NCBI RefSeq assembly: GCF_003334385.1
Contig: NZ_QOWN01000015.1
Length of the DNA stretch: 64,000 nt
DNA from: Escherichia coli
GTDB taxonomy: Bacteria; Pseudomonadota; Gammaproteobacteria; Enterobacterales; Enterobacteriaceae
Reading direction: 5' to 3' (one strand)
In this document: positions 1-64,000 of the stretch, piece after piece
Layout of the letters: each line of letters begins with the position of its first letter
How positions within the stretch are numbered: position 1 is the first letter of the stretch
Notes under the pieces: model-generated
The model's database searches: none
What the model saw: only the letters and a program-made list of their open reading frames with translations
Told to the model about the DNA's origin: nothing
Program-made: the position numbers and the translations under genes

Positions 1-11086: not shown

Positions 11087-12040
11087 ATGAGTACACTTGA
11101 ACCTGCTGCCCAGTCGAAACCGCCGGGCGGATTTAAGCTGTGGTTGTCGCAGCTGCAAATGAAGCATGGGCGCAAACTGGTCATTGCGTTGCCATATATC
11201 TGGTTGATCTTGCTGTTTCTGCTGCCATTTCTGATTGTCTTTAAAATAAGCCTGGCGGAGATGGCGCGCGCTATTCCACCTTATACCGAACTGATGGAGT
11301 GGGCTGACGGGCAACTGTCCATCACTCTTAATCTCGGTAATTTTCTGCAACTGACCGACGATCCGCTCTATTTCGATGCTTATCTCCAGTCGCTACAGGT
11401 GGCTGCGATTTCGACATTTTGCTGTTTACTGATCGGCTATCCGCTGGCGTGGGCGGTGGCGCACAGTAAGCCTTCGACCCGTAATATTTTATTACTACTG
11501 GTGATCCTGCCGTCGTGGACCTCGTTTCTGATCCGCGTTTATGCCTGGATGGGAATATTAAAAAACAACGGTGTGCTGAATAATTTTCTGCTGTGGCTGG
11601 GGGTTATCGATCAACCGCTGACCATTCTGCATACCAATCTGGCCGTTTATATCGGCATTGTTTACGCTTACGTGCCGTTTATGGTACTGCCGATTTATAC
11701 CGCGTTGATTCGTATTGATTATTCGCTGGTGGAAGCAGCGCTGGATCTCGGTGCACGACCGCTGAAAACGTTCTTTACTGTGATCGTGCCGCTGACTAAA
11801 GGTGGGATTATTGCCGGATCGATGCTGGTGTTTATCCCGGCTGTGGGCGAGTTTGTGATCCCGGAACTGCTCGGTGGCCCGGACAGCATCATGATCGGGC
11901 GCGTGCTATGGCAAGAGTTTTTCAATAACCGCGACTGGCCGGTGGCCTCGGCGGTAGCGATCATCATGTTGCTGCTGCTAATTGTGCCGATAATGTGGTT
12001 CCACAAACACCAGCAAAAAAGCGTGGGAGAACACGGATGA
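11087..12040 (+). CDS. potH: Putrescine ABC transporter permease PotH, 317 aa
   Basis: Multi-TM ABC permease ORF directly after potG. Confidence 0.95.
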   Translation: MSTLEPAAQSKPPGGFKLWLSQLQMKHGRKLVIALPYIWLILLFLLPFLIVFKISLAEMARAIPPYTELMEWADGQLSITLNLGNFLQLTDDPLYFDAYLQSLQVAAISTFCCLLIGYPLAWAVAHSKPSTRNILLLLVILPSWTSFLIRVYAWMGILKNNGVLNNFLLWLGVIDQPLTILHTNLAVYIGIVYAYVPFMVLPIYTALIRIDYSLVEAALDLGARPLKTFFTVIVPLTKGGIIAGSMLVFIPAVGEFVIPELLGGPDSIMIGRVLWQEFFNNRDWPVASAVAIIMLLLLIVPIMWFHKHQQKSVGEHG

Positions 12041-12882
12041 ATAATTTACCGGTAGTTCGTTCGCCCTGGCGGATTGTGATTTTGCTGCTGGGCTTTACCT
12101 TTCTCTACGCGCCAATGCTGATGCTGGTTATCTATTCGTTTAACAGCTCGAAGCTGGTGACGGTGTGGGCCGGCTGGTCAACGCGCTGGTATGGTGAGTT
12201 ATTGCGCGATGACGCGATGATGAGTGCGGTTGGTTTAAGTCTGACAATTGCGGCCTGTGCGGCGACGGCGGCGGCGATCCTCGGAACTATTGCGGCGGTG
12301 GTGCTGGTGCGCTTTGGCAGGTTTCGCGGATCAAATGGCTTTGCCTTTATGATCACCGCGCCGCTGGTAATGCCAGATGTCATCACGGGCTTGTCGCTGT
12401 TGTTATTATTCGTCGCGCTTGCTCATGCCATTGGCTGGCCTGCGGACCGCGGTATGCTCACCATCTGGCTGGCGCATGTCACTTTTTGTACGGCTTATGT
12501 GGCGGTCGTTATTTCTTCAAGATTGCGGGAACTGGATCGCTCGATAGAAGAAGCAGCGATGGATCTCGGTGCGACGCCGCTGAAAGTGTTTTTCGTCATT
12601 ACGCTACCGATGATCATGCCCGCGATCATTTCTGGCTGGTTACTGGCTTTTACTTTGTCGCTTGATGATCTGGTGATCGCCAGCTTTGTTTCCGGGCCGG
12701 GAGCCACCACGTTACCGATGCTGGTCTTTTCCAGCGTGCGGATGGGGGTGAATCCGGAAATCAACGCCCTGGCAACATTGATCCTCGGCGCGGTCGGAAT
12801 TGTCGGATTTATCGCCTGGTATCTGATGGCTCGCGCAGAAAAACAGCGGATACGCGACATCCAGCGTGCAAGACGTGGCTGA
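12037..12882 (+). CDS. potI: Putrescine ABC transporter permease PotI, 281 aa
   Basis: ATG at 12037 overlaps the potH stop (ATGA); multi-TM permease. Confidence 0.95.
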   Translation: MNNLPVVRSPWRIVILLLGFTFLYAPMLMLVIYSFNSSKLVTVWAGWSTRWYGELLRDDAMMSAVGLSLTIAACAATAAAILGTIAAVVLVRFGRFRGSNGFAFMITAPLVMPDVITGLSLLLLFVALAHAIGWPADRGMLTIWLAHVTFCTAYVAVVISSRLRELDRSIEEAAMDLGATPLKVFFVITLPMIMPAIISGWLLAFTLSLDDLVIASFVSGPGATTLPMLVFSSVRMGVNPEINALATLILGAVGIVGFIAWYLMARAEKQRIRDIQRARRG

Positions 12883-12941
12883 AGACACTAAAATTTGCCA
12901 ACCTGGCTACATAATGCCGCGCATGTCGCGGCATTGTTTTC

Positions 12942-13430
12942 ATGGAAGACGAAACGTTGGGATTTTTTAAGAAAACATCTTCATCTCATGCTCGCCTGAA
13001 TGTGCCTGCGCTGGTGCAGGTGGCGGCGCTCGCCATTATTATGATCCGTGGCCTCGACGTGCTGATGATTTTCAATACGCTGGGCGTGCGCGGTATTGGC
13101 GAGTTCATTCATCGCAGCGTACAAACCTGGAGTTTAACGCTGGTCTTTTTAAGCAGTCTGGTGCTGGTTTTCATTGAGATCTGGTGTGCGTTTTCACTGG
13201 TGAAAGGGCGTCGCTGGGCGCGCTGGCTATATCTGCTGACACAAATCACCGCCGCAAGTTACTTGTGGGCGGCTTCGCTGGGGTACGGTTATCCGGAGCT
13301 GTTCAGCATTCCCGGTGAATCAAAACGTGAAATCTTCCATAGCCTGATGCTGCAGAAGCTGCCGGATATGCTCATCCTGATGCTGCTGTTCGTTCCCTCG
13401 ACCAGTCGGCGGTTCTTCCAGTTGCAATAA
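12942..13430 (+). CDS. ybjO: Inner membrane protein YbjO, 162 aa
   Basis: Hydrophobic 162-aa ORF; synteny between potI and rlmC. Confidence 0.8.
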   Translation: MEDETLGFFKKTSSSHARLNVPALVQVAALAIIMIRGLDVLMIFNTLGVRGIGEFIHRSVQTWSLTLVFLSSLVLVFIEIWCAFSLVKGRRWARWLYLLTQITAASYLWAASLGYGYPELFSIPGESKREIFHSLMLQKLPDMLILMLLFVPSTSRRFFQLQ

Positions 13431-13470
13431 TGTGTATAATCGTCGCCCCTGATGATGTGAAGGTCAATGT

Positions 13471-14598
13471 ATGCAGTGCGCACTTTACGACGCGGGTCGC
13501 TGTCGTTCCTGTCAGTGGATAATGCAGCCGATTCCAGAGCAACTCTCCGCTAAAACCGCCGATCTTAAAAATCTGCTCGCCGACTTTCCGGTTGAGGAAT
13601 GGTGCGCGCCGGTGTCAGGCCCGGAACAAGGGTTTCGTAATAAAGCCAAAATGGTGGTGAGTGGTAGCGTTGAAAAACCACTGCTCGGTATGCTGCATCG
13701 CGATGGCACACCAGAAGACCTTTGTGACTGCCCGCTTTATCCTGCCTCATTTGCGCCCGTTTTTGCGGCGCTAAAACCGTTTATCGCCCGAGCGGGGTTA
13801 ACGCCCTACAACGTGGCGCGTAAGCGTGGCGAACTGAAATACATTCTGCTGACTGAAAGCCAGAGTGATGGAGGCATGATGCTGCGCTTTGTACTGCGTT
13901 CTGATACCAAGCTGGCGCAACTGCGTAAGGCGCTGCCGTGGTTACACGAACAACTACCGCAGCTGAAAGTTATTACCGTCAATATTCAGCCGGTACATAT
14001 GGCGATTATGGAAGGGGAGACGGAGATCTACCTGACCGAACAACAGGCACTGGCGGAGCGTTTTAATGACGTACCGCTGTGGATCCGTCCGCAAAGTTTC
14101 TTCCAGACTAATCCGGCGGTCGCCAGCCAGTTGTACGCCACCGCGCGCGACTGGGTACGACAGCTGCCGGTTAAACATATGTGGGATCTGTTCTGCGGTG
14201 TGGGGGGCTTTGGTTTACACTGCGCGACGCCTGACATGCAGTTAACCGGGATCGAAATTGCATCAGAGGCCATTGCCTGTGCAAAGCAGTCAGCCGCTGA
14301 ACTGGGCTTAACGCGTTTGCAATTTCAGGCGCTGGACTCCACTCAGTTTGCCACCGCTCAGGGGGATGTGCCGGAGCTGGTGCTGGTTAACCCGCCGCGC
14401 CGCGGCATTGGTAAACCGCTGTGTGATTATCTCTCAACGATGGCACCGCGTTTTATCATCTACTCCAGCTGTAACGCCCAAACTATGGCGAAAGATATCC
14501 GCGAACTGCCTGGGTTTCGTATTGAACGGGTGCAGCTTTTCGATATGTTCCCGCATACCGCGCACTATGAAGTGCTGACGCTGCTGGTGAAGCAATAA
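13471..14598 (+). CDS. rlmC: 23S rRNA (uracil747-C5)-methyltransferase RlmC (RumB), 375 aa
   Basis: N-terminal Cys cluster (CxxC...C) followed by a SAM-MTase domain ([18 protein letters not shown]). Confidence 0.9.
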
Positions 14599-14648
14599 AA
14601 AAGCCGCATGTGCGGCTTCAGATTGCTGACAAAGTGCGCGTTGTTTAT

Positions 14649-14746
<98 letters not shown>

Positions 14747-14796
14747 AATTTTACCTTTGTCATCAGTCTCAAGCCGCGGTTGCGGCTTTCTGAATC

Positions 14797-15528
14797 TTAC
14801 TGTGGGAACCACTGGTCACTGATTTTTTGATAAGTACCGTCAGCTTTAATTGCTGCCAGCGCGTTATTCAGTTTTTCCAGCAGGGCTTTGTTATCCGGAC
14901 GTACAGCGATGCCCAGGCCGGTGCCAAAATATTGCGGATCGGTCACTTTCTCAGTAGCAACACCAAGTTGTGGATTGGTTTTCAGCCATTCGTTTACCAC
15001 CGCTGTGTCACCAAATACCCCATCAATACGACCATTTTTCAGATCGATAAAGGCATTCTGATAACTGTCATAAGAGACAGTTTTCACTTCCGGGTGCTGA
15101 TCCTGAATATATTTCTGGTGCGTAGTACCGTTTTCCATCCCAATACGTTTGCCTTTCAGATCGGCAAACGTTTTGTAGGTATCTTTTTTGGCAATCACGA
15201 CGGCTGAGTTTTCATAGTAGGGCGTGGTAAACGATACCTGTTTGCTACGCTCCGGGGTGATATCCATACCGGAGATTACGGCGTCATATTTTCTGAATTT
15301 CAGGGACGGGATCAGGCTGTCGAACGCGTGATTAGTAAAAGTACATTCTGCCTGCATTTGTTTGCACAAGGCTTTTGCCAGATCGATATCAAAGCCGACA
15401 ATCTCATTATTAGCACCTATAGATTCAAAGGGTGGATAGGTGGCTGAAACGCCAAAATTGATTTTCTCTGCGGCAGAAGCACCGAAAGTAAAGGAAGCAA
15501 GTAAAGCGGCAAGAACTAACTTTTTCAT
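14797..15528 (-). CDS. artJ: Arginine-binding periplasmic protein ArtJ, 243 aa
   Basis: MKKLVLAALLASFTFGASAAEKINFGVSATYPPFES...; paralogue of ArtI in the same window. Confidence 0.95.
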   Translation of the reverse strand: MKKLVLAALLASFTFGASAAEKINFGVSATYPPFESIGANNEIVGFDIDLAKALCKQMQAECTFTNHAFDSLIPSLKFRKYDAVISGMDITPERSKQVSFTTPYYENSAVVIAKKDTYKTFADLKGKRIGMENGTTHQKYIQDQHPEVKTVSYDSYQNAFIDLKNGRIDGVFGDTAVVNEWLKTNPQLGVATEKVTDPQYFGTGLGIAVRPDNKALLEKLNNALAAIKADGTYQKISDQWFPQ

Positions 15529-15640
15529 GATGGAACTCCCGTCTGTCAATCTTATGATTTTTGGCCGTGTCTGCGGCATGGGATAACAATGCCATCAAGT
15601 GAATTTATATGCAATAAACATGATTAAATAATTTAAATGA

Positions 15641-15678
15641 AATAAAAAAGACGGACAACTTAGTGGGTTGTCCGTCTT
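15641..15678 (-). terminator. Intrinsic terminator for the artPIQM operon (minus strand)
   Basis: Inverted repeat agacggacaac...gttgtccgtct (15649..15677) followed on the minus strand by a T-run (plus-strand A-run 15643..15648). Confidence 0.6.
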
Positions 15679-15701
15679 CATTATAAGAATTTATGCACTA
15701 T

Positions 15702-15788
15702 GTAGGCCGGATAAGGCGTCCCCGCCGCATCCGGCACAGGCACCGTGCTGATGTCTGATGCGACGCTGGCGCGTCTTATCAGACCTAC
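15702..15788. repeat. BIME: two REP units between artM and the operon terminator
   Basis: gtaggccggataaggcgtccccgccgcatccggcac and tgatgcgacgctggcgcgtcttatcagacctac match the REP consensus. Confidence 0.75.
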
Positions 15789-15818
15789 AAAACCCCCCGG
15801 CGAATGTACGCAGCCACA

Positions 15819-16487
15819 TTAATTTCGCCGTTCGAATGCCAGCGCTTTGCGCTCGATCAGACGCATCATCAGCGTCAGCAGGCCGTTAACGACCAGGTAA
15901 ATAATCCCTGCCGCACCGAACACCATTACATCGTAGGTGCGTCCGTACAACAACTGGCTGTATCCCATCACTTCCATCAGCGTAATGGTGTATGCCAGAG
16001 AGGTACTTTTGAATACCAGCACCACTTCGTTGGAATAAGAAGAGAGCGAGCGTTTAAAGGCATACGGCAGCAGGATCGCCAGCGTATCTTTTTTGCTCAT
16101 TCCCAGGGCGCTACAGGACTGCCACTGACCTTCCGGGATCGCACGAATTGCACCGTAAAACAGCTGCGTGGTATACGCCGCACTATTCAGCGACAACGCA
16201 ATCAGCGCACATAACCACGGTTCTGACAACAAATGCCACAGTGCCGGATACTCCTGCAAAGTCGGAAACTGGCCCGGCCCGTAATAAATCAGGAAGATCT
16301 GCACCAGCAGCGGCGTACCGGTAAACAGCGTGATATAACCCCGCACCAGCCACACCAGCACCGGCGTTTTCAGCGTCAGGATGATGGTAAAAATCAATGC
16401 CAGAATCAGTGCCACAATCAGCGAGGCAACGGTTAGCGTCAGGCTGGTGTGTAGCCCTTTCATCAGTTCGGGTAAATACTCAAACAT
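15819..16487 (-). CDS. artM: Arginine ABC transporter permease ArtM, 222 aa
   Basis: Multi-TM permease ORF; operon context artP-artI-artQ-artM. Confidence 0.95.
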   Translation of the reverse strand: MFEYLPELMKGLHTSLTLTVASLIVALILALIFTIILTLKTPVLVWLVRGYITLFTGTPLLVQIFLIYYGPGQFPTLQEYPALWHLLSEPWLCALIALSLNSAAYTTQLFYGAIRAIPEGQWQSCSALGMSKKDTLAILLPYAFKRSLSSYSNEVVLVFKSTSLAYTITLMEVMGYSQLLYGRTYDVMVFGAAGIIYLVVNGLLTLMMRLIERKALAFERRN

Positions 16488-17203
16488 TAGCTGGGCCTCC
16501 GCTCAAAACGTGTCGCGCGCAGGTCAATGCGTTTGAGAATGTACTGACTGAGCAGGGTGATCACCAGGTAAATCGCCGCCGCCACAATGTACCAGGTAAA
16601 TGGTTCCTGGGTACGAGTAGCGATGCTTTTTGTTTGCAGCATTAAATCATTCACACTAATCAAACTGACCAGCGCGGTATCTTTCAGCAGCACCAGCCAC
16701 TGGTTACCGAGGCCAGGCAGCGCATGACGCCACATCTGCGGCATCACCAGACGGAAAAAGATAGCCGATTTCGACAGCCCCAGCGCCTGACCAGACTCCC
16801 ACTGACCCACCGGCACCGCTTTCAACGCGCCCCGAAGCGTTTGCGAGGCATAGGCGGCATACAGCAGTGACAGAGCGATGACACCACAAAGGAACGGGCT
16901 AACGTCGAAGTCCTCAATGTCCATCTGCACTGGGATCTGCACGAACCCAAGATTGATAGTGAAGCCATCCGAAAGCGTCAGCAGCAGCTGCGAGGAGCCA
17001 AAATAGATAAACAGCACCACCAGAATTTCTGGCAGGCCACGCAGAATGGTTACCAGCGCTGAACCTGCCCACGCGACAGGACGCCATTTTGCCGACTCCC
17101 ATACCGCAAAGAACATCGCCAGCGCCAGCCCGACAATCAATGCACAAACGGCAAGGCCGACGGTCATCCCGGCGGCGCTTGCTAAAGGAAAAAATTCATT
17201 CAT
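16487..17203 (-). CDS. artQ: Arginine ABC transporter permease ArtQ, 238 aa
   Basis: Multi-TM permease ORF; its start overlaps the artM coordinates. Confidence 0.95.
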
Positions 17204-17209
17204 CAGGAA

Positions 17210-17941
17210 TTACTTCTGGAACCATTTGTTGTAGATGGTTTCGTAAGTGCCATCTTTCTTCACTTTTTCCAGCGCAGTGTTGAGTTTCTGCTGCAGCTCA
17301 GTGTTGCCCTGACGTACCGCGATGCCGAGGCCAGTGCCGAAGTAATCTTTATCGGTCACTTTGTCGCCCACCGCCGCCAGTTTCGGGTTATCTTTCAGCC
17401 ACTCAGTGACCACTGCGGTGTCACCGAAGACGCCGTCGATACGCCCGTTTTGCAGATCCAGTTTTGCGTTCTGGTAGCTGTCATACGGAACGGTAGTGAT
17501 TTCCGGGTGCTTATCCATAATGAATTTCTGGTGTGTCGTCCCGTTCTGTACGCCGACTTTTTTGCCTTTCAGCTGATCAACACTGGTGTATTTGCCTTGC
17601 TGACCCACAAACAGGGCAGAGTTGTCATAGTACGGGGTGGTAAACAGCACCTGCTTTTCACGCTCCGGAGTGATATCCATGCCCGCCATCACGGCTTCTA
17701 CGCGACGGAATTTCAGGCTTGGGATCAGGCTGTCAAACGCCTGGTTAGAGAAAGTGCAGGTTGCATCAATCTCTTTACACAGCGCTTGTGCCAGGTCGAC
17801 GTCAAAACCAACGATCTGGTTGTTTGCATCAATCGATTCAAACGGAGGATAGGAGGCTTCGGTAGCAAAACGAATGGTTTCGGCAGCTGTGGCGGAAAGA
17901 CTAAAACCTGCAATTAACGCGGCAATCAGAACTTTTTTCAT
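17210..17941 (-). CDS. artI: Arginine-binding periplasmic protein ArtI, 243 aa
   Basis: MKKVLIAALIAGFSLSATAAETIRFATEASYPPFES...; paralogue of ArtJ. Confidence 0.95.
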   Translation of the reverse strand: MKKVLIAALIAGFSLSATAAETIRFATEASYPPFESIDANNQIVGFDVDLAQALCKEIDATCTFSNQAFDSLIPSLKFRRVEAVMAGMDITPEREKQVLFTTPYYDNSALFVGQQGKYTSVDQLKGKKVGVQNGTTHQKFIMDKHPEITTVPYDSYQNAKLDLQNGRIDGVFGDTAVVTEWLKDNPKLAAVGDKVTDKDYFGTGLGIAVRQGNTELQQKLNTALEKVKKDGTYETIYNKWFQK

Positions 17942-17958
17942 TGTTGTTATCCCGAATC

Positions 17959-18687
17959 TTAGTGAGAGAGATAGTTTTTAAATGCTTCGGTTTGCGGCTC
18001 GGTAAAGCAGCTCGCGTCGCCTTGTTCTACGATATGACCATTTTCCATATACACCACTCGGCTGGCGGTTTTACGCGCCACTTCAACTTCGTGGGTGACG
18101 ATCACCTGGGTAATATTCGTTTCTGCCAGCTCACGAATGATGCTGACGATTTGTGCCGTAATTTCCGGGTCCAGTGCGGCGGTCGGTTCATCGAACAGCA
18201 GTACCTGCGGTTCCATCATCAACGCACGGGCAATAGCAACACGCTGCTGCTGACCACCAGAAAGATGCAGCGGGTAACGATCGCTATAAGGTTTGAGACG
18301 CAGACGTTCCAGCAGTTTTTCTGCACGGGCCAGCGCCTGATCTTTACTCAACCCCAGTACACGGCAGGGCGCTTCAATCAGGTTTTGCTGCACGGTCAGA
18401 TGCGGCCACAGGTTGTATTGCTGAAACACCATGCCAACGTTACGACGCAAATCGCGAATCGCTTTGTCAGAGGGTGTTTTGGTGAAATCGAAATGGTTGC
18501 CTACAATGTTGAGCGTACCGGAGCGCGGCATCTCAAGCAGATTGAGTACACGCAGCAGCGAGCTTTTACCCGCGCCGCTGGGGCCAAGTAACACCAGCGT
18601 TTCGCCCTGTGGGCAATCCAGCGTGATATCGAACAGCGCCTGATGCGCGCCGTAGAAGCAATTAATGCCGTTTAATTGAATACTCAT
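17959..18687 (-). CDS. artP: Arginine ABC transporter ATPase ArtP, 242 aa
   Basis: Walker [10 protein letters not shown], signature [15 protein letters not shown], Walker B LLFDEPT; start trimmed to MSIQLNG (ATG 18687). Confidence 0.95.
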
Positions 18688-18904
18688 TGACACTCGTATA
18701 CTGGCAGTCTGATAGCTATTGAGGTCGAAGATAGTACCTTTGACAGAATAATTATGCAATATTTCTGCTTTAAAAGTTAAAAGCAAAGCGCATTATTCAA
18801 TAAACATAGCACAAAATAACGGGGGCGGTGGTCGGCGAGCATAAATGTCGGCATTCCTCACGAAATGCCGGACAATTTACGGGGTTTATTGGTTGATCAA
18901 GGCG

Positions 18905-19420
18905 TTAGCGATTCTCGATGGACTGACGGAGCGTACCCGCCGTGGCATGAACGCTACCGCCTAAGTAACGCACATCGTCGATGACCCAACACTGGCCTTC
19001 CTGAATCATTAACACTTCATCCTGCCAACCCTGGTCACCCTGTTTGAGATCCACGCGCAATGGAATGTTACGGGCATCACGATTAGGGATAGTCGATGCA
19101 CTGGCAACGTGGGCGCTATCTGGCAAGGTGGTTCGACTGGAGAATGGATCGTTGGTCAGTAGTTCCCGATGGTTATTATCCCGGGAGGCATCGCTAAGCA
19201 GTGTCGCCAGTTTGTCGCTCAGATAAGGGCGCAAGGCGGTGATGTCGTTGCTGCGGTGCAAAATGCGGTAGTCATAAAATTGCTGGGCCACGTTATCCGG
19301 GCCTCCTTCAACGCAAGGACCACTGCGTGTGCCGTTATCTTTATAAGCTGGAGTGACTGTGGTGCAGGCACTGAGGAGCAGTGCGCAGGGGATAAGCATT
19401 GTCAATTTGCTGTAGCGCAT
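18905..19420 (-). CDS. ybjP: Lipoprotein YbjP, 171 aa
   Basis: Signal peptide with lipobox LLSAC. Confidence 0.85.
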   Translation of the reverse strand: MRYSKLTMLIPCALLLSACTTVTPAYKDNGTRSGPCVEGGPDNVAQQFYDYRILHRSNDITALRPYLSDKLATLLSDASRDNNHRELLTNDPFSSRTTLPDSAHVASASTIPNRDARNIPLRVDLKQGDQGWQDEVLMIQEGQCWVIDDVRYLGGSVHATAGTLRQSIENR

Positions 19421-19545
19421 AATGATTTCCTTATAAGCGATCGCTCTGAAAGCGTTCTACGATAATAATGATATCCTTTCAATAATAGCGTATCAGTCTG
19501 ATAATGCTTTTGAGATCGAAGGCTTAGCAAACAAGGAGATCGATC

Positions 19546-19869
19546 ATGCAATTTTCTACAACCCCAACTCTGGAAGGCCAGACCATCGTTGAATATTGCG
19601 GTGTGGTGACCGGCGAAGCGATTTTAGGTGCCAATATTTTCCGTGATTTCTTTGCCGGTATCCGCGATATCGTTGGCGGACGTTCCGGTGCGTATGAAAA
19701 AGAACTGCGTAAAGCACGGGAGATCGCCTTTGAGGAATTAGGCTCCCAGGCGCGGGCGCTGGGGGCCGATGCCGTCGTCGGTATTGATATCGACTACGAA
19801 ACGGTCGGGCAAAACGGCAGTATGCTGATGGTTAGCGTCAGCGGTACGGCGGTGAAAACGCGTCGATGA
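19546..19869 (+). CDS. ybjQ: UPF0145 family protein YbjQ, 107 aa
   Basis: 107-aa ORF; synteny; stop overlaps the amiD start. Confidence 0.85.
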
Positions 19870-20696
19870 GAAGATTCTTCTGGCTGGTCGCTGCCGCTCT
19901 GTTATTGGCAGGGTGTGCAGGCGAAAAAGGCATTGTCGAGAAAGAGGGATATCAGCTTGATACCCGACGCCAGGCGCAGGCGGCGTATCCGCGCATTAAA
20001 GTGCTGGTGATCCACTACACCGCAGATGATTTTGATAGCTCGCTGGCGACACTGACCGATAAGCAGGTCAGCTCGCATTATCTGGTCCCTGCGGTACCAC
20101 CGCGATACAACGGTAAACCGCGCATCTGGCAACTGGTGCCGGAACAAGAACTGGCCTGGCATGCGGGGATTAGCGCCTGGCGCGGGGCAACGCGCCTTAA
20201 CGACACCTCTATTGGCATTGAGCTGGAAAACCGTGGCTGGCAAAAATCGGCCGGAGTGAAATATTTTGCCCCGTTTGAACCGGCACAGATTCAGGCGCTT
20301 ATTCCACTGGCGAAAGATATTATTGCCCGTTATCACATCAAGCCGGAAAACGTAGTGGCACATGCGGATATCGCACCGCAGCGCAAAGACGATCCGGGGC
20401 CATTATTTCCCTGGCAGCAACTGGCGCAGCAGGGGATTGGTGCCTGGCCGGATGCGCAGCGGGTTAACTTTTACCTTGCCGGGCGCGCGCCGCACACACC
20501 GGTAGATACCGCGTCATTGCTGGAGCTTTTGGCGCGCTACGGTTATGACGTTAAACCTGATATGACACCGCGCGAGCAGCGGCGCGTGATTATGGCATTC
20601 CAGATGCATTTCCGCCCGACGTTATATAACGGCGAAGCGGATGCAGAAACTCAGGCGATTGCCGAAGCATTGCTGGAGAAATACGGGCAGGATTAG
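19866..20696 (+). CDS. amiD: N-acetylmuramoyl-L-alanine amidase AmiD (YbjR), lipoprotein, 276 aa
   Basis: Lipobox LLLAGCAG; amidase_2 motifs (VIHYTADD..., AWHAG...). Confidence 0.9.
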
Positions 20697-21706
20697 CGCG
20701 GCAGTTTTCCGTGGTCGCGTAGCCAGGCGGCAGTTTTCTCGATACCTTCATCCAGGGTGATGACCGGCTGATAACCTAACTCTTCCTGCGCACGCGTAAT
20801 ATCCAGCGTAAAGTCAAAATTCAACTTGGAGACGCCGTAGTGGGTCAGCGGCGGCTCTTTTGCTGACTTGCGGCCTAAACGCTCCATGCTGCGGGCGATC
20901 ATATCCAGCATCGGGTAGGGGACGGAACGAATACGACAGTCAATATTCAACTCGTCGATCAGCTTCTGCACGATGCTGCGCAGTGTGCGATGCTCGCCGT
21001 TGGTGATGTTGTACACACGCCCGGAAGGTAGCTTATCGCAGGCTTCCTGGCTTGCCAGCCACATTGCGTGCACGGCATTTTCATAGTAGGTCATATCGAC
21101 CAGCGCACTGCCGCCATGCGGTAACAGAATACTGCCGTAGTGGTGCATCATATGCGCCAGACGGGGAATAAAGACTTTATCGTGCGGTCCGAACAGACTT
21201 TGTGGGCGCAGAATAGTAAAGCGCGTTTGTGGATTCGCCTGCGAAAGCATATTGATCACTTCTTCGCTGGCTGCTTTGCTGCGGGCAAACTCGTTGGCGA
21301 AGCGGTGAGGGCGAAAATCTTCTTTAATATCGCGATGGTGGTGATAATCGAAGTACAGGGAGGGGGAAGAGATATGAATAAAGTTACGCACACCCCAGGC
21401 GACAGCCCATTCACCCAGGCGGCGAGTGGCGCGAACGTTAGCCAGATCGAAAGCCTGTTGTGTCCCCCAGGGTGAGGTAAAGCTGGAGCAGTGCCACAGC
21501 GTATCAATGCCCGCGAGCATCACTTTAGCTTGTGATGAAACCAGCTCGGTCAGATCCGCCGGAACAAACTCTGCGCCCATTTTTTCCAGCAATTTGCCCA
21601 TTGCCTCGTTGCGACCGGTCGCTCGCACGCTGATGCCTTTCTGGCATAAAAACTCTACCGCGTTTCGACCTAAGCCGCTGGTGGCGCCGGTAACCAGTAC
21701 CTTCAT
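20693..21706 (-). CDS. ybjS: NAD-dependent epimerase/dehydratase family protein YbjS, 337 aa
   Basis: Rossmann motif [13 protein letters not shown] at the trimmed start (ATG 21706). Confidence 0.85.
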
Positions 21707-21804
21707 ATCAATCCACTGTTGTTGAGAAAATAACGTGCGCATTCTTCCGTGATTTCCCCCATGATGCAATGGGAAACATGAAAGAATAACGCAGGTTTTG
21801 TCGA

Positions 21805-23235
21805 TTAATCTGTGCTTTGTTCTGCCAGTCTGGCGATTTGTTTTGCCATTCCGCGAAAAATAAACAGATGCGCGGGGATCATCAATAACCAGTAAAACAG
21901 CCCCGGCATACCGTGCGGATGCCAGAAAGCGCGGACATCGATAGTACGATAGTCGCCTTTATCTTCCAGGCTAAAACACAGTCGTCCCAGCCCCGGCGCT
22001 TTCATGCCAAATAACAACGTAAGTTGTTTTTCCGGTTCAACGACAATCACTTTCCAGCTATCCACCGCATCGCCAGTCTGTAAATATTCGCGCTCCGGGC
22101 GGCCTTTCGCCAGCTTATGACCGATCGCGCGGTCCATCAACGCCCGTGTCTGCCACAAAATATTGCCAAAGAAATAACGCTCTTTACCGCCGATTTGGTT
22201 CACTACCTGCCATAAAGCAGCAAGGCTGGCGGACGTTTTAACGGTAAACCCCGCCTGTTTGGCAAAATAACCGTACTCCGGTCGCCAGCGGGCAAAGGCC
22301 TGAGCGTCGTAGCCCCAGTCGCTGGAGTTGACCAGTTTTTCCTCCTCTTTCAACGTGCTACGTACCGCGTCATCGAAAGCGATCAGCCGTTGTGGGATGA
22401 GTGCACGTAGCGCGGTATCATCCGCCAGCAGATCGTGTTTCAGCCCCTGAATCAACGCCCTGGCGGTGGTGGGCGGTACGGAAGTAATCACATTGAGAAA
22501 CCACACCGAAATCCAGCGGGTGGGGAGGGGGATGGGGATCAACCAGCGGCGCTTACCGCTCACCGCCATAAAATGTTCAAACTGTTGCTGATAACTGAGC
22601 ACCTCTGGTCCGGCGGCTTCGAAGATGCGGTGTTCGCTGGCCGGATGATCTAACAACGCAACCAGATAGTGCAGCAAGTTTTCCAGCGCAATGGGCGTGG
22701 TGCGTGAACGAACCCAGCGCGGAGGCGTTAAGACTGGCAGGTTGTAGACCATATCGCGCATGACTTCGAACGCCGCGGAACCTGCGCCAACGATAATTCC
22801 GGCCCGCAGTTCGGTCACGGGTACATTCGCTTCACGCAGAATGTCCGCCGTAGCCTGACGAGCACGCAGATGATCCGACTGCTCATGTGGCGGGGCCTGC
22901 AACGAACTAAGAAAGATTAATTGCTTAACTGGTACTTCACGTAGCGCATCGCGGACGTTGAGAGCCACCTGGCGCTCCTGAGCGATAAAATCGCCGCCTT
23001 CGCCCATGCTGTGCACCAGAAAATAGACCGTATCGATATCCTGCAACAGGGCCGGTAGGTTATCCGGCCAGCTGAGATCGACTTTATGGCAACTGACGTT
23101 TGCCAGTTGCAGCTTTGCAAGCCTGTCGACATGACGTGCCGCCGCCAGGATCTGATGCCCTTGCTGGCTGAGTGTGCGCACCAGATGCTGACCAATGTAG
23201 CCACTGGCACCGAGAACTAAAATGCGTTGCGGCAC
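21805..23235 (-). CDS. ybjT: NAD(P)-binding (NmrA-like) protein YbjT, 476 aa, GTG start
   Basis: [19 protein letters not shown]ossmann motif; GTG start chosen at 23235 rather than the upstream ORF start. Confidence 0.85.
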
Positions 23236-23245
23236 GTCTCTCTCC

Positions 23246-24247
23246 TTAACGCGCCAGGAATGCACGCCAGTGGGCGGCGACTTCCGCCAGTTGTTCGCGC
23301 GAGACGTCAAGATGCGTCACCAGGCGGACAATCGGCGAGGCGTTAATCAGCACGTTTCTCGCTTTCATGTATTCGCCTAACGCGGCAGCATTTTCTTCCC
23401 CGACGCGAACAAACAGCATATTGGTGTCCTGACGCATCACATCCGCGCCTGCTTCACGCAGCTGCTCCGCCATCCAGGCAGCGTTGTCGTGGTCTTCCTG
23501 CAAGCGCGCAACGTTATTTTTCAGGGCATATATCCCGGCGGCAGCCAGAATGCCGGACTGGCGCATCCCGCCACCTGTCATTTTCCGCCAGCGAATGGCA
23601 CGTTTAATGTAATCACGATTACCGACGAGTAATGAACCGACTGGCGTCCCAAGACCTTTCGACAGGCAAATGGTGAACGAATCACAATATTGCGTGATCT
23701 CTTTCAGTTCGCAGCCGTAAGCCACCACGGCATTAAAGATGCGCGCACCGTCAACATGCAGCGCCAGATTGCGCTCGCGGGTAAATTCCCATGCTTCTTT
23801 CAGGTATTCCCGCGGCAACACTTTGCCGTTGTGGGTGTTTTCCAGACTGAGTAATTTGGTGCGGGCGAAATGGATATCGTCGGGTTTGATTTTCATCGCC
23901 ACTTTATCCAGCGGTAGCGTGCCGTCGGCAGCCGCGTCTATGGGTTGCGGTTGAATACTGCCCAGCACCGCCGCGCCACCGGCTTCAAACAGATAGTTAT
24001 GCGCGGCCTGACCGACAATATACTCTTCGCCGCGTTCGCAGTGACTGAGCAGAGCGACCAGGTTGGCCTGAGTGCCGGTAGGCAGAAAAATGGCGGCTTC
24101 TTTACCGGAAAGCTCTGCTGCGTAGTCCTGCAGAGCATTAACGGTAGGGTCGTCTCCGTAAACGTCGTCCCCAACCGGGGCGGCCATCATCGCTTCGAGC
24201 ATGGCGCGGCTTGGTCGGGTAACGGTATCACTGCGTAAATCAATCAT
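23246..24247 (-). CDS. ltaE: Low-specificity L-threonine aldolase, 333 aa
   Basis: [20 protein letters not shown]... PLP-dependent aldolase family. Confidence 0.95.
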
Positions 24248-24283
24248 GGCATGTCCTTATTATGACGGGAAATGCCACCCTTT

Positions 24284-26002
24284 TTACCTTAGCCAGTTTG
24301 TTTTCGCCAGTTCGATCACTTCATCACCGCGTCCGCTGATGATTGCGCGCAGCATATACAGGCTGAAACCTTTGGCCTGTTCGAGTTTGATCTGCGGTGG
24401 AATGGCTAACTCTTCTTTGGCGACCACCACATCCACCAACACCGGACCGTCGATGGAGAAGGCGCGTTGCAGGGCTTCATCAACTTCAGACGCTTTTTCT
24501 ACACGGATACCCGTAATGCCGCACGCTTCGGCAATGCGGGCAAAGTTTGTGTCGTGTAGTTCGGTGCCGTCAGTCAAATAGCCACCAGCTTTCATCTCCA
24601 TCGCCACAAAGCCCAGCACGCTGTTGTTAAAGACGACAATTTTCACTGGCAGTTTCATCTGCACTACTGAGAGGAAATCGCCCATCAACATGCTAAAACC
24701 GCCATCGCCGCACATGGCGACCACCTGACGTTCTGGCTCTGTCGCCTGCGCACCCAGCGCCTGCGGCATGGCGTTAGCCATCGAACCGTGGTTAAACGAA
24801 CCTAACAGGCGACGCTTGCCGTTCATTTTTAGATAACGTGCCGCCCACACCGTTGGCGTACCAACGTCACAGGTGAAAATAGCGTCATCGGCGGCAAAAT
24901 GACTAATTTGCTGCGCCAGATATTGCGGGTGAATGGCTTTCTCGCTCGGTTTAGCTAAATCGTCCAGCCCTTTGCGGGCGTCGCGGTAATCTTCCAGCGC
25001 TTTATCCAGAAACTTGCGATCGGCTTTTTCTTCCACCAATGGAAGCAATGCACGCAGAGTCGACTTGATATCGCCGACCAGTGCCATATCCACCTTGCTG
25101 TGAGCGCCGATGCTGGCTGGGTTGATATCAATCTGAATGATTTTGGCATCGGTCGGGTAGAAGGCGCGGTAGGGAAATTGCGTGCCGAGTAGCACTAACG
25201 TGTCGGCGTTCATCATGGTATGGAAACCTGACGAGAAGCCGATTAACCCGGTCATTCCAACATCATACGGATTATCGTATTCGACATGTTCTTTACCGCG
25301 CAGGGCATGAACAATAGGCGCTTTAATTTTCCCGGCAAACTCAACTAACTCTTTATGCGCCCCCGCGCAGCCGCTGCCACACATCAGGGCGATATTGCTG
25401 GAATAACGCAGCAGTTGCGCCAGTTTGCGTAACTCTTCTTCTTCCGGCGTCACGACTGGTTGTGGCGCATGATACCAGTGCATGGTTGCCCCTTCTGGCG
25501 CAGGTTTTAACGCCACGTCGCCTGGTAACACGACAACCGAAACGCCACGGTTAAGCACCGCTTTGCGCATGGCAATCGCCAGTACTTGTGGGATCTGCTC
25601 CGGGCTGGAAACCAGCTCGCAATAGTGACTACATTCGCGGAATAGCTCTTGTGGGTGGGTTTCCTGGAAATAGCCGCTGCCAATTTCGCTGGAGGGAATA
25701 TGAGCGGCAATCGCCAGTACCGGAACGTGATTGCGGTGGCAATCGAACAGGCCGTTGATTAAGTGCAGGTTGCCGGGGCCGCACGATCCGGCGCAGACCG
25801 CCAGTTCTCCGCTAAGTTGTGCTTCAGCGCCAGCGGCAAAGGCCGCCACTTCTTCGTGGCGGGTGGACATCCACTCGATGGTGCCCATGCGATTAAGACT
25901 GTCACTAAGACCGTTCAGAGAGTCGCCTGTGACTCCCCAGATGCGTTTCACCCCTGCCGATTCGAGTGTTTTGGCGATATAAGCTGCAACCGTTTGTTTC
26001 AT
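24284..26002 (-). CDS. poxB: Pyruvate oxidase (ubiquinone-dependent pyruvate dehydrogenase), ThDP/FAD enzyme, 572 aa
   Basis: ThDP-binding motif GDGGFSM...N; 572-aa length and sequence recognised as PoxB. Confidence 0.95.
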
Positions 26003-26134
26003 GGTTCTCCATCTCCTGAATGTGATAACGGTAACAAGTTTAGTTCATCTGACGGAGGGGGAAGGGATGGGAGAGAAAGGAGGCGCTAACGGTTAAATAG
26101 CCCGATGAAAGGAATATCATCGGGCATAAGGCGA

Positions 26135-27103
26135 TTATGCGAGAACCAAATCCCCCTGCGGATGGCAGGAGCAGGCCAGTACGTAACCTTCAGCGATTTC
26201 GGCGTCGGTCAGCGTCATTGTGCTGCTCACCGTATATTCACCGGAAACCACTTTTGTCTTACAGCAGCCGCAAACACCCGCACGGCAGGCAGCGACAACC
26301 GGAACGTTATTGCTTTCCAGCGCCTCCAGTAGCGTGGTGCCAACCGGGGCGTAAAATTCTCGTGCCGGTTGCAGTTTGGTGAATTTCAGACCGCTGGTCG
26401 CCGCTTCTGCTACTGGGGTGAAGAATTTCTCTTTAAAGAAACGCGTCACGCCGAGCGCTTTCACTTCCTGCTCTACCCAATCCATATACGGAGCCGGGCC
26501 GCAGGTCATCACGGTACGTGAAGCTAAGTCAGGTACACCTGCCAGCAGTTCGCGAGTGAGACGACCAGCGATAAAGCCTTCGGTAACGTTATTTTCTGCC
26601 ACCAGCGTTACCGGATAGTTACGCCACTCATCGGCGAAAATAACATCCTGCGGCGTACGCACGTTGTAGATCACCCGCACATCGGCCTGTGGACGGTTCT
26701 TCGCAAGCCAGCGACGCATCGACATAATCGGCGTGACGCCGCAGCCTGCCGCCAGCAACAGGAATTTATCTTCTGCTTTATCGTCGCAGGTAAATTCCCC
26801 CATCGCGTCCGAAAGCCAGAGATAATCACCGCGTTTTACATCGCGCGTCAGCCACTGGGAGCCGACACCGTCATCAATCCGCCGCACGGTCAGGGTGATA
26901 TATTCACTCACGCCTGGCGTGGAGGAAATGGTGTAAGCACGCAGCGTTTCCGCTGAGTTTCGCACGCTGACCAGTGCATATTGCCCGGCGCGATATGGGT
27001 AGTAATCGTGGCAAATCAGGGAAATCGTCCACACATCCGGCGTTTCTTGCGTAATGTGATGAACCTGCATCCGCCACGGGCATTGATTCGTTGGCATCGT
27101 CAT
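26135..27103 (-). CDS. hcr: NADH oxidoreductase Hcr (FAD/NAD-binding plus 2Fe-2S ferredoxin domain), 322 aa
   Basis: C-terminal CRAGVCGCC...C 2Fe-2S motif; lies directly downstream of hcp. Confidence 0.95.
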   Translation of the reverse strand: MTMPTNQCPWRMQVHHITQETPDVWTISLICHDYYPYRAGQYALVSVRNSAETLRAYTISSTPGVSEYITLTVRRIDDGVGSQWLTRDVKRGDYLWLSDAMGEFTCDDKAEDKFLLLAAGCGVTPIMSMRRWLAKNRPQADVRVIYNVRTPQDVIFADEWRNYPVTLVAENNVTEGFIAGRLTRELLAGVPDLASRTVMTCGPAPYMDWVEQEVKALGVTRFFKEKFFTPVAEAATSGLKFTKLQPAREFYAPVGTTLLEALESNNVPVVAACRAGVCGCCKTKVVSGEYTVSSTMTLTDAEIAEGYVLACSCHPQGDLVLA

Positions 27104-27114
27104 CGACAAACTCC

Positions 27115-28767
27115 TTACGCGCTCAACAGTTGCTTCATGTCTTCTTCAACAGTGGTGATAGAACGCAGGCCGAATTTCTCGTTCAGCACCGCCAGCAGGT
27201 CTGGTGTCAGGAAACCAGGTGCAGTCGGGCCGGTGACGATATTTTTCACGCCCAGAGAAAGCAGCGTCAGCAGAATGACGATCGCTTTCTGTTCAAACCA
27301 GGAGAGCACCAGCGACAGCGGCAGATCGTTGACACCGCAGCCCAGTTTCTCTGCCAGAGTGACAGCCAGAATAATCGCTGAGTAAGCATCGTTACATTGA
27401 CCTGCATCTACCAGACGCGGCAGACCTTCGATATCGCCAAACTCAAGTTTGTTAAAGCGATATTTACCACAGGCGAGGGTCAGGATCAGGCAGTCATCCG
27501 GCACGCTGGTGGCGAAATCGGTGAAGTAGTGGCGCTCGCCGCGTGCGCCGTCACAGCCACCAAGCAGGAAGATATGACGCAGTTTTTCACGGCTCACCAG
27601 ATCAATCAGCGTATCAGCAGCGCCAAGCAGCGTCTGGCGACCAAAACCCACGGTGATAAGGTGCGGAATTTCGCTGTACGGGAAGCCTGCCATCTGTTGC
27701 GCCTGGGTGATAACCGCAGAGAAATCATCACCGTCCAGATGACGCACGCCAGGCCAGCCAACAATGCTGCGGGTCCAGATACGATCGTCATAAGCGCCTA
27801 CGGTTGGGTCGATGATGCAGTTCGAGGTCATCACGATGGGGCCAGGGAAACGAGCGAACTCCACTTGCTGATTCTGCCAGCCGCTGCCGTAGTTACCGAC
27901 CAGATGCTTGAATTTACGCAGCTCCGGGTAGCCATGCGCAGGCAGCATTTCGCCGTGGGTGTAGACATTAACGCCCGTGCCTTCGGTCTGTTCCAGCAGG
28001 TTGTAGAGATCTTTGAGATCGTGACCGGAAATCAGAATGCATTTACCCGCCGTCGCTTTGACGTTGACCTGGGTTGGCGTCGGGTGACCGTATTTACCGG
28101 TTTCGCCTGCATCCAGAATGCTCATCACTTTGAAGTTCATCTGGCCGATTTCCATTGAACACTCAAGAAGCGCGTTCATATCGGCAGGCCAGGTCCCCAG
28201 CCACGCCATGATTTTATGGTACTGGGCATAAATATCGTTGTCGTATTGACCGAGAACATGCGCGTGTTCCATATAGGCCGCCGCACCTTTCAGGCCATAC
28301 AGGCACAGCAGACGCAGGCCGAGAATGTTTTCGCCAATCGCCGCTTTATCTTTGTTAGGGGTAAATTCTGCTGCCTGACGTTGCAGCTCGCCGAGATCGT
28401 CGCTCACCAGTTGCAGGTCAGCCATCGGGTTATCGACGCGCGCGTTGGCATCTACAGCCAGGCATTGCGCTTTCAGCGCCTCGCGCAGGGCAATCGCTTC
28501 ACGAGCGTAGCCGACAATACGCGGAGAATCGAAGTTAACGTTGGTCAGGGTTGAGAAAAAGGCACGTGGCGCGAAGCTGTCAACATCGTGGTTGATGATG
28601 CCGTATTCACGCGCTTTTACCGCCCAGGCAGAAAGCCCTTGCAGCGCCGCGATGAGTAAATCCTGAAGGTCAGAAGTTTCCGCCGTTTTACCACACATCC
28701 CCTGCGCGTATGAGCAGCCGTTTCCTGCCGGAGTACGGATAGTTTGTTCACATTGCACACAAAACAT
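27115..28767 (-). CDS. hcp: Hybrid-cluster protein / hydroxylamine reductase Hcp, 550 aa
   Basis: N-terminal MFCVQCEQT Cys cluster; start trimmed to ATG 28767. Confidence 0.95.
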
Positions 28768-28910
28768 GATCACACCTTTTAAAGTTATATTTAATATACA
28801 TGTTTAAGGTTAAGACGCTTAACGCGGGGATAAAAGGGATTTTTCATGCAACTTTAAGGGAGATTGATTTAGCGCAATTTTGGCGGCAGGGATCTACCGC
28901 CAGAGAGGTA
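28768..28910 (-). promoter_or_regulatory. hcp-hcr promoter region with a candidate FNR-like half-site pair (TTGAT-N4-CGCAA at 28863..28876) and an AT-rich imperfect palindrome
   Basis: Intergenic region upstream of hcp; motif read by eye. hcp is recalled as anaerobically induced (FNR, NsrR). Exact sites are not verified. Confidence 0.3.
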
Positions 28911-29810
28911 TTACGCAGAGAAAAAGGCGATGAGGATCGGCACTAACAGGCTAAGAATAAAACCGTGAACAATTGCCGCCGGGACCATATCCAGCCCGCC
29001 AGTACGTTGAAGAACGGGCAGGGTGAAATCCATTGATGTGGCACCGCATAAGCCCAGTGCAGTAGAGCGGCTGCGGCGAATCAGCCCAGGGATCAACATA
29101 ATAGCAATCAGTTCACGGGCCAGATCATTAAAAAACGCCGCGCTCCCGATTACCGGACCAAAAGATTCGGTCAATAAAATACCGGAAAGAGAATACCAGC
29201 CGAAACCGGAGGCCATTGCCAGCGCGGTATTGATGGGGAGATCAAGAATAAAGGCGTTAATTAAACCACCAATTAATGAACTGACAACCACCACCACGGC
29301 GACAATCATTCCCCGGCGATTAAGGACAATCTGCTTTAAGGTCATGCCATTATTGCGCAACTGAATACCAACGAGGAAAAGTAGCAAAATTAACGTGTAT
29401 TCACTGGCTTCGGTCGCGTGTTGTAAGAAAGCCAGTCCACTTAGACCAATGGCAAAACCAATCACTACTACGCCGCACAGTTTTAGCGACTCCAGCGCCA
29501 TCGCAATACGCGACGGGAGTTTTTCTTGCTGATGGTGGTTGCGCCACGGCAGGCCTCGCTCCAGCCACATCAGGGCGGCAATATTACACAGTAAAATAAC
29601 GGTAATACTGACGGCAGAATAATGCAGAATCGCCAACAGGTTACTGGCGAGGTTATCGAGAAACGCCAGACTGATACCCATAAAAAAGAGAATAAGGTAA
29701 ACCATCCAGCTTAATAGCTGATTAATAACTTTTAACGCAGCTTGTTGGCGGAGCGGAATGAGGTAACCCACAATCAGGGGAACCAGAATGATTAACAGCC
29801 CAGAAAACAT
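28911..29810 (-). CDS. ybjE: Inner membrane protein YbjE (LysO), putative L-lysine exporter, 299 aa
   Basis: Start trimmed to MFSGLLIILVPL (ATG 29810); multi-TM protein. Confidence 0.85.
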   Translation of the reverse strand: MFSGLLIILVPLIVGYLIPLRQQAALKVINQLLSWMVYLILFFMGISLAFLDNLASNLLAILHYSAVSITVILLCNIAALMWLERGLPWRNHHQQEKLPSRIAMALESLKLCGVVVIGFAIGLSGLAFLQHATEASEYTLILLLFLVGIQLRNNGMTLKQIVLNRRGMIVAVVVVVSSLIGGLINAFILDLPINTALAMASGFGWYSLSGILLTESFGPVIGSAAFFNDLARELIAIMLIPGLIRRSRSTALGLCGATSMDFTLPVLQRTGGLDMVPAAIVHGFILSLLVPILIAFFSA

Positions 29811-29984
29811 GAAAACCCAGTCCTTGCAAAGATGAAGTCGAAATGCGCGATGACACACTACTGAAAGCGGAAGGACGAGTAAAGTTGCAATTAAAAGGAA
29901 ATGTTATGCATAAGGAGCAGTAGAGTATTCGTTTTCATTTAAAGATATTCTTGCGCTTTAATTACAAACTGCACCGATGTTGGT

Positions 29985-30185
29985 GGCGTCAAAATCGCCG
30001 AGGCGTTCCCTGAAGGCCGGGGCAGCCCACATGGATGTGGGCTGAGGGCGCGTTTTACAGGGATGTTACCTCGCGCCCGACCCGGTAGCCGTAAGGGATA
30101 AGTCGAGGGCACCGCGCAGCGGCGATTTTGTTCGCCAGAGCCCGGGGGTGCAGGGGGCGGCGGCGATTGGCCGCCCCCTGCGCGC
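29985..30185. repeat. GC-rich nested-palindrome intergenic element (several strong hairpins)
   Basis: Perfect inverted repeats cagcccacat/atgtgggctg (30023..30044), cagggggcggc/gccgccccctg (30151..30180), gggcgcg/cgcgccc (30046..30079), and long-range caaaatcgccg/cggcgattttg (29990..30130). Confidence 0.5.
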
Positions 30186-30264
30186 TCCTTGCGCCAGTGG
30201 CAATATGTTGCTTAGCTCATGAAAGGAGCGCAACAAGATGATGAATCAACATATAACAACATCT

Positions 30265-30294
30265 TAAAAAAAGGCCTGACATTACGCCAGGCCT
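30265..30294 (-). terminator. Intrinsic terminator of aqpZ
   Basis: Hairpin aggcctg...caggcct followed on the minus strand by a 7-nt T-run. Confidence 0.65.
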
Positions 30295-30304
30295 TCTGCG
30301 TTAA

Positions 30305-31000
30305 TTAATCACGCTTTTCCAGCAGGGGCCGGTAAATCAGACCACCGATAATGCCGCCGACAATTGGCACCACCCAGAAGAACCACAGTTGTTCTAATGC
30401 CCAGCCGCCCTGGAAGATAGCAACCGCGGTGCTGCGCGCCGGGTTAACAGAAGTGTTAGTCACCGGAATACTAATTAAGTGAATCAGGGTTAAGGCCAGA
30501 CCAATAGCGATCGGCGCAAAACCTGCCGGCGCGAATTTGTCGGTTGCGCCGTGGATCACCAACAGGAAACCTGCACTCAATACCAGTTCAACTACCAGCG
30601 CGGAAAGCATGGAATAACCGCCTGGTGAATGCTCGCCATAACCGTTAGAAGCAAAACCGCTGGCTGCCGCGTCAAAACCCGTTTTACCACTGGCAATTAA
30701 ATACAGCAGCGCCGCTGCAACAATACCGCCGACAACCTGGGCAATTACGTAGCCAACGACTTCTTTTGCCGGAAAACGTCCGCCAGCCCATAAACCAATA
30801 GTGACCGCCGGGTTAAAATGACCACCAGAAATATGACCAACAGCAAAGGCCATCGTCAGAACGGTCAGACCGAACGCCAACGCCACGCCGGCAAAACCAA
30901 TGCCTAATTCCGGGAAGCCTGCGGCCAGTACAGCACTACCACAGCCACCAAAAACAAGCCAGAAAGTACCAAAACATTCAGCTGCTAATTTTCTGAACAT
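30305..31000 (-). CDS. aqpZ: Aquaporin Z, 231 aa
   Basis: Two NPA motifs ([18 protein letters not shown]); start trimmed to MFRKLAAE. Confidence 0.95.
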
Positions 31001-31425
31001 ATCCACCTCAATTAAAAATTGACCCTGTGAAAAATATGGTCGTTTTATAGGGTCGTCGTAAAAAAGTGACGACGGAAATAATGCGCGGCTATTTTAAAAA
31101 CGAAGGCGAGTCATTCACCAGATAAATAAATCCAGTAAATTTGATTTAGGGCAACAGCGGGTTGCCCCATATAGTCATTTGTCTGATTGACAGTGTAGTG
31201 CACGCAAAAGATTTAATCCTTTAGGCGTAATAAAAAATAATTTATCATGCTAATTATTTGATTTTGTTGTTTTTGCAGACTTATCAGCAAGAGGGAGTAT
31301 AACGCGATTATTCGCTCATTTTTCAGACATTTGCCATGCTTAAATGTGATGTCATCACGTATTAGCAAGGCCTTTCCCGTTATACTGCCAGCGTAAAGGA
31401 TAAGTCACATATTTCTGGAGGGGAT

Positions 31426-33084
31426 ATGATTCTTGAGCGCGTTGAAATTGTGGGTTTTCGCGGTATCAACCGTTTGTCGTTGATGCTGGAACAAAACAAC
31501 GTCCTGATTGGGGAGAACGCGTGGGGTAAATCCAGCTTGCTGGACGCCTTAACTCTGCTGCTATCGCCAGAATCAGATCTCTACCATTTTGAGCGCGACG
31601 ATTTCTGGTTCCCGCCGGGAGATATCAACGGGCGAGAACATCATCTGCATATTATTTTGACCTTCCGCGAATCGCTGCCAGGCCGACATCGGGTTCGCCG
31701 TTATCGGCCGCTGGAAGCGTGCTGGACGCCATGCACCGATGGCTATCACCGTATTTTTTATCGTCTGGAAGGGGAGAGTGCGGAAGACGGCAGCGTGATG
31801 ACACTGCGCAGTTTTCTCGATAAAGACGGACATCCGATTGATGTCGAGGATATTAACGATCAGGCACGCCATCTGGTGCGTTTAATGCCGGTGCTGCGCT
31901 TGCGTGATGCCCGTTTTATGCGCCGTATTCGTAACGGCACGGTGCCAAATGTCCCTAATGTGGAAGTCACCGCGCGCCAGCTCGATTTCCTCGCCCGTGA
32001 GTTATCCTCACATCCGCAAAATCTCTCTGATGGGCAGATTCGTCAGGGACTTTCCGCAATGGTACAGCTGCTTGAGCATTATTTCTCTGAGCAGGGGGCC
32101 GGACAGGCGCGATATCGTTTAATGCGGCGGCGAGCCAGCAATGAGCAACGAAGCTGGCGCTATCTGGATATCATCAACCGGATGATTGACCGACCTGGTG
32201 GGCGCTCGTATCGGGTTATTTTGCTCGGCCTATTTGCTACTTTGTTGCAGGCAAAAGGCACATTGCGACTGGATAAAGACGCCCGTCCATTGTTGCTGAT
32301 CGAAGATCCAGAAACCCGTTTACACCCCATTATGCTTTCAGTTGCCTGGCATCTGTTGAATCTTCTGCCATTGCAGCGCATTGCCACCACCAACTCGGGT
32401 GAGTTGCTTTCGTTAACGCCGGTAGAGCATGTTTGCCGACTGGTACGTGAGTCCTCGCGCGTTGCCGCCTGGCGTCTGGGGCCGAGTGGCTTGAGTACCG
32501 AAGATAGCCGACGCATATCCTTTCACATTCGTTTTAACCGTCCGTCATCGCTGTTTGCACGCTGCTGGTTGCTGGTGGAAGGGGAAACGGAAACCTGGGT
32601 TATCAATGAACTGGCGCGTCAGTGCGGACATCATTTTGATGCCGAAGGGATCAAGGTCATTGAGTTTGCCCAGTCCGGGCTAAAGCCACTGGTTAAATTT
32701 GCCCGCCGAATGGGGATTGAATGGCATGTACTGGTCGATGGCGATGAAGCAGGGAAGAAATATGCCGCTACGGTACGCAGCCTGTTGAATAACGATCGGG
32801 AAGCCGAACGAGAACATTTAACGGCGTTACCGGCGCTGGATATGGAACATTTTATGTATCGCCAGGGATTTTCCGATGTGTTCCACCGCATGGCGCAAAT
32901 CCCGGAAAATGTACCGATGAATCTACGCAAAATTATCTCGAAAGCGATCCATCGCTCTTCCAAACCCGATCTTGCCATTGAAGTGGCAATGGAGGCAGGA
33001 CGTCGTGGTGTGGACTCCGTACCGACGCTGCTGAAAAAAATGTTCTCACGCGTGCTGTGGCTGGCGCGCGGTCGCGCGGATTAA
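31426..33084 (+). CDS. ybjD: OLD-family ATP-dependent endonuclease homologue YbjD (ABC-ATPase N-terminus plus Toprim C-terminus), 552 aa
   Basis: N-terminal Walker A-like GENAWGKSSLLDAL; C-terminal region with the acidic LLVEGETE...DGDEAG pattern typical of Toprim; 4-bp convergent overlap with ybjX. Confidence 0.85.
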   Translation: MILERVEIVGFRGINRLSLMLEQNNVLIGENAWGKSSLLDALTLLLSPESDLYHFERDDFWFPPGDINGREHHLHIILTFRESLPGRHRVRRYRPLEACWTPCTDGYHRIFYRLEGESAEDGSVMTLRSFLDKDGHPIDVEDINDQARHLVRLMPVLRLRDARFMRRIRNGTVPNVPNVEVTARQLDFLARELSSHPQNLSDGQIRQGLSAMVQLLEHYFSEQGAGQARYRLMRRRASNEQRSWRYLDIINRMIDRPGGRSYRVILLGLFATLLQAKGTLRLDKDARPLLLIEDPETRLHPIMLSVAWHLLNLLPLQRIATTNSGELLSLTPVEHVCRLVRESSRVAAWRLGPSGLSTEDSRRISFHIRFNRPSSLFARCWLLVEGETETWVINELARQCGHHFDAEGIKVIEFAQSGLKPLVKFARRMGIEWHVLVDGDEAGKKYAATVRSLLNNDREAEREHLTALPALDMEHFMYRQGFSDVFHRMAQIPENVPMNLRKIISKAIHRSSKPDLAIEVAMEAGRRGVDSVPTLLKKMFSRVLWLARGRAD

Positions 33085-34073
33085 CCGCGAAACATCGTGG
33101 CCATTTGTGGCTGAATAGCGTCGAGCATCTCATAGCGCCGACGGTATTCAGCCCGTTTTTTACTGGCGATTTCGGCAATCTCTTTTCGTGCTATCTGTGC
33201 TGGAAGGCGGTAATGGCGTTCAGCATCACATACGCCGCCAACCGATTCCCAGAAAGCGTTGTAATCAGCGTGGATCTTGCCTTCTTTATCGCGATAACGC
33301 AGGCTGCGGTAAATATGCGTTTCATTGCTGACGGCAATAATCTGCTCTACCTGCAAACGTTGGGCAAACAGACAGGCCGCTTCCATCACGAGGCGTTTGG
33401 GAAATAGCCCGTGGCAGGCTTTCGTCGCATTCTGGATTTCCTGATGTGGAATTTCCCATTTTGCGCCTTGCAGTCCGCCAATAAACATCGTTCTTTTCCC
33501 CTGATATTCACACAGGGTAAACGTGATCTCTGCCAGAGGAATACCTTCGCTGTTGCGGAACAGGATTGTGCTGTCACCTTCTTTATCCATTGAGATCATC
33601 ATGGTCAGCTCAAGCGTGAACTGCTCGCCGTTTTTGCCTTCCAGCTTCGCCAGTTGCAGCCCGGGGGTATTCAAATATAAGCTGAATTCTTCCGCCGACA
33701 TACATTCGCGGAGTAACGCATAATGGTAACGTAACGCCTCCAGCAATTGCTTACGGCTAAGATTCGCCGCAAGGTAAGGGCGATGCAGACGCACAGGCAG
33801 TCGCGGCTGGCGCGTTAACAATACATTGAGATTAGGCCAGTGGGAAAGTTCGTTCATCCACTCAACGCTTAAACGCGGCATAATCAACGAGCGCAGCAAA
33901 AATTTCTGGCGAAAACTACGGCGATGCCAGAATTTACCCGGCCGACACTGTCCACGTGCCAGACTAAGAAAAAGTGACAGGCTGCTGAGAGATTCAGATG
34001 GCGTAAAGGTCCGTTCAGTTAGCTGCGACATATTCATGAAATCAATGGTTATACATGGCGTCGATTTCACCAT
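33081..34073 (-). CDS. ybjX: VirK/DUF535-family protein YbjX, up to 330 aa (start ambiguous between 34073 and the downstream MNMSQL Met)
   Basis: ORF translation; synteny upstream of macA. Confidence 0.8.
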   Translation of the reverse strand: MVKSTPCITIDFMNMSQLTERTFTPSESLSSLSLFLSLARGQCRPGKFWHRRSFRQKFLLRSLIMPRLSVEWMNELSHWPNLNVLLTRQPRLPVRLHRPYLAANLSRKQLLEALRYHYALLRECMSAEEFSLYLNTPGLQLAKLEGKNGEQFTLELTMMISMDKEGDSTILFRNSEGIPLAEITFTLCEYQGKRTMFIGGLQGAKWEIPHQEIQNATKACHGLFPKRLVMEAACLFAQRLQVEQIIAVSNETHIYRSLRYRDKEGKIHADYNAFWESVGGVCDAERHYRLPAQIARKEIAEIASKKRAEYRRRYEMLDAIQPQMATMFRG

Positions 34074-34187
34074 TGCGTATCTTAACCAAACATCAATAGT
34101 GTGATTACTAACGTAAATTTTAGGGTTTTGTTGATATTTCGTTGAAGTTAATGACCCGGATTGGCATATGGAGTATTCAGAAAATTT

Positions 34188-47547: not shown

Positions 47548-48042
47548 ATGGTAGATAGCAAGAAGCGCCCTGGCAAAGATCTCGACCGTATCGATCGTAA
47601 CATTCTTAATGAGTTGCAAAAGGATGGGCGTATTTCTAACGTCGAGCTTTCTAAACGTGTGGGACTTTCCCCAACGCCGTGCCTTGAGCGTGTGCGTCGG
47701 CTGGAAAGACAAGGGTTTATTCAGGGCTATACGGCGCTGCTTAACCCCCATTATCTGGATGCATCACTTCTGGTATTCGTTGAGATTACTCTGAATCGTG
47801 GCGCACCGGATGTGTTTGAACAATTCAATACCGCTGTACAAAAACTTGAAGAAATTCAGGAGTGTCATTTAGTATCCGGTGATTTCGACTACCTGTTGAA
47901 AACACGCGTGCCGGATATGTCAGCCTACCGTAAGTTGCTGGGGGAAACCCTGCTGCGTCTGCCTGGCGTCAATGACACACGGACATACGTTGTTATGGAA
48001 GAAGTCAAGCAGAGTAATCGTCTGGTTATTAAGACGCGCTAA
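47548..48042 (+). CDS. lrp: Leucine-responsive regulatory protein Lrp, 164 aa
   Basis: MVDSKKRPGKDLDRIDRNILNELQKDGRISNVELSKRVGLSPTPCLERVRRLE...; ATG 47548 chosen over the upstream ORF start. Confidence 0.95.
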   Translation: MVDSKKRPGKDLDRIDRNILNELQKDGRISNVELSKRVGLSPTPCLERVRRLERQGFIQGYTALLNPHYLDASLLVFVEITLNRGAPDVFEQFNTAVQKLEEIQECHLVSGDFDYLLKTRVPDMSAYRKLLGETLLRLPGVNDTRTYVVMEEVKQSNRLVIKTR

Positions 48043-48176
48043 CACGGAACAGGTGCAAAATCGGCGTATTTTGATTACACTCCTGTTAATCCATACAGCA
48101 ACAGTACTGGGGTAACCTGGTACTGTTGTCCGTTTTAGCATCGGGCAGGAAAAGCCTGTAACCTGGAGAGCCTTTC

Positions 48177-51100
48177 TTGAGCCAGGAATACACTGAAGAC
48201 AAAGAAGTCACATTGACAAAGTTAAGTAGCGGCCGCCGCCTTCTGGAGGCGTTGCTGATCCTTATTGTCCTGTTTGCCGTCTGGTTGATGGCTGCCTTAC
48301 TAAGCTTTAACCCTTCGGACCCCAGCTGGTCGCAAACGGCCTGGCATGAACCTATCCATAATTTAGGTGGGATGCCCGGTGCGTGGTTGGCAGATACGCT
48401 GTTCTTTATTTTTGGCGTGATGGCTTACACCATTCCCGTCATTATTGTCGGCGGTTGTTGGTTTGCCTGGCGTCATCAGTCCAGCGACGAATACATTGAT
48501 TATTTTGCCGTTTCGCTACGCATCATTGGCGTTTTGGCGCTCATCCTTACCTCCTGTGGTCTGGCGGCAATCAACGCTGACGATATCTGGTATTTTGCCT
48601 CCGGTGGCGTCATTGGCAGCTTACTAAGCACTACGCTACAACCACTGCTACACAGTAGCGGGGGAACTATTGCGCTGCTCTGCGTTTGGGCAGCGGGCCT
48701 GACGTTGTTCACCGGTTGGTCATGGGTGACCATTGCTGAAAAACTCGGCGGCTGGATTTTAAACATTCTCACCTTCGCCAGTAATCGTACCCGTCGCGAT
48801 GATACCTGGGTCGATGAAGATGAGTATGAAGACGACGAAGAGTATGAAGATGAAAATCACGGCAAACAGCATGAATCACGCCGTGCCCGTATTCTTCGCG
48901 GCGCGCTAGCGCGTCGTAAACGGTTGGCGGAAAAATTCATTAATCCGATGGGGCGGCAAACAGACGCTGCGTTGTTCTCCGGTAAGCGGATGGATGATGA
49001 CGAAGAGATTACCTACACTGCACGCGGTGTGGCTGCCGACCCGGACGACGTCCTATTTTCGGGCAATCGTGCAACGCAGCCAGAATATGACGAATACGAT
49101 CCATTATTAAACGGTGCGCCAATTACCGAACCTGTCGCTGTAGCAGCTGCTGCTACCACGGCGACACAAAGCTGGGCTGCGCCGGTTGAACCTGTGACTC
49201 AGACGCCGCCTGTTGCCTCTGTTGATGTTCCACCTGCGCAACCTACAGTAGCCTGGCAGCCTGTACCGGGTCCACAAACGGGAGAGCCGGTTATTGCTCC
49301 TGCACCGGAAGGTTACCCACAGCAGTCACAATATGCGCAGCCTGCAGTGCAATATAATGAGCCGCTGCAACAACCAGTACAGCCGCAGCAGCCGTATTAT
49401 GCACCTGCAGCTGAACAACCTGCGCAACAGCCGTATTATGCCCCTGCGCCAGAACAACCGGTGGCAGGTAACGCCTGGCAAGCCGAAGAGCAGCAATCCA
49501 CTTTTGCTCCACAGTCTACATACCAGACTGAGCAAACTTATCAGCAGCCAGCCGCTCAGGAGCCGTTGTACCAACAGCCGCAACCCGTTGAACAGCAGCC
49601 TGTTGTGGAGCCTGAACCCGTTGTAGAAGAGACAAAACCCGCGCGTCCGCCGCTTTACTACTTTGAAGAAGTTGAAGAGAAGCGAGCCCGTGAACGTGAA
49701 CAACTTGCGGCCTGGTATCAACCGATTCCAGAACCGGTTAAAGAACCAGAACCGATCAAATCTTCGCTGAAAGCACCTTCTGTTGCAGCAGTACCTCCAG
49801 TAGAAGCCGCTGCCGCTGTTTCCCCGCTGGCATCTGGCGTGAAAAAAGCGACACTGGCGACGGGGGCTGCCGCAACCGTTGCCGCGCCAGTCTTCAGTCT
49901 GGCAAATAGCGGTGGACCGCGTCCTCAGGTCAAAGAGGGGATTGGTCCGCAGTTGCCACGACCGAAACGTATCCGCGTGCCAACTCGTCGTGAACTGGCG
50001 TCTTACGGTATTAAGCTGCCCTCACAGCGTGCGGCGGAAGAAAAAGCCCGTGAAGCCCAGCGCAATCAGTACGATTCTGGCGATCAGTACAACGATGATG
50101 AAATCGATGCGATGCAGCAGGATGAACTGGCACGTCAGTTCGCCCAGACACAGCAGCAACGCTATGGCGAACAGTATCAACATGATGTGCCCGTAAACGC
50201 AGAAGATGCAGATGCTGCGGCAGAGGCTGAACTGGCTCGTCAGTTTGCGCAAACTCAACAACAACGTTATTCCGGCGAACAACCGGCTGGGGCGAATCCG
50301 TTCTCGCTGGATGATTTTGAATTTTCGCCAATGAAAGCGTTGCTGGATGATGGTCTACACGAACCGTTGTTTACGCCAATTGTTGAACCTGTACAGCAGC
50401 CGCAACAACCGGTTGCACCGCAGCAGCAATATCAGCAGCCGCAACAACCAGTTCCGCCGCAGCCGCAGTATCAGCAGCCACAACAGCCGGTTGCGCCGCA
50501 GCCACAATATCAGCAGCCGCAACAACCGGTTGCGCCACAGCAGCAATATCAGCAGCCGCAACAACCGGTTGCGCCGCAGCAGCAGTATCAGCAGCCACAA
50601 CAGCCAGTTGCGCCACAACCGCAGGATACCCTGCTTCATCCGCTGTTGATGCGTAATGGCGACAGCCGTCCGTTGCATAAACCGACGACGCCGCTGCCTT
50701 CTCTGGATTTGCTGACACCGCCGCCGAGCGAAGTGGAGCCGGTAGATACCTTTGCGCTTGAACAAATGGCTCGCCTGGTGGAAGCGCGTCTGGCTGATTT
50801 CCGTATTAAAGCCGATGTCGTCAATTACTCTCCGGGGCCGGTTATCACTCGCTTTGAATTGAACCTGGCACCGGGCGTAAAAGCGGCGCGCATTTCTAAC
50901 TTGTCACGGGACCTTGCCCGTTCACTTTCGACGGTGGCGGTGCGTGTCGTTGAAGTTATTCCTGGCAAACCCTATGTAGGTCTGGAGTTACCGAATAAAA
51001 AACGACAAACCGTTTATCTGCGCGAAGTTTTGGATAACGCCAAATTCCGCGATAATCCGTCGCCATTAACCGTGGTGCTGGGTAAAGATATCGCCGGTGA

Positions 51101-52166
51101 GCCGGTGGTTGCCGATCTGGCGAAAATGCCGCACTTGTTGGTTGCGGGGACTACCGGTTCCGGTAAATCTGTCGGTGTGAACGCGATGATCCTGAGCATG
51201 CTTTATAAAGCACAGCCAGAAGATGTGCGTTTCATCATGATCGACCCGAAAATGCTGGAGCTTTCGGTTTATGAAGGCATTCCGCATCTGTTAACGGAAG
51301 TCGTTACTGATATGAAAGATGCCGCCAACGCGCTGCGCTGGTGTGTTAACGAGATGGAGCGTCGGTATAAACTGATGTCTGCGCTGGGTGTGCGTAATCT
51401 GGCGGGTTATAACGAAAAAATTGCTGAAGCCGATCGCATGATGCGTCCGATTCCAGACCCGTACTGGAAGCCGGGTGACAGTATGGATGCCCAGCATCCG
51501 GTGCTGAAAAAAGAACCATACATTGTGGTGTTGGTTGACGAATTTGCCGACCTGATGATGACGGTAGGTAAAAAAGTGGAAGAGCTGATAGCACGTCTGG
51601 CGCAAAAAGCCCGTGCCGCGGGTATCCACCTCGTACTGGCAACTCAGCGTCCATCGGTTGATGTTATTACTGGTCTGATTAAAGCGAATATTCCGACCCG
51701 TATCGCCTTTACCGTATCCAGTAAGATTGACTCACGTACCATTCTTGATCAGGCTGGCGCGGAATCACTGCTGGGTATGGGGGATATGCTCTACTCTGGG
51801 CCGAACTCCACGTTGCCGGTACGTGTCCATGGTGCTTTTGTTCGCGATCAGGAAGTTCATGCCGTGGTGCAGGACTGGAAAGCGCGTGGTCGCCCACAGT
51901 ATGTTGATGGCATCACCTCCGACAGCGAAAGCGAAGGTGGTGCGGGTGGTTTCGATGGCGCTGAAGAACTGGATCCGTTGTTCGATCAGGCGGTGCAGTT
52001 TGTCACTGAAAAACGCAAAGCGTCAATTTCTGGCGTACAGCGTCAGTTCCGCATTGGTTATAACCGTGCAGCGCGTATTATCGAACAGATGGAAGCGCAG
52101 GGGATTGTCAGCGAACAGGGGCACAACGGTAATCGTGAAGTGCTGGCCCCACCGCCGTTTGACTAA
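48177..52166 (+). CDS. ftsK: DNA translocase FtsK (N-terminal membrane domain, Pro/Gln-rich linker, C-terminal motor plus gamma domain), 1329 aa, TTG start
   Basis: [33 protein letters not shown]...; Walker A GTTGSGKS; start codon at 48177 is TTG. Confidence 0.95.
50394..50627 (+). repeat. Six tandem 39-bp (13-codon) repeats encoding [17 protein letters not shown] units in the FtsK linker
   Basis: Units begin at 50394, 50433, 50472, 50511, 50550 and 50589 with few substitutions. Confidence 0.9.
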
Positions 52167-52178
52167 CTAATGCATCGT

Positions 52179-52214
52179 ATGCCGGATAAGGCGCGGTAGC
52201 GTCGCATCCGGCAC
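52179..52214. repeat. REP element between ftsK and lolA
   Basis: atgccggataaggcgcggtagcgtcgcatccggcac matches the REP consensus. Confidence 0.7.
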
Positions 52215-52324
52215 TCTATCAACTGAAAATTCAGTATTTTCTTCTTTCCTCAAGCTGATTATTAGCCTGGAATAGAGAGTAGAGGGAACTCCCGATCGGG
52301 AGTGACGTAATTTGAGGAATAATG

Positions 52325-52936
52325 ATGAAAAAAATTGCCATCACCTGTGCATTACTCTCAAGCTTAGTAGCAAGCAGCGTTTGGGCTGATGCCGCAAGCG
52401 ATCTGAAAAGCCGCCTGGATAAAGTCAGCAGCTTCCACGCCAGCTTCACACAAAAAGTGACTGACGGTAGCGGCGCGGCGGTGCAGGAAGGTCAGGGCGA
52501 TCTGTGGGTGAAACGTCCAAACTTATTCAACTGGCATATGACACAACCTGATGAAAGCATTCTGGTTTCTGACGGTAAAACACTGTGGTTCTATAACCCG
52601 TTCGTTGAGCAAGCTACGGCAACCTGGCTGAAAGATGCCACCGGTAATACGCCGTTTATGCTGATTGCCCGCAACCAGTCCAGCGACTGGCAGCAGTACA
52701 ATATCAAACAGAATGGCGATGACTTTGTCCTGACGCCGAAAGCCAGCAATGGCAATCTGAAGCAGTTCACCATTAACGTGGGACGTGATGGCACAATCCA
52801 TCAGTTTAGCGCGGTGGAGCAGGACGATCAGCGCAGCAGTTATCAACTGAAATCCCAGCAAAATGGGGCTGTGGATGCAGCGAAATTTACCTTCACCCCG
52901 CCGCAAGGCGTCACGGTAGATGATCAACGTAAGTAG
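52325..52936 (+). CDS. lolA: Periplasmic lipoprotein chaperone LolA, 203 aa
   Basis: [34 protein letters not shown]...; second Met of the ORF taken as start. Confidence 0.95.
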
Positions 52937-52946
52937 AGGCACCTGA

Positions 52947-54290
52947 GTGAGCAATCTGTCGCTCGATTTTTCGGATAATACTTTTCAACCTCTGGCCGCG
53001 CGTATGCGGCCAGAAAATTTAGCACAGTATATCGGCCAGCAACATTTGCTGGCTGCGGGGAAGCCGTTGCCGCGCGCTATCGAAGCCGGGCATTTACATT
53101 CTATGATCCTCTGGGGGCCGCCGGGTACCGGCAAAACAACTCTCGCTGAAGTGATTGCCCGCTATGCGAACGCTGATGTGGAACGTATTTCTGCCGTCAC
53201 CTCTGGCGTGAAAGAGATTCGCGAGGCGATCGAGCGCGCCCGGCAAAACCGCAATGCAGGTCGCCGCACTATTCTTTTTGTTGACGAAGTTCACCGTTTC
53301 AACAAAAGCCAGCAGGATGCATTTCTGCCACATATTGAAGACGGCACCATCACTTTTATTGGCGCAACCACTGAAAACCCGTCGTTTGAGCTTAATTCGG
53401 CACTGCTTTCCCGTGCCCGTGTCTATCTGTTGAAATCCCTGAGTACAGAGGATATTGAGCAAGTACTAACTCAGGCGATGGAAGACAAAACCCGTGGCTA
53501 TGGTGGTCAGGATATTGTTCTGCCAGATGAAACACGACGCGCCATTGCTGAACTGGTGAATGGCGACGCGCGCCGGGCGTTAAATACGCTGGAAATGATG
53601 GCGGATATGGCCGAAGTCGATGATAGCGGTAAGCGGGTCCTGAAGCCTGAATTACTGACCGAAATCGCCGGTGAACGTAGCGCCCGCTTTGATAACAAAG
53701 GCGATCGCTTTTACGATCTGATTTCCGCACTGCATAAGTCGGTACGTGGTAGCGCACCCGATGCGGCGCTGTACTGGTATGCGCGAATTATTACCGCTGG
53801 TGGCGATCCGTTATATGTCGCGCGTCGCTGTCTGGCGATTGCGTCTGAAGACGTCGGTAATGCCGATCCACGGGCGATGCAGGTGGCAATTGCGGCCTGG
53901 GATTGCTTTACTCGCGTTGGCCCGGCGGAAGGTGAACGCGCCATTGCTCAGGCGATTGTTTACCTGGCCTGCGCGCCAAAAAGCAACGCTGTCTACACTG
54001 CGTTTAAAGCCGCGCTGGCCGATGCTCGCGAACGCCCGGATTATGACGTGCCGGTTCATTTGCGTAATGCGCCGACGAAATTAATGAAGGAAATGGGCTA
54101 CGGGCAGGAATATCGTTACGCTCATGATGAAGCAAACGCTTATGCTGCCGGTGAGGTTTACTTCCCGCCGGAAATAGCACAAACACGCTATTATTTCCCG
54201 ACAAACAGGGGCCTTGAAGGCAAGATTGGCGAAAAGCTCGCCTGGCTGGCTGAACAGGATCAAAATAGCCCCATAAAACGCTACCGTTAA
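52947..54290 (+). CDS. rarA: Replication-associated recombination protein RarA (MgsA/YcaJ), AAA+ ATPase, 447 aa, GTG start
   Basis: Walker [10 protein letters not shown]; Walker B FVDEVHR. Confidence 0.95.
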
Positions 54291-54359
54291 TGTTATCGTT
54301 GCGGTAATGTTGTTACTGTATCCCTGTGGTCGCAGGCTGTGGCCACATCTCCCATTTAA

Positions 54360-55673
<1,314 letters not shown>

Positions 55674-56183
55674 TACCCAATTTTTCTGAATCTAAAAAGC
55701 GCCTGCGGGCGGTTTTTGCATGAGATTAATTAACTGAAAATAAAAGGGATTTATTTTCAGGTGTCCATATAATGTCCATCTTTGAAACAAAAAAGCCCGC
55801 AGTTTTTACGCTACGGGCTTTGTTTTTCTTTGTGACTTGCGTGTGAGGGTGCTACTTTCGACCGAACCTTTGGCAACCGGATAGCGGGGGCTTTCACCCC
55901 CGCTGCGGTTTCTTACGGTTTACACTGCAAGAACGCCGCAAATTCTGACCACATGATGTTAAGTCTGAACTCACACGGCGAACGGTGTATCATCCAGACT
56001 GTCAACAACATGGTTAAGCATAAAATGCTCACGATGATCGTTTTTTGCGGCATAGCGCTTGCTCCTTTTTCAAAGAGGCGCTAACCTTCCACTTGCGAAG
56101 GTTAGATGGTTAGGGCCTCGGGTTAAACAAATGTTTGACTCGGGGCCTTTTCACATCCGGCCTTCAGGTAATCCTTCCAGCCG

Positions 56184-56486
56184 TCAGCCGAAAGGCACCC
56201 GCGCGTAATGTACAGTTTTTGACTGGGAGGTGCAATCGCCCAGGGGGAGGCTGAGTTGATCCCTTCCCCGGTGGCATGATTTGAAAGCGTCTGCGGGGAC
56301 GACTCCCCGTTCTTCGGTGGGTTGCGGACGGCATACGGTTCTCACGACAAACTCGTGCGTCACAAAGGTGGCGCTGCATTCAATGTTGTTGCACTGGTAA
56401 TATTTCTCCCTGATTGTTCCTGTATCGTTGGCGTCGCGGCTTGTTCTGGTGCGGGTACTTGCTCCGCAGTATGGGCAAGGATGCAT
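56184..56486 (-). CDS. ogr: Ogr/Delta-family zinc-finger late transcription activator, 100 aa
   Basis: N-terminus MHPCPYCGASTRTRTSRDANDTGTIREKYYQCNNIECSATFVTHE matches the P2 Ogr C-x2-C...C-x4-C zinc finger and flanking residues. Confidence 0.75.
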   Translation of the reverse strand: MHPCPYCGASTRTRTSRDANDTGTIREKYYQCNNIECSATFVTHEFVVRTVCRPQPTEERGVVPADAFKSCHRGRDQLSLPLGDCTSQSKTVHYARVPFG

Positions 56487-56527
56487 GATGGTCCCCCTGG
56501 CTGAAACGGGGTGGGCTCGCGCTCATT

Positions 56528-57673
56528 CTAGCCAGTCGTGGCGCGCTCTGCTATCCAGTCTGCGATTTTTGCTTCCAGCTCCAGTCTGGTGGTGAAGCCG
56601 CTGTCGTCGATGACGTGCTCAATGCGCGAAATAACCCAGTCCTGATTGTCAATGTCGCTCTTGAACCCGGATACCGTGCCGTGCATCTCCGGATACAGGT
56701 CGGCGCGTCCGCGCGCCAGCGTGATGCTGAATTCTGCTGCACCCCGCTGAAGTTGCTGCCAGCGTGCGGCAGCTGCGCGACGCGCGGCTTCTTCGTTCGG
56801 GTAGGTTTTTCTCAGCACATACACATTGCCTTCTGCGCCTTCCATGTATCCACCCTCCCGTGAACTGCTTTTCTCCGGCTTCTGTGTGGTTTTCGCGTTT
56901 CGCTTTTTCACGTTCACGGCCTTCTTCTGGCCGAACTTTAAATCCAGCCAGTAAGCTTTCACTCCGGTATAGGCTTTTCTGTCAGCAATGCGAAAGCGAT
57001 GACTGTCGCCATCCGAGCGGGTCAGGGCGAATGAGGGGAGGGCGCGCCCGCTGGCTGTCACACCGCCACCCGGCAGAATGAACAGCAGGCATCCGTTTTT
57101 TACGGTGGTTATTGCACCCAGCATGTCAGCCATGCGCGTGAGGAACGAGATGTCGCTTTCCTCTGTCTGGTCTGCATGGTCGATTTCGATATTCATCAGC
57201 ATTTCGCTGATTTGTGCTTTCAGTCCGTAACGGTGCGCGATGGCAGATACCACACGCTCAACGGTCACGTCATGCCAGGAGACTTCGCGTTTCACGTTAA
57301 ACTCTTCGCGAAAATCCGCACTGTTCGCGGATATGGTCAGCTTATCCGGCGGACCTTCGTGGCTCACTTCGTCCACCACAAACGTTCCCTTGCGAGTGAG
57401 GCTTTCACCTTTCCATCCCATCGCCAGCGATAATCGTGTTCCGCGTTCCGGAAGTACCACCCCGCCCTCGGCGTCGTCGATTTCCAGTGTCACCCTGTCA
57501 GCCTCAAAACCCCTGTTGTCTGTCATGGTCAGGCTCATGATGCGCTGCGTGATGTTCTTCAGGCTGGCATCTTTCCCTTCCAGTGTGATAGTGAAGTCTG
57601 GCACCCTAACGGTATCTTCCGCTGCATCCAGTGCGCTGTTGATGTGATGTGTTACTGATTCAGTGATGCTCAT
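56528..57673 (-). CDS. P2 gpD-like tail protein (late control D), 381 aa
   Basis: Resembles P2 gpD (…LSLAMGWKGESLTRKGTFVVDEVSHEGPPDKLTISANSA…, …SGFKSDIDNQDWVISRIEHVIDDSGFTTRLELE…). Confidence 0.8.
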   Translation of the reverse strand: MSITESVTHHINSALDAAEDTVRVPDFTITLEGKDASLKNITQRIMSLTMTDNRGFEADRVTLEIDDAEGGVVLPERGTRLSLAMGWKGESLTRKGTFVVDEVSHEGPPDKLTISANSADFREEFNVKREVSWHDVTVERVVSAIAHRYGLKAQISEMLMNIEIDHADQTEESDISFLTRMADMLGAITTVKNGCLLFILPGGGVTASGRALPSFALTRSDGDSHRFRIADRKAYTGVKAYWLDLKFGQKKAVNVKKRNAKTTQKPEKSSSREGGYMEGAEGNVYVLRKTYPNEEAARRAAAARWQQLQRGAAEFSITLARGRADLYPEMHGTVSGFKSDIDNQDWVISRIEHVIDDSGFTTRLELEAKIADWIAERATTG

Positions 57674-57733
57674 GATATCCCTCCCGTGTGCGTATCATCC
57701 CACGCGTACCTTGTCGTTTCTGTCCGGCTCTGT

Positions 57734-57751
57734 TGTAAAAAAATCCCCACA
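57734..57751. promoter_or_regulatory. TGT-N12-ACA dyad, the signature of Ogr-dependent P2 late promoters, in the D/FI divergent intergenic region
   Basis: tgtaaaaaaatccccaca; centre is about 85 bp upstream of the FI ATG (57827) and about 70 bp upstream of the D ATG (57673). Confidence 0.45.
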
Positions 57752-57826
57752 GCCCGCATCAGGTGAGGGCTGTGCGCCAATGGTGGATTATTCAGGCGAG
57801 CATAAACACAACTGATGGTGAATCGT

Positions 57827-59020
57827 ATGGCTGAAAAACGATTTCACGGTGTGCGCGTCACGGAGAATACCGACCTTGTGACGGCCATTAATGACGTTGA
57901 TTCCAGCGTCATTGGTATTGTTGCCGTTGCAGATGATGCGGATACCGGGCAGTTCCCCCTTAACAAGCCAGTGCTGATTACCCGTGTATCTTCTGTTCTG
58001 GGGAAGGCCGGGAAAGCGGGCACGCTTTATAAGGCCCTTAAAGCGATATCTGACCAGGTCAGTACACGGGTGATTGTCGTTCGCGTGGAGGCGGCAAAAG
58101 AGGGGGCTGAGAATAAAACACAGGATCAACTGGTCATTGGTACCACGGAAGAAGACGGAAGCTACAGCGGTATGCAGGCGCTTCTGGTTGCCGAACAGAT
58201 GGAAGGTATTGGTTGCCGACCCCGCATTCTTGCCGCTCCGGGCCTTGAATCGGATGCTGTCACGGCTGCACTGGTGACTGTTGCCGGAAAAATGCGCGCA
58301 TTTGCGTATTCCGGCTGCCCTGGCTGCACAAAACCGTCCGATGCTATTGCGTTCCGTAAAAAGATTTCCGGTCGCGAAATCATGCTTCTGTGGCCTGATT
58401 TCATTGCGTTCAACCCGGTGTCCGGTAAAAACGAAACCTTCCCGGCTGCGGCGTATGCGTGCGGTCTTCGTGCCCGACTCGACCATGAACAGGGCTGGCA
58501 TCGCTCCCTTTCTAACATGCCTGTGAAAAATGTTCTTGGGGTGTCAGCGTCTGTTTCCTGGTCACTTCAGGATGAAAACAGCGATGCCAACACGCTGAAC
58601 AACAGCGAGGTGACCACTCTTATTCACCAGGGCGACGGCTCCTTCCGTTTCTGGGGTAACCGTACGCCGGAAACTGCGGAGTACATCTTTGAGGTGTACA
58701 CACGTACGGCGCAGCAACTGGCTGACACCATTGCGGAGGCGCAACTTCAGATAGTGGATTCACCGCTTACGCCTGCCAATGCTAAGGATGCCGTGAGCGC
58801 TATCAAGGCAAAGCTGGATGCACTGGTGACAGCCGGAAAACTCATCGGGGCTGAGTGCTGGTTCGATATCATCGACAACGGCACAACCAGTCTTCGTCAG
58901 GGCATTGTGCGTATTCGCTACAAATACACGCCTGTTCCGCCGATGGAGTGTATGGAACTCTATCAGACGTTTACCGACGAGTTCTTCAGCTCTGCTTTTG
59001 CATCTCTTGGAGGTAGCTAA
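57827..59020 (+). CDS. Contractile tail sheath protein (P2 FI-like), 397 aa
   Basis: MAEKRFHGVRV..., FPLNKPVLITRV, DHEQGWHRSLSN, FRFWGNRT, YTRTAQ motifs match P2 FI; start trimmed to ATG 57827. Confidence 0.9.
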   Translation: MAEKRFHGVRVTENTDLVTAINDVDSSVIGIVAVADDADTGQFPLNKPVLITRVSSVLGKAGKAGTLYKALKAISDQVSTRVIVVRVEAAKEGAENKTQDQLVIGTTEEDGSYSGMQALLVAEQMEGIGCRPRILAAPGLESDAVTAALVTVAGKMRAFAYSGCPGCTKPSDAIAFRKKISGREIMLLWPDFIAFNPVSGKNETFPAAAYACGLRARLDHEQGWHRSLSNMPVKNVLGVSASVSWSLQDENSDANTLNNSEVTTLIHQGDGSFRFWGNRTPETAEYIFEVYTRTAQQLADTIAEAQLQIVDSPLTPANAKDAVSAIKAKLDALVTAGKLIGAECWFDIIDNGTTSLRQGIVRIRYKYTPVPPMECMELYQTFTDEFFSSAFASLGGS

Positions 59021-59532
59021 TGGCCGTACCAAAAAAACTTCGTGTGTTTACCGTCTTTGTGGACGGTGACAACAGGCTGGGAAAGGTGACGTCTTTTACC
59101 CCGCCAAAACTGACCCGTAAAACAGAGTCGTATCGCGGGGCGGGGATGCCAGGCTCTGCGTCGGTGGATCTCGGTCTTGATGATGGTGCACTGGATCTCT
59201 CCTTTGCGGTTGGTGGCGTCGATCGTCACATCTTTGCCAAATACGCCGCCGGTATTGATGCCGTGCGTGTTCGCTTCTCGGGTGAATACTATTCCGAAGA
59301 AGGGATTGAGTACGTCGATATTGAAGCCCGTGGTCGCATTGTCGAAATCGACAAGGGCGAGGCCAAACAGGGTGAAGATACCGAACATACCTATGCGATG
59401 AAATGCACCTGGTACAAGCTCAGCGTTGATAACAGCGATGTTATTGAAATCGACGTGCTGAACTTCATCTGGCGCATTGATGGTAAGGATGTTCTTCCTG
59501 ACCGCACCCGCTCCATGCTGGGGCTTGGCTGA
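59020..59532 (+). CDS. Tail tube protein (P2 FII-like), 170 aa
   Basis: MAVPKKLRVFTVFVDG...PPKLTRKTESYRGAGMPGSASVDLGLDDGALD matches P2 FII; ATG overlaps the FI stop (TAATG) with GGAGG Shine-Dalgarno. Confidence 0.9.
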   Translation: MAVPKKLRVFTVFVDGDNRLGKVTSFTPPKLTRKTESYRGAGMPGSASVDLGLDDGALDLSFAVGGVDRHIFAKYAAGIDAVRVRFSGEYYSEEGIEYVDIEARGRIVEIDKGEAKQGEDTEHTYAMKCTWYKLSVDNSDVIEIDVLNFIWRIDGKDVLPDRTRSMLGLG

Positions 59533-59583
59533 TAGTTAAATCTGATAACAGGGGCGGCGTCCTGTTGCCCCGGGAGAAAAATA

Positions 59584-59964
59584 ATGGATCAGACTGAAGA
59601 AAATATCGTGACGAATGACACAGATGCTGTGACGAATGGAGACACGGAAAACGCAGAGGCGATCGCAAATGACACGGTTAATCTCAGGGTTCCTGTTGTC
59701 TGCGGTAATAAGACGGTTTCCAGCGTGAAGATTGGGGCGCTTGCGCGTCAGGTGGGCTCGCTTCGAGGGATCCGCATGACGGACCTGTTCAACACCGATG
59801 TTGATGCTGCCGCCATTTTTCTGGAACGCGTAACTGAACCTCACCTCAGCCGCGCGGCACTTATGTCAATGTGCCCGGAAGACTTCTTTAAACTGTACGA
59901 GGTGGCAGTCGGTTTTTTGCTTCCCTCGTCAGCGAAGAAGGCGCAGGAGGCGGGCGGCGCGTAA
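59584..59964 (+). CDS. Tail assembly chaperone gpE-like (0-frame product), 126 aa
   Basis: Position between the tube and tape-measure genes; carries a TTTTTTG slippery heptamer near its 3' end. Confidence 0.75.
   Translation: MDQTEENIVTNDTDAVTNGDTENAEAIANDTVNLRVPVVCGNKTVSSVKIGALARQVGSLRGIRMTDLFNTDVDAAAIFLERVTEPHLSRAALMSMCPEDFFKLYEVAVGFLLPSSAKKAQEAGGA

Positions 59965-64000: not shown

Follow-up and report, generated by a model that had tools for sequence, protein, structure and literature searches.

Escherichia coli ybjD (oldB), a core gene inherited vertically in Enterobacterales, encodes a predicted stand-alone OLD-family ATPase-nuclease

The window analysed here, a 64,000-nucleotide stretch of an Escherichia coli contig, contains ybjD as a single open reading frame that begins with ATG and is 100% identical to the gene annotated as ybjD, "ATP-dependent endonuclease", in E. 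coli RefSeq genomes (Table 1). The gene is flanked by the divergent aqpZ and the convergent ybjX, and it shares positions 33081–33084 with the latter, confirming the 4-bp overlap at the stop codons that had been described from a sequence-only reading of this DNA. The solitary position claimed in that reading was likewise upheld, with no partner gene on either side. An open frame of 552 amino acids that matches Pfam with an E-value of the order of 1e-160 lies far beyond chance.

Table 1 Features of the ybjD locus and its surroundings in the window
Feature	Position (nt)	Strand	Basis or remark
aqpZ, aquaporin Z	30305..31006	-	upstream of ybjD, divergent
Candidate -10 hexamer TATACT	31381..31386	+	conserved; ~40 nt upstream of start codon
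Shine-Dalgarno GGAGGGG	31417..31423	+	sequence read
ybjD / oldB CDS, 552 aa + stop	31426..33084	+	ORF, Pfam, RefSeq identity
ABC-ATPase N-terminal lobe, aa 1-160	31426..31905	+	AAA_15, AAA_23, SMC_N; AF2
Walker A GENAWGKS, aa 29-36	31510-31533	+	read from translation
Helical insertion, aa 161-285	31906..32280	+	AF2 helices; generally highest dN
ABC-ATPase C-terminal lobe, aa 286-375	32281..32550	+	contains Walker B, H-loop H300
Walker B LLLIEDPE, aa 289-296	32290-32313	+	read from translation
Toprim nuclease domain, aa 376-470	32551..32835	+	Pfam OLD-like_TOPRIM, conservation
Toprim E385-G-E-T-E389	32578-32592	+	read from translation
Toprim D438-G-D440	32737-32745	+	read from translation
C-terminal helical domain, aa 471-552	32836..33081	+	AF2 helices
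Invariant E474, C-terminal helical domain	32845-32847	+	conservation
Invariant K513-P514, C-terminal helical domain	K513 at 32962-32964	+	conservation
ybjX (VirK/YbjX family, RefSeq)	33081..34073	-	convergent neighbour, context only
P2-type tail genes (D, sheath, tube, tape measure, U, fibre)	56528-64000		23.4 kb from ybjD stop

The Pfam family DUF2813 covers residues 1–375 of YbjD (E = 3.5e-160) and OLD-like_TOPRIM (PF20469) covers residues 376–440 (E = 7.8e-16), with additional P-loop matches to AAA_15, AAA_23 and SMC_N at the N-terminus. The OLD architecture proposed from the sequence, an N-terminal ABC-type ATPase joined to a C-terminal OLD-type Toprim domain, is thus what the Pfam matches recover. 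Single-sequence AlphaFold prediction was unusable (pLDDT 37.7) and was therefore repeated with an alignment, yielding an AF2 model with pLDDT 88.4 and pTM 0.87. In this model, the N-terminal lobe forms a beta-sheet (pLDDT > 90), the insertion contributes helices 177–195, 202–224, 237–255 and 259–277 at lower pLDDT, and the C-terminal domain is built of helices with pLDDT > 95. By analogy with the structures of Thermus scotoductus OLD (Ts OLD) and GajA, the helical insertion is predicted to be a dimerisation module. We also considered a beta-clamp-binding motif (QLDFL, residues 185–189) and rejected it, since its residues fall within a predicted helix and the motif is not kept family-wide.

Conservation of the two active sites was evaluated across 64 diverse family members and 79 Enterobacterales sequences. 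Family-wide, no variation was seen at E385, G386, E387, E389 or D440, and D438 is kept in 63/64 members, while all of these Toprim residues are invariant in the 79 Enterobacterales sequences; E474 and K513-P514 are invariant in both sets (64/64 and 79/79). The Toprim residues align with E377/D381/D431/D433 of Ts OLD and E379/E383 of GajA, so that the check proposed with the initial reading, namely whether catalytic Toprim residues are missing on alignment, returned none missing. Residue K513 is probably the counterpart of the lysine reported as conserved and catalytic in Class 2 OLD nucleases (PMC6755086). In the ATPase head, the Walker A residues G29, E30, G34, K35 and S36 are invariant among the 79 Enterobacterales sequences, and E293, E296 and H300 show ~90–98% conservation across the family. 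At position 294, where ABC ATPases carry the catalytic Glu, all Enterobacterales sampled have Asp, and the wider family varies (D36/E18/N6/A2/T1). Judged from its sequence, ybjD is an OLD-family gene for an ATPase joined to a nuclease, intact and with all catalytic residues present.

Upstream of the gene, an alignment of 17 Enterobacteriaceae regions showed TATA (31381–31384) of the candidate hexamer to be invariant and the following CT nearly so, and G31417, G31418 and G31420 of the Shine-Dalgarno sequence to be invariant, while the remainder of the aqpZ-ybjD intergenic region was unalignable among the same 17. A simple sigma-70 scan did not call the hexamer, as a good -35 element is missing; its conservation nonetheless suggests that TATACT would act as the ybjD promoter. 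Regulation by the SOS response was considered and set aside, as no LexA-box-like CTGT-N8-ACAG was seen when the upstream region was read by eye, with no formal scan.

The neighbouring genes offer no partner. Searches with defence-system profiles identified no ybjD neighbour as a defence-system partner, and MacB gave only ATPase-region and permease-region matches to mad3, mad8 and CARF-LolE models. The ybjD-ybjX pair has been listed as a convergent "excludon" from RNA-seq data (PMC12288877). As a functional partner, ybjX was rejected: it does not stand beside ybjD in Klebsiella, Raoultella, Trabulsiella and others, its product is only ~50% identical where present as opposed to 80–90% for YbjD, and its dN/dS is 0.073 compared with 0.015 for ybjD.

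P-loop ATPase motifs, Toprim acidic residues and full-length fold likeness all place YbjD in the OLD family, and we compared it with each of the described classes. Like YbjD, the Class 1 proteins P2 Old, Ts OLD (PDB 6P74) and Vibrio cholerae OLD (Vc OLD) are single ABC ATPase-Toprim-helical polypeptides of 500–600 aa, encoded by solitary genes and sharing common acidic Toprim residues. YbjD differs from them in that its ATPase half constitutes a separate Pfam family, DUF2813, and its identity to P2 Old amounts to only 28% over 198 aa. The Walker B motif of YbjD reads E-D, whereas that of P2 Old reads D-E (IDEPE) and those of Ts OLD and GajA read E-E (IEEPE). In keeping with the solitary state of Class 1 genes, no co-oriented partner gene (helicase, retron reverse transcriptase or AriB) was found in the window or in the 80 Enterobacterales species. 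Similarly, eight distant family members sampled each encode the ATPase and Toprim domains in one fused polypeptide and not as a split pair like AriA/AriB, and neither a helicase nor a reverse transcriptase occurs among their annotated flanking genes, some flanking genes being unannotated.

Similarity to the Class 2 protein GajA is substantial. The best PADLOC matches of YbjD are GajA profiles (PDLC00094, 6.8e-80), far above the Old model, and GajA is also its best Foldseek match in the PDB (1.3e-19, TM ~0.55–0.6), followed over the full length by Ts OLD (5.8e-17) and Retron-Eco8 OLD (2.3e-14). Gabija, however, carries an adjacent UvrD/PcrA/Rep-like helicase, GajB, whose gene is usually co-oriented with gajA and overlaps it, while ybjD lies outside any defence island and no GajB-like helicase adjoins it, either in the Enterobacterales syntenic block (hcr to macB) or among the annotated flanks of the distant relatives. 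An orphan Gabija was therefore rejected: the profile similarity is real, but GajB is missing and the gene downstream is the convergent ybjX. The family profile is also about equally distant from Ts OLD (2.2e-21) and GajA (2.2e-19). Nothing in these data points to a partner that was lost. Retron-associated OLDs (Class 3) have a reverse transcriptase and an msr/msd ncRNA beside them; they are not matched by the neighbourhood of ybjD, which consists of aqpZ, lysO, ybjX and macAB with no adjacent reverse transcriptase, and the NCBIfam Eco8 effector model aligns with the YbjD P-loop only (20.6 bits against a cutoff of 250). The split ATPase and Toprim subunits of PARIS (Class 4) do not apply to a 552-aa frame that holds both domains, and the AriA profile matches residues 1–51 only.

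Genome-wide comparisons assign ybjD to the core chromosome, in line with the context initially proposed. The gene was found in 5425/5426 complete E. coli genomes, with a median of one copy per genome and two in a few, and is syntenic across 80 Enterobacterales species; the block hcr-hcp-lysO-(aqpZ)-ybjD-(ybjX)-macAB extends from Escherichia to Serratia, Hafnia and Yersinia. An intact full-length frame was present in 78/80 species sequences, the remaining two being one cut by a contig end and one partial match in a draft assembly. In NCM3722, the gene carries an IS1 insertion (ybjD::IS1). Pairwise YbjD distances correlated with those of Hcp, PoxB and MacB (r = 0.89–0.93), a congruence that reflects distance correlation and not full tree reconciliation. 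A scan of 50,697 phage records yielded no full-length relative. Among the plasmid-collection matches inspected there was no bona fide plasmid, only chromids, chromosomes under the wrong label and chromosome-derived ybjD-ybjX segments. Selection is strong, with an overall dN/dS of 0.015 and the lowest value (0.005) in the Toprim domain, compared with 0.024–0.026 for aqpZ and macB; the helical insertion, the least conserved part of the protein, had the highest dN in comparisons with E. albertii, C. werkmanii and K. oxytoca but not in that with E. cloacae. Solitary chromosomal relatives occur in Vibrionales and Aeromonadales, and relatives lie in housekeeping neighbourhoods, in one metagenomic lineage 47 bp upstream of a family-B DNA polymerase gene on the same strand. 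The marks of a typical mobile defence gene (patchy distribution, mobile or defence-island location, rapid evolution) are absent from ybjD. Together, these data identify it as a vertically inherited core gene of Enterobacterales and not a mobile defence cassette, and we regard the molecular identity and evolutionary pattern described here as close to certain.

The P2-like element reported ~23 kb away is indeed encoded, with its tail genes starting 23.4 kb downstream of ybjD. In a near-identical strain, the same tail genes belong to a ~37-kb P2-family prophage inserted between serS and dmsA, in which no old gene is annotated. The hinted link to ybjD did not survive this comparison, and we rejected a functional tie on the grounds that the prophage junction occurs in 16/5426 E. 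coli genomes as opposed to 5425/5426 for ybjD and that the prophage lacks an annotated old gene. P2 Old itself is prophage-encoded, whereas ybjD is core.

YbjD has been described before, and the finding is not new. Schiltz et al. 2019 (PMC6755086) used it as their seed sequence and named it among their Class 1 OLD examples, and it was characterised under the new name oldB in a May 2026 micropublication (Atahualpa et al. 2026, PMC13261556), whose cloning primers match the ends of the ybjD frame in the window. Expression of the gene has been demonstrated in print. The earlier remark that the role of the gene is not established is, given these two papers, now partly outdated. According to the 2026 study, the Keio deletion is viable, so the gene is non-essential, and it shows no change against the phages tested, whereas induced expression lowers plaquing of Bas18 and Bas20 and shrinks the plaques of Bas64–68 (PMC13261556). 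This weak effect requires the ATPase domain but neither the Toprim domain nor Walker A Lys35; the K35A variant is more toxic yet still active, and RecBC-linked killing is not seen (PMC13261556). A lack of phenotype in defence assays, which had been named with the initial reading as a refuting outcome, is therefore half borne out: the deletion is null, while overexpression gives a weak and Toprim-independent effect (PMC13261556). In the literature searched, we found no DNA-damage or growth phenotype and no biochemistry of YbjD; other mentions of ybjD (b0876) are omics lists and insertions placed in the region between aqpZ and ybjD. The label "ybjD" is also applied in the literature to Gabija-like genes in SGI1. 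Beyond the published work, our analysis adds the order-wide synteny, the selection analysis and the E-D degeneracy of Walker B.

Taken as a whole, the data are best explained by an intact, stand-alone, vertically inherited OLD enzyme acting as an ATP-gated Toprim nuclease, a reading we hold to be reasonably probable, although for its mechanistic part, ATP-gated cleavage of DNA, the chances appear evenly balanced. YbjD is most likely an ATP-gated two-metal nuclease. Its ABC-type ATPase head is split by a helical insertion that probably mediates dimerisation; a Toprim two-metal nuclease domain follows, and the invariant lysine comes from the helical domain at the C-terminus. The protein would be made at a low constitutive level from the conserved promoter. 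ATP bound to the head would keep the protein restrained, an idea that parallels GajA, and hydrolysis would probably be slow because the catalytic-Glu position is Asp (Walker B E-D, not D-E or E-E). Degenerate sites in other ABC ATPases provide the analogy for slow hydrolysis upon such a Glu-to-Asp replacement. Once the restraint is lifted, the Toprim site would nick or cleave nucleic acid, most probably DNA. We infer the gating, the DNA substrate and a native role that uses the nuclease; gating is suggested by the degenerate Walker B position and by the toxic yet active K35A variant (PMC13261556). The published phenotype does not support the nuclease mechanism, since both the Toprim domain and Lys35 are dispensable for it, in contrast to Vc OLD, which requires Toprim and Walker A; the ATPase domain, once overproduced, may instead cause it through binding or titration.

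OLD proteins are now viewed nearly by default as phage-defence effectors, while ybjD behaves like a housekeeping gene, and its strongest constraint falls on a nuclease site that the sole published phenotype can do without. Resolving this mismatch would establish what one of the few E. coli core genes still lacking characterisation does, and would reveal either the route by which an immune gene comes to be fixed in the core or a part for bacterial OLD enzymes in chromosome maintenance. As a finding of a sequence scan, the locus is a correct annotation of a described gene with low immediate discovery value.

Two accounts of the native role compete, and we rate each as tentative. In one, YbjD would be a core-fixed anti-phage enzyme, an abortive-infection type of Class 1 OLD that responds to a phage-specific cue missing from the phages tested so far and uses its ATPase domain, its nuclease or both to kill or arrest the cell. 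Nearly all characterised OLDs are defensive (P2 Old, Vc OLD, GajA, Eco8, PARIS), and the strong GajA profile match (PDLC00094) as well as the reduced Bas18/Bas20 plaquing and smaller Bas64–68 plaques upon induction (PMC13261556) are consistent with such a role, but deleting the gene leaves the phages tested unaffected, overexpression acts weakly and independently of Toprim (PMC13261556), and no defence neighbours are present. Moreover, being core, syntenic, slowly evolving and unseen on phages or bona fide plasmids, ybjD displays the opposite of the pattern of patchy, mobile and fast-evolving defence genes. In the other account, YbjD would be a housekeeping DNA-transaction enzyme, a bacterial counterpart of archaeal Cran1, which is an OLD-family ATPase/nickase of Sulfolobales involved in the cell cycle (bioRxiv 10.1101/2025.03.27.645713). 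As an ATP-regulated nickase, YbjD would serve repair, topology or replication-associated processing of the host chromosome, and its weak action against phages would be an artefact of overexpression. The vertical inheritance and synteny of ybjD match the signature that led to Cran1, whose clade also tracks host phylogeny, and neither gene has an evident defence role at native level; the greatest constraint on a nuclease site irrelevant to the defence read-out, the housekeeping neighbourhoods of relatives and the single lineage 47 bp upstream of, and co-oriented with, a family-B polymerase gene point the same way. Against it, Cran1 is essential and cell-cycle regulated, whereas ybjD is dispensable, as seen from the Keio deletion (PMC13261556) and the IS1 insertion in NCM3722, and has no known cell-cycle link; no DNA-damage or growth phenotype appears in the literature searched, no repair-gene neighbour is kept across lineages (the polB adjacency being a single case), and no LexA-box-like CTGT-N8-ACAG was seen upstream by eye. 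Cran1 is archaeal and YbjD bacterial, and the likeness drawn here is one of distribution. In a broader form, which we likewise consider possible but doubtful, the DUF2813 clade would be a domesticated housekeeping OLD of Gammaproteobacteria, analogous to Cran1, with its Toprim domain acting on host DNA. An example of what it might do, advanced with equal reserve, is ATP-controlled nicking of aberrant replication or recombination intermediates, with the anti-phage effect arising as an ATPase-domain overexpression artefact.

Considerably less probable is an RNA- or tRNA-directed nuclease that, like P2 Old or PARIS AriB, would stop translation and not cut DNA. Activated P2 Old is reported to cleave host tRNA (as cited in PMC13261556), the AriB Toprim domain cleaves tRNA (PMC12409363), and RNase M5, another Toprim enzyme, has an active site that mirrors the one in Class 2 OLD (PMC6755086), but YbjD does not share the RecBC-linked killing of P2 Old (PMC13261556), and its closest solved relatives by profile and fold, Ts OLD and GajA, cut DNA. 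That ybjD is what is left of an ancient defence system in decay, for instance a GajA that lost its GajB, and now serves no function, is highly improbable: the GajA profiles as best PADLOC matches and the missing GajB would fit, but the selection data already contradict it (dN/dS 0.015, 78/80 intact frames, invariant catalytic residues), and the gene is kept in 5425/5426 E. coli genomes.

Guilt by fusion was rejected as uninformative for the function of YbjD, as relatives of 1046–1867 aa contain only the DUF2813 and Toprim domains plus unannotated insertions, with no further annotated domain. One relative of such fusion length was identified as belonging to Anaerobiospirillum.

The window ORF is 100% identical to ybjD as annotated in RefSeq genomes of E. 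coli, where its product is called an "ATP-dependent endonuclease". Every descriptive element of the sequence-only reading, covering the OLD architecture, solitary position, convergent overlap with ybjX and nearby P2-like element, proved correct. ybjD is a real and rightly interpreted feature already in the literature, so the reading correctly recovers a gene that others had described. E. coli YbjD (b0876) was the seed of the OLD census by Schiltz et al. 2019, which named E. coli as one of its cases of solitary Class 1 OLD (PMC6755086), and Atahualpa et al. (MicroPubl Biol, May 2026; PMC13261556) characterized it under the proposed name oldB. The label "ybjD" in SGI1 papers denotes S024, an OLD-type endonuclease whose partner is the UvrD-like helicase S023; this Gabija-like pair is not an orthologue of chromosomal ybjD, and one name for both could mislead annotators.

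Features of the ybjD region and the neighbouring prophage (window coordinates)
Feature	Position	Strand	Basis or remark
aqpZ (aquaporin Z)	upstream of ybjD	opposite to ybjD	
TATACT hexamer, candidate promoter element	31381-31386		conserved in upstream alignment
Ribosome-binding (Shine-Dalgarno) site GGAGGGG	just 5' of ybjD start	+	sequence reading
ybjD, 552 aa, ATG start	31426-33084	+	ORF call
DUF2813	YbjD residues 1-375		Pfam E 3.5e-160
OLD-like Toprim family	YbjD residues 376-440		Pfam E 7.8e-16
ybjX, 330 aa, convergent to ybjD	33081-34073	-	VirK/YbjX family protein by RefSeq name
P2-type tail genes	56528-64000		prophage between serS (ends 55673) and dmsA

The YbjD N-terminus gave additional generic ABC/SMC P-loop matches in Pfam. 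We aligned 64 diverse full-length relatives, and the resulting profile matched Thermus scotoductus (Ts) OLD (6P74; 2.2e-21) and Bacillus cereus GajA (2.2e-19). A confident AlphaFold2 model from the same alignment (pLDDT 88.4, pTM 0.87) gave Foldseek matches over the full length, with GajA at 1.3e-19, Ts OLD at 5.8e-17 and the Retron-Eco8 OLD at 2.3e-14. In the HMMER alignments, E385 and E389 pair with Ts OLD E377 and D381 and with GajA E379 and E383, and D438 and D440 pair with Ts OLD D431 and D433. E385, G386, E387, E389, D440, E474, K513 and P514 are invariant across the 64 relatives, with D438 in 63/64, and this set, including D438, is invariant together with the Walker A K35 in 79 Enterobacterales sequences. 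The Toprim catalytic residues that the sequence-only reading presupposed are therefore present in both alignments. YbjD belongs to the OLD family by every sequence and structure criterion examined, and alignment and model together indicate that its predicted active site is intact. By gene context it is a Class 1 (solitary) OLD: Gabija membership fails on the defining partner, despite strong GajA-profile similarity, and neither retron-associated OLD nor PARIS fits, since the partner or architecture that defines each is absent.

We found ybjD at 95-100% identity in 5425/5426 complete E. coli genomes, where its median copy number is one. The order hcr-hcp-lysO-(aqpZ)-ybjD-(ybjX)-macAB is kept from Escherichia to Serratia and Hafnia (80 species-representative genomes); Yersinia retains the full hcr-to-macAB block, and Pectobacterium and Brenneria retain lysO-ybjD, most also with hcr-hcp. 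Pairwise YbjD distances track the corresponding Hcp, PoxB and MacB distances at these loci (Pearson r 0.89-0.93), and, as judged by sequence, ybjD is evidently inherited vertically. Relative to E. albertii, dN/dS is 0.015 for ybjD, 0.026 for aqpZ, 0.024 for macB and 0.073 for ybjX, and within ybjD constraint is strongest in the Toprim segment (0.005). No YbjD-like protein was detected by tblastn among 50,697 phage records, the sole match being a 2-kb E. coli DNA fragment. The full-length matches listed from the plasmid collection lie on chromids or on chromosomes labelled as plasmids by mistake (Vibrio, Salinivibrio, Photobacterium, Aeromonas, Proteus, Yersinia), and a few small E. coli records carry the chromosomal ybjD-ybjX segment at >99% identity; those listed as partial, whether on a plasmid, megaplasmid or chromid, are distant OLD matches (25-36% identity). 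By all of these distribution criteria, YbjD fails as a typical mobile defence gene.

A search of 1.84 billion cluster representatives yielded 335 clusters at E <= 1e-30. Eight distant members inspected all lie in ordinary metabolic or housekeeping surroundings, with no helicase, reverse transcriptase or AriB among their annotated flanking genes. A distant homologue on metagenomic contigs (P0184, gene 832-2532) directly follows a PhD/PIN toxin-antitoxin pair and is itself followed, 47 bp downstream on the same strand, by a gene for a family-B DNA polymerase; this was the only repair/replication-related adjacency seen, in a single lineage, and may be coincidental. Giant variants of 1046-1867 aa (P0150, P0162-P0165, P0170, P0175, P0196) keep a YbjD-like core that is still 40-45% identical, to which large insertions within the ATPase half and long extensions of the C-terminus, without Pfam domains, are added; P0162, the one traced to an organism, comes from Anaerobiospirillum.

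ybjX is only about 50% identical where present across Enterobacteriaceae, versus 80-95% for neighbours, and is gone from beside ybjD in several genera (Klebsiella, Raoultella, Trabulsiella, Superficieibacter and others), which rules it out as a partner. It evolves much faster than all its neighbours. The two genes overlap by 4 bp at their stop codons, leaving no room for a terminator, and the pair is listed as a convergent excludon from RNA-seq (PMC12288877). The window tail genes are part of a roughly 37-kb P2-family prophage whose junction occurs in only 16/5426 E. coli genomes and in which, in strain G1/2, no old gene is annotated; a link is ruled out on both counts, and the prophage is unrelated to ybjD, which is older by the age of the order. 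The prophage (window 55700-64000) has hok/gef and ogr-like genes at its serS-proximal end, and the tail genes for sheath, tube, tape measure and U form a block oriented opposite to gene D and the fibre/baseplate genes, a tail-gene order that differs from that of P2.

On the other side of ybjD, the 419-bp aqpZ-ybjD spacer (31007-31425) is AT-rich (GC about 0.38) and near-unalignable across genera, save for the TATACT box and Shine-Dalgarno sequence; the conserved hexamer fits a putative simple constitutive promoter. macA and macB sit downstream of ybjX. In published work, lambda int-xis cassettes have been placed in the spacer because it serves as a neutral site on the chromosome (PMC9203016).

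What remains of interest is the native function of a core, strongly constrained, predicted OLD nuclease. In the published characterization (PMC13261556), ybjD is expressed, and phage susceptibility was unchanged in the Keio deletion. Arabinose-induced YbjD reduced plaquing of Bas18 and Bas20 and gave smaller Bas64-68 plaques, an effect unaltered by Toprim deletion, lost with ATPase-domain deletion, and retained, with higher toxicity, in K35A; unlike P2 Old, YbjD did not kill a recBC(ts) strain. This sole published phenotype thus needs neither Toprim nor Lys35, yet both are conserved. Because residues dispensable for the phenotype are so strongly conserved, we read this as evidence that induced expression does not report the native function, which would then use the predicted nuclease.

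A defence role, favoured by OLD-family precedent and the weak induced anti-phage phenotype (PMC13261556), and a housekeeping role carry about equal weight. The latter draws on the evolutionary pattern of ybjD, the same pattern that led Yang et al. (bioRxiv 10.1101/2025.03.27.645713) to Cran1, an OLD ATPase/nickase of archaea that is inherited vertically and acts in the cell cycle and not in defence; however, ybjD is dispensable (Keio deletion, PMC13261556), carries an IS1 insertion in K-12 NCM3722, and has no cellular phenotype in the literature searched. That ybjD is a decaying relic is excluded by strong purifying selection and residue invariance. NCM3722, a widely used physiology strain, is a natural knockout split by IS1A (NZ_CP011495.1 2168852-2171287), with ybjD annotated as two DUF2813 fragments either side of the transposase.

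The YbjD Walker B motif reads LLLI-E293-D294-PE, whereas that of P2 Old is ID-E-PE and that of Ts OLD and GajA is IE-E-PE. In ABC ATPases the equivalent of position 294 is normally the catalytic glutamate. The residue is Asp in every enterobacterial YbjD sequence aligned and variable in the 64-relative alignment (D 36, E 18, N 6, A 2, T 1). By analogy with degenerate ABC sites, this suggests that nucleotide binding may weigh more than fast hydrolysis. From its architecture, fold and invariant residues, YbjD would couple a Toprim nuclease of the two-metal type to an ABC-type ATPase that contains a helical insertion, probably for dimerization. ATP binding may act as a restraint and not a motor, given the K35A result, the degenerate Walker B and the cited precedent of GajA inhibition by ATP binding (PMC13261556). 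The nearest solved relatives cut DNA; P2 Old (PMC13261556) and AriB (PMC12409363) are reported to cut tRNA.

Follow-up and report, generated by a model that had tools for sequence, protein, structure and literature searches.

The six tandem 39-nt units at positions 50394-50627 of the window, the whole 64,000-nt stretch of Escherichia coli DNA that was analyzed, are an already catalogued MLVA locus in ftsK, CVN001, also designated ms07, and the repeat is not new. The array very probably represents a coding minisatellite (VNTR) that specifies a length-tolerant Pro/Gln-rich tether, with copy-number variants that are near-neutral and units that turn over by misalignment. Strain typing of E. coli, Shigella, and Salmonella has made routine use of this polymorphic ftsK repeat since the 2000s. 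The initial observation and, in essence, its interpretation hold, but they are unremarkable and carry little scientific weight.

A Six-Unit Array Adjoins the FtsK Motor

The host gene was identified from the list of open reading frames together with NCBIfam and Pfam profiles. The ftsK coding sequence (48177-52166, plus strand) has a TTG start and encodes 1329 aa followed by a stop. Residues 1-1329 aligned to positions 1-1355 of the NCBIfam equivalog NF007615, 'DNA translocase FtsK', scoring 3045.1 bits (cutoff, 1566), and the RefSeq annotation at the collinear K-12 position is likewise ftsK. A Pfam search with residues 131-1329 returned, in order, FtsK_4TM (PF13491), FtsK_alpha (PF17854, aa 840-940), FtsK_SpoIIIE (PF01580, aa 948-1161), and FtsK_gamma (PF09397, aa 1264-1324), which is the FtsK domain order of N-terminal 4TM anchor, long linker, alpha, P-loop FtsK/SpoIIIE motor, and gamma. 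The initial annotation had described the gene as essential. This is true of the N-terminal ∼200 residues alone: cells survive both the deletion of residues 211-1329 and a linker insertion (PMC2680272).

The repeat, hereafter array B (50394-50627, plus strand), encodes FtsK residues 740-817. Six tandem 39-bp repeats in the FtsK linker had been proposed from the sequence, and direct reading, a parse of each unit in turn, and Tandem Repeats Finder (50394-50614, period 39, 5.7 copies, 88% matches, score 344) all agreed on them. The six units are in frame with ftsK and are identical to the consensus at 38, 35, 35, 38, 38, and 31 of 39 positions, whereas the flanking 39-mers match it at only 7 and 13. 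The DNA similarity of the units exceeds both chance and what the peptide repeat alone imposes. At a lag of 39 nt, no other segment of the 64-kb window reached the self-identity of the array (170/195; window mean 51.2, sd 9.2; z = 12.9). Mean pairwise nucleotide identity between units was 0.872, against 0.783 ± 0.015 when synonymous codons were redrawn from ftsK's own usage, and none of 2000 resamplings attained the observed value. A three-unit, 117-nt higher-order period was also reported by Tandem Repeats Finder (94% matches), and units 1/4, 2/5, and 3/6 share 37, 36, and 33 of 39 positions, whereas neighboring units share 34 on average. This periodicity is weak and was absent from other alleles, and it was not retained.

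The encoded stretch is 50% Gln and 28% Pro, and each unit contributes one Tyr. Its last residue, 817, precedes the Pfam FtsK_alpha domain by 22 residues. Residues 1-512 of chain A in PDB entry 2IUS, the crystallized motor construct, align to FtsK 818-1329, and residue 818 directly follows the array; the C-terminal motor (alpha, beta, and gamma; 50628-52163, plus strand; residues 818-1329) thus starts at the codon after it. The length of the motor was constant at 512 aa in 12 of the 12 full-length ftsK alleles parsed. The solved structures (2IUS, 2IUT, and 2J5P) cover FtsK residues 798-1329 and none spans array B.

Spurious open reading frames on other frames and on the opposite strand had been anticipated, and three were found. 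One lies on the plus strand in an alternative frame (50347-50649, 100 aa, with SSRNNRL... repeats) and two lie on the minus strand (50355-50765, 136 aa, with LLRLLILLL... repeats; 50371-50718, 115 aa, also repetitive). They are by-products of array B and not genes, arising because five of the six frames across the array are free of stops. In practice, short-read assemblies break or collapse at the locus, and databases acquire from it such shadow ORFs and incomplete entries labeled 'FtsK, partial' or 'hypothetical'.

The Array Is the Typing Locus CVN001/ms07, and ftsK Carries a Second Array

The published CVN001 primers (PMC11773471) match the window exactly and uniquely, at 50279-50299 (forward, plus strand) and 50695-50716 (reverse, minus strand). 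The reverse site overlaps that of ms07, whose primers also match exactly (50134-50153, plus strand; 50701-50720, minus strand). CVN001, from the generic E. coli MLVA scheme (Lindstedt et al., 2007), and ms07, from the Shigella/E. coli MLVA panel, are therefore the same locus as array B: in both, primers bracket a 39-bp unit in ftsK with polymorphic copy number. They differ only by counting convention. The in-silico CVN001 product of the window is 445 bp, which is integral allele 5 by the published (PS-250)/39 rule, whereas direct counting and ms07 sizing give 6. The published CVN001 alleles, with frequencies of 1% (allele 4), 40% (5), 40% (6), 13% (7), and 5% (8), accordingly correspond to 5-9 units counted directly (PMC5217547).

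A second 39-nt coding tandem repeat, array A, lies at 49386-49460 on the plus strand (residues 404-428) and is the MLVA locus ms06. It has two units here (Tandem Repeats Finder: 49384-49459, period 39, 1.9 copies) and three or four in other strains, and an alignment of 10 ftsK alleles showed 13- or 26-aa indels at the site. With binding sites at 49276-49295 and 49557-49576, the ms06 primers predict a product of 301 bp, which is the lower end of the published sizes. Array A resembles array B in having a 13-codon unit within the PQ-rich linker of ftsK, a preserved frame, and polymorphism (2-4 units). In contrast, its unit peptide is a different one, its copies are fewer, and it lies ∼310 residues upstream, in mid-linker and not adjacent to the motor. 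The initial annotation had neither recognized the named VNTR marker nor flagged this second polymorphic array.

Copy Number Varies among E. coli Strains and the Frame Is Kept

Linker length had been expected to vary between strains, and array B was compared across alleles in 40 rank-spread rows of a similarity ranking drawn from 5,426 complete E. coli genomes, a sample and not a census. Array B had 4 units in one row, 5 in one, 6 in 15, 7 in 20 (three of these rows being assigned from identical alignment statistics), and 8 in one; the remaining two carried 6 units plus a 15-nt partial unit. The expectation was thus confirmed, with 4, 5, 6, 7, or 8 units and mostly 6 or 7, and it is this variation that makes the locus useful in strain typing. 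The reading frame was kept in all 18 array B alleles read, including the one with the 15-nt partial unit, and the in-silico CVN001 products among alleles were 367, 445, 460, and 484 bp. Two different FtsK alleles of 1329 aa combine array A and array B units as 2+6 and 3+5, respectively. Since ftsK has two independent variable arrays, FtsK protein length alone is no guide to copy number.

The array had also been called slippage-prone. This description is relative: the array is identical across independent genomes of the K-12 lineage and stable enough to serve as a marker in outbreak typing (PMC2430564). Moreover, hybrid units, described below, indicate register-shifted recombination or conversion besides simple slippage.

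Array Units Undergo Concerted Evolution, Probably under Purifying Selection

The 14 alleles compared contained 33 different unit sequences, arranged in 9 unit maps. Hybrid units were present; unit g, for example, joins the 5′ part of c to the 3′ part of b. Diversity was 0.060-0.066 in array B, compared with 0.007-0.015 elsewhere in ftsK. Unit identity was 0.87 within E. coli and 0.93 within Salmonella, against 0.84 between the species (permutation, 6/5000), and one synonymous difference between the two, GTT versus GTA, is fixed across all units. The units therefore undergo concerted evolution, which together with the hybrid units points to slippage or unequal recombination.

The pN/pS ratio was 0.079 for array B, similar to the 0.03-0.08 of the remaining linker, and 0.02-0.03 for the folded domains. 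Part of the raised pS of the array (0.27) may come from comparing units that are not orthologous and not from real diversity at sites. Because the E. coli and Salmonella consensus is shared and pN/pS is about 0.08, the unit peptide must be under some constraint beyond 'any flexible chain', a point against the tether reading given below.

Relatives were compared at the protein level through a search with the array segment, which gave fragments of at most 456 aa and no full-length cross-genus FtsK; the cross-genus fragments came from Salmonella, Klebsiella, Cronobacter, and Edwardsiella. The flanks EPLFTP ... D(S/T)L(I/L)HPLLMR together with a unit of the E. coli type were found in the Salmonella fragments and at locus L016. 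For this locus and L017, both in frameshift-ridden assemblies in which ftsK and lolA are split, the array DNA alone was used. In the fragments from other Enterobacterales, the slot between these flanks holds 17-107 residues. It is periodic in E. coli, in Salmonella, and in one further assembly, which has a related unit peptide, QQPAQPVAPQQHY; that of Klebsiella is PQ-rich without a clear period.

A Length-Tolerant Tether and Its Alternatives

Published accounts portray the FtsK linker as an unstructured, PQ-rich segment whose length varies (PMC5357621; PMC5345879; PMC3870252). An AlphaFold2 model of FtsK residues 700-960, built on an alignment of 16 sequences, showed no secondary structure in the array but is too unreliable to serve as evidence of disorder (mean pLDDT 42; the alpha domain, although known to be folded, was also below 55). 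The encoded stretch would form the final part of a long flexible tether from the motor hexamer to the septal membrane anchor. The 39 nt of a unit make up 13 codons, so that each unit gained or lost leaves the frame intact and lengthens or shortens the Pro/Gln-rich stretch by 13 residues. We infer that units misalign, through replication slippage or through unequal recombination or conversion, which would produce both the homogenization within lineages and the hybrid units. Copy-number variants would persist as near-neutral polymorphisms because a range of tether lengths is tolerated, while the amino-acid composition of the array would be under ordinary purifying selection. In the accessible literature we found no isogenic copy-number series assayed for FtsK functions. 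The sole allele swap found scored an unrelated phenotype: an 84-bp indel in the ftsK repeat was exchanged between two Salmonella strains, and survival in egg white, the one phenotype tested, was unchanged (PMC6137255).

The 13-residue unit could instead be a functional multivalent motif, either a docking site for divisome partners or a Tyr 'sticker' with Pro-Gln 'spacer' for self-association of the motor, in which copy number tunes valency. This is unlikely, although several observations are in its favor. E. coli and Salmonella share one consensus peptide, to which that of the third assembly is related; pN/pS is about 0.08; and the array directly adjoins the motor. Tyr is the last residue of every complete non-terminal unit, whereas Asp closes the terminal one in all alleles. 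Moreover, parts of the linker reportedly contact FtsQ, FtsL, FtsI, and FtsZ, according to the review PMC5357621, which cites Dubarry (2010). However, the fragments from Klebsiella, Cronobacter, and Edwardsiella contain no periodic unit at this position, with a best period identity of at most 0.46 or a slot of just 23 residues, and the specific motif is therefore dispensable in these close relatives. Natural alleles with 4-8 units occur side by side, and the published sizes span the equivalent of 1-12 units; the pN/pS of the array is no lower than that of the non-repetitive linker; and the motor functions in vitro without the linker (PMC5345879). More doubtful still is the narrower proposal that the Gln/Pro unit, with its single invariant Tyr, its conservation between E. 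coli and Salmonella, and its place immediately before the motor, mediates multivalent self-association or partner docking, so that the number of copies would set how easily FtsK motors come together at the septum. If it were true, the MLVA alleles would be functional variants and not neutral length variants.

Far less probable is that the count of six is an artefact of assembly, whether by collapse or by expansion. Many database FtsK fragments do stop at or within the array on contigs of 0.5-2 kb, where short-read assemblies break, and one fragment (P0027) has a single unit that could be a collapse. The copy number is, however, not the product of a collapse: strain G1/2 and K-12 HMS174 both have the six-unit array base for base. 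At least nine complete genomes of K-12-like strains, independent of one another, contain an 801-nt stretch including the array at full length, with a single mismatch that lies outside the array, and the in-silico CVN001 product corresponds to an integral allele. A private C>T change at 50356 is also read in the window. Least credible of all is that the array acts as a contingency (phase-variation) switch or conceals an overlapping gene in another frame. Intragenic tandem repeats are a classic substrate of phase variation, and long ORFs occur in two other frames on each strand. With a 13-codon unit, however, the frame is kept in all 18 alleles read, that with the 15-nt partial unit among them, and a change in copy number therefore cannot switch expression. 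The alternative-frame ORFs are limited to the repeat and a few flanking codons, their translations are of low complexity, and RefSeq records annotate ftsK alone under the match. The length-tolerant tether is the reading that we prefer.

Comparison with Known Repeat Loci

Among the closest known systems is the 39-bp repeat in ftsK of Salmonella enterica, for which STTR7 and SENTR2 are two names in the Salmonella MLVA literature; one study of Typhimurium isolates (PMC8627665) also belongs to the literature on the ftsK repeat. This locus is the orthologue of array B, with the same position, the same flanks, and the same 13-aa consensus. It is likewise polymorphic, with 7.5-9.3 copies and in-frame indels of 84 bp and 195 bp. 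The Salmonella array has more copies than that of E. coli, and its units use synonymous codons peculiar to the species, with GTA for Val and CAG at codons 5 and 12, which indicates that each lineage homogenized its array independently.

A likeness of kind is offered by the coding VNTRs of TolA, CVN004 in E. coli and SENTR1 in Salmonella, which are typed in the same MLVA panels. These are in-frame repeats of 15 bp and 45 bp, respectively, and they lie in the elongated tether of a periplasm-spanning envelope protein. The analogy with the ftsK array is of kind only, and the two share no sequence relationship.

Array structure and position in FtsK

The flagged feature, array B, was read as six head-to-tail 39-nt units at 50394-50627(+). 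Tandem Repeats Finder reported 50394-50614, with a period of 39, 5.7 copies, 88% matches and a score of 344. The lag-39 self-match over the array (170/195 positions, z = 12.9) was the highest lag-39 signal in the 64-kb window, and the initial annotation of six 39-bp repeats at these coordinates was correct. Units matched their consensus at 31-38 of 39 positions, against only 7/39 and 13/39 for the adjoining 39-mers, and 12 of the 18 departures from consensus were synonymous. The units are read in frame as part of a 1329-aa ORF, 48177..52166(+), in which they encode residues 740-817. Gln makes up 50% of this segment and Pro 28%, and each unit has a single Tyr. Unit DNA identity was 0.872, compared with 0.783 ± 0.015 when synonymous codons were redrawn, a level that 0/2000 resamplings attained. 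Because this identity exceeds what the peptides require, the array DNA was copied or homogenised recently.

The ORF was identified as FtsK by NCBIfam NF007615 (3045 bits, cutoff 1566), and its surroundings are as in K-12, with lrp upstream and lolA, rarA and serS downstream. Pfam found FtsK_4TM, FtsK_alpha (residues 840-940), FtsK_SpoIIIE (948-1161) and FtsK_gamma (1264-1324). The FtsK linker, of about 650 aa, is described as unstructured, Pro/Gln-rich, variable in length between species and only partly understood in function (PMC3870252, PMC5345879, PMC5357621, PMC2680272). The E. coli motor construct of crystal structure 2IUS covers residues 818-1329 exactly when aligned, so array B is the final element of the linker. 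This boundary and the NF007615 score bear out the placement of the repeats in the FtsK linker. An AlphaFold2 model of residues 700-960 gave array B no secondary structure, but the whole model is unreliable (mean pLDDT 42) and was given no weight.

A second 39-nt tandem repeat, array A, lies in the same linker at 49386-49460(+). The NF007615 model has 1355 positions, exactly 26 more than the window's FtsK (48177-52163), which would fit seed sequences that have two additional 13-residue units summed over both arrays. The distal linker also contains two copies of a 14-residue motif, at 50124-50165 and 50229-50270 (residues 650-663 and 685-698), 21 residues apart with an acidic stretch between them. 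Unlike the PQ arrays, this motif is recognisably conserved in Salmonella and Klebsiella fragments and more loosely in Edwardsiella, which suggests that it may be a functional element.

Array B is free of stops in five of the six reading frames, which accounts for three listed shadow ORFs, 50347..50649(+), 50355..50765(-) and 50371..50718(-). Long spurious ORFs in other frames and on the opposite strand had been anticipated; RefSeq annotates nothing over the array besides ftsK.

Copy number and assembly

An 801-nt query spanning array B matched all 5,426 complete E. coli genomes, of which only 3,881 gave a single-piece alignment covering at least 80% of it. Alleles were taken from 40 rows evenly spaced down the similarity ranking of these genomes. 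Array B had four units in one row (H10407), five in one (23CRST044), six in 15 (the window and K-12 among them), six plus a 15-nt partial unit in two (EcPF5), seven in 20 (three assigned by alignment statistics identical to those of verified neighbours) and eight in one (EcPNK004). The expected variation of linker length between strains was thus found, at 4-8 units within this sample. The reading frame was kept in all sampled alleles, and the portion C-terminal to the array was 512 aa in every full-length allele. Array A is polymorphic too, with two units in the window and three or four among other E. coli genomes. Neither copy number can be read from the length of FtsK alone, as both arrays vary; two distinct 1329-aa alleles carry 2+6 and 3+5 units (array A + array B).

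The gene had been called essential. The host gene is indeed ftsK, but strains without residues 211-1329, or with a linker insertion, are viable, with more filamentation (about 34% versus about 16% for a gamma deletion) (PMC2680272). A frameshift in array B would therefore cost the motor, not viability, and whole-unit changes cause no frameshift because the unit is 13 codons.

Assembly collapse at array B is realistic in general, since many database FtsK fragments stop there on 0.5-2 kb contigs, one (P0027) with a single unit. The six units in the window are not such a collapse, the array being identical in K-12 HMS174 and strain G1/2. Among the protein-search fragments (P0001-P0114), many entries named 'FtsK, partial' or 'hypothetical protein' are truncated or hop between frames, with their start, end or frame change at the array, and P0107 is translated partly in shadow frames. 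Some calls come from complete genomes with ftsK and lolA split by frameshifts (loci L016 and L017), probably uncorrected long-read errors.

The first 55.7 kb of the window shows 15 single-position differences from K-12 HMS174, none within array B. One of them, 50356 C>T (FtsK P727L), is located 38 nt upstream of array B. C was found there in both close relatives directly compared, K-12 HMS174 and G1/2, and no complete E. coli genome matched the 801-nt query with its T perfectly (best 99.9%). The change 48193 T>C (FtsK I6T) is common to the window and G1/2. Collinearity with K-12 stops just past serS, at about 55718. From there to 64000 the window carries the tail and late module of a P2-like prophage (tape measure, sheath, tube, late control D, ogr, Hok/Gef) in the place occupied by dmsABC in K-12, so the source strain is K-12-like and not K-12 itself. 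At least 80% of this stretch was found in only 16/5,426 complete genomes (best G1/2, G6/7 and G8, 99.9%).

Turnover and selection

Among 14 alleles, 33 distinct unit sequences and nine unit maps were found, with hybrid units such as g, in which the 5′ portion of c is fused to the 3′ portion of b. Pairwise diversity was 0.060-0.066 in array B and 0.007-0.015 in the remaining ftsK. Seven-unit alleles gave a pS of 0.27 and a pN of 0.022 in the array, both about 6- to 20-fold above the remaining gene; the raised pS probably owes in part to comparing units no longer orthologous. The pN/pS ratio of the array (0.079) resembles that of the non-repetitive linker (0.03-0.08) and is only slightly above that of the folded domains (0.02-0.03). 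Unit DNA identity was 0.87 and 0.93 within species versus 0.84 between E. coli and Salmonella (6/5000 permutations). At one Val position the units have become fixed for different synonymous codons, GTT in E. coli (the window) and GTA in Salmonella (ATA in one unit). The within-species likeness and the fixed codon are the hallmark of concerted evolution through repeated misalignment, the events presumably being replication slippage or unequal recombination. Array B is not hypermutable over short time scales; it is identical in K-12 HMS174, G1/2 and the window, and MLVA (strain-typing) types are reported to stay stable through outbreaks (PMC2430564).

Other genera were compared at the slot between the conserved FtsK flanks EPLFTP and D(S/T)L(I/L)HPLLMR. 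In Salmonella fragments this position is occupied by the same 13-aa unit. The slot has 17-95 residues in E. coli-like fragments (period 13 if more than one unit), 107 in the Salmonella-like P0004 (period 13, 0.88 identity), 50 in S. enterica subsp. arizonae (period 13), 58 in P0018 (QQPAQPVAPQQHY units), 70-77 in Klebsiella (PQ-rich, no clear period) and 23 in Edwardsiella (no clear period). Since slot length and periodicity vary across these fragments, a variable-length PQ-rich spacer is the general state among the enterobacterial FtsK fragments compared, and the 13-aa tandem form is particular to the Escherichia/Salmonella group.

Interpretation as a variable linker repeat array was supported overall, and array B is best explained as a coding minisatellite. 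Misalignment between units would turn the array over, gain or loss of units would lengthen or shorten a flexible Pro/Gln-rich tether beside the FtsK motor in 13-residue steps, and a range of tether lengths would be tolerated. The main rival holds that the 13-residue unit is a multivalent functional motif, as its conserved peptide and invariant Tyr might indicate. However, the unit is missing from Klebsiella and Edwardsiella, and selection on array B, judged by pN/pS, is no stronger than on the remaining linker.

Relation to known typing loci

Array B is already known as the MLVA locus CVN001/ms07, with the orthologue STTR7/SENTR2. An E. coli MLVA primer paper assigns one pair to 'CNV001 (ftsK)', its spelling of CVN001 (PMC11773471). 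Both primers match exactly, at 50279-50299(+) and 50695-50716(-), giving a 438-bp amplicon with the array inside. The original primers give a 445-bp in-silico product, allele 5 by the published rule (PS-250)/39, which is one unit lower than the direct count. CVN001 ranks among the most variable loci of its scheme, and Swedish ESBL isolates carried alleles 4 (1%), 5 (40%), 6 (40%), 7 (13%) and 8 (5%) (PMC5217547); the two dominant alleles correspond to the six- and seven-unit alleles dominating our 40 rows. Primers for ms07 (Shigella/E. coli panel, 39 bp) lie at 50134-50153 and 50701-50720, with published sizes of 392-821 bp, or 1-12 units. Those for ms06 (39 bp; 49276-49295 and 49557-49576) bracket array A, which is this locus, with published alleles 2, 3 and 4 (301-379 bp). 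In Salmonella, swapping an 84-bp ftsK indel between two strains left egg-white survival unchanged (PMC6137255). The orthologous Salmonella array, STTR7 = SENTR2, likewise lies in ftsK with a 39-bp unit and has 9.3 copies in S. Enteritidis.

Follow-up and report, generated by a model that had tools for sequence, protein, structure and literature searches.

A hok/sok-type cassette at the ogr-proximal end of a P2-like prophage integrated at the serS terminator of Escherichia coli

In the 64,000-nucleotide stretch of Escherichia coli DNA analyzed here (the window), a gap of about 510 bp separates serS from ogr, a late activator gene of phage type, and the question is what this gap holds. A sequence-only reading had described positions 55721-56183 as structured, non-coding DNA at a junction of core genome and phage, in which the attachment core and one or more terminators should lie. 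We find that the gap is very probably explained by four things together: integration of a P2-like phage at the serS terminator, a phage attachment arm, the ogr terminator and a hok/sok-type cassette. The cassette is of a kind already known, an ordinary type I toxin-antitoxin module of the hok/sok type. The genes that frame the gap are as follows.

54381-55673, plus strand: serS, on the host side of the window together with rarA
56184-56486, minus strand: ogr, late activator ORF of 100 aa, with NCBIfam and PHROG matches over residues 1-64
56528-57673, minus strand: gene D

Beyond D come tail genes; they belong to a P2-family prophage that continues past the end of the window. The far prophage end, outside the window, was read in a proxy, E. 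coli S1-CAM-02-A, which is the nearest public sequence (99.7% identical over 55600-56300, and 99.2% across the shared 10.4 kb). The proxy prophage is about 39.3 kb long, and its gene map runs from ogr and D at one end to int adjoining dmsA at the other, with the integrase gene at the prophage end, 300 bp short of dmsA. That gene, a 'phage integrase' by annotation only (proxy locus L001, 40310-41302), stops 90 bp short of the attR core. The interval 55721-56183 is the ogr-proximal (left) end of a P88/P2-like prophage (Peduoviridae) and is phage DNA throughout; the possibility raised at the outset, that the whole of it is native chromosome, was not borne out. Within 56528-59020, D and ogr are on the strand opposite to the tail sheath and tube genes. 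This divergent arrangement is as in phage P88 (Xuanwuvirus), whereas in P2 both genes run in the same direction as the tail sheath/tube (F) operon.

The host side of the junction consists of two overlapping features.

55695-55717, plus strand: serS rho-independent terminator, a host/phage hybrid (attL), AAAAAGCGCC-TGCG-GGCGGTTTTT
55702-55711: attachment core CCTGCGGGCG, a 10-bp identity of attL, attR and the empty attB

As the sequence-only reading had anticipated, a comparator was needed to place the boundary. Comparison with an insert-free serS-dmsA interval (a K-12 derivative, L002) and with the far prophage end put the breakpoint region at 55702-55717, and across 5426 complete E. coli genomes the match to the window stops at 55717. 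The far end was also searched for a direct repeat of the breakpoint, as had been proposed, and CCTGCGGGCG was found there in the proxy: the core is repeated at 55702-55711 of the window and at L001 41392-41401, and occurs as a single copy in the empty attB. The junction reads AAAAAGCGCCTGCGGGCGCTTTTTTTGTC at the empty site, AAAAAGCGCCTGCGGGCGGTTTTTGCATGAG in the window and GTTAAATCTCCTGCGGGCGCTTTTTTTGTC at the far end of the proxy prophage. The P2-like prophage does start between serS and ogr, as had been supposed, but its breakpoint falls just outside the interval first assigned to it. The core, which had been expected inside that interval, lies 10-19 bp upstream of 55721, so that 55721-56183 contains no host DNA.

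The core CCTGCGGGCG supplies the serS terminator hairpin with its loop and its 3' half, and tyrosine-integrase recombination there would put the prophage into exactly those parts of the terminator. The native serS terminator has a hairpin of 10 pairs (-15.4 kcal/mol) and then U7; its hybrid counterpart in the lysogen has one pair fewer, a folding energy of -12.5 kcal/mol and U5. According to these folds, prophage insertion is predicted to leave serS with a weaker, hybrid terminator. Two larger hairpins had been proposed as candidates for the serS terminator, and neither is: the terminator is the small hairpin at 55695-55717, itself the attachment site. It was missed by a terminator scan, being under the 5-pair GC criterion of that program. 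A second exact copy of the core on the minus strand, at 9962-9971, lies inside a 404-aa ORF without terminator context and was set aside as a chance match.

The serS-dmsA interval is intact in 5072 of the 5426 genomes, which leaves about 6.5% with an occupied or disrupted site; the whole arrangement seen in the window is present in 24 genomes. Our literature search on serS/dmsA prophages found no paper on an attachment site in the serS terminator. An intact attP of a related phage has 19 bp in common with attB. It was found in the IncC plasmid pC-Ec2-KPC (NZ_MK439959.1; L014 1261-1500), in a P2-like segment where int, the intact attP, hok, ogr and D are contiguous. Since attP is intact in that record, the phage there is not integrated via this attachment site.

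Rightward of the core, the phage sequence begins with an attachment arm and a terminator.

55722-55761, minus strand: IHF-like site, aligning with the IHF protein_bind feature of P2 attP (NC_001895 24324-24357)
55735-55761: AT-rich palindrome CTGAAAATAAA-N5-TTTATTTTCAG, within the IHF-like site
55761-55779, minus strand: two direct integrase arm-type repeats, ATGGACA-N4-ATGGACA (GTGTCCATATAATGTCCAT)
55792-55821, both strands: bidirectional intrinsic terminator (aaagcccg...cgggcttt), 11 pairs and then a T-run, with T-runs on both strands

The palindrome is preserved in the R14 prophage, STEC1012, P88 and Chuche despite changes on both of its arms, and the same four also carry the tandem arm repeat. 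The motif TGTCCAT occurs twice per attachment arm; in the proxy, the copy in the int-proximal arm is at L001 41277-41295, inside the 3' end of int. The arm repeats of the window align with the annotated P2 Int arm site, and together with the IHF-like palindrome they constitute a predicted P2-type attachment arm. P2 attP (NC_001895) has the same order, spacing and motifs, namely the ogr terminator, TGGACA-type arm repeats, an AT-rich IHF palindrome and the core, and in both phages the integrase gene lies beyond the core; the NC_001895 annotation also lists Cox sites and int. The two differ in their core and chromosomal target, which is the serS terminator here and the loc sites in P2, and in what precedes the terminator: ogr is followed directly by it in P2, whereas a hok cassette intervenes in the window phage.

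The hairpin at 55792-55821 had been noticed from the letters and is where it was said to be, with T-runs on both strands and a fold well below shuffled sequence (z -4.0 on the plus strand, -4.3 on the minus strand). Its position is that of the P2 'terminator for ogr transcript and F operon', and by this likeness it would end the hok mRNA and ogr/late read-through on the minus strand and, on the plus strand, would catch serS read-through as a backstop. Terminator-like sites as a class are not above chance in the interval (2 vs 1.6 expected). Rfam matches to Thr_leader (both strands, E 0.03-0.07) and STAXI (E 0.87) were rejected as chance matches to the terminator hairpin.

Between this terminator and the 3' end of ogr, the following features were assigned.

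55786-56200, minus strand: hok-type mRNA of about 413 nt, with a probable 5' end at G56200 and a probable 3' end in the U-run 55794-55786
55847-55866, minus strand: fbi-like 3' element UCGGUCGAAAGUAGCACCC, paired with mRNA nt 1-17 in the minimum free energy (MFE) fold and aligned with the R1 fbi
55882-55905, minus strand: post-stop hairpin gcggggg...cccccgc, directly after the hok stop codon and within the hok mRNA
55913-56053, minus strand: hok toxin ORF, 46 aa, MPQKTIIVSILCLTMLLTVWMIHRSPCEFRLNIMWSEFAAFLQCKP, supported by Pfam, PHROG and RefSeq
56067-56062, minus strand: hok Shine-Dalgarno (SD) sequence AAGGAG, in a conserved hairpin with CCUC (helix 8)
56059-56087, plus strand: predicted Sok promoter, TTGCTC-17 nt-TAACCT
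about 56093-56151, plus strand: predicted Sok-like RNA of about 59 nt with approximate ends, complementary to hok mRNA nt 50-108
56151-56165, minus strand: conserved SD-like GAAGG plus AUG in the leader, in the window with UGA directly after it (start-stop)
56207-56235, minus strand: predicted hok promoter, TTGCAC-17 nt-TACATT, within the 3' end of the ogr ORF

It had been stated that 55721-56183 contains no ORF of 60 aa or more, and this is correct; only a 71-aa out-of-frame ORF inside ogr touches its right edge. That the DNA is non-coding does not follow from it, and the claim fails on the 46-aa ORF at 55913-56053, which matches Pfam PF01848 (HOK_GEF; E 2.3e-6) and PHROG 251 ('MokW-like host killing'; E 4.6e-19) and carries the RefSeq label 'Hok/Gef family protein' (WP_001135720.1). 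Among NCBIfam models HokA matches best (37.9 bits against a cut-off of 89), and the Hok model also matches, below its cut-off. The toxin had no match in PADLOC or in a PDB sequence search. The hok ORF is under purifying selection, with dN/dS of 0.16-0.28 against its homologues at dS of up to 1.8. Two plus-strand ORFs, 55953-56084 (43 aa) and 56059-56208 (49 aa), were rejected as antisense shadows of hok and its leader.

Conservation of the RNA was examined in 14 aligned cassettes, which include those of P88, Chuche, another P2-like phage, two Stx phages, an O157 'plasmid' contig, the urease island of strain 132, two IncI plasmids, pBone8_2 (a 23-kb record deposited as a plasmid) and the three tandem copies of STEC1012. 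The transcript from 56200 to 55788 folds at -177.1 kcal/mol, compared with -120.0 +/- 5.6 for shuffles (z = -10.1). Its 5' GGGUGCCUUUCGGCU and 3' GCACCC are invariant among the 14 cassettes, and the whole structure is 84% paired across them vs 37-45% in slid controls. The fbi helix is 93.7% paired and has five pairs with one-sided, wobble-compatible changes; no double compensatory changes were seen in the fbi or tac pairings of the 14 cassettes. The helix joining the start-codon region to the 3' part of the ORF is 99.3% paired. The post-stop hairpin (helix 15; -23.6 kcal/mol, z -4.3) is 100% paired, with four pairs changed on both sides. It had been correctly picked out from the letters, although it sits about 11 nt to the right of where it was placed, and it had been offered with the aaagcccg...cgggcttt hairpin as a possible phage-end terminator. 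That description holds for 55792-55821, which matches the P2 ogr terminator. Both hairpins are parts of the hok mRNA. The gcggggg...cccccgc hairpin is not a terminator; it is a conserved internal element of the message.

The folded mRNA thus has the 5'-3' fold-back closure typical of hok mRNAs. An alternative 5' stem with nt 47-59 (12 pairs, 99.4% paired) is invariant and without covariation, and when the 3'-truncated mRNA was folded, the MFE structure did not make the expected switch to the tac stem. Rfam RF01794 (sok / hok leader) matched 56200-56043 over model positions 1-157 end to end, with an E value of about 3.2e-9 and a score of 48.3 bits, which is under the gathering score of 59. The Rfam 'sok' model really models the hok leader in sense orientation, and the match is on the hok-sense strand. 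Every cassette keeps the hok -10 element, TAnATT, and its spacing to the GGGUGCC 5' end is constant.

A Sok-like antisense RNA opposite the leader is predicted. Its terminator hairpin (56112-56149) has 17 bp followed by UUUU and is conserved (helix 5), the RNA folds at -30.7 kcal/mol (z -5.3), and in the locus alignment its position equals that of R1 Sok. The Sok -10 (AGGTTA in mRNA sense) is invariant in the 14 cassettes, and the -35 is either TTGCTC or TTGACT. Both predicted promoters, hok and Sok, match the sigma-70 consensus weakly, and neither was reported by the promoter scan.

The reference for the locus alignment was a hok locus fetched from an IncF plasmid by means of a 180-nt sequence (100% match), which we take to be of the R1 type. 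The window locus is collinear with it, element by element. By this alignment the cassette appears to share with R1 hok/sok (parB) a Hok/Gef membrane toxin, an mRNA of about 400 nt and a predicted antisense RNA opposite the leader, in the common order of tac-like 5' end, Sok-target hairpin, SD hairpin, ORF, post-stop hairpin, fbi and terminator. It differs from R1 in several respects. The toxin has 46 aa rather than 52, nucleotide similarity is low, a mok frame is missing from the homologous position, about 25 nt separate the end of the Sok target from the hok SD downstream of it, the scores are under the curated Rfam and NCBIfam thresholds, and the locus is borne by a prophage and not by a plasmid. 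The hokW-sokW locus of the Stx2 prophage Sp5 of E. coli O157:H7 Sakai (PMC8621323) is also prophage-encoded, with its antisense RNA directed at the 5' UTR, and PHROG 251, with its 'MokW-like host killing' label, is the best phage-family match of the window toxin; HokW, however, has 51 aa and belongs to a lambdoid phage, and the 46-aa type of the window is a different allele group. The K-12 loci hokA-E encode the same protein family, of which HokA is the best NCBIfam match, yet the score is far under the equivalog cut-off, the window locus is on a mobile element, and K-12 has no hok locus at the serS site.

Homology to an island-borne cassette covers 55786-56237, that is, from the terminator to the -35 element. 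P88-type Ogr has 86 aa, and the window Ogr follows it as far as about residue 83; another 14-17 codons then carry the ORF across the hok promoter into hok mRNA nt 1-17. By this alignment, the native ogr stop codon was lost at a recombination joint with the hok cassette. Other P88-like phages have a different hok allele in the same slot. Of 5426 complete E. coli genomes, 736 carry related cassettes, as do 198 phage records (mostly Stx phages) and 33 plasmid records. The 46-aa type adjoins lom in Stx phages and ogr/att in P88-like phages, and the same 450-bp cassette is found without the attachment site in Stx phages, IncI plasmids and the urease island.

In E. coli STEC1012 (CP061270.1; L013 1486-2888; also L015), three tandem hok cassettes lie directly after serS at the same attachment site; the serS-proximal copy has an allele of the 'MSQKSL' type, and the two that follow it have 'MPQKTI'-type alleles. 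Beyond them come tail genes, and ogr and D were not seen within 7.5 kb. It has been reported that hok is enriched in prophages and forms islets of 2-6 copies, 98% of which hold one cluster only (bioRxiv 10.1101/2025.08.07.668861), and because of this the mixed-allele islet of STEC1012 may be unusual. In phage Chuche (PP925824.1; L006 1386-2395), a DNA methyltransferase gene and a Com-like gene are also found between att and hok, and because that slot holds them the att-ogr gap of P88-like phages resembles a cargo hotspot.

By homology with R1 hok/sok and hokW/sokW, a working model of the cassette can be proposed. A weak constitutive promoter in the 3' end of ogr would give a stable mRNA of about 413 nt, which would be translationally inert while its 5' end is paired to the 3' fbi and its SD is buried in a hairpin, and which would become active once slow 3' trimming takes off fbi. 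A short, unstable Sok-like RNA of about 59 nt would pair with leader nt 50-108, leading to decay (by RNase III in the paradigm) and blocking expression. Sok synthesis could stop on prophage loss, on prophage induction or when an infecting phage shuts off host transcription; the 46-aa membrane toxin would then be made and would depolarise or lyse the cell.

The same module could have a main role other than prophage maintenance, as an auxiliary lysis factor or in abortive-infection defence, and we consider this possible, if unlikely. R1 hok/sok is said to provide abortive-infection defence against T4. In the lysis version, late transcription at induction would cross the cassette, outrun Sok and yield Hok, for which the placement of the cassette upstream of a P2-type ogr terminator and the entry of the ogr ORF into hok mRNA nt 1-17 both speak. 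The hokW-sokW locus of Sp5 lends it further weight as a working type I system that aids phage release on induction, helping Sp5 release after mitomycin C (PMC8621323), but HokW is a different Hok, of 51 aa. A defence role is at odds with the empty PADLOC search, and hok is reported as not enriched near defence systems (bioRxiv 10.1101/2025.08.07.668861). As an observation on the layout itself, the terminator read as 55821-55792 is reached by ogr/late transcripts only across the whole hok cassette.

The leader of the cassette bears on whether the toxin can be translated at all. Its conserved SD-AUG lies at mRNA nt 36-47. No mok-like frame is conserved in any of the three frames of the 14 cassettes, and in the locus alignment the window has no start codon at the position of the R1 mok AUG. 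Leader ORFs range from 1 to 61 codons across the 14 cassettes: a lone AUG is followed by UGA in the window and by UAG in the IncI copies, most of the rest have 8-25 codons, and a single allele has 61. At 56151-56156 (minus strand), the AUG-UGA arises because the window has A where the family consensus GAUGUGGAAAGG has G; this substitution also costs the alternative 5' stem one pair and turns the Sok U-tail from UUU into UUUU.

Most chromosomal hok loci of K-12 are decayed and silent, and the window cassette might be a relic of that sort as well, its RNA still folding and its Hok untranslatable since the mok-type frame is gone. In R1, for which the hok/sok mechanism has been reviewed and retested, hok can be translated only when mok is translated as far as the hok SD (PMC9841398); the window leader ORF is a single codon, with no start codon at the mok position, and one homologue, pBone8_2, carries a frameshifted hok. 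Against such a relic, the Hok ORF is intact in 13 of the 14 cassettes and keeps its low dN/dS even at the highest dS, the promoter -10, SD, fbi and Sok hairpin are intact, and the lack of mok marks the whole subfamily and not this copy alone, which points to mok-independent expression. We judge silence by decay to be quite improbable. Because Hok is under purifying selection, we read the leader as that of a mok-independent hok subgroup rather than as a sign of decay.

That the interval is a non-coding junction and nothing else, made up of the serS terminator, phage-end terminators and the att core without any gene function, is scarcely credible: attachment-arm elements and one true terminator are indeed present and no ORF reaches 60 aa, but these elements fill just 55695-55821, the other 380 bp or so are a selected Hok/Gef ORF in a conserved, strongly folded mRNA, the 450-bp cassette exists elsewhere without an att site, and pairing conservation, the Pfam and PHROG matches and dN/dS refute it as a complete account.

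The preferred reading, a P2-like prophage in the serS terminator with a hok/sok-type cassette next to its attachment arm, gives base-level coordinates for a P2-family attachment site within that terminator. It also illustrates that short-ORF cut-offs disguise type I toxin modules at prophage ends as "structured non-coding DNA". The cassette moves as a discrete unit of about 450 bp among P2-like phages, Stx phages, IncI plasmids and a pathogenicity island. A bolder extension, which we hold to be doubtful and put forward tentatively, is that the 46-aa Hok group is a mok-less form of hok/sok with a conserved SD-AUG 'start-stop', in which Sok, instead of blocking a coupled leader frame, would act far from the hok ribosome-binding site by a standby-site or decay-only mechanism, and that the P88-like slot would couple the toxin to late transcription. 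If this is true, the position of the cassette between ogr and the ogr/late terminator would link toxin output to late transcription at induction. With a whole allele group that lacks mok and a toxin ORF that is still selected, control of hok translation may vary beyond the textbook model.

Follow-up and report, generated by a model that had tools for sequence, protein, structure and literature searches.

The window analysed here is a 64,000-nucleotide stretch of the Escherichia coli chromosome (RefSeq assembly GCF_003334385.1, contig NZ_QOWN01000015.1), in which a P2-like prophage lies directly after serS (54381..55673). The order is a hok/gef-like gene, an ogr/delta-like gene, D, a 153-bp gap, FI-FII-E-T-U and the tail-fibre genes; the ogr/delta-like gene, D and the tail-fibre genes are on the minus strand, and FI, FII, E, T and U are on the plus strand. 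Gene D (56528..57673, minus strand) encodes a 381-aa tail protein of the late control D family (PHROG phrog_52, E = 6.7e-153; PGAP), and the gene for the 397-aa tail sheath protein FI (57827..59020, plus strand; PHROG phrog_23, E = 1.8e-112; PGAP) leads the FI-FII-E-T-U operon. The gap between them (57674..57826) is bounded by the two start codons, that of D at 57673 on the minus strand and that of the sheath gene at 57827 on the plus strand, and the limits of both genes agree with those that PGAP gives for a 99.9%-identical E. coli genome. The gene for a 100-aa ogr/delta-like zinc-finger activator (56184..56486, minus strand; Pfam Ogr_Delta PF04606, E = 1.6e-15) is located 41 bp downstream of D; PGAP names its product 'ogr/Delta-like zinc finger family protein', and this Ogr homologue carries four cysteines in a CxxC...CxxxxC motif. 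At the end of the prophage, directly downstream of ogr, a hok/gef-family toxin gene (55913..56200, minus strand) is annotated by PGAP. The Rfam family sok (RF01794) gave a sub-threshold match at 56043..56200 (48.3 bits vs. a gathering score of 59), and phage P88 has a similar hok-like gene after D.

An intrinsic-terminator-like hairpin, CGCCCTG-gtgt-CAGGGCG followed by TTTTT, was read from the sequence directly after U (63427..63449, plus strand) and is the probable end of the FI-U transcript. The remainder of the prophage is seen in locus L001, its 99.9%-identical copy in E. coli G1/2 (NZ_CP060083), where G, H, I, J, W, V, S, R, the lysis genes, X, L, M, N and O are on one strand and P and Q are on the other. 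The FI-U block is inverted compared to P2, and D, together with ogr, is thereby cut off from the FI promoter. Since D cannot be read from that promoter, a D promoter of its own is required within the 153 bp. Two further features of the layout were recorded: L001 carries cargo between the lysis genes and R (33083..35282), consisting of a DUF6645 gene (1971 bp) and a DUF1378 gene, and P88 (locus L003, 26977..27564) has a DNA invertase beside duplicated tail-fibre genes, adjoining the inverted FI-U block.

The preliminary description had reported an exact TGT-N12-ACA dyad in the divergent 153-bp gap, about 85 bp upstream of the sheath gene, and its coordinates were confirmed. The dyad, TGTAAAAAAATCCCCACA, occupies 57734..57751, and distances of 84.5 and 69.5 bp separate its centre (57742.5) from the start codons of the sheath gene and D, respectively. 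The left half is extended to TGTTGT (57731..57736), and sequence and conservation together delimit a putative Ogr-type activator site, TGTTGT-aaaaaaatcccc-ACAgcc, at 57731..57754, to which no strand is assigned. This site is weaker than those of its relatives (cTGTTGT vs. TTTGTTGT), and its spacer is A-rich. A weaker TGT-N12-ACG, a five-of-six match to the consensus, is also present at 57687..57704 (centre 57695.5). The search of the gap against Rfam yielded no family.

The number of bare TGT-N12-ACA sites is uninformative alone. The 64-kb window contains 8 exact sites compared to 13.4 ± 3.5 in shuffled sequences, and the motif is under-represented, not enriched, in the window, L001 and P2. 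The expected number of exact sites per 153-bp gap is about 0.03, which makes the single dyad suggestive only. In L001, a second exact site, aTGTTGTAAGAGCGTGGCGACA (40329..40346), was located in the O/P gap, which apart from D/FI is the sole gap between divergent late genes. From the L001 shuffle rate, the probability that the D/FI and O/P gaps would each contain an exact site by chance is calculated as about 0.001. The strong evidence for a regulatory role comes from distant relatives, in which both the site and its geometry are kept.

Late transcription of P2 depends on contact between the activator and the alpha subunit of RNA polymerase and is rpoA109-sensitive. The P2 record (NC_001895) was used to calibrate the geometry; it lists a single 'activator binding site; pO, pP promoters' at 3057..3087 and two start sites annotated as mapped, PP at 3016 (minus strand) and PO at 3127 (plus strand), which are 111 bp apart. 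The TGT-N12-CCA in this region is centred at 3071.5, exactly 55.5 bp from each start, and the two flanking hexamers, TAGCCT and GAAACT, both begin 43.5 bp away from that centre. The unidirectional P2 promoters have a hexamer on the transcribed side only, GAAAAT at 44.5 bp for PF and CAATCT at 43.5 bp for PV, with no mirror hexamer on the untranscribed side of either. By this calibration, a hexamer starting 43.5 bp from the centre places the site at -55.5, and hexamers on both sides are the mark of a two-way promoter. The P2 activator sites are TGTTGTgtcagtgataagCCA (PO/PP), gTTGTgctgtcgattagCCA (PF) and TGTTGTctggtagttctACA (PV). Exact TGT-N12-ACA has five matches in P2, none of them at a late promoter, and the diagnostic is therefore TGTTGT with the geometry, not the literal 18-mer. 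A dyad consensus related to TGT-N12-ACA and dependence on Ogr are established for the P2 late promoters (PMC3931495). The PP' and PO' promoters predicted in phage Smp131 share the same 18-bp site, read both ways (PMC3931495), and the P2-like Ralstonia phages phiRSY1 and phiRSA1 have TGTTGT-N13-ACAACA (PMC5694545).

The D/FI gap displayed the two-sided arrangement. On the FI side, a -10-like GATTAT (57786..57791, plus strand) starts 43.5 bp from the dyad centre and would place it at about -55.5, in keeping with the FI-promoter geometry suggested in the preliminary description. A weak -35-like GTGAGG, whose role is inferred from its position 17 bp upstream of the -10, is found at 57763..57768. 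From the -10 position and the 55.5-bp rule of P2, the FI transcript is predicted to start at 57797..57799 (about 57798) with a leader of about 29 nt, ahead of a Shine-Dalgarno GGTGA (57817..57821, plus strand) and the ATG at 57827. On the D side, the hexamer GATGAT (57699..57694, minus strand), which also starts 43.5 bp from the centre, is part of an extended -10, TGgGATGAT (57702..57694, minus strand), with no -35. The geometry predicts a D start at 57686..57688 (about 57687) and a leader of about 14 nt; the Shine-Dalgarno GGGAGG (57685..57680, minus strand) precedes the ATG at 57673. The two hexamers are equidistant from 57742.5, and the predicted starts are about 111 bp apart. Both sides have a weak sigma-70-type character, and a scan of the D/FI gap with a strict sigma-70 consensus called no promoter, as expected for activator-dependent promoters. 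The position is that of a late-operon promoter, with D and FI-FII-E-T-U on the two sides of the site and a second site between O and P.

To determine how far this arrangement is conserved, relatives were collected from a phage collection. Megablast gave no match against it, and the relatives were found by a sensitive blastn mode. In total, 96 loci with adjacent divergent D and FI were obtained from phages and viral contigs, representing 71 distinct gap sequences in 25 clusters that cover at least four Peduoviridae genera. Divergent D and FI were present in P88 (Xuanwuvirus), Klebsiella phages ST16-OXA48phi5.4 (Reipivirus) and 3LV2017 (Reginaelenavirus), Enterobacter phage phiT5282H (Novemvirus), Serratia phage KSP20 and many IMG/VR contigs, and P88-like and related phages have this as their standard layout. 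The rigid geometry allowed the gaps to be aligned without indels, anchored on the dyad centre. TTGT-N12-A(C/G)A was observed mid-gap in all 25 clusters, which are related phages whose counts are not fully independent. All 25 clusters had TTGT, and 24 of them had TGTTGT; the right half, ACA in 12 clusters and AGA in 13, was followed by (A/C)C. The alignment sharpens the working consensus to TTGTTGT-N9-A(C/G)A(A/C)C. An FI-side hexamer xAxxxT (consensus GAttAT) was present in every cluster, and so was a D-side TGn with xAxxxT. On the FI side, the distance from the centre to the start of the hexamer was 43.5 bp in 23 clusters and 44.5 bp in the other 2; on the D side, the same two distances were found in 22 and 3 clusters, respectively. 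An FI-side nTGAnn occurred at a fixed position in 14/25 clusters, inside a conserved cGTGa block and with a 17-bp spacer to the -10.

The conservation was concentrated in these elements. Pairwise identity was 0.89 in the motif columns compared to 0.44 in the other columns from -50 to +50. The strict configuration, defined as a site with no more than one mismatch and both hexamers at exactly 43.5 bp, was found in 19 of the 25 representatives and in 0.2% of shuffled gaps. Among the close relatives L009-L011 (90-96% protein identity), 0-1 of 23 motif columns had changed vs. 12-30 of 123 others; the 12-bp spacer varies freely, and most of it had changed in these three. A 50-codon open reading frame crosses the D/FI gap of the window (57663..57815, plus strand), and the P88 record annotates a small hypothetical protein inside its own D/FI gap (L003, 33155..33286). 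The motif-like pattern of conservation, with short blocks, fixed spacing and a freely varying spacer, argues that neither is a gene. A separate observation concerns loci L007, L016, L083, L084 and L086, in which the dyad extends inward and its halves change jointly (TTGTGAC-N6-GTCACAA, TTGTCGC-N6-GCGACAA), which suggests extended, lineage-specific half-sites.

The same two-sided geometry was found in the O/P gaps of L001, P88, ST16-OXA48phi5.4, phiT5282H and 3LV2017. When a D/FI matrix built from other lineages was run over four related phage genomes, each of the four had exactly two strong sites, one at D/FI and one at O/P. As these were the only strong sites and both were two-sided, late transcription in these phages seems to be controlled from just two bidirectional regions. 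No third late promoter was found ahead of R/S/V, and the 172-bp gap upstream of R in L001 was without a site. The site of the window itself was missed when the 12-bp spacer columns were part of the matrix, because of the A-rich spacer of its lineage. With a half-site-only matrix trained on other lineages, the window site ranked second of about 128,000 positions and was the only top match with both flanking hexamers. The best match in the window, CGTTGTTGTCTGCGTCTGTCCAGAAAAA (63650..63677, centre 63663.5), outscored the D/FI site; it lies inside a tail-fibre-assembly (DUF4376) ORF, has no hexamers at ±43.5 bp, and was rejected as a real site, being probably a chance match. In the same part of the window, a perfect palindrome, TTGTGGGC-CA-GCCCACAA (TGT-N10-ACA), was noted at 63481..63498 in the 3' end of the convergent fibre-assembly ORF, and its counterpart in L001 is an exact TGT-N12-ACA, TGTGTGGGCCAGCCCACA (27081..27098).

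Taken together, the sequence data point to the D/FI gap as a compact bidirectional late promoter of the P2 Ogr/Delta type with one shared site, a reading to which we assign a probability of roughly 0.7. The part played by the dyad as the Ogr-type element for FI is the firmest component, and we hold it with high confidence. The suggestion that the same site might also serve D is very probably correct, given the mirror TGgGATGAT element at equal distance in 25/25 lineages. In the proposed mechanism, the prophage's own Ogr homologue (56184..56486) would bind the one site, TGTTGT-N9-...ACA, centred at 57742.5. Standing at about -55.5 of each promoter, the activator would recruit RNA polymerase to two divergent, weak sigma-70-type promoters. 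Rightward, P_FI would drive FI-FII-E-T-U through GTGAGG and GATTAT from about 57798, and leftward, P_D would drive D through TGgGATGAT from about 57687, probably reading through into ogr.

The bidirectional arrangement had been described earlier as not present in P2. Its D/FI location is indeed absent from P2, but the design itself exists there as PP/PO. The two regions are alike in having one central site (TGTTGT-N9-...CCA in P2) with divergent starts, xAxxxT at 43.5 bp on both sides, no good -35, and activation by an Ogr/Delta zinc-finger protein, established in P2 and predicted here. They differ in that the P2 site lies between terminase P and scaffold O, whereas the prophage site lies between D and FI; in P2 the right half is CCA instead of ACA, the strong half-site is reversed, and there is no TGn extension. 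The P2 starts are annotated as mapped, whereas those of the prophage are predicted. The other P2 counterpart is PF, which drives the FI-FII-E-T-U-D operon. The sheath operon that it serves is homologous, the strong TTGT half has the same orientation with respect to FI, the -10 (GAAAAT) is 44.5 bp away from the centre of the site, and the leader is short, but PF is unidirectional, has no mirror hexamer, has the moron gene fun(Z) upstream, and has D last in the operon. In the prophage, FI-U is inverted and D is split off with its own promoter arm. The dyads of Smp131 and of phiRSY1/phiRSA1 were likewise predicted from sequence as Ogr-type elements upstream of late operons (PMC3931495, PMC5694545); they belong to distant phages of other hosts, the Ralstonia motif has a different spacing, and no D/FI gap was treated. 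We found no description of a D/FI late promoter in the literature, and the P88 genome paper mentions neither promoters nor ogr. We therefore regard the predicted D/FI promoter as a sound addition to a known promoter class, unsurprising although not described before.

The serious rival to this two-way promoter is that the dyad serves FI only, and that D, with ogr, is transcribed from an activator-independent extended -10 promoter that lies nearby by chance. Extended -10 promoters can work without an activator, the TGn extended -10 on the D side is canonical in all 25 lineages and often accompanied by a -35 region starting with TT, and a separate conserved -10-like element precedes ogr, so that ogr would not strictly need P_D. 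An independent promoter, however, would have no reason to hold the register of the dyad, and the D-side hexamer has the same offset as the FI-side hexamer (43.5 or 44.5 bp) in 25/25 lineages, as it does in the mapped PP/PO of P2. D is also a late tail gene, for which co-expression with the other tail genes is expected by analogy with P2. On this evidence, we consider an FI-only role improbable, though deserving of attention. The preliminary description had offered the TGT-N12-ACG at 57687..57704 as a second, separate activator site for D. Despite its five-of-six match, the distance from its centre to the D ATG is just 22.5 bp, which at a 55-bp offset would put the start within the D coding sequence; moreover, it lies atop the conserved D-side -10 and the predicted D start, and relatives have no dyad there. 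With the wrong geometry and no conservation as a dyad, this assignment was abandoned as almost certainly incorrect.

Two other readings dispense with an activator site altogether. A minus-strand hairpin is formed by CACAGCCC (57748-55) pairing with GGGCTGTG (57767-74), overlapping the right half of the activator site; its folding energy is about -19 kcal/mol (z about -2), and the next bases on the minus strand are GGGATTTTTTT (T7, from the A7 run at 57737..57743), so that TGT...ACA could be a by-product of the A-run and the stem of a functional terminator. The hairpin is restricted to the sub-lineage of the window and is weakened by one substitution in L001. It is absent from the 90-94% relatives L009-L011 and from the other clusters (most with z about 0), all of which keep TGT and A(C/G)A. 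There is also no upstream gene on the minus strand to terminate, FI being on the plus strand, and a terminator scan did not call it. The hairpin with its T-run was rejected as a functional element because it is not conserved, and we regard a terminator as very unlikely. It is still less likely that the dyad arose by chance and has no part in regulation. Exact TGT-N12-ACA is no commoner in the window than in shuffles, but a site kept with its geometry through 25 lineages whose surrounding gap sequence is just 44% identical, the rarity of the strict configuration in shuffled gaps (0.2%), and the second exact site in O/P all argue against coincidence.

If the gap is indeed a two-way promoter, the activator gene itself may be among its targets. 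The ogr gene is located 34-45 bp behind D in every lineage examined, and no terminator was apparent in the D-ogr gap sequences inspected. The strong TGTTGT half always faces D, and the TGn extended -10 occurs on the D/ogr side only. The Ogr protein may thus boost its own gene via P_D, with basal P_D activity helping the loop begin. At the D-ogr junction itself (window 56487..56530, minus strand; same region in L003-L100), a -10-like (C/T)A(T/G)AAT was seen at or just after the D stop codon, TAGAAT (56530..56525) in the window. In most relatives it is followed by a hairpin, GGGAGTTCAACTCCC, in which CTCCC might base-pair with GGGAGG, the Shine-Dalgarno of ogr; in the window the sequence is CCCACCCC...GGGGGA instead. 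The junction may combine an ogr promoter with translational control of the activator.

The Ogr sequences also co-varied with their putative sites. In the motif C-x-N-X-E-C, residue X was I or F with ACA in 18/19 and L or M with AGA in 19/19, counted as distinct pairs, with L016 as the one exception and few evolutionary events behind the pattern. The split was present within both the CNN and the CQN Ogr subfamilies. The D/FI and O/P sites of one genome had the same right half in 5/5 genomes, a correlation that fits a single cognate protein reading both. The residue before the E-C of the third cysteine (I/F vs. L/M) may directly recognise the base at the centre of the right half (C vs. G). The combined proposal, that the asymmetry of the site makes the D arm self-amplifying for the activator and that this Ogr residue reads the right-half base, is tentative, and we think it somewhat doubtful as a whole. 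If the residue-base reading were true, the Ogr/Delta family would have its first rule linking a residue to the base that it recognises.

These findings leave the general view of late regulation in P2 as it was. Exact coordinates are now available for start-site and mutagenesis work at this locus, and the candidate Ogr-DNA co-variation can be used for studying Ogr specificity. The hosts of the P88-like phages and relatives concerned are Escherichia, Klebsiella, Enterobacter, Citrobacter and Serratia. For these phages, the predicted two-way promoter would explain how D is kept under late control when the FI-U block is inverted, by an apparent reuse of the P2 PP/PO design.
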